Below, piece after piece: positions 1 through 64,000 of a DNA stretch of 64,000 nt. Under the pieces are notes generated by a model. That model had not been told where the DNA came from. It searched no databases and saw nothing but the letters and a program-made list of their open reading frames with translations. The position numbers were made by a program, and so were the translations under genes. Within the stretch, counting starts at the first letter, position 1; the number at the start of each line of letters is the position of its first letter. The stretch comes from Paragordius varius (Eukaryota > Animalia > Nematomorpha), in assembly GCA_964247055.1 (NCBI GenBank), contig OZ176054.1, positions 5,642,001-5,706,000 on the forward strand. The letters are read 5' to 3'.

Positions 1-1620
1 AAATACGAGATGGTCTTGGACCGAGAAACATGAGAAAAGCTGGTTAACAGCTAAGAATTTGTTAAGCGAAAAAGTTTTTTTAACACCATATAATCCGAAT
101 TAGAAATTGATAATAAAAACTGATGCGTCAGATTTAGGATTCGGGTGTACTTTAAGTCATGAAGTAAATAGTGAAAAAATACCGAGAGCGTATGCCTTAC
201 AAAAGTGTAGCATTGCTGAAAGGAATTATTCCACTATCGAGATGGAATTAAAAGCAATATTGTTTGCGTTAAGAAAGTTTCATAGTTTCGTATATGGTAG
301 AAAATTTATGATATTAACTGACCATTCACCCTTAGTTATGTTAATAAATAGAGATCAAAATTCAAAAGAAATTGGATTAATATGATAAATGAAAACGACT
401 TTAAAATAAGTCATCAAAAGGGGGCTCAAAATAGAGCTGATTATCGAGATGGTCGATTGACGAGATCGTTGCCTATGATGAAGATTATGCGGTTACCAGA
501 TATCTGAGATTTTTGAATTGTCATAACGTGCGGTTAAGCAGAGATGAAATTCGAAAAGAAACCGCATTAGATCCAGTATTACAAAAAGTAATTAAAGCGT
601 TAAACAGCCATGACTGGAGTTGTCCAGAATTAGAAAAGTTTGTATACCGTAAAGACGAGTTGCCATATAAATATGGCTTATTAAGTTTAAATAATCGGAT
701 TATAATTCCGAAGCCCCTCCAAAAAGGTGATGAGATACCCAAGCGGTCATAACAACGTAGAGACCATGGAAGCGATGGCCTTTACGTGGTATTTGCCAGA
801 ATTAGAAAATGACCTGGTAAAAGCCAGTATTCAGTGCGAATCGTCCCAAAGTAGTAGGCCGAATGTTACTCAGAATTCCACGTATCATCAGCTCATAATG
901 TTGCTGTGTAAACGGTTATTATTGGTTGTTAATAAAGTGCCTCGAAATGAGTAGAAGGGTTTATTTTGAAAAAGGTAACCGCAAAGATTATATACCATAA
1001 ATTAGAAGAAACATTTGCAAAGTTCGGGTTTGCAAGAGAGATTGTTAGCGATAACTCTTCGTATTTCAGTAATGAGTAAGTACGTTAGGGGTGAAACATA
1101 ATAAGGTTACCCCCTACCATCCTAAGAGTAATGGGGTGGTAGAAAGGTTAGTAGGTACAAAAAAAAATAAATACAAAAGAATAAAATATAATGCGATATC
1201 CACCCACGAAGCGTTTAACACTAGCCTATGGGCGTATAGAAATTCTATACACTCAACAACGAAAGAAACTCCGGCGCAGTTAATGTTCAAGCGACACCCC
1301 ATACCCCCTTAACCTGGTTAAATAGTAGGACAAGATTGTTAGATGCACCGGCACCCCGACGTTAGTTTGCCATAATGATTAAAAATGAACTAAGTCTAGG
1401 GTGGCGCGCCGGATAAATTCGGACCGTACCGGGTGATTTTCATACAAGATGTGGGACAAAGAGCGGGATAAAGTCGTGAGGAAACACGCCGACCAAATAG
1501 TACACCAACCACAACAACAAATTACCACTTCCAGCAACACAAGTGAGGAGGAAGTAACCACGGCAAAGGACGATGGAACGATTGCCGAAACGCAACCAAA
1601 CAGCACGATCAATCCAAGTG
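1..1620 (+). mobile_element. Decayed Ty3/Gypsy pol fragment (RNase H-integrase), same family as the element at 34942-39168
   Basis: Broken ORFs 107-385 (TDASDLGFG...NYSTIEMELKAILFALRKF, RNase H), 513-752, 727-954, 1091-1312 (KVTPYHPKSNGVVERLVG, integrase) and 1449-1691 are colinear with the minus-strand pol at 35375-37316. There are many stops and frameshifts. Similarity ends near 1620 with no PPT or LTR. Confidence 0.93.
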
Positions 1621-3425
1621 ACGACCACTCTAGATACCAGTTCGATATAACTCACCACTGTCAAGATCTCACTATTATGATCGAAAAATAAGTTAAAAAT
1701 TTTATTTGTTAATTATTAAAAGCACGTCTGCTAAATTTATTTTATTATTCTGAATCACTTACGGAATCACTAAAAACTTCAATTAAGACATCATTTTTTT
1801 TATCAATCAGGGCTATAAAAAGCACCTCTAGGGCCCTAAGTGGCCCAGCGGTTTTATGATGTATTAGAGTGATCTTATACCGTTTTCAGCAGGCTCTATA
1901 ATACCATTAAACAAGGACTATCACGTTTATTTGAACAAAATAGCCCAGAGGGCCAAAAATCTGAGATTTCGAAGCTCACATCTAAAATATAAATTTTATA
2001 AAAATATTATTTTGCTTTTACGTTGTGATTTTGTGATATTTTTGGAGTGAAATGCCAAAACCAAAAGCACCATGAGATCACTTTTACCGATCAGAATATA
2101 TATTTAATTAATAAATATTTTCTTTCGTGCATTGCATAAAAAGTGAATTTGTTATATTTCTAAAAACTTTATCTACAGTCCTTCGATAATTTTTTATAAC
2201 TACTCCGAGTTATTTAACGTTGAATGAATAAACAATAATTTAAAATATAAAAAATCAAGTACATCTTAACAATATGTTTAAGGATGAATAAGAGTTTTAA
2301 ATGATCAATAAATATCTGATAGTGTGTGCCTTTTATATATGCACGGGCTGCGCTTTTTCTGAAAGTTTCATAAACACCAATTCTTTTTAATTTAAATCTT
2401 TTGATTATCAATTTTTAGCGTCAAAACAGGTAATTTTATTTATTCTATGATACGTAAATAAATTTGCATATTTTTATCAAAACAGGTAGGCAAATAATCT
2501 TAACAAAAAGAGCCTTTTGACCCTAAGAAGACAATATAGATAAAAATATATTGTATTATTTATTGTTATAACAGTAGTTTATTAGATCACAATAATGGTC
2601 ACAAAGGAGTGTAATTGAAATCATTAAAAATATAATTTTAATGAGATGTGGATGGAACCGTAGTTCACTCTAGGGATAGAGAAGAGATGTTGAATATATG
2701 AGGATAATAATAATAATAAAAACATTGCAAATAATACATTTTTATTTATATAAATAGTAAAATATATATAATGATATATAAATGTGTGCTTTCCCCTCCA
2801 ATGTCCATTCAATGGAACTCCAAATCTAAAATAGAAGATTGAATGAAAAGATGATAGTATAAGGTTTATGTAGTAAAAATTATATCTCACTTAATATAAT
2901 ATTTATAAGTATGATCTTTTAAGCTTTATATATAATAAAATTTTATAAATAACAATAAGGTATTACTTTTGTCAATGGATTCCCCCATCGCATCGTTGTG
3001 CCAGCATCTACGCGTCAAAATAAAAAAATTCTTAAAATAATTTGGCTTATTATTCCGAGGAATCGCATTAATTTGGGTATCCGGTTTTTTTGTGTTGTTG
3101 AATTTTACTTTTTCTGGGACTGGGTTGATTTCATTTATTCCTTCAAGCACATTCTGACTTTCACCTCTGGTTGCTTTTGTAAGACTATATTTACCGGTTT
3201 TACACTTCAGTTTAGGCCAATATAGGATTGGTTTAGCCCGTAAAATTGTAGGTTTAATCCTTGTTTCCGAAATATTCTCTTCATGATGGATTAAACTCAC
3301 TTTTTTGAGGACTACAGAAGAATTATTTTCCATTATTCCATCAAGGGTATTCTGACTTTCACCTCTGGTTGCTTTTGTAAGACTATATTTACCGGTTTTA
3401 CACTTCAGTTTAGGCCAATGTAGGA

Positions 3426-5500
3426 TAATGTGACCAGATATTTAGAACCCTGGCGCAGTACAAAATTAAAACATACTTTGCCTATTTTTTAACCGGATTT
3501 TTGGCGTTTTATATTAAATGATATTGTTCGTTACTATTTATAAGTTCATTAGTAACAATTATAATATCCAATAAATTTATAAAAATTTAATATAAATATA
3601 TATACATATATTATATCATATGTTATATATATGGATATATAAAATAATACTAGCGTAAATATCGTGCTGCTACGCAGCCCGAGGAAGTTCTTTGGACTGG
3701 TGGGGCTATTTGAAAAAAGGGACAGATCCACATATGTGGATTATTTCGAAACATCATTTATTAGCTATGATCTCATAGGAATTTCAGAACGGTGCATTCA
3801 TACTAATATATTGTTTACTTGGGCGAAAAATAGATTCTAACAATTTGAATTTTTTTGGAAAAATGGCATTTTACGGGAGGAGCGGGTAAAAAGAGGGCCT
3901 TAATTAAAAAAGCGAGCGGATTATGTTCGGCGCAATCGAATATAAGTAAACAAAAATCATATTTGAAATTGAATAGTCCAACACGTTTTCCAGAAAATTC
4001 CCTCAAAGACACGATTTTTGTGGACTTCTGTTTTCAAAAAAACCGTTTTTTTACACGGGGTAGGCCCGAACTGGGGGCCTAATTCAAAAAAGGGCGAAGA
4101 TATTGTCGGGGCATTCATTAATGATTATATTTTTTCGACATTTGGATTTGAATGGATCTACCGGTTTCCCTGAAATAGATCACCAAGCTTTCCATTTTTA
4201 TAAATATATAGATTATAATGGTATGTTTGTTTTAAAAAATCCTAATTGTCAAATATAATTACCAATATATGATAATAAAAAAGAGGGAAACAATATATCT
4301 GGTTTTTATAAGATGTTGCCGTGCAGATAAAATCATTCACACACGATCTTATGAAAGTTCTGTTTCATAGCTTTTTAGAAAAAATGACTATTTGACAGCA
4401 GGTAAAACTATGCGTTGATGAAAAAAAGATAGGTGAATGGATTGAAAATTATTCAAATGCCGACTTTGCTACAGTGTAAAATTCAAAAATAATTCAAAGA
4501 GTTCTGAGTCTACCCAATCAATGGTATATGACGTGACATAATTATTAATAAATAATTATTTTTTTATAATAGTAATAATATCTAAAAATAATAAATTATA
4601 TATATTTTTCAGATTTATGTATTTGTCCCAATAATTTATGGTTTTTCGAAATTTTTTCTAAAAAAGCTTCACAATTTTCTTCTATATTTTTGACTATTTT
4701 GCTTTCAAAGTATATATTGTGAATTGTGTTTTTCCGTAGTCCATATTTTGTTTATAGGAAAAGGCACGGAAAAGAAAATTAAAATGGAATTAATAAAAAA
4801 ATTATTATGTGTGTGTGTGTGTGTGCCAAAATTAAAATAGGTCTATAAATTTGTTTATGCACAAAAGAGAAAAGACTGGCTAAAAATTAAAGTTTAAGGG
4901 AGCAAAAAATTAAGGAACATACCTCCCGCCCAAAACATAAAAAAGTTGTTTTATTCCTAGAAAAAAAAAGGTTATATCGAAACCAAATATAATGAATTTT
5001 AAAAATAATATGCGGAAATATAAAAAATTTCCGTTTGATAATTATAATTAAAGTAAACTCAAATAAATTTAATTTAGCTGAAACTTATATGAAACAAGAT
5101 GAATTTTCAAAAGATAAAATTACAATATTAATTTATTTTTGGTTATTTTTGAGGTCGCTTTTGCGGAAGCCCTGAGTGAAAGGTTGGCCTAAATCTGGAG
5201 TCTGATATTGATAGTTCCGCCACTGCCGGTTTAAAACGCAACTCAATGTATAATTAGAGCAGAAAATAAAATATTAAAATTAAAGGCCATAGTTTTTTAC
5301 AGTTAAAAAAACCATTTATTTACTTTAACTAAGGGTACTCTATCGAATTCTACAAACAAAACTTGTACAAATAAATGGTAATTAAAATATTTATAAAAAA
5401 AATTTTTAAAAAGCAGTACAAAAGTCAGGGCAGTACAGGCGCGGTTTTTTTTCGAAAACCCAGTACTGTACTGCGAAAAACAGCCTATCTGGTCACTTTA
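3426..5500. mobile_element. Non-autonomous hAT (Blackjack-like) DNA transposon, 2075 bp
   Basis: TIRs TAATGTGACCAGATA / TAAAGTGACCAGATA (14/15 match). 8-bp TSD ATGTAGGA at 3418-3425 and 5501-5508. Subterminal CAGTAC motifs at both ends. No transposase ORF. Confidence 0.88.
3816..4216 (+). repeat. Single ~400-bp satellite monomer inside the hAT element
   Basis: Clearly similar to the tandem units starting at 10741, 11211 and 11787 (GGCGAAAAATAGATTC...GGCCCGAACTGGGGGCC...ATAAATATATAGATTA). Confidence 0.9.
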
Positions 5501-6385
5501 ATGTAGGATAGGTTTAGTCCGTAAAATTGTCGGTTTAATCCTTGTTTCCGAAATATCTTCGTCATGATGGATTAAACTCACTTTTTGTACGACTACATTA
5601 GGGTTATTTTCGTTTCTAGCAGACGAACATTTAGCAAACACCTCACCATCCTTTTTCTCAAATTGGCAATCTAAATTATAGTTTATGAGTTAAGGCATGC
5701 AATATATAATTCGAGAATTTTTTTAAACACATTTAAACTTAAAATCTGTTACAATGACAGTTTATAAAGTTTTTTAATCATTAACTTTTGTAAACGTTTT
5801 TAATCCAAATAGGAAAAAAATATTAAAAGTCATTTTTTTGGGAATCTTTTAATCATTATTTACTTTTTTGAGGCGTTTCCTTTCCCTTCTTACACCCAAC
5901 ATTTTTCCCAAAGTATCCAACGAAAAATAGTAAATTTAGCATATTAACGATGACAAGATGTGTAGAATGTAAAATATTTTGAAAAATTTATAAACTATGT
6001 AATATTTTGATTGTTGCATTTATACTCTATGTTTATATAATCATCAAACTTGTGCTTTTAAAATATTACAACCTGATTTTAGACTCTTAAGGATTTTTTT
6101 GTGAGAATTTAAATATGGTTTAATTTTATAAATATAAGATACTGTTAACCCCAATATTTCACTAAGAATGAAAAAATTTTTGATTAAAGTTGAGTCTTGC
6201 AAATTATTTAGGAGTATGGATCTCAGTTTTGAGTTTTTTTAAGAAAAATATTTACACTTTTATGCTAATTTGCCATACACATTATTTACATGAAATTTTG
6301 ATGCGCTTCAAAAAATATCATTTAAATGCATCCTGATTAAATATGATAGATTAATGCACTGATGAGTGAATAAATCGAATCTTTG

Positions 6386-6606
6386 TTAATAATCAACTTT
6401 TTGCTGGACTTCATGGACAAATCTTCTGTAGGCTGATCTGTCTGAAGATATATTGATCCGATTGGAGATTGGAAGGTGGATGTCATTTGTTAATTGTTTA
6501 GACCATCTTTTTCTAAATCTGCCTTTTTTACATTTACCTTCTACCAGGCCCGCCATGATTGTTTTCTCCAATTTGTTGTTGCGGATGACGTGGCCAAACA
6601 GATAGT
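6386..6606 (-). mobile_element. 5'-truncated non-LTR retrotransposon (RTE-like) C-terminal fragment
   Basis: Peptide DYLFGHVIRNNKLEKTIMAGLVEGKCKKGRFRKRW...SSDRSAYRRFV matches the FGHVxR...GxVEGKRxRGRPRxRW...DRxxWR motif at the end of RTE-type RT ORFs. Confidence 0.8.
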
Positions 6607-9339
6607 CACAAAAAATTGTAAGGGCCAAAAAAAATATTTTTATTGTCAACGACCGTGAACCATATAATACTGACAAATACTGCATGGCTGGTTGATAAAT
6701 ATATGCATATACATACCTTAAATGAGGATACAAAAAAATAGTGATTAACTTTGGCTTAATAAGGTATTTTTAAGAAAGTGGTTCGAGTACTGGTATAGGT
6801 TTTGACAAGATCGAAATATCCGTACGTTTGGTATAAATATTTTAGTTGAATCTATGATTTATTTAATTCTTTTGTCAATACATTATATTCTAAAGCATAA
6901 CCATGAAAGTATTTTTTTATATCAGCTTCAAGAGTCACTTTAAACCTGTTCATGGGCGAGTTTCCTAAAATGAAAATAAACGTAAAAATGCCGAAAATGT
7001 ACTATTATTTTAATATATACCCTTTATTCTATATACGTCATTTCTTTAAAATGAAAGCATATTCTAGAAACCTATTTATTCCAACATACCGACAGTATAA
7101 AATTTAATTCAATATTTTATGAAAAATCTGCACACGGTGCCAGAAAATCTCTATCTATTATTTATTTTATTCAACTAAATTTCAATGGAATCGTATATTT
7201 TCCTGCTTCTTGCAGACATATTTTGGAATTCAAAGGATTTTATCAAAAATTCTAGTACTTATTAGTATTTTATGATACACAAATAAATGACGACACATTA
7301 TCTATTTAAAATGTGAGGTAGCATTTTTTCCGTAAAACGAGTAGCCTTAGCCTAATTTAATAATTATTCCCTTAGCTTAGTATGTATAAGACTCTATTCT
7401 CACTGTTTTACTCAGTTCATCCTCCCATCTAAGAGTTTTTAAAATGGGCTTCCAAAAGGTATACTTATTTGAACAGGTTTTAATAATGGGTGGATACCAA
7501 ACTTAGGCCGAAATTCTATGCTCTAACTTGCCTAAATGAAGCGTGAAAACACTTAATTAGAATCTTGATATATTTTAATTATACATGTATTCTATCATAA
7601 ATATTTATGTAGGACTCCTGATTTCTTGTACTATAGAGAATGATTTTCAGGTCAATACAAAAACTATTACAAGTTGATTATTTTAAACTCTTTCGGGTAT
7701 GTTATTTTAAAATTCATTAAGTTAATAATTCAAATAAAAAAAAATATCCTTTCTAAACCCTAATAATACAAAAATAAAATCTTGATAGTTAATTTAAATC
7801 TTAAACAATCCACCATTTTTTGAATTTTTGTTATTGTGATTAAAAAATATATTTTATGGTAGCAGGATTTTTTCTGCCCTTTCGAGATATTTTGTAGGAT
7901 CCACGAAAAATTCGTATAATTACCAAATAAAAAAGTCCTAAATCGTAAAAATCGCTATTCATAATCTAAGCAATTTATATTTCTTAAGCAATTTCTGAAT
8001 AAGAAATCCAAATGCCACGAACTAGCATAATTTGATGAAATAAATAGTTTTTATATTGTGTTAGTAATATTTTTACAGACAAATCTTATAAAAATGGTTT
8101 CACAAGATTTACAACATAAAAAGCTATTTATTTCACCCAAATTTGCTAGTTCGTTGCCAAAATTTAGATGTCTTCATTGAGAAATGGTTTAAAAAATAAT
8201 ATTGCTAAGATTATTTTATAAATCAATATTTTTGCCAATTATGTATTTTTTATTTGGTAATTTTACGAATTTTTTTCATGGGTCGTATTAATTATCTCGG
8301 AAGGCCGCAGACACCCGTGTTTTGCATCATAAAATATATTTTATATGACAATTTATTTGCAATAACAAAAATTTAAAAAATAGTCGTTAAAAGTTTGAGA
8401 CAACACTTCATATTATATTTGCGTGATGACATTTAGGGGTAGTTTTCTACCACACAGTTAAAGTAGTAAACAAACTACTGTTTTAAGGATTGGTTAAAAA
8501 TTGATATCAATCCTGTATTAGATAAACTTAGAATTATAATGTTTTTTAACTGTTAGAGTCTCCAAATCAAACAGATCCAAATTTAAACGAAGAGCTGATA
8601 TTAAAATCGATAAATATCAAAAATTGTTTTTGTATATTCGCAACCTTTGAAAAGTTAATTATTATTTTTTAACCTTAGTATACATTTGTTGCTTGTTAAT
8701 TTAGCGCATTAAAAAACAAATAAAATGGAGGTTTAAAAAGTTTTAAGTGAGAATTTGTTAACAATTTTCCATTTTTATTAAATGTACTAGCTGCTTAATG
8801 CTTCGCTGTGACTTAGTCTCATCGACAATTATTCTTAATAATTTGCAATAAATAGAGCTAATGGAAATGAAATAATAAATAACATATTAAATAAAAAAAT
8901 GTCTTTAATTATTCTCTTACGGGTATTTGCTTAGGCTCAAATATTGTTTACTCGAAATTGACCATATTTAAACTGTCCCTTATGAAAGTTAATATTAAAC
9001 TATTATTGGATTTAATAAGATACTCGTTTTACATGGGTAAAAGTTTTATTTTGAAATTGTGTTCACACTGCTGGGATCAAGGGAGATAAAAAGTAACTCA
9101 TTTTTGGTCCCTTTTTAAAGGAAAGAATGAAATACAAATTCGCCAGAAATGTGTTTAACTGAACTCGTATGTCTTCTTAAGTTTTTTAATGACTTCCAAA
9201 ACCACGCCTCTTTGTATGGCGTCTCAGTTTTAAACCAGTAGACTCCTACCCATAGACCTGTATGGAAAAGCGCTGAGTTAAATTATTTGGCTTTATAGGG
9301 CAATCATCTTTGTTACCATCGTTTCATGGGTTATTCGAA

Positions 9340-10700
9340 AAAATTCAACAATAAATAATCGTTATATTGGGTTATTCGAGGCATAAAGGCCCCAAATTAA
9401 CGGCTGATTAAAAACGTCTGACCTTTTTATCTAGTTACGGGTAATATTTCAAGCCTTTAATGAACTCATGTGGCTTCATAAATTTTCTGTAAATTAACTC
9501 CAAAACAAGGCAATTTCAGTGGCACAGTTTTTCGGGCACCTTACCCAGGGGCAGGTATAAAAAATAGTTGAGCAAAATTTTGCCTTTATATGGGGAATAT
9601 CTAGAATTATCATGGATTCCCTATTTTCCTATTAGACAGGTTTAGGCATGCTGTATCGATATGGTGTCGCAGTTTTATGCGGGTAGTCCCCTAACGAGGG
9701 GCGTAACAAAAAAACGCTCGATTAAAATTGCCTTAATTCGGGTAATACCTGGAATCATGATTGATTCCTTATGCTCTCGTGGGATTTCTGAAAATTGCCT
9801 CAAAAGCAAAAAGTCATTCTATGTTAGCGCATTTTTTAGGGCAAGGGCCCTATTAAGGGGTAATTTAATAAAACCGCTCTACTTAAATTTTTGCCTTTTT
9901 ACGGGTAATATTTCAAGCCCTTATTAAACTCATATGGCCTGATAAATTTTAATTTACCTCCAAAGTCACGCTGTATCGATATGGTGGCGCAACTGTTGGC
10001 GGGTAGCCCCCTACCCAGAGGCCAATATAAAAAAGACGAAATTGCCTTTATAGGAGAATACCTGGAATCATCATTCATTCCATATGTTCCTAATAGTTTT
10101 TGGAAGAATGACTTCAAAACTAAATAATAGTTCAATGATAGCGCATTTTTAGGGCGTAAAGGGCCTATTTAACCGCTAATTTATAAAAGCTCTACTAAAT
10201 TTTTTCTAATGGGTAATATTTCAGGCCCTTATAAAACTTATATGGCCTGATAAGTTTTCTGAAAATTAACTCCTAAACAAAGCAATTTGATATGGTGGCG
10301 AAGTTTTAGGCGGGTAGCTCCCTACCCAGAGGCTGATAGAAAAAAAGCGCTTGATTAAAATTTTTGCCTTTTTACGAGAATACCTGGAATCATGATTGAT
10401 TCCATATGCGCTCATTAGTTTTTGGAAAAATTGCCTCAAAATTAAAAATCCTTCTATAATAGCGCATTTCTCAGGGCGTGAAGGGCCTAATTAACGGCTA
10501 ATTTTAAAAAACCGCTTGTATAATTTTTGCCATTTTACGGGTGATATTTCAGGGCCTTATTGAACTCATATGGCCTGATAGGTTTTCTAAAATTTAGCCT
10601 CAAAGGCACGCTATTCGATATGACGGGTCAGTAAGCGGGTATTTTTACCCAGCAGCTATCATCAAAGTAACGCTTGACTAATTGCTTTTTGACAGGGAAT
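9340..10700 (+). repeat. Diverged tandem array with ~310-330 bp unit (satellite A)
   Basis: Anchor ACGGGTAATATTTCA recurs at 9437, 9901, 10209 and 10537 (spacings 464, 308, 328). Units also share GGAATACCTGGAATCAT and GATATGGTGGCG blocks. Confidence 0.85.
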
Positions 10701-10734
10701 ACCTGGAATCCTTATTGAATTTTTACAGTCTCAT

Positions 10735-12195
10735 ACTTTGGGCGAAAAATAGATTCAAATTTTTTTTTGTGGATTTGAAAAAATGGGATTTTACGAGGGG
10801 AGCGGGTAAAAAGAGGGCCTAAATCAAAAAAGTGAGTCGACTATGTTCAGCGCGATCAAAAATAAGTAAACAAAAATCATATTTGAAATTGAATGGTCCA
10901 ACACGTTCTCCAAAAAATTGACTTAACCCATTTTTCACACGGGGTGGGCCCGAACTGGGGACCTACTAATTCCAAAAACGGGCGAAGCTATTGTCGGGAC
11001 ATTTATTTATGATTATGTTTTTTTGATATTTGGATTTGATTGCGTTCACCGGTTTTCCGGAAACAGATCACAAAGTTACATGAGAAATCAGTTTTTAGCG
11101 GGTAGCTCCTTACCCAACAGCTATCATCCAAGAAACGCTTGACTAAAATTTTTGCCTTTTAACAGGGAATACGTCGAATCTTTATTGAATTTTTAAGGTC
11201 TCATACCTAAGGCGAAAAATCGATTTAAAAAATATTTTTGTGGACTTTGTTTTTTGAAAAAGGTGGCATTTTACGGGGGGAGCGGGTAAAAAGAGGGCCT
11301 AAATCAAAAAAGTGACTCGACTATGTTCGGCGCAATCGAAAATAAGTAAACAAAAATTATATTTGAAAATGAATGGTCCAACACGTTCTCCGGAAAATTG
11401 TCTCAAAGACACGATTTTTGTGGACTTCTGTTTCCAAAAAAAAACCCGTTTTTCATACGGGGTGGGCCCGAACTGGGGGCCTATTTCAAAAAAAGGGCGA
11501 AGTTATTGTCGGGGCATTCATTAATGATTATATTTTTTCGATATTTGGATTTGATTGGGTCTACCGGTTTTCCTGTACCAGATCACAAAGCTAGCATTTT
11601 CCATTTTTATAAATATATAGATTACCATAAATAATGTTTTAATATCCACATATCTTTTAACATGCTATACATATGATAGATACTCCTTACCCAGCATCTA
11701 TCATCAAAGAAACGCCTGACTAAAATTTTTGCCTTTTAACAGGCAATACGAAAATTTTTCTCGAATTTTTACAGTCTCATACCGTGGGCAAAAAAATACA
11801 ATCAAAATTGTGGACTTTGTTTTTTTTGAAAAAAATGGCATTTTACGGGGGTAGCGGGTAAAAAGAGGGCCTCAATTAAAAAAGCGACCCGACTATGTTC
11901 GGCGCAATCGAAAATAAGTAAAAAAAATCATATGTAAATCGAATGGTCCAACACGTTTTCGGGAAAATTGTCTCAAAGACACGATTTTTGTGGACGTCTG
12001 ATTTCAAAAAAACCGTTTTTTTACACGGGGTAGGCCCGAACTGGGGGCCTAATTCAAAAAAGGGCGAAGCTATTGTCGGGTTATATTTTAATGATTATAT
12101 TTTTTTCGATATTTGGATTTGAGTGGGTCTACCGGTTTTCCGGAAACAGATCACAAAGCCACCACTTTTCATTTTTATAAATATATAGATTATGC
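10735..12195 (+). repeat. Tandem array of three composite ~470-580 bp units (satellite B)
   Basis: Unit starts at 10741, 11211 and 11787. Each unit is the ~400-bp monomer plus a linker resembling part of satellite A (CTTACCCAGCAGCTATCATC...GGGAATAC). Confidence 0.88.
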
Positions 12196-12644
12196 GCCTA
12201 AAAGGCTAAATAAGGCATATTTTTAATTTGCTCCAATAAATATATTATTAAAATATTTAATTTCGAATTTGGTCTTTATGTATAAAACTACCCCAAAAGT
12301 CATGAAGTAATATTTTCGACTTTTCATAAGATCTACAACAACAGATTTCATTAAGATACTGTCTACTTCACAAAAATGGTTTCTATTTTAATTCAGATAA
12401 TTTTACAATCAGAAAGAACTAGTACTTTCGTTGCCACTTCTATTTATGGAAATATGTTTTAATAATTATTTACAACTTATCCTGAATTTCGCAAAAATCA
12501 GTGTTTTAAATTTCTTACAAAAACCTCCTAAAATAAAAGGTATTGTTCTTGGTATAGGTCAGTGGTATTTACCAAAATAAAATTCATCGAAATTCTACAA
12601 AAAATTTTGCACTTAAAACATTTATTTGATGTCATAATCTAGCA

Positions 12645-12940
12645 CAGGGGTGGCCAACATGCGCCCATCCAAGACTTTATGTGGGGCCCGCGATAAATTT
12701 GTCAATTTATATCAAAAAAATATACTCATAAAATTTTAATAAAATTGAAATTTCCTAATAATTTTTATAATTTAGTCTATCCAATTGGCAGCAATTAAAA
12801 ATTGATATAGTGTGTTTGCATTTTCTAGCTTTATGTTTGAAATCTAATAAATTCCCTACGAATGCCCATATATATTCTAATGCGGCCCGCCAGGTTTTTT
12901 CAGTTAAAAATGCAGCCTGCGAAATTTATGTTCACCCCTG
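12645..12940. mobile_element. hAT-Charlie-like MITE (296 bp)
   Basis: Termini CAGGGGTGGCCAAC / GTTCACCCCTG, internal GCGGCCCGC motifs, 8-bp TSD ATCTAGCA / TTCTAGCA resembling the Charlie nTCTAGan target. Confidence 0.85.
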
Positions 12941-13299
12941 TTCTAGCATATGTTAAAATTTTCATCGCGATACATATGCTTTTGTGCGTTTATTTTATGA
13001 TTCGCCTATTTTACAGAGGGCCAAAAATTTTAGATTTTCGGAGCCCACATTTAAAATACATTATATTTTTTTGCTTTTTGTGTTATGATTTATATATTTT
13101 AATATATTTTTTAGAATAAAGCATTTTTTGCCCAAAAATTTTATTAAGTGAAATGTGCTCAATTGCCGTTTATATGAAGAAGTTCCCAAATAAGTGTTAC
13201 TATATTTTCTATCATTTATAAGTTCAAAATCCCCATGAGAATATTATATCTATCGGAATATATAAATTGCACTTTGTAATTGTAATATAATGTAAATTT

Positions 13300-24600: not shown

Positions 24601-27600
24601 TCGTTTGACGGGAAATGGTTTAGATTGCAAGCGTTGTAAAGTAGGCGGTCTTGAGGGTAAAGGGGGAGGGGGACAATTCATGGGAGGCATTTTATTACCT
24701 TGTTGGTTTGAGAAGTGTTGAGCTGTCATGATTATCAATATTATTATATAATATATTAACCATGTATTATTAAATATACAGTTTAGTTTTAAAGTCTCGT
24801 TTTTCTTTTTGCATTAAAGGACTCTAATTATATCAGGGCATGTGTAAGCTTTAATATTCGCCTACCCAGCGCTGACAGTGATGAGGGAAAAATTGCGTAG
24901 TTTCGGGGTTTGATCTGGCATTCCCTAAAGACAATGTAAGAGTCCGTAGCCCTGACTATACCATCACCACTTAACCATAAGTCATTAATTAGACTATTAT
25001 AAATCATTTGACCGAAAACAATGAATAACTCTTGTCGGGTGCTGCATAAATATCTTTTATCGATTTTATGTTTTTTATCTAAAATTTATGTCCATTTATA
25101 ATGCGTAAAATGTTAATAAATACACATTTTTCCCTTATAATTTAAAATTTTACTACGCAAAAATTCTTAATTATATAATTAGTTTTTGTTAATGTACCAG
25201 AGTTTTTAGGGTTATTGGCAGAATGAGGGTTATGTAATCTACCCATGGTGGCAAATTTTGATTGCAGAGTTTGGTGATTAATATTGTTACCGTTCAATGA
25301 TAACTTATTATTATTAATTTGATTTAAAGGAGCTAGATGACCTGAATTTGAAGTGTGATTACTACTATTAATTGTTTTATTTTGAAAATTTGAGTTTAAA
25401 TTGTCGGTTGATGAAGCACGTAAACGACTAGCTATGTGAGACTTTATATCATCTAAATGATGAGTTGTTTGACTATTTTTCCCACTAACTTGATTATGTT
25501 GTTTGGGAGGTTGATTAACAGTTAACGGTTTCGTTGAGGCAAAGTTGTCGTTTTTGGCTTTGTCTATATTATAAACATATATTTATGAAACAATAGCAAT
25601 GGGTAAAAAAATAAAATTTATCATCCATATTAAATAAATCCATGTTGAATAAATGGTGTAATTTGGCGTTATATTCATATATTTTTTAGTTTCTGACCGT
25701 CATTAAAATAGTTAGATGGTAAGTATCCTCACATATGTATCTGAAGTAGAATGAATATCTAAGTTTATATATGGTATAATGGAGTCGATAATTAAAATAC
25801 ATTCCAATTATTAAAGGTTTCGTTACCGCAAAAACGATAAAAAAGTACCCGCCAACCATATTTTTATCATTTTGAAACCATTTATATACAGTGAAGGCCA
25901 ATACCTATATTAAAATTATAACAAATTAAATTTAAAAATGATTTTCATATCGTTGAAAAAATTCAAAATTAACGTTACGATAAAAATACAGAATTTAGTG
26001 CTTTTATCTTCCAACTTAATAACCGTTTATTAAAGATAATTAATAAGGTTAATACATTTCACAAAATTGTGCATAAATTAGACCTTATTTATGACATTTG
26101 CCAGATATTTAAATTATAAGCACATGTTATTATAATCAATATATGATAAAATTTCATTAAAACCAATTAATTTATGAACTAATACAAGCAAAATCAATCA
26201 ATTCTTTGAGTGCATCGAAATATTTTATATTATTTTAAAAATGACAATACAGGCAGGTCTGACCTGTTATATATTATGAATGTTCTCGCTTTCAAAAAAT
26301 CAATGCAAGATTTTGAATTCATATAATATTAAATTCTATCAAAACTCTAATTCAAATGGGGTATCTAAATACCTCAGACTATATTTAAGTAATATTTTTA
26401 AAAAAAATACTAAAAAAACGGTTTCAATTTAAATTAAGGCTTCTATCCTAATAAAAAATTATATAAATAAGCCAAATTATTTAAATAAAATTTGGTTTTA
26501 AAAAAGTTCTATATCAAACTACTTTGACGCCTTTAGTATTTTTAGCATAATATCGCGTTTATTTAATTTTAAGCTAAACTAAATTTTTATTTAAATGACA
26601 TCTTATATTGATAGAAACGGAAAGAGTAGATTTTTTTAATATTTTTTTTAGCTAACGCACACATATCAAGTTGCCAAATTTTTACCTTTGAATTTTACCT
26701 TAGAATAGAAATATTTTTGAATATTTTTTATAACATTTCGGTTTATTTACGTTATATAAGCGCAGATTTTTGTCATGGCTTGAATATCTTGCATTTTAAA
26801 CAGTGGGGTATCTAACTATATCAATTTGAATCAAATGACTGAAATGAATGTCTAGTATCGAAGTGTTACAAGATATTGAAAGCGTTAAAATTATTTTTTA
26901 ATTAATTACACAAATGTTTAATGGTATATATATATATATATATATATATATAACGGGTTATGGGAGTAAATTGCATTCATAAGTTGGGAATCATAAATCA
27001 AGAACAGGAAGGTTGGAAAAAACAATATTTTTAAGAGACACCCAGAATTTATGTGCTAATTATATTTTCTGTGATACTTATTACAAAATTGATTATTGCT
27101 CAACAATATTCAATCATAACGAAAATGAAAAAAACCTTCCATATAAATGTCAAATATTCGAATTTTTTTTAAAACTAATGTATCAAATATAGAGAGCGAT
27201 TCCACATATTTTTTAAACAACTGTTTCGGACAAGATGCATTTAATTTTTTTGGCTAATTGGTTTCAGCTTCGGTTCTATTGTTTTTTGGTCAAATGGCTC
27301 TAATTTCAAATTTACTTTTTTTTCAAATAACCTAATTATACAATTATACATGCTACAGTGTAATCCAAAATATTTAATATAGAAATAGCTAATTTTTATT
27401 TTGTTCTACTTTCTCCAACAAAAATAAACAAGTAAAAAATATATATAAAAAAATATTCATCATATTTTAGAAAACAAGAGCCTATGGTTTCATTTCACGA
27501 TAACGGTTTTGGGTCCGTAAAAAATATTTTGTGATATTCAACAAAATTTAGAATTAAATAATAATATGGGACCTTATTTCAAGGGATAAAAATCAATAAT

Positions 27601-27981
27601 TTTTATGCTATACTTGCAATGATGGGGCTACTGCGGTCATTAATGTGGGTTGTTTTCTTTAGCTTAATTCCTTGATGAATTTCAGATAATAAATTAGATT
27701 TATCGAAGACTTTTTTGGGTTGTGTTACGGATGCAACGTTTGCAAATCCTTTAATATTTGTACCATTTAGCTATATGAAAAATAAAAAAATAAAGAAAAA
27801 AGAAAATAGGATTAAGTTCGAAATAATTATGCATATTTCACTTAAATTAAAAATAATTAAAATGCTCCACTTATTTTGACATAGTTGTTATAAAAAATGT
27901 AAAAAAAAATATATTATAATACATGACAATAGAAATAGCGGTTACCTGATTTTGTAATAATAATGGGGGTGGAATCGACAT
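21682..27981 (-). CDS. WIPF: WASP-interacting protein (WIP/verprolin), about 11 exons
   Basis: Exons 27946-27981, 27614-27770 (WH2: NLLSEIHQGIKLKKTTHINDRSSPII), 25198-25563, 25020-25041, 24866-24993, 24476-24722 (PPPPLPSRPP), 23659-23732, 23582-23636, 23404-23456, 22415-22507 (WASP-binding: DTFESRFF..PTQFPKP..KTYPS) and 21682-21722. All intron phases are compatible. The microexon and last exon are less certain. Confidence 0.85.
26343..26865 (-). mobile_element. Inverted degenerate TTAA/CACTT MITE copy in WIP intron 2
   Basis: Contains AATGGGGTATCTAAATACC and ends TATCGAAGTG. Reverse-colinear with 42461-43021. Confidence 0.65.
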
Positions 27982-29480
27982 AATTAACCTGTCAACTGAA
28001 ATCATATATGATAAGTGATATTAGAAATGACTCATTTTACAAAGTTGTAAATATAATAAAAAAGGAGATTTTCTCATTGTATAAAGCTAAAAATTAATAT
28101 AGATTACAAAAATAAACAAATATAAAAAATAGGAGTGGCTTTAGTATATATCATATAGGTTTAACAAATAATTGTGAACAGAATATGATTATTTCAATAA
28201 TTTTCATCTTATTTTATAAAATTGGGGATAAAAAAATCCAAACAAAAATTTGTAATCAATTTGACCAAAGTGTGGTTATCAAAAATTAAACCAGAAATTA
28301 TTTGTTACACTTCTGTAACTTCCATCGTTTAATTTTATTCACTAAATAATCTTAAAACTAGCTAAATCTAAATATCAATAGGTTATCGTGTCCCAAATGT
28401 AAATAGATTAAAATTTTATTTTATCATAGCATTGAATGCCAGTATTAGAATATATAAAAACTAGCGGCAAAATTTATATTTTTTAAATCTGTTTATGAAT
28501 AATCGAGGGTACAAAAATTATATTAATTAAATATTTATATTTATAATAGAAAACAGCAAGATTAAGATTAAATGGATTCTGACAAATAATAAAGGAAAGT
28601 AAAAACCTTTGTGATAAGTGCTCTACATCAGAAAATGCAAATTTGCGCGTATTTTGTTAAATAAAATTTTTTGGTAAAATATTAATATTTCATATAAATG
28701 GTGTCACTAAAATGATCATAAAATATATAAAAAACAAAAATTATATTAATTTAAATTATAGATGTGCGCTCCAAAAGTCTCATATTGAAGGATTCATTTA
28801 GGGCGGGAAAGTTAAGCTAAGATGCTGAAATTGTGAGATAATTATTTTAAATAAATTCCCATGATATAAATAATGTTTGATAAAATAGGATAAAAACTTA
28901 AATTATAACAAAGTTTTGGTTAAGCGAATTTTAAGGTATTTTGTAGCCTAGTGTGATTTTTTCCAATTTGAAGACGAAGTTCGTATATCAAACTAAGTTT
29001 ATAAAAATGTTTAGCATCCTATGTTTTATATAGAAAACGTGTTTTTATATTTTGATGGGCATACCATTTCCCTCATTTTCAAAACACCATAAATTTTGCC
29101 TTTGTTATAATTTTTTAGCAAAATAATTATTTTTTCAGAAAAAACTTTTTTGGATGTAATTACACTCTGCACAAAATCGGGGAATATAAAAATTATCCTT
29201 ATAAAATATATATATTCTGACATATTTCTGTAGTAATTGATCTATATGGAATAACATTTCGAATCAAATTGGGGTATCTAAATACCCCAGACTAAATTTG
29301 AGATAGTAAAAACTACTGAATGAAACCGTCCCAAAATAAATTTCTGCTTCTATCCTAATAAAAATTATATAAATATGCGAAAATATCTAAATAAAATTTT
29401 GTTTTGAAAAAAAATCCATGTCAAACTTCTTCGACGCCATTTTAGTTTAACAAAATTTGCAAAATATCGTGTTCATTTAA

Positions 29481-30052
29481 CACTTGGATACAACACACTC
29501 ATTTTAGTCCTTCGATTCAAATTGGGGTAGTTAAATACCCCACTGTTTAAAATTATATTCTTTTAAAAATATATAAGGAATCGAAACCATGGCAAAATTT
29601 TGCACTTATCTAACATTAATAAACCGAAATATATAAAAAAATTTATTATAAAAAACTTGATATTTCTTATTTTAAGCTAAAACCGAAAGGTAAAAATTTC
29701 GATAACGTGACATGTGTCAAATTGTAAAATTGAAAAATTATACAAAAACCGCTTTTTCTATTTCTATCAATGTTAAATGTAATTTATATAAAAAATTAGC
29801 TTTAGTTTAACCCTTAAAATTAAATAAAGACGATATTTTGCAAAAATTTTGTAAAATAAAAATGGCGTCGAAGTAGTTATGATGGAGCTTTTTTTTCAAT
29901 ATAAAATTTTATCAAGATATTTTGGCATATTTATATAATATTTATCATAGAAGCATAAATTCAAATTGGGACCGTTTCCTTCAGTAGTTTTTTAAAAATA
30001 TTAATTTAAATTTAGTGTGGGGTATTTAGATACCCCAATTTGAATCGAAGTG
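29481..30052 (+). mobile_element. piggyBac-like MITE (572 bp)
   Basis: TTAA on both sides (29477-29480, 30053-30056). CACTT termini with an asymmetric internal inverted repeat CTTCGATTCAAATTGGGGTA. Confidence 0.85.
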
Positions 30053-30200
30053 TTAATTTTAAGGGTAAAATTAAAGTTTATTTTTTAAATTACATCTAAC
30101 ATTGATAGAAATAGAAAAGGCGGATTATTTTGTAATATTTTTTAATTTTATCATTGCACACATGTCACGTTGGCCAAATTTTTACCATTCGGTTTTTTAA

Positions 30201-30779
30201 CACCTGGATACAACACACCCATTTTAGTCCTTCGATTCAAATTGGGGTAGTTGGATACCCTAGGCCTGTTTAAAATCAAATTCTTTAAAAAGTATGGAAG
30301 CAATCGAAATGGCAAAATTTTGCACTTATATAATATTAATAAACCGAAATATATCTAAAAAAATTTATTCAAAAATACTTGATGTTACTTATTTTAAGCT
30401 AAAACTGAAAGGTAAAAATTTAGTCAACGTGACATGTGTCAAATTGTAAAATTAAAAAATAATACAAAATAAACCACTTTTTCTATTTCTATCAATGTTA
30501 GATGTAATTTATATAAAAAATAAGCTTTAGTTTTATCCTAAAAATTAAATGAAGACGATATTTTGCAAAATTTTTGTAAAATAAAAATGGCGTCGAAGTA
30601 GTTTGAGGTGAAACTTTTTTTTCAAAACAAAATTATCAAGATATTTTGGTATATTTATATAATATTTATCAGGATAGGAGCATAAATTTGAATTGGGACT
30701 GTTTCCTTCAGTAGTTTTTTAAAAAAATTAATTTAAATTTAGTCTGGAGTATTTAGATACCCCAATTTGAATCGAAGTG
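30201..30779 (+). mobile_element. piggyBac-like MITE (579 bp)
   Basis: TTAA on both sides (30197-30200, 30780-30783) and the same termini as 29481-30052. Confidence 0.85.
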
Positions 30780-31193
30780 TTAAGATAAGTAATATCAAGT
30801 ATATTTGAATAATTTTTTTCATATATTAATGTTATATAAGTACAAAACTATGCAATGGTTTCGATTCCTTCCATATTTTTTAAAGAATTTAATTTTAAAC
30901 AGGCCTGGGGTATAATACCCCAATTTGAATCGAACGACTAAAATGAATTTGTTGAATCCAAGTTAACAAATTCTTTTGGTGAACGCTAAATGCTTCATTA
31001 TAAAAATAAAATAAAATTAAAGCATAAACTACATAAAGCAAAATTTCTAAAATATATTTCATTTTTAGATGTGGGCCCCTAAGGTCTCATATTTTTTCGC
31101 TCTTTTAAAAATAAACTGGTTTTTTTAAAGTAAACGCAAAAATGCTGAGATCGTGCGATAATAAATATAAATTTTAATATCATTTAAATAAAT

Positions 31194-32169
31194 AAAGTAA
31201 GGAATCACGCATTTATAAATCAAGTTAAAAATTTTGGCAATAATGCGTATAATGATTTTTAAAAAATAAATATTAATTTATTTAATAAATATCTAATTTT
31301 CGGTTATAATTGTATAACCTTCTTTAGGATAAAAAACAGAAATTAAAACGAAATCAAGAAAAATATAAAATGATGAAAATGATGTGTGGTAAAGGTATTT
31401 ATAACCAGTGAAAAAAACCAGTAAACATTACTGGAAAAAACTAGTTATAAATACCCTTAATTAATGAATGGATGGATTATACAATTGTTTTATAATTGAC
31501 ATAAGTATAATTGATTGTGTTGTAGTTGCATTATATAATATTATTTTAGGTTGTAGTTCCAGATGTTAGACAATATCATACCGTCGGCACGGTTGAGATT
31601 TGCATTTTGCTTTTTGATTTCTATAGCTTCACGTATAAATCGTTTTGAACGATCTTCATTTAATTCCGGACTTGCTGAACACATTTGTTCTCAAGGTCAC
31701 CACATAGCTAAAACGGAAGTACTGGTTAACATTGAAGATCGTTCAAAACGATTTATACGTGAAGCTATAGAAATCAAAAAGCAAAATGCAAATCTCAACC
31801 GTGCCGACGGTATGATATTGTCTAACATCTGGAACTACAACCTAAAATAATATTATATAATGCAACTACAACACAATCAATTATACTTATGTCAATTATA
31901 AAACAATTGTATAATCCATCCATTCATTAATTAAGGGTATTTATAACTAGTTTTTTCCAGTAATGTTTACTGGGTTTTTTCACTGGTTATAAATACCTTT
32001 ACCACACATCATTTTCATCATTTTATATTTTTCTTGATTTCGTTTTAATTTCTGTTTTTTATCCTAAAGAAGGTTATACAATTATAACCGAAAATTAGAT
32101 ATTTATTAAATAAATTAATATTTATTTTTTAAAAATCATTATACGCATTATTGCCAAAATTTTTAACTT
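31194..32169 (+). mobile_element. Truncated Penelope-like element with an inverted 3' duplication
   Basis: SGLAEH...H...VLVNIEDRSKRFIREAIEIKK...LNRADGMILSNIW (31662-31850) is the C-terminus of a PLE GIY-YIG endonuclease. 437-bp inverted arms at 31222-31658 and 31733-32169. Flanking direct repeat CATTTAAATAAAT at 31181-31193 and 32170-32182. Confidence 0.85.
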
Positions 32170-33735
32170 CATTTAAATAAATGTTTATTAATTTTTAGCA
32201 AAATCTTGTATACTTTATTCTATTTTGGAGCATGGTGGAAACGGTATGAAAACGCTTTAAGATGTTGAAAAATGTTCTATATAGTTCGATAGTGCTGATA
32301 GCTTTTGAAAATATTGCTTTAAAATTTTGGTGACTCTTTGTAAAAAAAAAAATTTATATTCTGATGCCGAATGAAATTTAATCTAAATTTGGAGGTAATT
32401 TTATGATGTTAAAATTTAAGGATTCCATACGTTTGCCAAATTAATTATTGTAATTTTATGATGTATTTTATCGATATTTTTGAGGGAGCATTTAGCATTT
32501 TAAGCAAAATGAGCGGTAATTTTTCCATTGATATGATACTAAAAACTGTGGAAATAACCTTTTATATTACTAGTAGCTCCAAAAATCACGAGAAGCTTGA
32601 TATATATCTATGCAAATATATTTTCATCAGAAAATTTTTGTGTTCACAATATTATTTACCATATTATATTTTTTCGCGCTATCTATTTATTTATAGGTTT
32701 ATCTTAAGGCTTATCCATTTAAAAGGGGCCGTGTATTTCCTACACTAAAATTAAAATTTTAATGGTAATAATTTTAATATAGTTTTTGATATATATGATA
32801 TTTAATGGAATGAAGCATTCAGATTTCTCCATCAAAATTTCTTATGTGAAATTTGATTATTGTATCGAGTTGCCGCAAAAGTGGTTATATTCTCAGTTGA
32901 CCCTATATTAAAACTATAAGAGTCCTGATACATTTATTATCCGTTAGATATATTTCACAGGATTTCCTACTGCTCTGTGTTAAGCGCCTAAATAGTCATT
33001 AATTCATTTTTTAATTTTGCCATAGAGATGATACTTAGAAAATGAACTAGTATCTCTAACGTATAAAATAATTTTTAACACTTCAATAGCCTTTAATTTT
33101 TTGTACGCGATAACATTTTGGGGATTATCTACTCCTGTTTTGGTTAAATTTCAATTATCAAACCTTCATCACGTGTAATAAATAGAAAAATTGCAATCTC
33201 GACAGCTTTTTAACTTTTAGATTCCCGAATTTCGATAGCTGTAAAACACCGTTGAATTAAACAGCTGATTTTAAGATCGGTATTTATCAAAAATTTGAGG
33301 AAATTATAATTTGGAAGTTTTTCAAAGTTTTCTATTTAAATTTAACATAAATATATTTGCTGTTGTATTCATGATTTAAAATTGGCGGCGAAAAATAAAT
33401 TTAAAATTCAAATATTTTTTTATATCATGGGCTAAAAACAAATCATAATTTTAAATTTAACCTAATTCCAAAGATATTTTTGAGATATTTCATTTTAAAA
33501 TGAAGGGGTATGAATTTACCCCAAAAGGTCATAGTGAACTAAAGTGATCAATATGTTGATTGTATATATAAAAAACTGACCCACGAAATTCACGTCTCAA
33601 ATTAAATGACTAGATGCTAGTAATGCATTGAATATAAACAAAATAACAAATATCTTTTTTCCTAATTTGAATTATTTTTCACCCGTTTGTTCTATAACAC
33701 AGTTTCCACAAAAATATTCAGATATAATATATATA

Positions 33736-34128
33736 TACCATTTACAGTTCAAATTCACCCTTGAACAATTCAAATTCACCCTCGAACAATTCAAATTTAC
33801 CCTTGAACAATTCAAATTCACCTTTGAACAATTCAAATTCACCCTAAAAATATATTATGTATTTTCGAACTAATATAACTCCCTATTAATATGAAATATA
33901 TGTTTATGTTATAGTCTATTATTTTTTCAGTATTATTTTAATTTAAAACAAAATTTTTATTGTTTAAAATATATAAAAATATTGGTAATTTTTAATCTTA
34001 AAAAACATATATTTTATTTGAGGGTGAATTTTAATTGTTCTAGGGTGAATTTGAATTGTTCAATGGTGAATTTGAATTGTTCAAGGGTGAATTTGAATTG
34101 TTTAAGGGTGAAATTGAATTGTAAATGG

Positions 34129-34130
<2 letters not shown>
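33736..34130. mobile_element. Foldback-type MITE with five 21-bp tandem units in each arm
   Basis: Termini TACCATTTACA / TGTAAATGGTA embedded in (TA)n. Unit CAATTCAAATTCACCCTTGAA occurs about 5 times in inverted orientation in each arm. Confidence 0.85.
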
Positions 34131-34160
<30 letters not shown>

Positions 34161-34173
34161 TTCTGATAAAAAA

Positions 34174-34803
34174 TATCAGGATTCTCATGGTGCTTTGGTT
34201 TTAGGTTATGATTAGTATATTAGAGAATGGCAAAACTTGCCCACATTTTGCTAAATAATGTTTTTTTGGTTGAAATCTAAAAGCTTCATTTCAATTATCA
34301 CATTTTTATAAATTATTTTCAAATGTGGCCTCTGGTATATTTTAAACTGTCTCAAATGGGCAAGTTTGTTAAACTAAATGAAATGCTAATATTGGGCAAT
34401 ACTAATTGATGTGCTAAATTTTGAAAAAGAGATTTTGCCGAAAAAATGAATTTTGCTCAAATTTATGGCAAAATGTCGGTGAAGCAAAGTTTAAGATATT
34501 TTGAAGCACGGAGCAAACGAAAAAACATTTTTAAAAACACTTAATCTATATAATTTGATTTGGCTGTACATTTCTATCACGTCAGAATGATCAAAAAGAT
34601 TTGATCAACTTTCTTTTTACGTATAGTTTATGATATAATTTGATGAAGATTTTCGGAATAAAGCAATGAGTATTTTACCAAAAATATTTTATTTGATACA
34701 ATTTTCGTTAATTTTGCTATTTTTCGATATCGAGCAATTACTATAAATTTGGAAATATATATCCATCAAAAGTCTAGAGACCCAAAGCACCATAATTCTG
34801 ATA
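34174..34803. mobile_element. TIR MITE of a dispersed family (TATCAG...ATGGTGCTTTGG termini)
   Basis: Left TATCAGGATTCTCATGGTGCTTTGG pairs with right CCCAAAGCACCATAATTCTGATA. Related ends occur near 2060, 39210, 40450 and 41820. Confidence 0.6.
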
Positions 34804-34941
34804 CGTTTTTCTTGTATTATATATTATTAAGATAATATTATGAACGTGCACTGTGTAAATTAATCATATTTTATGGAGTGAAGCATTTAGCTTTACCAAA
34901 AAATTATTTAACAAAATGTGCGCAAATTTTGTTTTGATATT

Positions 34942-35027
34942 TAATATCTGGGGACGGCAATGTAAAGTATTTATTGTATATCACAAAATATTGTATATCA
35001 CAAAAACAACAACGCGTTATATCATGA

Positions 35028-35064
<37 letters not shown>

Positions 35065-35357
35065 CTAAGATAATTAGGTTTAATGTATTCACATATATCA
35101 AGGTGAGATGTTTGCTTATATACAATTTTCTCAAAGTATAATAATAATCACAAGTGGTGGGGAGGTTATAACAATATAATAATAGTATACAGATAAGTTA
35201 ATAGGTTAATGTACTGCAAGGTATAATAATAATATTCACAAGTGGTGGGGAGGTTATAACAATATAATAATAGTATACAGATAAGTTAATAAGTTAATGT
35301 ACTGATATATAACGAATGTTGTGTGTTTAACAGGTCTATTCAAATTAGCCTCTAACA
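34942..35357 (-). repeat. 3' LTR (416 bp)
   Basis: TGTTA...TATTA termini on the minus strand, an internal ~87-bp duplication and a (TA)n tract. Confidence 0.96.
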
Positions 35358-35360
35358 TCA

Positions 35361-35376
35361 CTTCCCCCCCCCCTTT
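35361..35376 (-). other. Polypurine tract
   Basis: AAAGGGGGGGGGGAAG, 3 nt before the 3' LTR. Confidence 0.9.
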
Positions 35377-38300
35377 AACGAAAGCGGGCAGGTTTCTGCC
35401 GACTTCTCGTCGGGTACCTCCGTTCTTGTGTTTTAGCGGGGGAGTAGATAGCCTCAGGTTTCTGGGTATTATCATTATTTGGACTTTCGGCTGTCGGAGT
35501 AATTGGTTCGATTTCGTCCCTTGAATTGATCGTGTTTGGTTGCGTTTCAGCGATTGTTCCATCATCCGTGGCAGTGGTTACCTCCTCCTCATTTGTGTTG
35601 CTGGCAGTGGTCGGCTGTGGTTGTTGTACTATTTGGTCAGCGTGTTTCCTCACAACTTTGTCTCGGTCCTTGTCCCATACCTTGTATGAAAATAACCCTG
35701 TACGGTTCGTAATCTCTCCGGCGCGCCACCCTGGACTTAATTCATTTTTAATCATTACCTGGTCATTAATGGCAAACTGCCGTCGAGGGGCGGGTGCATC
35801 TAACAATCTCTCCCTACTATTTAACCAGGTTAAGGGCGTATGGGGGGTACGCTTAAACATTAACTGGGCCGGGGTTTCTTTCGTTGTTGAGTGTATAGAA
35901 TTTCTATACTCCCATAAGCTAGTGTTAAACGCTTCGTGGGTGGATAACCCATTATTTTTTATTCTTTTGTATTTATTTTTTATTGTACCTACTAACCTTT
36001 CTACCATCCCATTACTCTTAGGGTGGTAGGGGGTAACCTTAATATGTTTCACCCCTAACGTACAAGGTTGACGTAAAGTACTCGTTACTGAAGTATGAAG
36101 CGTTATCGCTCACAATCTCTCTTGCAAAGCCAAACCTTGCAAACGTTTCTTCTAATTTGTGGATTATATTCGCTGCGGTTACCTTTTTCAATATAAATCC
36201 TTCTGCCCATTTCGAGGCACTATCAATTATCAACAACCAATACAAACCGTCTACCGGTCCGGCTATATCAATATGCAAACCAGCAACATTATGATCCCAC
36301 TGATATGTGGAATTCTGAGTGACATTCGGCCTACTACGTTGGCACGATTCGCATTGACTACTGGCTTTTACCAGGTCATTTTCTAATTCTGGCCAATAAT
36401 ACGTAAATCTGGCCATCGCTTTCATGGTCTCTACGTTGTTATGCCCGCTGTGTAGGTATCTCACCACCTCTTTTTGGAGGGGCTTCGGAATTACAATCCG
36501 ATCATTTAAACTTAATAAGCCATATTGATATGCCAACTCGTCTTTACGGTTTACAAACTTTTTTAATTCTGGAGAACTCCAGTCATGGTTGTTTAACGCT
36601 TTAATTACTTTTTGTAATACTGAATCTAATGCAGTTTCTTTTCGAATTTCATCTCTGCTTAACCGCACGTTATGACAATTCAAAAATCTCAAATATCTGG
36701 TAACCGCATAATCTTCATCATAGGCAACGATCTCGTCAATCGACCATCTCGATAAATAATCAGCTCTATTTTGAGCCCCCTTTTGATGACTTATTTCAAA
36801 GTCGTATTTATTTATCATATTAATCCATCTTAGTAGTTTAGCATTATGTATCTCTTTTAAATTTCGATCTCTATTTATTAACTTTACTAAAGGTAAATGG
36901 TCAGTTAATATTATAAATTTTCTACCATATATGAAACTATGAAACTTTCTTAACGCAAATAATATTGCTTTTAATTCCTTCTCTATCGTGGAATAATTCC
37001 TTTCAGCGTTGCTACATTTTTGTGAGGCATACGCTATCGGTAACCTTTCACTATTAACTTCATGACTTAGAATACATCCGAATCCTAAATCTGACGCATC
37101 AGTTTCTATTATCAATTTCCTATACGAATTATATGGTGTTAAAAACACTTTTTCGCTTAACAAATTATTAGCTGCTAACCAGCTTTTCTCATGTTTCTCA
37201 GTCCAACACCATTTCGTATTTTTACTAGTTAATTCATGTAAGGGACCGACTATCATTTGTAATTTTGGTATAAAGCGTTCATGAAATGTCAAAAAACCTA
37301 AAAAACTACGTAACAACTTTTTATCTACCGGCCTTTTTAGTTCCTTGATTGCTTTAATTTTGCTTTCACAGGGGCTTATACCCTTTTTCGATATTTCAAA
37401 CCCTAAATAGTTTACTTATTCTGCGCCTATCATTATTTTATCTTGTCTTAATTTAAATCCGGCCTTATCGAGACGACTTAATACGTTATTTAAATTGTTA
37501 ATGTGCTCATTTTCCGTCCTACCAGTCACTAGGACGTCATCTAAATATACGCAAGTTCCCGGACTTTCAGCCAGCACTTGTTCCATCACTCTTTGGAAGA
37601 TGATAGGTGCCGTGGCCAGTCCAAACGGCATGCTTTTGTATCTAAAAAAACCCTTATGTGTTGAGATAGTTAACAATTCTTGACACTCCTCTGCCACTGG
37701 CATCTGGAGGTAAGCATCTTTTAAATCAATTTTCGTGAATGTGATACCTTCACCTATTTTTGACAGCAACTCATCAAACGTGGGAATTATGTGGGAGTCT
37801 TCTTGCAACCACTTATTAATCGTTACCCGAAAATCACTACATATTCTTAATTCGCCATTCAGTTTAAGTACATTAACCGTAGGCGTGGCCCATGTCACAG
37901 GTGTGGTGTTAGGATCAACCGGTTCTAAAATGCCTAACTTTTCTAGCCTCGTCAGCTCTTTCTCCACCTTTTCTCTTAATGGAAAAGGCACCCTGCGACA
38001 TGGCCATATTTTCGGGATCGCATTCCCTGCAATGCGAATTTTTACAGGGTCCTTATAACACCCTAACTTATTTTCGAATAAATTTTTAAAATTTTCACAA
38101 ATCTCATTCAATTTAAGATAATTAACTTTAACCTGTGGCATCTCAATCTGGAATTTCGCCATCCAGTCAAGTCCACAGATTAGCGGGGCCATCCCCATCG
38201 TTTTGCATAGGACACATATGTCCCCGACCATTTGTTTACCATTTACTTGGACTTTGACACTTGCTGTCCCCATCATTGGCACTGTGGTATTGTTGTACGA

Positions 38301-38747
38301 TTTTACTGGGGGTGTCGGATACAGTTTGGGTTTACCGATTTGCTCCCATGTGGCAAAGTTTATTACACTGATGTCCGAACCGGTATCATATATAAAATCT
38401 TTTTTTAACCCGTTTATTACTAGTGTTATCAGTAAGGGAGTTAGCGTCTTATGACCCACGTTAACTTCCTTCAACAATTGCCTATTGAAGTGCGGCCTTT
38501 GTCTTTTGGCCACACACATTCTCGCAAAATGGTTTAGCTTTCCGCATTTGTTGCAGGATCGTCTCCAGGCTGGACACTTGTTGGGTGGGTGTGTGAAACC
38601 GCAATGTTTGCATGTAATAGATGATTTTATTATTGTTTGTCGATTGGATTTATTATGTTGTAACCGATTGATATTATTGCTGTTACTGTATCGATTGCTA
38701 TTATTATTGTATTTTTGAGCTGTGATATTCATTGGTTCGTCTGTCAT
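35375..38747 (-). pseudogene. gag(NC)-pol polyprotein with a premature stop and a frameshift
   Basis: ORFs 37416-38747 and 36039-37316 are in the same frame, separated by a TAA at 37416-37418 (MIGAE*VNYLGF). A frameshift near 36065 lies in the integrase core before ORF 35375-36052. Confidence 0.93.
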
Positions 38748-38754
38748 ATCTCTT

Positions 38755-38762
38755 GGCCACCA
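38755..38762 (-). other. Putative primer-binding site TGGTGGCC
   Basis: Starts with TGG 1 nt after the 5' LTR. Priming tRNA not identified. Confidence 0.65.
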
Positions 38763-38763
38763 A

Positions 38764-39168
38764 TAATATCTGGGGACGGCAATGTAAAGTATTTATTGTA
38801 TATCACAAAATATTGTATATCACAAAAACAACAACGCGTTATATCATGATCTCTATATATATATATATATATATATATCTAAGATAATTAGGTTTAATGT
38901 ATTCACATATATCAAGGTGAGATGTTTGCTTATATACAATTATCTCAAAGTATAATAATTATCACAAGTGGTGGGGAGGTTATAACAATATAATAATAGT
39001 ATACAGATAAGTTAATAGGTTAATGTACTGCAAGGTATAATAATAATATTCACAAGTGGTGGGGAGGTTATAACAATATAATAATAGTATACAGATAAGT
39101 TAATAAGTTGTACTGATATATAACGAATGTTGTGTGTTTAACAGGTCTATTCAAATTAGCCTCTAACA
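38764..39168 (-). repeat. 5' LTR (405 bp)
   Basis: Differs from the 3' LTR by 2 substitutions, one 3-nt indel and microsatellite length. Confidence 0.96.
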
Positions 39169-39249
39169 ATATTGAGCCAGTGACTTTTTTTTATGACTCG
39201 TAAGGACTAAAACCCAAAGCACCATGTTATTCCCGATACATTTTTTGTA

Positions 39250-39294
<45 letters not shown>

Positions 39295-40451
39295 CATCAG
39301 AATATTTCTATGACCATGATATTATGCGCAGCACTATTTGAAGCTTTAAAACTTTGGAAATAACATATCTAGTGTAAGTGCTTCAGCTAGGTTTAAGCCT
39401 TAAACTACGCTAAAGGTAGTGAATAAAACCGAGCAGAACTGAGCCCAATGGTTTTATGCTTTAAGCCATACCTCACCGTGGCACGAGTTAAAAGGTGACT
39501 TTTATTTGTAATTTGTCATGGCATCTATTTTACAGAATATTTTGGAATTATTTATTACCTTAGAGAATTCAATAAAAAGGATAAATACTACAGGGGGTCT
39601 TTTGCAATATGGTTAAACACTAACCAAGGGGCTGCAAATTAATATTTTAATGAAATTTTATTCTGATATGAAATTATGATTATTTTGGTGGTTTTAGCTT
39701 TAATAAGTGATTATAATCACTCAAAAGGTGGAAACTGATCTATACTTTTGTGTTAACTGCTCCATATCATCGGATGACAAAATTTGCGCACATTCTGTTA
39801 TACTTTTTTAATGAAAGCTAAATGCTTCATTCGAAAAATATGATTAAAATATATAATAAACATAAAAAAACAATAATTTTATTTTTAATATTAAGATGTG
39901 GACTCCGATCTCAAATTTGCCTTTCTAAAATGACTAGTTCTTTTGAAATAAACATGAAAATGCCGATATTTTCTGATAAAAATTTTAATTATATGGATAG
40001 ATTATAGCATCAAAAAACATATTTTTGGAAAAAATGCATGCTTTGTTTAAAAATTTAATTTCCAGCCAAATTATATTCAAGCCTACTTAATAGTAGTTTG
40101 TGGCATGTATAAAATCGCTCAGAGATATTATAAAAACATTTTTTCTATAAAATAATTTCCATCATCTCATAATTTTGATTAAGTTATTCCGTTCGTCTAA
40201 AATTTCTTTAAATTATAAATTATTTGCATCAGGCAAATTTAAAACAAACGAAATTTAAGAGGTGATAGTAATGTTCAGCATCATCGATTTATATAAAAAA
40301 TGCACAATTAATATTTTAAAGTCTTTTTACCATTTCACCATGCTTCAAAATACCATACACTTGTCCAAAATTTTGCTATAAACAGTGTGTACAAAAAATA
40401 TCTTGCTTAAATAAATAAATATATATATATATATATATATATGAGAAAATG

Positions 40452-41835
40452 TATCAGAAGTATCAGGGTGCTTAGGGTTTTGGCCCTTTAGATACATAAG
40501 AAAGTTATTTGCACTTTTGTGGTAAGTGCTTCTAATCAAAAATGGCTAAATCGCCTATATTTTTTTTAAATAAACTATTTTGTTGATCCAAAATGTTTCA
40601 TTCCAAAAATATCACTAAATCATAAATATAAAAAGCCAAACTATATTCATTAAAAAATTTAATTTTTAGATTTAGGCTCCGAAAGTCCCAAATTTTTTCC
40701 TCTTTCAAAATGGGCTACTTCTTGCTTGATAAAAATTTTAATATGGTAAATTTTGAAATCAACTAAAAATATTTTTTAAAAAATGTATACTTTTTTCAGA
40801 AATTTTATTTTTAGCAAAATCTTGTTGTAGCGTACTTCACAGTATTTTCCTGATGGAAACGGTTTGAAAACGCTTTATTACGAAACATTTACTTCAATGA
40901 TTTTGAACATTTCATCAACTCAAAATTTTGATTAAAATATTATTCGTCTTCAAATTATATATAATATAAATTGTGTTTTTTACAAAAATTCAGCAAAATT
41001 TCAAAGTAAAACTTTATATAGATATTTAAAGCTTTAGAATTGTTGAACTCAGAAAATGGTAAAATGTTTTTAATCTGTTTCCATCATGCCACAAAATAGA
41101 AAGTACACTTCAACAAAATTTTGCTAAAATTTTTGGAAAAAGTATGTTTTTAACACTTTCTTACCTTTTCACTCTTTTATCCTAGTTTACATTTTGCGAT
41201 AATTTTATACAGAGCTGCAAATAAACTACAGTTTTGAATGTTATCTTAGTTAAAATTTAATTAGCAAACATTGCTCTCGTGTATTATTTAATATAAAGGT
41301 AATATTTTTTACAGTTTTTTGACTTTAGACTTAAAAATTAAACCCAAAATAAACGATTGAAACAAACAGCTGATATTATAATAAAAATATATCAAGTTTT
41401 TGTTGGTGATATGTGCCTAAAAGACTAAAGACATTTTTTAAATTCAGCATAATTCCTTAAATGCTTTTTTATATTCCAATTTCAAATGGCTCTGTATAAA
41501 ACTGCCCAAAAGGTAATGGAGTGTTAAAAATATTATTTTTAATGTCAAGGCCCAATGCCGGTATTTTTACGTTTAATTTAGGAGAAGTAGCACATTTCAA
41601 AAATGGAAAAAAATTGGACTTCGGAGTCCAAATCTAATAGTTAAATTTTTCAAAAAATATTGATTTGCTTTTTATATGTAGTATATCTACTTTAATATTT
41701 TTTGAAATGAAATTTAGCTGTCACCAAAAAAATTATATTAAAAATATGTGGTCAAATGCCATTTTCTCACTTATTACATATATATAAATAGTTTTATATT
41801 TACACATTTTAACAAAACTAAAAGCACCATGTTAC
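40452..41835. mobile_element. Degenerate long-TIR element of the same dispersed family
   Basis: Left end TATCAG...GGTGCTTAGGGTTTTGG and right end CTAAAAGCACCATG. The block TTAGATTTAGGCTCCGAAAGTCC (about 40665) is inverted at about 41610. Related blocks occur near 1960, 13030, 28760 and 31070. Confidence 0.5.
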
Positions 41836-42460
41836 TACTACATTTACCTAAGAATATATATAGAATTCTATTTCAAGAAAACTTGCCAATTTTGGAAGAG
41901 TTAAAATTTGAGACTTTTGGAGCTCACAAATGTATTTTAGTTATATTTTTTAAAATGAGGCATTTAGCTTTTGCTAAAATTTTATTTACCAAAATGTGGG
42001 CAAATGCGCCATTTCCTGATATGGATTAGTTAGCAACTGATAACTATTTTACACCATTTGTGAGGGCGAAAATTAAAAGCATGACTAATACATTTTATAC
42101 TTACTAAAAAAATTCTGAAGGACCCAAAAATATTTTTTTTTCTCAAATGCCCCAAATAATGTCAATAAATATTTCATACCTCTATACGTTTGCAGATAAT
42201 TATATCAACAAGTATATCAAAAAATTAATAAATAATTAAGGATCATAAAGGCATTTTTAGGGCTGTATGCAGCTCGTATGCTGCGGTTGTACCACTGTAT
42301 TATACTATCAGAATATATATATTTCATCAGGATATTTATTGAAGAACTTTATAATTAAACATATCATCTATTTCATGTGCACTTGTTAAATTAGAATCTT
42401 TTATCGCTAATTCAATTTTACTATATAAACTATGAATATCAATTATAATTATCATATTAA

Positions 42461-43021
42461 CACTTGGACACACTCATTTTAGTCCTTCGATTCAAATTGG
42501 GGTAGTTGGATACCCCAGGCCTGTTTAAAATTAAATTCTTAAAAAATATAGAAGGAATTGAAACCATGGCAAAATTTTGCACTTATATAACATTAATAAA
42601 CCGAAATATATAAAAAATTTTATTCAAAAATACTTGATATTACTTATTTTAAGCTAAAACCGAAAGATAAAAATTTCGACAACGTAACATGTGTCAAATT
42701 GTAAAATTAAAAAATTATACAAACTAAACCGCTTTTTCTATTTCTATCAATGTTAGATGTAATTTACATAAAAAATTAGCTTTAGTTTTCCCTTAAAATT
42801 AAATAAAGACGATATTTTGCAAAAATTTTGTAAAATAAAAATGGCGTCGAAGAAGTTTGAGATGGAGCATTTTTTTCAAACCAAAATTTTATGAAAATGT
42901 TTTGGCATATTATCAGGATAGAAGCATAAATTTAAATTGAAACCGTTTCCTTCAGTAGTTTTTTAAAAATATTAATTTAAATTTAGTCTGGGGTATTTAG
43001 ATCCCAATTCGAATCGAAGTG
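42461..43021 (+). mobile_element. piggyBac-like MITE (561 bp) immediately upstream of NSF
   Basis: TTAA at 42457-42460 and 43022-43025, with CACTT termini. Confidence 0.87.
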
Positions 43022-43096
43022 TTAAATTAATTGTTGAAATAAAATATTTTCTTTTCCGTAATTTTCATATGTTATTTAGTTTATACATAAAAAAAT

Positions 43097-45428
43097 ATGG
43101 TAAATCAAAAACTACGAGTTATAAAATTGCCAACAGAGGATTTATCTTATACCAATTGTGCTGCTGTTAACATTAAACAATTTCCCAATGACATAAATCA
43201 TGTAATTATTGAGTCACATTTTATATTATCATTAAAAAAAATCACTGAAATTCCACTCGGCGACATCGGTTTTTCTTTACCTCTACGAAAATGGGCAGGG
43301 TTATTTATCGAAGGATTAATTGACGTAAAGCCATATAATTTTGATAAAAATACTCAACAAATTCATAAGATTACATTTGAAGTGGATTTTTGGGGCAAAA
43401 AAACCAATATTCAAGAAGTATACGATACCGTTGATATGGCTGATGCTGTTGATAAGCAGTTTAGAAATATATCATTCAGTGTTGGACAACAGATACCTTT
43501 CAATTATATGAATAAAAAATTGCTATCTTTTATTGTTAAAGAGATTGAATGCATTGATGTTCCAGAATCCCAAGCATTTATTAAATCAAAAAAGAGTAAT
43601 TTTGGGATTTTAGTATCAAAATCATTCATATTCTTTGATAAAGCCGAATCCTCAACTATACTTTTAGGTGGAAAATGTAAAGGTAAAGTTGAATACCAAT
43701 CAATTATTAATCCCGATTGGGATTTTCAGAAAATGGGAATTGGTGGGTTAGACACCGAATTTTCGGCAATATTTCGCCGAGCATTTGCATCAAGAGTATT
43801 TCCTCCTGAAATAGTTGAGCAACTAGGTCTTAAACATGTCAAGGGCATTTTGTTGTTTGGACCTCCTGGGACAGGAAAAACTTTAATGGCAAGGCAGATA
43901 GGAAAAATGCTAAATTCACGTGAACCGATAATAGTTAACGGACCACAAATATTGGATAAGTATGTGGGAGAATCTGAAGCCAATATTCGCAAATTGTTTG
44001 CACCTGCCGAAGAGGAAGAAAAGAGATTAGGACCTATGAGTGGCTTGCATATAATTATCTTTGATGAAATAGATGCGATCTGTAAATCTCGAGGTTCAGT
44101 GGCCGGAAGTACCGGCGTACAAGATACTGTTGTGAATCAACTGTTAGCTAAAATAGATGGAGTTGATCAATTAAATAACATTCTAGTCATTGGGATGACC
44201 AATCGCAAGGATATGATAGATGAGGCTCTTCTTAGACCAGGACGGTTTGAGGTACAAATGGAAATAGGTTTACCTAACGAAGAAGGCCGATTACAAATCC
44301 TAAAAATTCATACAGCAAAAATGCGAGAAAACAAGAAAATGGATCCTAATGTTGATTTATTAAAATTAGCAGCATTAACACGCAATTTTAGTGGGGCAGA
44401 AATTGAGGGTTTAGTTAGAGCCGCACAGTCATCCGCTCTCAATAGATTAATTAAGGCTACCAACAAAGTTGAAGTTGACGCTGATGCATTCGATAAAATT
44501 ATGATAACTATGGATGATTTTGTGAACGCTTTGGAGAATGATATAAAACCAGGTTTTGGTGCAAGTTTTGAACAAATCGAAAATTACATATCATATGGCA
44601 TAATTACATGGGGTAAGATTGTTCAAGAAATATTGGAAGATGGTAATTTATTTATTCAACAAGTATGGAATAGTGAACACAAGTGTGCAATAAGTGTTTT
44701 GTTGGACGGAACACCGGGAAGTGGTAAAACAGCATTGGCAGCAAAAATTGCCCTAACCTCGAATTTTCCATTTGTTAAGCTTATAACACCGGAAGATATG
44801 ATCGCTTTTACCGAACCGGCTAAATGTCAATATATTAAAAAAATATTTGATGATGCTTACAAATCTGAGTTGAGTTGCATAATAATTGATGACATTGAAC
44901 GACTACTCGAATATAGTCCCGTTGGACCGCGTTATTCAAATTTAGTCTTGCAAACTCTTTTAGTTCTTCTCAAAAAAGAACCCGCTGTGTCAAACACCAA
45001 AGCTATTAAAAAAATGTTAATCCTGGGTACAACAAGTGAGCCCGCTTTTGCTAAAGAATTGGGTATATTGTTTAAATTTAATTTACATTTTTAATGATTT
45101 GATATTTATTCTATTCATATTGCAAATTAATTTAGGCATCTTATCGGCTTTCACTTCAACCATCCGCGTTTTCAATCTTTCTAATGGACAACACGTTCTC
45201 AATGTGCTTGAAACGTTAGATTTTTTTGGACCAGAAGAGCTTGAGTCAATCTCGCAGAAAATAAAGCATGCCAAATGCTTTGTTGGCATCAAAAAATTAA
45301 TTGCAATAGCTGATCTCTCACGACAAACTGAACCAAAGTATAGGGTATCAAAATTTTTGATTAAAATGGAAGAAGAGGGTGGATTAGAAATCAAACCTGA
45401 CCTCTATGAAGCGGATGAAGGCATGTAA
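43097..45428 (+). CDS. NSF: N-ethylmaleimide-sensitive factor (vesicle-fusing AAA ATPase), 752 aa
   Basis: join(43097-45062,45136-45428), one 73-nt intron. [35 protein letters not shown], Walker A GPPGTGKT and [16 protein letters not shown]. Confidence 0.98.
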
Positions 45429-45753
45429 TAGAAAAGGAGACAGCAAACTTAGTATAAAATTAATGACTATGCTGTACAAAAATACAAAGCATTCCCCACG
45501 CGTTAAATACCATATACATTCTTTTTACGCTATTGCATTACTACGTTATTCAACGCAGTAAAGAATGGTAATAAATAGATAGATAACCAAATAAATTGAC
45601 AAAAAATGTGCAAAAAATCCAATATATTGATTATTTATTTCTATATGGTATGTATTATTGTGATATTATTATTGTTATGACCAATTATATTGATTTTTAT
45701 CTAATGATAATCGATATTTTGATAAATCTTTATATATGTATAATGAATATCTT

Positions 45754-48700
45754 TTATCTATTATTTTTGAAATATGCCTTTAATGTTTTGATGTAACTTG
45801 ATTTGTTTCCGGATGACTTTTGAATATTGAGTGTTGTACAAAATTTTTTGAGCATTGGTAAAGTACAAGTATCAAACTAATAAAAATAATTAAAATTCCG
45901 AATCATAACTAATCCGCGCATATTCAATAATTAAATCTTGTAAAAAAACAAAGATACCATCGGCACCTTTAATATGATAAAACTGATATAAATTAATTTA
46001 TTAAAAAATAAAGTAAATAGTAATTTACCGTATCATTTTTATAGTATGTCATAATCTCGTTTATATGGTAGTTAGGCAACTTGATTTTCTGTAAATATGG
46101 TAAAACAAATTATTTTAAATTTAATATGTTAAAAAATCAATTGTATCCGCAGTTCAAATTGATTACAACAAAATTCACAGTAAAATACTACCTTCGAAGG
46201 AACAAATGTTGTAGACGTGCCAGATATGTTAAGCTTATTCTTTAATAACTTAATCGGTTGATGTAATCTTTCATGCAATACCTTATAGTTGGGGAGTGTT
46301 GAATCATGAAACTCTTCGCCTCCAGTAATGGATGGTCTGTCTAAAGCCAACGCCTCAAGTACACGGTAATGTCTTTGAAGCACTATGCAACATTAATAAA
46401 TTAAATTAAAATTATATACACAAAACATAAAGGTATAAAATAAATTATAAATGTTTGACCTGGATTTTCAAAGTTAGTGATTGCATAAGTAAATTTTGAT
46501 TTTTGTATGATTTGTTTGGCTAAATCGATTGTTTCTGGATCGGCCTTTATATCTATATAAAAAATATTTTGTTATACAAATCAAGAATTATCATTTTATA
46601 GGGAAGCTACCTGCTTCGAGAAACAATTACAAGTATGTTTGTAAGATAACTCATAAAAACTATTAGGTATGAAAAGTTAGATTTAAATTATGTATGAAGT
46701 GCTAAAATTATAAAGAAAAAATATTATGGTTAAAATTAGGTTGAATATGTCCGTTCAATAATAGCTATAGTTTCAAAGCTTATGAATGCAACTACGGTCC
46801 TCAATAATGTTAAATGTGAAATTATCATATTAGAACAAAACGAAATAAAGCAATAAAATGAGTTTTAATAGTATAAATACATATTTGTAACAATTAATAA
46901 AAATTGTTAAAAAGGTTCTCAACTCATTAAATTGATTAGCAATGACAATTACAACATTTTATGCATTCATTACCAGTCTCAGACCAAATCCTTGTTTTAA
47001 TAATAACCGTAATATTTTTTCTTAATTTGACCTAAATCAATATATTAAAAGTATTAACCCAAATTCATTGGATACGATATTTTTCTAAAATCTTCGGCGT
47101 AAGGCAAGTATTTGACATAAAAACCACTCGGTTCTAATTGCACGCCTTCAGAATTGACGATTTCCATCTAAAAACATAAAAAGAATAATCCAAGTTGGTT
47201 AATCCTAAAATATTGTTTGCACAGAAATGCTGCAAAATATATAATTATCGTTCTAGTTATGTTTAAAACTTGATAATTAAGCGTATATAAAACATTTATG
47301 ATAGAGTGAATAAGAATGATCAAAAATATTATTTTTAACTGCAAATTATAATCATATTAATATATATGTATAATTCAGCTAAAATTATATAAATTTATTA
47401 TGATATTTCGATTACTACAAGTAATCTTTGTCAAAGGTAAAAATAAAATTAAAATATAATAAAATTTAAATTATAAAGTAAAAATTTTAGTTTATATTTT
47501 AATTTTATTTTTACGTTTGACAAAGATTACTTGTAGTAATCGAAAGAATTATACATATATAATAATACAATCACACTTCAGGGTAAACAATATAATCACA
47601 TTATTACCATTTTTTTCCAAAAAAGACCTATATAATTAAATTTTATCTTCAATTTCGTTTTCGGAAATACAACATTTAATATTAATTCAAAACTAAAGCC
47701 CTGTTTGAGAAAAAATTATATTTTGATTATAATTAAATTGAACTAGAAAAAACTTGAGGCATTAAAGCTACCAAATAGGGTTGCGAAAAACGGCGTGGTA
47801 CGAATGAGCATATAATAACTTTTTCGCGTTCATGACATCGCGTTAATAAAGCACGAAATAATTTGGTACTTCCGATAATTTTCTGCAATACAGAAGGTAA
47901 TTAACGAAATTGTGCCAAAAAAATGTAATTAAATTTTTTTAATACAAAATGTAATAACCATTTTTATAATAAAAGCAATTATTACTTTTTCTTCGGGAAA
48001 TATGAATTGAGTCGGGCGTACAAACCAGTAAGGCTTGATAAAACTGACTGGTTTAAATCCCATAATCTTGATGTCTAATTACGATAAAATTAACAAATCA
48101 AAAAAATGTATCAAAAAATATTATAAATTCCAGCTTGAATATTTCAAATCGACTTAAAATCTGCGAGCCTTAAAAAATTAAATTCATTTTAATAATATAT
48201 CGGCATAGATAACATATAAGTATAATTTAATATAAAAAGAACTAAGCAGAACAAAAAAAAACTCAACTATGAGTAATTTAGATCAAAACACTTTTTATTT
48301 TTAGGTAAATTTATGTTTTAGGATTGAGAAGATAATTGAAAATCTTTAAAAATCAATTTAACAATATTATATATATACCATCTAATCTAATTCACCCTTT
48401 CACAATTCAAATTCACTCTAAAAATAAATGTGTTTTCGGGCTAATATAACTCATCATTAATATAAAATATATCTTTATGGCATAGTTTATAATTTTTTTA
48501 TTTTTATATTTGTAAACAAATTTATATTTTTAAAATATTAAAAAATACAATAACACAAAATTTATCTTAGGGTGAATTTGAATTGTTCGAGGGCGATTTT
48601 GAATTATTCAAGGGTGAATTTGAACTGTAAATTGTATATATATTAAGCAGTATTTTCCATAATTATTACAAGAACAGATCAAAAGCGTATTGACAAACCT

Positions 48701-50722
48701 CATTGGTATATATTATTTTTTTCGAAATATTAGATAACTAACTATTAATCTACGTATCACATTACATTTAAAAAAAATTGTAAAATATTCTACCAGCCAT
48801 CATAAAATATAATTTAGTTGTAATTTTTTATAATTTAAAATAAACCACTAATTTTTTGGTTTAAAAAAAATTGGGATGTTATTTAAGGAACGATTTTGAC
48901 TTTAAATCCTATGTCACAACTTGTAATTTATGCTTTATCAAACGCAAATTTCACATAAAATAAGGTTAGCTGTAGGTAGACATACAAGGTGAGCCAAAAT
49001 CTTTCAACTTTTTTATTTCTTCGGGTTCAAAAATAATTTTTGCCCCGCCATATTCCATGTATTTGCGTGTAGGCTCAGCCATTTCAATGTCTTCCACATC
49101 CTCCTCAGGTAAATTGAGTTCTTCTCCTTTCTGAGATATAATTTCAAGCGTGTCTTTATCCAACTTAATGGGTGTAGGCATTTTGGAAGAGGACACGAGC
49201 GAGTACCTATAAATATTGGTTTATTCAATGGTTTTAAACCAGTAATGACAACATATTTTTACGGCCCATGAATATTTAGCAAATTACCAGGTAAAAATAT
49301 AAAATTCGATAATATGCAAATATATGCCATCTAAAACGTTGGTAAAATTGATATTTTTAAACAAATTTAAACCTGCATAAATTTTAATTTTGGCAACGAA
49401 GTGGCAATTAGAAAAATAAATAATAGTTATTTGTTCGTAAATTTTTTACAGTATTTTTATATCTAATATAATATTTAATGATGCTCATACATATTTATTC
49501 GAATGCAACCCTAGCCATTTGGGCATATATGCTTAAATATAATGTTTGCTTTATTAACATAATTTGTTTTTAAATTGAAATTATATTTGCAACAATATTT
49601 GTGAGGTAGAATAAAAAAATAAGTACTTAATCAAAAATTAAAGATTATAGGCTATGTCATGATACAAGGTTAAACTGACAAATTATATTAAATATTTATG
49701 ATACTGCAAACCAAACATAATAGAATCATATTATACGAAAAGACGAATATTGCATGATACCAAACTGCATATCAAAATGTAAACAGTAACATAATATTTT
49801 ACAGGGATATTCCGATAGCTAAATTTGGACCAATTATTAGAGGGAGTTTTGATATGGCTTTCTTATGATAATCGTAAATCCGGAGTCTGGAAGTCAGTTC
49901 ACGCAATATATCTTTATAATTTGGATATCCGTTAACTTCCTCATCGCTTAACCCTAAAACGTCCTAATATTATTTTGTTTGTCATTATGATACTTGATAA
50001 AAAAGTTTGAGATCAAATATTTTGTTGGAATACCCAACTATTTCAATATCAATGTTTTGCTCATACAAATCTTTTACCCTTTGCATTAGGAGTTTCTAAT
50101 TAAACATTTTCATGTTATATTTACCTTAGATTTGATATTATCCACCGGATTAGGATAAGCTGTAAAAAGAAAAACCTTTTTGGAACCAATTTTATACTTG
50201 CTAAAATAAATTTTATAAAAAAAAACTTGGAGATAAACATATTGGAACATAACCAAAAACACTCAGCCAAAGTACAATTTTCTTGCCCCCTTTCAAAAGA
50301 TGTATGATCTATGTGTTATATTTGGACGCCAACTTAATATAAGATATTCCAGTTTTTTGATAACATCCGCACCAATACTTTGGAAATCTTGATATACATA
50401 AATATGTTTAAATTCATTCATATTTTTTGTAATTTTCTACGTTATAAATATTTAATTACTGTATTAAAAAGTATAACTGCGTTTTGATTTTTATCATTTG
50501 CTATAATATCCCGTAACATCCAATCTCTGATTGTCTTAAATTATTATTAATTTTAACTTTGATGGTTAAAGAAAACCAATTTTCATCAAACATTTCATTT
50601 TCGCAATCAATTAAAAATATAGTGCCGTCTCTAAAATTAGCCTCCTCCTAGAAATTAAATTAATCCCATACATTATAATTTTCGTCGATTTCTTCATCAT
50701 TCCAAATATTTTCCCAATTCAT
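45754..50722 (-). CDS. XRCC6: Ku70 (vWA, beta-barrel, SAP domains), 16 exons
   Basis: Exons 50672-50722, 50558-50647, 50460-50534, 50334-50436, 50227-50308, 50125-50200, 49994-50095, 49803-49963, 48986-49206, 47986-48074, 47754-47882, 47059-47167, 46460-46552, 46192-46382, 46029-46088 and 45754-45876. Motifs [59 protein letters not shown], and [12 protein letters not shown]. Confidence 0.95.
47406..47545. repeat. 140-bp near-perfect hairpin in Ku70 intron 11
   Basis: Arms of about 54 bp (TTTCGATTACTACAAGTAATCTTTGTCAAA...) with 1 mismatch and a loop of about 32 nt. Confidence 0.9.
48376..48636. mobile_element. Second foldback MITE copy (fewer 21-bp units) in Ku70 intron 9
   Basis: Same termini and unit as 33736-34130, with about 2 left and 3 right units. 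Confidence 0.8.
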
Positions 50723-50753
50723 CGTGGTTAGATATCACATATGTTTAGCTTCT

Positions 50754-52627
50754 ATGCGTAAGGAAAAAGTTGTGCTTGCGTATTCGGGTGGTTTGGATAC
50801 CTCATGCATTCTTGTTTGGCTTATTGAAAACAATTATGATGTCATTGCATTTTTAGTTTTTGATATATTATTTTATTATTTAGGCAAATATTGGACAAGA
50901 AGAAGATTTTGATGAAGCCAGAGCCAAAGCTATGAAATTGGGTGCAATTAAAGTTATTTTGGTTATAATTGTGTTATAGGTAATTATTTCAGATTTGCGT
51001 AATACCTTCTTACAAGATTATATACTCCCATTGCTTCAATCTGGTGCTATGTATGAGCGGCGATATTTTATGGGTACAGCGATTGCAAGACCATGCATTG
51101 CTCATGAAATGATCAAAATAGCCAAAGAGGAAGGCGCAACTGCTGTTTCGCACGGAGCTACAGGGAAAGGCAATGATCAAGTAAGATTCGAGCTCGCTTT
51201 TTACGCTCTTCTCCCAAATGTTAACATAGTGGCCCCATGGAAAATACCAGCTTTCTATGAACGTTTTTGTGGTCGACCCGAATTATTTGAGTATGCTAAG
51301 CTAAAGGGAGTGCCCTTACCCCAATCACTTACACCGAAAACACCATGGAGTGTTGATTCTAATTTAATGCACAACTCTTATGAATCGGGTTTGTTGGAGG
51401 ACCCTTATAATACGGCACCCAAAAACTTATACCAATTAACACATGATCCATTTGTTGATATAGCAGGAGATGATAGCAATAATAATGGCAATAATGCTGA
51501 ATTAAAAGTATTAGGGACACCAAACATACCCGATGAAATTGAAATCTATTTTAAAGCCGGAGTACCCAATAGGCTTATTATCCACTCTTGTACGGATGAT
51601 GTAACGTGTCCCCCCAAAAAAGTTGCCAAAGTATCATCACAAATAAAAGAAAAAATCATCGAAAATGATTTGTTATCTCTTTACTGTAAATTGAACGAAT
51701 TGGCTTCACTCCATGGTATCGGTAGGATAGATATTGTTGAAAATCGGTTTATTGGCATGAAATCGAGAGGCATTTACGAAACACCAGGTTATCAAATTTT
51801 GTATGAAGCTTATCGTGATTTAGAAATGTTGGTTCTAGATCGGGAAGTCCTTAAAATTAAACGGTATAATGTGCATTCAATTAATGTTTTTTATATTTTT
51901 TATTGCTAATATTACACTATTTGTACAAATATTTTTGGAATCCTTGCCACAATTTTTTTTCCATATTAAAAAAACTTGCAATTTGAAAAAAATATATATT
52001 TTTGCCGACGGCTTTTTACATTGTCACAGTTATCGTTGCTTAATGTTCAATTATACCATTTTATAATATTGTTTAATAAGTATTTGGGTAACAGCGTGCA
52101 AACTTCGTCTAAAAGGCGTTACCCTTAAATTATATTGATTTTATATGACATTTTGTTATTAGATACTTATCCGATGTTTTTGCTGATCAAATTTACAATG
52201 GTTTTTGGTTTTCCCCTGAATGTGAATATACGCGAGCTTGCCTTCGTTTAGCAGATAAAAATCTAATTAGTGGGAGCGTTAAACTTCGTTTATTTAAAGG
52301 ACACATATACATACAAGCACGTCAACCGGAAAGATCTTTATCACTTTATGACAAAGACTTAGTTAGTATGGATATCAAGGGAGATTACAATCCTATAGAT
52401 GCTCAGGGATTCATTAAAATTAATGCTCTCAGGTTTATAATCAGATCTAAATTTTCGATAAGTTTTTAACATATAAATATTTAATTAAAACTTTTTGTGC
52501 TTTTAACAATTATGATCTATTTTGTTTGAAAATAAAATTGAGTCATATAATTTTATTGCATTATACTTGCTGTCTTAGATTGAAAGCCCATCAATTAAGG
52601 AAAGAACGATTGAATATTGAAATTTGA
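50754..52627 (+). CDS. ASS1: Argininosuccinate synthase, 5 exons
   Basis: join(50754-50855,50884-50952,50980-51863,52163-52432,52579-52627). [61 protein letters not shown]. Confidence 0.97.
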
Positions 52628-52982
52628 AACTACACAATTATATATAAAGATTATTTTATATTGTATACTACTGATAATATATCTTCACACATATTGTATA
52701 AACCGTTTTATTTAACCTTATTCAATTTCTGAATTTATTCGCTAAAAATCTAATGTGCAACATACATGATTTATAATAAATAAAATTATGGGTTGGGTAA
52801 ATCATCACATATACATTATTATAATATATTTTTGTAATAATAATTACAATTACGAAAGCAAAAAATATTTATGTCACATAATATAAATAAATATTAATTA
52901 AAATTAAACGAAAAATAAGGTAAATAAATGATGAGATAGATCGATATATTCTAGACATAAGCAATAACAAGCGCATCTCCTA

Positions 52983-55900
52983 TTATTTATCACTACCACC
53001 ATCACTTGGGGAAGAATTCATGACATCTCTTAACTTGTCCTTATATAAAATATTTATATCATATGTCAAATTTATGGTAAATTCTTAAAAAACAACTGAC
53101 AGCTTAAAATCAGTTTTTTGATTAATTTCTCTTATATGCAATGTCGCCTCCATTTTTTTCGGATATTAAGTTGAGTCATTTTCTTCATTAAAAAATATGA
53201 AAATTTAAAAAAACTACACTTTTGACCCGAATTCGGAACATTAAGCTTCTGTGAATAGCGGGATCGCACAAAATTTTACGCAAAAATTATATTTTTTAAT
53301 TCGAAAATATCGCTAAATATTTATCATTGCTCAGTATAAAAGTGCAAAAACAATTCGAATAAAAAATCTCATTTCTATTAAAACATAAATTAAAATGGTT
53401 TAAGGCGTTTTCATCATGTTTCTTTGATTAATTTAGAAAAACTAATATATAGTCGTCATAAAACGAGTTGAATTTAATGTTACCTTATCAATTTCAAAGA
53501 AATAGTTAAGAATTTATCTCGCCTTAATATAAAAGTTTTTTAAAATTTCAAGCATTTGAACTTTAAAACAGTTTAATATTGGTTTAACAATTTAATAATA
53601 AGGATTTAAGGTTTAAATATGCTTATTTATACATTACAAAAATGTTTTTATTTAAGTTTTTTTTCTACTTCAAAAAGTAAAATATATTTGGTGGAAAAAA
53701 ATTTCAAATTTTATTCAAACATTGAAAAATAGGAGCCATATTTTTTGTAACAATATTAAACTGAAAATATACGATATTACTTGAACGATTGGATCCAAAT
53801 CTTCAAATTTTAAAAGATTTCCAGTTCCATCATCATAAAATGTTTCCTCTACTAATTTTTTCTCTTCCTGCCCATCTTTTATAAATGTATGTTCCCGTGT
53901 TTTTTTCACTACCTTAATTCTAAATATCAAAGAGATGAATTTTTCGTATAATTTGATACATTTTACATAAATAATTAAAAAATTAAATCTACCTATTTAA
54001 AATAGTTTCATTTTCACTTTCACCAATAATTGTACGTGGTGTCGTGACATCTGTGTATAATAAAAAATTAAATTAAAACAACAACTAAAAAATAATATAA
54101 GCGCTGCTCAATTAAGCCTATCCGTATTGCAACAAAAGCTTATCAAATCTGGGCAAAAAGTCGAGACTAAACACGTTTATGTTTTGTGGTTTGAGCAAGC
54201 GTATGAAGAAGCTTATTGACAAAACCTAATCGCGTACCCTCATCTAAAAAAGAATATCGCCTTTTTTCGACCCCAGATATGATATCAATTTTTTCTTGTT
54301 GCAATGATGGTCGTTTTCGGCGAATGGGTGGTAAATCATAACCAGTAAAAACTTTTTGTTTAGGCACGTATTGATCGGTAAAAATACTAGAAACATAGTG
54401 TGGTGGAGATAACTTAGTCAAAAAAGCATTGTCTTCTATTTTTTTTGAACGTTGATTATTTTTTGTTGCACCAATACTCATTACACCTTTATTCTCATGC
54501 TTGGGTTGAGAGAATATGCGCCTATCTACATGAACTTCTTTACTTACGTTCATTATTCTACCCCGTTGAATGGAATCAATAACCTTAACTCTATCTTTCC
54601 CCTTATGCTGATCATTCATGAGAATCGGGTGTGACAAAACACTTTTATTTTTATTAATCAATGTGGTACAAATCGATTTTTTACTAGAATGTGGATCCTC
54701 AGTTTCATCCGACAAAGTTGTTTGACTTTGATCATCCGTATAAGTATACGAAGGGCAAGTGTAATACGATGATGAATGAGGTGCCGTAATTTCATTGGTA
54801 TATCCTGATAGGGTTGAACAACTTTCATCTTTGCTCAGGGTTTTATCACCTATGTCAAAAGGCGCTAAATTTAAGATGTCTGGTTCAATGGTTTTTAAGG
54901 AGCTGTCGTTGGCAGTTTCAAAATCGGATGAACATGTTTCTGTAAACATGGTATAGATGTTTTAATTTATCGACATGACATGAATATAAATAAACTAAAT
55001 GACAAACAGCGATTACACAATAAGAAGCGTATAATATGTCTAGAACAACCACACATCTCAAGCAGGACAAATACTATGAAACATTTAATAATAAATATGG
55101 TAATATTTGGTTTATTATTATATAATACAGCAACTATGAAATGACATCAAAGCTGGACAAATACTGTACAGTGAGATTTGGAATAAATACCAGGTAGATG
55201 ACGACTATGAATATCATCGATGCCTTCCCCCACATATATCAGAGCCCTTTTTAAAGCTTTGGCACTCAAATATTGGCTACATTCATCAAATTGGGAAATC
55301 TGATCAGGAATTTCAGTCGTTATAGAAGATTCCATATCCTTATTAGTATCAATTGATAATTCTACCCAACTATCATCATCATTCTCTTCTTCAGTCATTG
55401 TATCAGGAAAATCAGTTGGGCTGGGTTGTTTTCCTCCAATATTATACAAAGCCTGATCTATTGCGGTCGAGGTTAACGTTTGCGCAGTTTGAGTAATGCA
55501 TGGTATATGTTCTAAGGATGGAGATTTGTCCTTAAAAAATAAATCTGGAACTAGCAAAGGTTGGGGTGGTAAAGGATCGAGTTTGACAGAATGAAAAGGG
55601 ATGTTATAGTCAACACATTCAGCAGATGAAATAAATTCAAAATCATTCAAGTTTGTGATAGAATCATGGGTTTTTTCTTTCAAACAAGAGTCAACAAAAT
55701 TTTTGGCTTTTGTTTCAAAAAATTGTTTTATTTCATCAATAATTTCTTTTTCAATTTCATGATACCATTTCATACCTGTTTTATAGCTTTCCTTTGTATT
55801 ATCTAAAAGATTAATTAAGTCATTGTCAATGCGTAGTTTGGATGAAATGTTTTGACGAAATTTGATTTGATAATTCCCTATAATGTCGTATTTCAAATCT

Positions 55901-58900
55901 TCACATAAATCATCGATGTATTCAACCAAATTGTCCGTTAAAACTGAATCAAAGGGTATACATTCAGCACATATTTTATTTTCCAAACTTTGCAAAAATA
56001 GCTTGTAATAATAGGGTAATTTATCCAAAACTTTTGATACGCTACTCAAAATTTGAGTGCGTAATTCATTTTGTAATTTATTGCGTAAAACGTCATTCTT
56101 TACGTACAACATATCGAGAGTCTCATCGCTAAGCTGGTCAGCTAATGTGTGCGGAAAGTTATCTTCCAATAAATGATTTGCATTTTGAGTAAATGCATCA
56201 AGATATATTATTTGAATATCATTGGTTGTATCATCACTCTGTGGTAAAAGTTTTACTTCACGAAGCCTATGATCTATAGAATCATCATAGCTAAGGTCCT
56301 CGTGTAATAAATGCGAGGGTGATTTTTCCTTATAAAATGCAATGGCACTGGATGGACGCGAATCCACCAAAGAAGTTTCAGAAGAATGCGAACTAACGAG
56401 AACGACCCCATACCGTTCCGCCGTTGTTTCTAAATCTATTTCAGTGGGAATGTGAATTTCTTTCCCAACTACCACGGTATTACCGAGAGAATCTTTGCGT
56501 GTTATAACCACCTCCTCTTCATACCTTATGAAATTTTCGTCCTCGGTTAAATCGTGATTGGTAATTTGTTCAAACGTTTCATTTGGATCAGTAACATGCT
56601 TGCTAGTATCAGTGATAGTTTTTTCATTAGCAACTGTATTGTCTATAGTCTCTTCAATGTCAAGGGGACTATCAGTTCGAAAATGATAGTTCAATTTTGA
56701 TGGAAAAACTGTTTTTGCGGGAAGATATGGTGTATCACTTTTTTCAGTGATAGAAATTTCAATATCAGGATGTTTTAAATCATCGTCTTCAGTGTATGTG
56801 GTATCCGGTGATCTTTCTACTATACATACTGAATCATCAAAACGTACAGAATGTCTTTGTTGACATGTTAGGGGGTCAAAATCTATTTTAAGTTTATCAT
56901 CAACAACACCCGCTAAATTTTCAATAGATAACTTTTTTTCTTCAGAACTTTCAAAGTAATTATCTGCAGTTATAGATGAACTTAATGAGGGTGGTTTCAT
57001 TTCACGTTCCAAATAAATTGGTAAATTAATAGCTTCATCCACTGGAATCAGAGGTGGCGTAACGTTTTTGTATTCACCAATCATAACAATTTTACCATCA
57101 TCCGATTCGCCATTAGTGAACGAGTTATTTTCAATTTCTATCTGGGACGTATTAACAGATTCTCTTTTGTCGGTAGACACGGGTTTAGCAGGTTCCACTT
57201 TTTCGATATAAATAGACTCACTTATTTTGGACTCAATATTATTTATAATGTCTTTTACGGAAACTCTCGTTTGCGTTGATTCATCAAGAGATTCATTCGA
57301 TAAGCGCTTAGGAAAAGTGCGTACCTTTACACCTATAAATCAAGTGTTTGTCAATTCTTAAACTTTTAAAAATTATTATAAAAAAATGAATTATTCACAT
57401 ATCTAAAAAAATTATTAGATTCAACTTTTTGATATGTGATCATTTTTTTAATAAAACAATAGCATTAAATACCCGTCGCTTTTGAAGGAATGATAATTTC
57501 TTGTGTCGGTATTTGTTTTTTACCCTGGTTATCGGCTTTTTCAACCTTTTCGCCCACTTTATCTTTTGCTAGACATGGAAATAAATACAAACATTAACAT
57601 AATTAAATTATTGAAACAATAACATAGTATGAATGCCAACAAATGATATGACGAACAAAAGAAGTAGGTATATTTATACTATAAGATTCGTATTAACGTC
57701 GTGCATAATGTAGAAATAAAAATAAATGTATTAAAAACTCAAATTTTTGCCCAATGGCATCCTCAGAGGTTGTTAAAAAAATAAACTTAAAATAATATAA
57801 AATTAAATATAACATTGAAATTAAATATGTGACAAATGAATAATTATAAATTAATATAATGGATGTTTTCCTAAAAAATCATAATTAAAGTTTACACTCC
57901 GTAAAATCCAAATTGAATTTAAGCTTCAATTATACAATAATTAAAAAGCACCACATTGTAATTACAAAATTTAGTAGTGCAATTATGTCATATAAGCCTA
58001 AAAATTTAACTAAGCAAGGGGATAACTTGTCTATAATATTTAAATATTAAGTTGATCCTGTTGTAATATGGAATGGTATAGTTATAACCAAACGGATATA
58101 TTTGAAATTGCCATATACATTTTTTATAATTAGCAGATTTTTATATTCGGTGTTTGTTTTTTAAATTATTGTCGTCAAAAAAAGGGCATAATTGATTTTT
58201 ATGTAAATACACTATGTATGTATTTGTGGATTTATGCTATATTTGATGGAGATAAGATTTAATTTTAAACAAAAAATAAAATATTATTATTACTAAATAT
58301 ATATTTTTTGCAATTTTTCGAATATTATCAATATTACAAGTTTCAGCCAAAATTATTTAATTAACACCATTAAAATTTAATAATAAAATGTTATGCGTTA
58401 ATTAAGCTTATTAATTCAAAGGATCTTTGCAACTGGCCATAAAATTATCTAATTCTATCAATTAAATTTAAACATTTGCAAAGTGTAACTTACTAGAATC
58501 TTGTATGTTATTTAAGCGAATCTTTTGTAGGTTAGCTGACGTATCGTCCGTATCTCTCAATACCTGTCCAAACATTTTTATTTTTTCATCGTCTGAAAGA
58601 TGGATCAATCCCGGAGGTTTGGGAATTTTAGATGGGATCTTAACGGGTTGAATTAATTCTTCGTTGACAAGGGGACCGGTGTAGGTAGCATCGTTCGATA
58701 ACGAAGAATATTTTGGATTGCTGGCTTGAAAGGTTGGTGCACTTTTGGGTACAATAGGTGCATCATTTAAACTTGTTGGTGTTGTGGTATTGCCCGCATT
58801 ATTTTTGTAAATATCAAAAGATTGCTTAATCTTATCCGAATTTACTACATGTGGTTGAGTAGCAACCGAAGTATGGGATGGTGATACACAAGATGCATCC

Positions 58901-64000: not shown

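What the first reader, a model, noticed from the sequence alone, without database searches (positions are those of the whole stretch)
49964..50671. Seven consecutive 23-30 nt spliceosomal introns in Ku70
Restoring the Ku70 N-terminal vWA domain requires GT-AG introns at 50648-50671 (24 nt), 50535-50557 (23), 50437-50459 (23), 50309-50333 (25), 50201-50226 (26), 50096-50124 (29) and 49964-49993 (30). Every exon length and phase is consistent, and the product aligns with Ku70 motifs. The rest of the gene has 77-911 nt introns. Introns this short are below the usual metazoan minimum. They are known mainly from ciliates, nucleomorphs and, among animals, dicyemids. Here they occur in a TE-rich genome next to kb-scale introns, implying one spliceosome handling two very different intron size classes.
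Basis: partly seen in the sequence, partly recalled or inferred. Interest (0 to 1): 0.88.

Follow-up and report, generated by a model that had tools for sequence, protein, structure and literature searches.

The report
Seven tiny introns in hairworm Ku70
The DNA-repair gene Ku70 of this horsehair-worm relative is interrupted near its start by seven very probably genuine introns of only 23-30 bases, each at a spot where related animals have ordinary introns; such short introns are published for only two other animal groups, but I could not show the cutting in RNA.

Summary
On the minus strand, seven GT..AG segments of 24, 23, 23, 25, 26, 29 and 30 nt lie at exactly the stated coordinates. Removing them joins eight short exons (51-161 nt) into one stop-free Ku70 N-terminal reading frame. 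Left in, each gives a stop or a frameshift.

- **Independent alignment:** a spliced aligner I wrote, run with nine Ku70 proteins and any GT-AG intron of 15 nt or more allowed, picks these junctions. Two alternatives remain: intron 4 may be 19 nt, and intron 1 may be 27 or 30 nt.
- **Orthology:** all seven match, in position and phase, introns of the hairworm Gordionus Ku70 (43, 41, 42, 892, 949, 4391 and 421 nt). Five are also shared with a sea spider.
- **Not an assembly error:** DNA contigs from three other samples carry the segments.
- **Not isolated:** the neighbouring argininosuccinate synthase gene has two more (28 and 27 nt, against 39 and 15,790 nt in Gordionus).
- **Main gap:** no RNA evidence could be obtained.
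- **Literature:** introns under 30 nt are published in animals only for myxobolid myxozoans and Dicyema.

This scan has already noted the same intron class on other pieces of this genome. Verdict: real ultra-short introns (about 0.85), from a new animal lineage.

The parts
45757..50722 (-). Ku70 (XRCC6) homologue, about 16 exons. ATG at 50722, stop near 45757. The model is firm from 50722 to 46192 and tentative in the C-terminal linker and SAP part.
   Evidence: Spliced alignment to Gordionus Ku70 P0091 residues 6-629, 52% identity. Pfam Ku and Ku_C on exon pieces. PDB hits only to XRCC6. Weak match of the last exon to the SAP end of P0095.
50648..50671 (-). Micro-intron 1: 24 nt, phase 0, GTATGG..TTCTAG, with an in-frame TAA if retained. 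In-phase alternative acceptors give 27 or 30 nt.
   Evidence: Matches the Gordionus 43-nt intron within 2 residues in a gapped acidic stretch. Same alignment column and phase as an 83-nt Nymphon intron.
50535..50557 (-). Micro-intron 2: 23 nt, phase 0, GTTAAA..TTTAAG.
   Evidence: Same residue and phase as the Gordionus 41-nt intron (after aa 60) and a Nymphon 1469-nt intron.
50437..50459 (-). Micro-intron 3: 23 nt, phase 0, GTAATT..ACGTAG.
   Evidence: Same residue and phase as the Gordionus 42-nt intron (after aa 85) and a Nymphon 114-nt intron.
50309..50333 (-). Micro-intron 4: 25 nt, phase 1, GTTGGC..ACATAG. The alternative donor at 50327 would give 19 nt.
   Evidence: The ungapped alignment KKLEYLIL|N against Gordionus KKIEKFMK|D puts the 25-nt version at the Gordionus 892-nt phase-1 intron. 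Nymphon has a 1965-nt phase-1 intron there.
50201..50226 (-). Micro-intron 5: 26 nt, phase 2, GTTTTT..TTTTAG.
   Evidence: Picked in 16 of 18 aligner runs. Same residue and phase as the Gordionus 949-nt intron (after aa 156) and a Nymphon 1827-nt intron.
50096..50124 (-). Micro-intron 6: 29 nt, phase 0, GTAAAT..AATTAG.
   Evidence: Picked in 16 of 18 aligner runs. Same residue and phase as the Gordionus 4391-nt intron (after aa 183). No Nymphon counterpart.
49964..49993 (-). Micro-intron 7: 30 nt, phase 0, GTATCA..TATTAG, with an in-frame TAA if retained.
   Evidence: Picked in 16 of 18 aligner runs. Same residue and phase as the Gordionus 421-nt intron (after aa 226) and a Nymphon 908-nt intron.
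49803..50722 (-). Exons 1-8 encoding the N-terminal vWA-like (Ku_N) domain: 50672-50722, 50558-50647, 50460-50534, 50334-50436, 50227-50308, 50125-50200, 49994-50095 and 49803-49963. They are 51-161 nt long and 70% A+T; the introns are 60-92% A+T.
46383..49802 (-). Downstream gene body with ordinary introns: 49207-49802 (596 nt), 48075-48985 (911), 47883-47985 (103), 47168-47753 (586), 46553-47058 (506) and 46383-46459 (77). All are at Gordionus intron positions.
47328..47709 (.). High-copy foldback, MITE-like repeat inside the 586-nt intron: 54-nt arms, 98% complementary, at 47406-47545.
   Evidence: Word depth is about 1-2.5 x 10^5 against about 7 x 10^2 in the flanks, in DNA runs X1 and X3. 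Inverted repeat found.
48283..48664 (.). Second high-copy repeat with inverted arms, inside the 911-nt intron.
   Evidence: Word depth is about 6-7 x 10^5 in X1. Inverted arms at 48386-48436 and 48552-48602.

Best explanation
**What they are.** The seven segments are genuine U2-type GT-AG spliceosomal introns of about 23-30 nt. They are removed from the Ku70 pre-mRNA of a nematomorph (horsehair-worm) species related to, but distinct from, Gordionus.

**Origin.** They are ancestral introns, not new insertions. Each sits at an intron position that Gordionus also has, and five of the seven are also shared with a chelicerate. In this lineage they have shrunk to a lineage-specific minimal size near 25 nt. 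Gordionus keeps 41-43 nt for the first three and 0.4-4.4 kb for the other four.

**Recognition (inferred).**
- Splice sites are paired across the intron (intron definition), because the exons are short (51-161 nt).
- The signals are minimal: 5' GTW, 3' AG, and an A-rich TAAY-like candidate branch site a few bases upstream of the AG. There is no room for a polypyrimidine tract.
- Every retention event would give a premature stop, so unspliced transcripts cannot make Ku70 and would be open to nonsense-mediated decay.

**Rest of the gene.** The 3' part has ordinary 77-911 nt introns, some carrying MITE-like repeats. The same splicing machinery presumably handles both sizes.

**Shown:** sequence anatomy, presence in DNA of several samples, frame restoration, and orthology of positions.

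**Inferred:** actual excision in RNA, the branch site, and the mode of recognition.
For: - Exact GT..AG ends, and a stop-free spliced frame; unspliced, there are stops or frameshifts.
- Collinear alignment of the spliced product with 12 Ku70 proteins.
- Spliced aligner with 9 homologues, two gap settings, minimum intron 15 nt and no length prior. Introns 5-7 were chosen in 16 of 18 runs, and introns 2 and 3 in 9-10. Intron 4 came out as 25 nt (6 runs) or 19 nt (5 runs). Intron 1 came out as 24 nt (4 runs) or 27/30 nt (5 runs). With Gordionus Ku70 and a minimum intron of 20 nt, all seven were reproduced exactly.
- Orthology with Gordionus. Same residue and phase for five introns. Same phase, within 2-3 residues in gapped stretches, for introns 1 and 4. 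Gordionus lengths are 43, 41, 42, 892, 949, 4391 and 421 nt.
- Five positions share alignment column and phase with Nymphon striatum Ku70 introns.
- Genomic contigs from other samples run straight through the segments: X3 50040-50613, X4 49990-50641, X5 50328-50762 and 49724-50100.
- The neighbouring argininosuccinate synthase gene has 28- and 27-nt introns at the positions of Gordionus 39- and 15,790-nt introns.
- The closest relatives of both genes in the protein collections are Gordionus proteins.
Against: - No RNA evidence. The four runs laid were genomic DNA: depth was even over long introns, and there were no joints at the micro-introns. The RNA-labelled runs of the species held none of the sampled words.
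- No transcript-derived or annotated protein of this species was found.
- Two of the seven junctions have in-phase alternatives.
- Polymorphisms among the samples give only weak evidence of constraint: about 5 synonymous against about 7 non-synonymous in the variants listed, and the list is truncated.
- One X4 contig over 49990-50641 carries a 1-nt gap that I could not place.
- My aligner can invent short 'introns' to skip lineage-specific inserts, as it did inside the open ASS exon at 51454-51649. Aligner choice alone is therefore not proof. Here the frame breaks and the orthology carry the argument.
Confidence: 0.85

Rival explanations
1. The introns are real, but one or more junctions differ from the reader's. 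Intron 4 would use the donor at 50327 (19 nt, adding Ser-Trp and changing Asn to His). Intron 1 would use the second or third AG of TAG|GAG|GAG (27 or 30 nt, dropping one or two Glu).
For: The aligner chose the 19-nt version in 5 runs and the 27/30-nt versions in 5 runs. Both alternatives keep the frame.
Against: The ungapped alignment puts the 25-nt version exactly at the Gordionus phase-1 intron. A 19-nt intron would be shorter than the other eight tiny introns seen in this window (23-30 nt). The first AG after a branch site is the usual acceptor (general knowledge).
Confidence: 0.2
2. This is a decaying Ku70 pseudogene. The short segments would be insertions or frame-breaking debris that merely look like introns.
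For: There is no RNA evidence. The listed polymorphisms show no strong excess of synonymous changes.
Against: - All seven interruptions have GT-AG ends and fall at ancestral intron positions and phases.
- There are no stops in 524 spliced codons of a roughly 70% A+T sequence.
- The start codon and the N-terminal M..W motif are conserved.
- The neighbouring ASS gene shows the same pattern.
Confidence: 0.03
3. This is an assembly or sequencing artefact: spurious short insertions in the assembled sequence.
For: None beyond the oddity of the sizes.
Against: Contigs assembled independently from three other samples contain the segments with at most a few substitutions.
Confidence: 0.01
4. The segments are removed at the DNA level, as ciliate internal eliminated sequences are, rather than by RNA splicing.
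For: The size range resembles that of Paramecium eliminated sequences (general knowledge).
Against: The ends are GT..AG, not TA..TA. The DNA runs show the segments present and list no joints that skip them. The positions are those of ordinary introns in relatives.
Confidence: 0.01

Closest known systems
Ultra-short introns of myxobolid myxozoans (Henneguya, Thelohanellus, Myxobolus; medians 22-27 bp) and of Dicyema japonicum (PMC13644364)
   Same: They are GT-AG introns under 30 nt in an animal parasite. They sit at conserved intron positions between conserved exons. Splice-site motifs are reduced (GTa / AG), with A residues upstream of the AG as the candidate branch point. Short introns cluster next to other short introns.
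   Different: - This is a different phylum (Nematomorpha, Ecdysozoa).
- Here the tiny introns are one class beside 77-911 nt introns in the same gene, concentrated at the 5' end.
- The genome is repeat-rich, with contig totals of about 244-278 Mb in the DNA runs, rather than a compacted genome.
- A related genus (Gordionus) still has 39-43 nt or kb-sized introns at the same sites.
Ciliate tiny introns (Paramecium and Nyctotherus about 25 nt, PMC5014332; Stentor 15-16 nt as cited in PMC13644364)
   Same: The size range is the same. Retention always gives a premature stop: the 3n-length introns here (24, 30 and 27 nt) carry in-frame stops.
   Different: In those ciliates essentially all introns are tiny. 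Here they coexist with long, transposon-bearing introns. The organism is an animal using the standard genetic code.
'Minimal intron' peak of ordinary animal genomes (about 40-90 nt), including the Gordionus 39-43 nt introns found here
   Same: There is a narrow minimal size class beside a long tail of long introns, presumably recognised by intron definition. The first three Ku70 introns and the first ASS intron are already in the minimal class in Gordionus.
   Different: The minimum here is about 15 nt shorter (23-30 nt), below the roughly 30 nt long regarded as the animal limit.

Membership tests
Ultra-short (30 nt or less) U2-type spliceosomal introns | GT at the 5' end and AG at the 3' end | tested here: met
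   All seven, and the two in ASS.
Ultra-short (30 nt or less) U2-type spliceosomal introns | Removal restores a continuous reading frame collinear with homologues, and retention breaks it | tested here: met
Ultra-short (30 nt or less) U2-type spliceosomal introns | Position and phase shared with introns of orthologous genes in other species | tested here: met
   Seven of seven with Gordionus: five exact, two within 2-3 residues in gapped stretches with the same phase. Five of seven with Nymphon.
Ultra-short (30 nt or less) U2-type spliceosomal introns | Segment present in genomic DNA | tested here: met
   Contigs of DNA runs X3, X4 and X5 span them.
Ultra-short (30 nt or less) U2-type spliceosomal introns | Segment absent from mature mRNA | not testable with these tools
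The only runs holding the locus were DNA. No transcript-derived protein was found.
Ultra-short (30 nt or less) U2-type spliceosomal introns | A discrete genome-wide length mode at this size | tested here: inconclusive
   There are nine cases of 23-30 nt in two genes of this window. An ORF-joining scan of the window did not separate GT-AG from control dinucleotide pairs. Earlier notes of this scan report the class elsewhere in the genome; I did not check them.
Ku70 / XRCC6 | Ku beta-barrel core and Ku C-terminal arm | tested here: met
   PF02735 on four consecutive exon pieces, at profile positions 12-76, 82-110, 114-154 and 152-175. PF03730 at E 5e-9.
Ku70 / XRCC6 | Closer to Ku70 than to Ku80 | tested here: met
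   All nine PDB matches of the exon-11 piece are XRCC6, and none is XRCC5. Named homologues include Schmidtea 'putative Ku70' and Nymphon XRCC6. NCBI labels the Gordionus protein 'XRCC5-like'.
Ku70 / XRCC6 | C-terminal SAP domain | tested here: inconclusive
   No Pfam hit on the 40-residue last exon. It matches the SAP end of P0095 (residues 629-659 of 661) only weakly, E 0.005 in a single comparison.
Ku70 / XRCC6 | N-terminal vWA-like (Ku_N) domain | tested here: inconclusive
   Single exons gave no Pfam hit. The spliced product aligns along the Ku_N region of 12 homologues whose precomputed Pfam includes PF03731. The spliced protein could not be handed to Pfam or to the fold tools by reference.
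Ciliate-type internal eliminated sequences | TA..TA ends, and precise absence from somatic DNA | tested here: not met
   The ends are GT..AG. The segments are present in all DNA contigs laid.

The most novel reading that the evidence does not exclude
After splitting from the Gordionus lineage, this hairworm lineage lowered its minimal intron size from about 40 nt to about 25 nt. Kilobase-sized ancestral introns (up to 4.4 kb in Ku70 and 15.8 kb in ASS, going by their Gordionus lengths) collapsed to that minimum, preferentially at the 5' ends of genes. Meanwhile the genome stayed large and transposon-rich.

This would be a third, independent origin of introns under 30 nt in animals, and the first one uncoupled from genome compaction. 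A close relative would be available for pinpointing the spliceosomal changes that allow it.
Probability: 0.6. Interest if true: 0.8.

Novelty: new member of a known kind. Interest (0 to 1): 0.66.

Why it matters
- **Known range in animals.** Introns under about 30 nt were long treated as impossible or as annotation errors in animals. A 2026 survey of 51 animal genomes found them only in myxobolid myxozoans and Dicyema, and linked them to parasitism and genome reduction (PMC13644364).
- **A test of that link.** A nematomorph with 23-30 nt introns beside kb-sized, MITE-bearing introns would show that extreme intron shortening does not need a compact genome.
- **A comparison system.** Orthologous introns are about 25 nt here, against 39-43 nt or kilobases in Gordionus. 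This gives a way to study how fast introns shrink, and which changes in splice signals or spliceosome proteins permit a 5' splice site to branch point distance of only about 10-20 nt.
- **A practical consequence.** Standard gene finders and read aligners with minimum-intron settings of 20-40 nt or more would truncate or split such genes. That could inflate apparent gene loss, and may contribute to low BUSCO scores in this phylum. I did not test that point.

Tried and rejected
- **RNA evidence.** Two searches for sequencing runs gave only DNA holders.
- **Transcript-derived or annotated protein of this species.** A search with Gordionus Ku70 found nothing closer than Gordionus itself. A search with an alignment of the Gordionus N-terminus plus the eight window exon translations found no N-terminal fragment.
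- **Homology-free intron-length histogram for the window.** I counted GT..AG segments of 15-80 nt whose removal joins two open stretches of 17 codons or more. The counts were no higher than for control dinucleotide pairs. The test has no power at these exon sizes, and I dropped it.
- **Aligner with frameshifts allowed.** It replaced introns 2 and 4 by frameshifts. This came from my linear gap cost, because Gordionus has 6-9 extra residues there. With frameshifts forbidden the introns come back.
- **Pfam on single N-terminal exons and on the SAP exon.** No hits, because the pieces are too short.
- **Rfam scan of the whole window.** No matches.
- **Tandem-repeat scan of the gene.** Nothing of note.
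- **Polymorphism-based test of constraint.** Too few listed variants.
Full report
**What is in the sequence**

The gene lies on the minus strand. All begin with GT and end with AG:

| Intron | Coordinates | Length (nt) | Ends |
|---|---|---|---|
| 1 | 50648-50671 | 24 | GTATGG..TTCTAG |
| 2 | 50535-50557 | 23 | GTTAAA..TTTAAG |
| 3 | 50437-50459 | 23 | GTAATT..ACGTAG |
| 4 | 50309-50333 | 25 | GTTGGC..ACATAG |
| 5 | 50201-50226 | 26 | GTTTTT..TTTTAG |
| 6 | 50096-50124 | 29 | GTAAAT..AATTAG |
| 7 | 49964-49993 | 30 | GTATCA..TATTAG |

Together they make 180 nt. Removing them joins exons of 51, 90, 75, 103, 82, 76, 102 and 161 nt into a frame with no stop. Leaving them in breaks every frame: five segments shift the frame, and the 24- and 30-nt ones carry an in-frame TAA. 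The introns are 60-92% A+T and the exons 70%.

**Is the product Ku70?**

- A profile-free search with one downstream exon found Ku70 proteins from many animals.
- The spliced N-terminus aligns collinearly with twelve of them, and none of the seven junctions opens a gap.
- Exon pieces further down hit Pfam Ku (PF02735) in collinear order, at profile positions 12-76, 82-110, 114-154 and 152-175. One piece hits Ku_C (PF03730, E 5e-9).
- The solved structures matched are all XRCC6, none XRCC5.
- The last exon matches the SAP end of another Ku70 only weakly.

**Which organism?**

The nearest Ku70 is that of Gordionus sp. m RMFG-2023, a horsehair worm, with 52% identity over 587 aligned residues. 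The neighbouring argininosuccinate synthase gene also has a Gordionus protein as its best hit among 5.8 billion clusters, at 59% identity.

Gordionus DNA at the Ku70 locus is 27.8% G+C, and its genome is reported as 26.9% G+C and 63.8% repeats. The window is similarly 23-37% G+C.

The window therefore comes from a nematomorph that is related to Gordionus but clearly distinct from it. Earlier notes of this scan said so too. I treated that as a lead and tested it on these two genes.

**Independent gene model**

I wrote a protein-to-genome aligner that allows any GT..AG intron of 15 nt or more, with a flat cost and no length prior. I ran it with nine Ku70 proteins at two gap costs.

| Intron | Aligner choice over 18 runs |
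|---|---|
| 5, 6, 7 | chosen in 16 |
| 3 | chosen in 10 |
| 2 | chosen in 9 |
| 4 | 25-nt form in 6, 19-nt form (donor at 50327) in 5 |
| 1 | 24-nt form in 4, 27 or 30 nt (tandem GAG|GAG acceptors) in 5 |

With Gordionus Ku70 and a minimum intron of 20 nt, all seven are reproduced exactly.

Two cautions apply:
- With frameshifts allowed, the aligner replaced introns 2 and 4 by frameshifts. This was because my linear gap cost penalised 6-9 extra Gordionus residues.
- In ASS, it invented short 'introns' inside an open exon to skip a lineage-specific insert.

Aligner choice alone is therefore not proof.

**Orthology, the strongest evidence**

I fetched the Gordionus Ku70 locus (L001) and recovered its 18 introns at 100% protein identity. 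In Gordionus protein coordinates, the seven window micro-introns match as follows:

| Window intron (nt) | Gordionus position | Phase | Gordionus length (nt) |
|---|---|---|---|
| 24 | after aa 21 (window maps to aa 23) | 0 | 43 |
| 23 | after aa 60 | 0 | 41 |
| 23 | after aa 85 | 0 | 42 |
| 25 | after aa 119 | 1 | 892 |
| 26 | after aa 156 | 2 | 949 |
| 29 | after aa 183 | 0 | 4391 |
| 30 | after aa 226 | 0 | 421 |

- Five matches are exact in residue and phase.
- Introns 1 and 4 have the same phase and lie within 2-3 residues, in gapped stretches.
- For intron 4, the ungapped alignment KKLEYLIL|N against KKIEKFMK|D puts the 25-nt version exactly on the Gordionus intron. This favours 25 nt over 19 nt.
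- The six firm long introns of the window gene (596, 911, 103, 586, 506 and 77 nt) also sit at Gordionus positions.
- Gordionus has three further introns that the window lacks.
- In a six-protein alignment, five of the seven micro-introns share column and phase with introns of the sea spider Nymphon striatum (83, 1469, 114, 1827 and 908 nt; L002).

These are therefore old ecdysozoan introns that are very short here, not chance GT..AG pairs.

**Not an artefact, and not DNA-level excision**

The runs that hold this locus turned out to be genomic DNA. Depth was even across long introns. Their contig totals were 152-278 Mb for the four runs of the window's species label (244-278 Mb for the two larger) and 519 Mb for X5, a run under another species label. 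No joints at the micro-introns were listed.

Contigs from other samples pass straight through the segments: X3 50040-50613, X4 49990-50641, X5 50328-50762 and 49724-50100. This excludes assembly error and argues against removal at the DNA level.

It gives no information on RNA. One X4 contig has a 1-nt gap somewhere in 49990-50641 that I could not place.

**Context**

- The two stretches of extreme depth inside the 586- and 911-nt introns (47328-47709 and 48283-48664) reach about 10^5 or more, against about 7 x 10^2 in the flanks. Both are foldback, MITE-like elements. One has 54-nt arms that are 98% complementary.
- The divergently transcribed neighbour, argininosuccinate synthase, starts at 50754. 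It has a 28-nt intron (50856-50883) and a 27-nt intron (50953-50979) as its first two introns, then 299 and 146 nt.
- All four ASS introns match Gordionus introns in residue and phase. The Gordionus lengths are 39, 15,790, 2333 and 233 nt (L004).
- In both genes the tiny introns are the 5'-most ones.
- In Gordionus, the first three Ku70 introns and the first ASS intron are already in a minimal class of 39-43 nt.
- The three tiny introns whose length is a multiple of three (24, 30 and 27 nt) all carry an in-frame stop.

**How it most likely works**

*Shown:*
- GT-AG ends.
- The frame logic.
- Presence in DNA of several samples.
- Ancestral intron positions.

*Inferred:*
- These are ordinary U2-type introns recognised across the intron, with minimal signals.
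- The 5' site is GTA or GTT.
- The 3' site is AG, usually preceded by T or A.
- A TAAT/TAAC-like motif lies a few bases upstream of the AG and is the candidate branch site. In DNA this A+T-rich, such a motif is expected often by chance.
- The 5' splice site to branch point distance would be only about 10-20 nt.
- Unspliced RNA cannot encode Ku70.
- The same machinery must also process the 77-911 nt introns downstream.

**Comparison with the literature**

A September 2026 paper surveyed 51 animal genomes. It reports introns under 30 bp only in myxobolid myxozoans (medians 22-27 bp) and in Dicyema japonicum. It describes reduced GTa/AG signals and A residues upstream of the AG. It also predicts that more lineages will be found. 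Nematomorphs are not mentioned (PMC13644364).

The Gordionus genome paper and a comparative nematomorph preprint do not contain the word 'intron'. Searches for hairworm or Nematomorpha together with 'intron' found nothing relevant.

This looks like an unpublished third animal lineage. It differs from the published two in that the tiny introns are one class among longer ones, in a repeat-rich genome.

This scan has already flagged the same class on several other pieces of this genome. The present locus adds:
- the longest run so far, seven in a row;
- complete positional orthology;
- confirmation at the DNA level.

**Verdict**

| Item | Verdict |
|---|---|
| Observation | confirmed |
| Splicing in RNA | not demonstrated |
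| Confidence that these are real, spliced ultra-short introns | about 0.85 |

Noticed in passing
window 50856-50883 and 50953-50979 (+): The argininosuccinate synthase gene (ATG at 50754) has two tiny introns of 28 and 27 nt as its first two introns. They lie at the same residue and phase as Gordionus introns of 39 and 15,790 nt. Its later introns are 299 nt (51864-52162) and 146 nt (52433-52578).
   Followed up: yes
window 50722-50754: The Ku70 and ASS start codons face away from each other with only 31 bp between them. Both starts are supported by N-terminal alignment to homologues. The two promoters or 5' UTRs must therefore overlap the other gene, or lie elsewhere. In Gordionus the two genes are on different chromosome records (OX940785 and OX940783).
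   Followed up: partly
window 47328-47709 and 48283-48664: Foldback, MITE-like repeats lie inside two long Ku70 introns. They are present at hundreds to about a thousand times the flanking word depth in the DNA runs. One has 54-nt arms that are 98% complementary (47406-47459 and 47492-47545).
   Followed up: partly
window 43097-45428 (+): An NSF (vesicle-fusing ATPase) gene reads as one 665-codon open frame. A single 73-nt GT-AG intron follows near the 3' end (45063-45135). I saw no tiny introns in it.
   Followed up: partly
window 49990-50641, run X4 contig (record 21): A more divergent haplotype contig (11 substitutions) has one 1-nt gap relative to the window, somewhere in this span. It could be a length polymorphism in a tiny intron, or an exon indel. 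The tool output did not show where it lies.
   Followed up: no
L001 (Gordionus Ku70 locus) and proteins P0057 and P0091: The RefSeq model of Gordionus Ku70 (XP_065317084) starts at MFQT and lacks the first 42 residues (exon 1 and most of exon 2), which the original annotation (CAK9298324) includes. It is also named 'XRCC5-like', although its relatives are Ku70/XRCC6. Short 5' exons separated by 41-43 nt introns seem to trouble annotation there as well.
   Followed up: partly
P0001 (Acipenser sinensis record marked UNVERIFIED_CONTAM, 997 aa): The best hit of the Ku70 exon-11 query matched it in 10 separate stretches. This protein model seems to contain about ten tandem copies of one Ku70 exon-like piece.
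   Followed up: no
window 51454-51649 (+): When distant ASS proteins are used, my spliced aligner invents 17-103 nt 'introns' inside a continuous open exon, in order to skip a lineage-specific insert. This is a warning that homology-guided models alone can create false short introns in this genome.
   Followed up: yes
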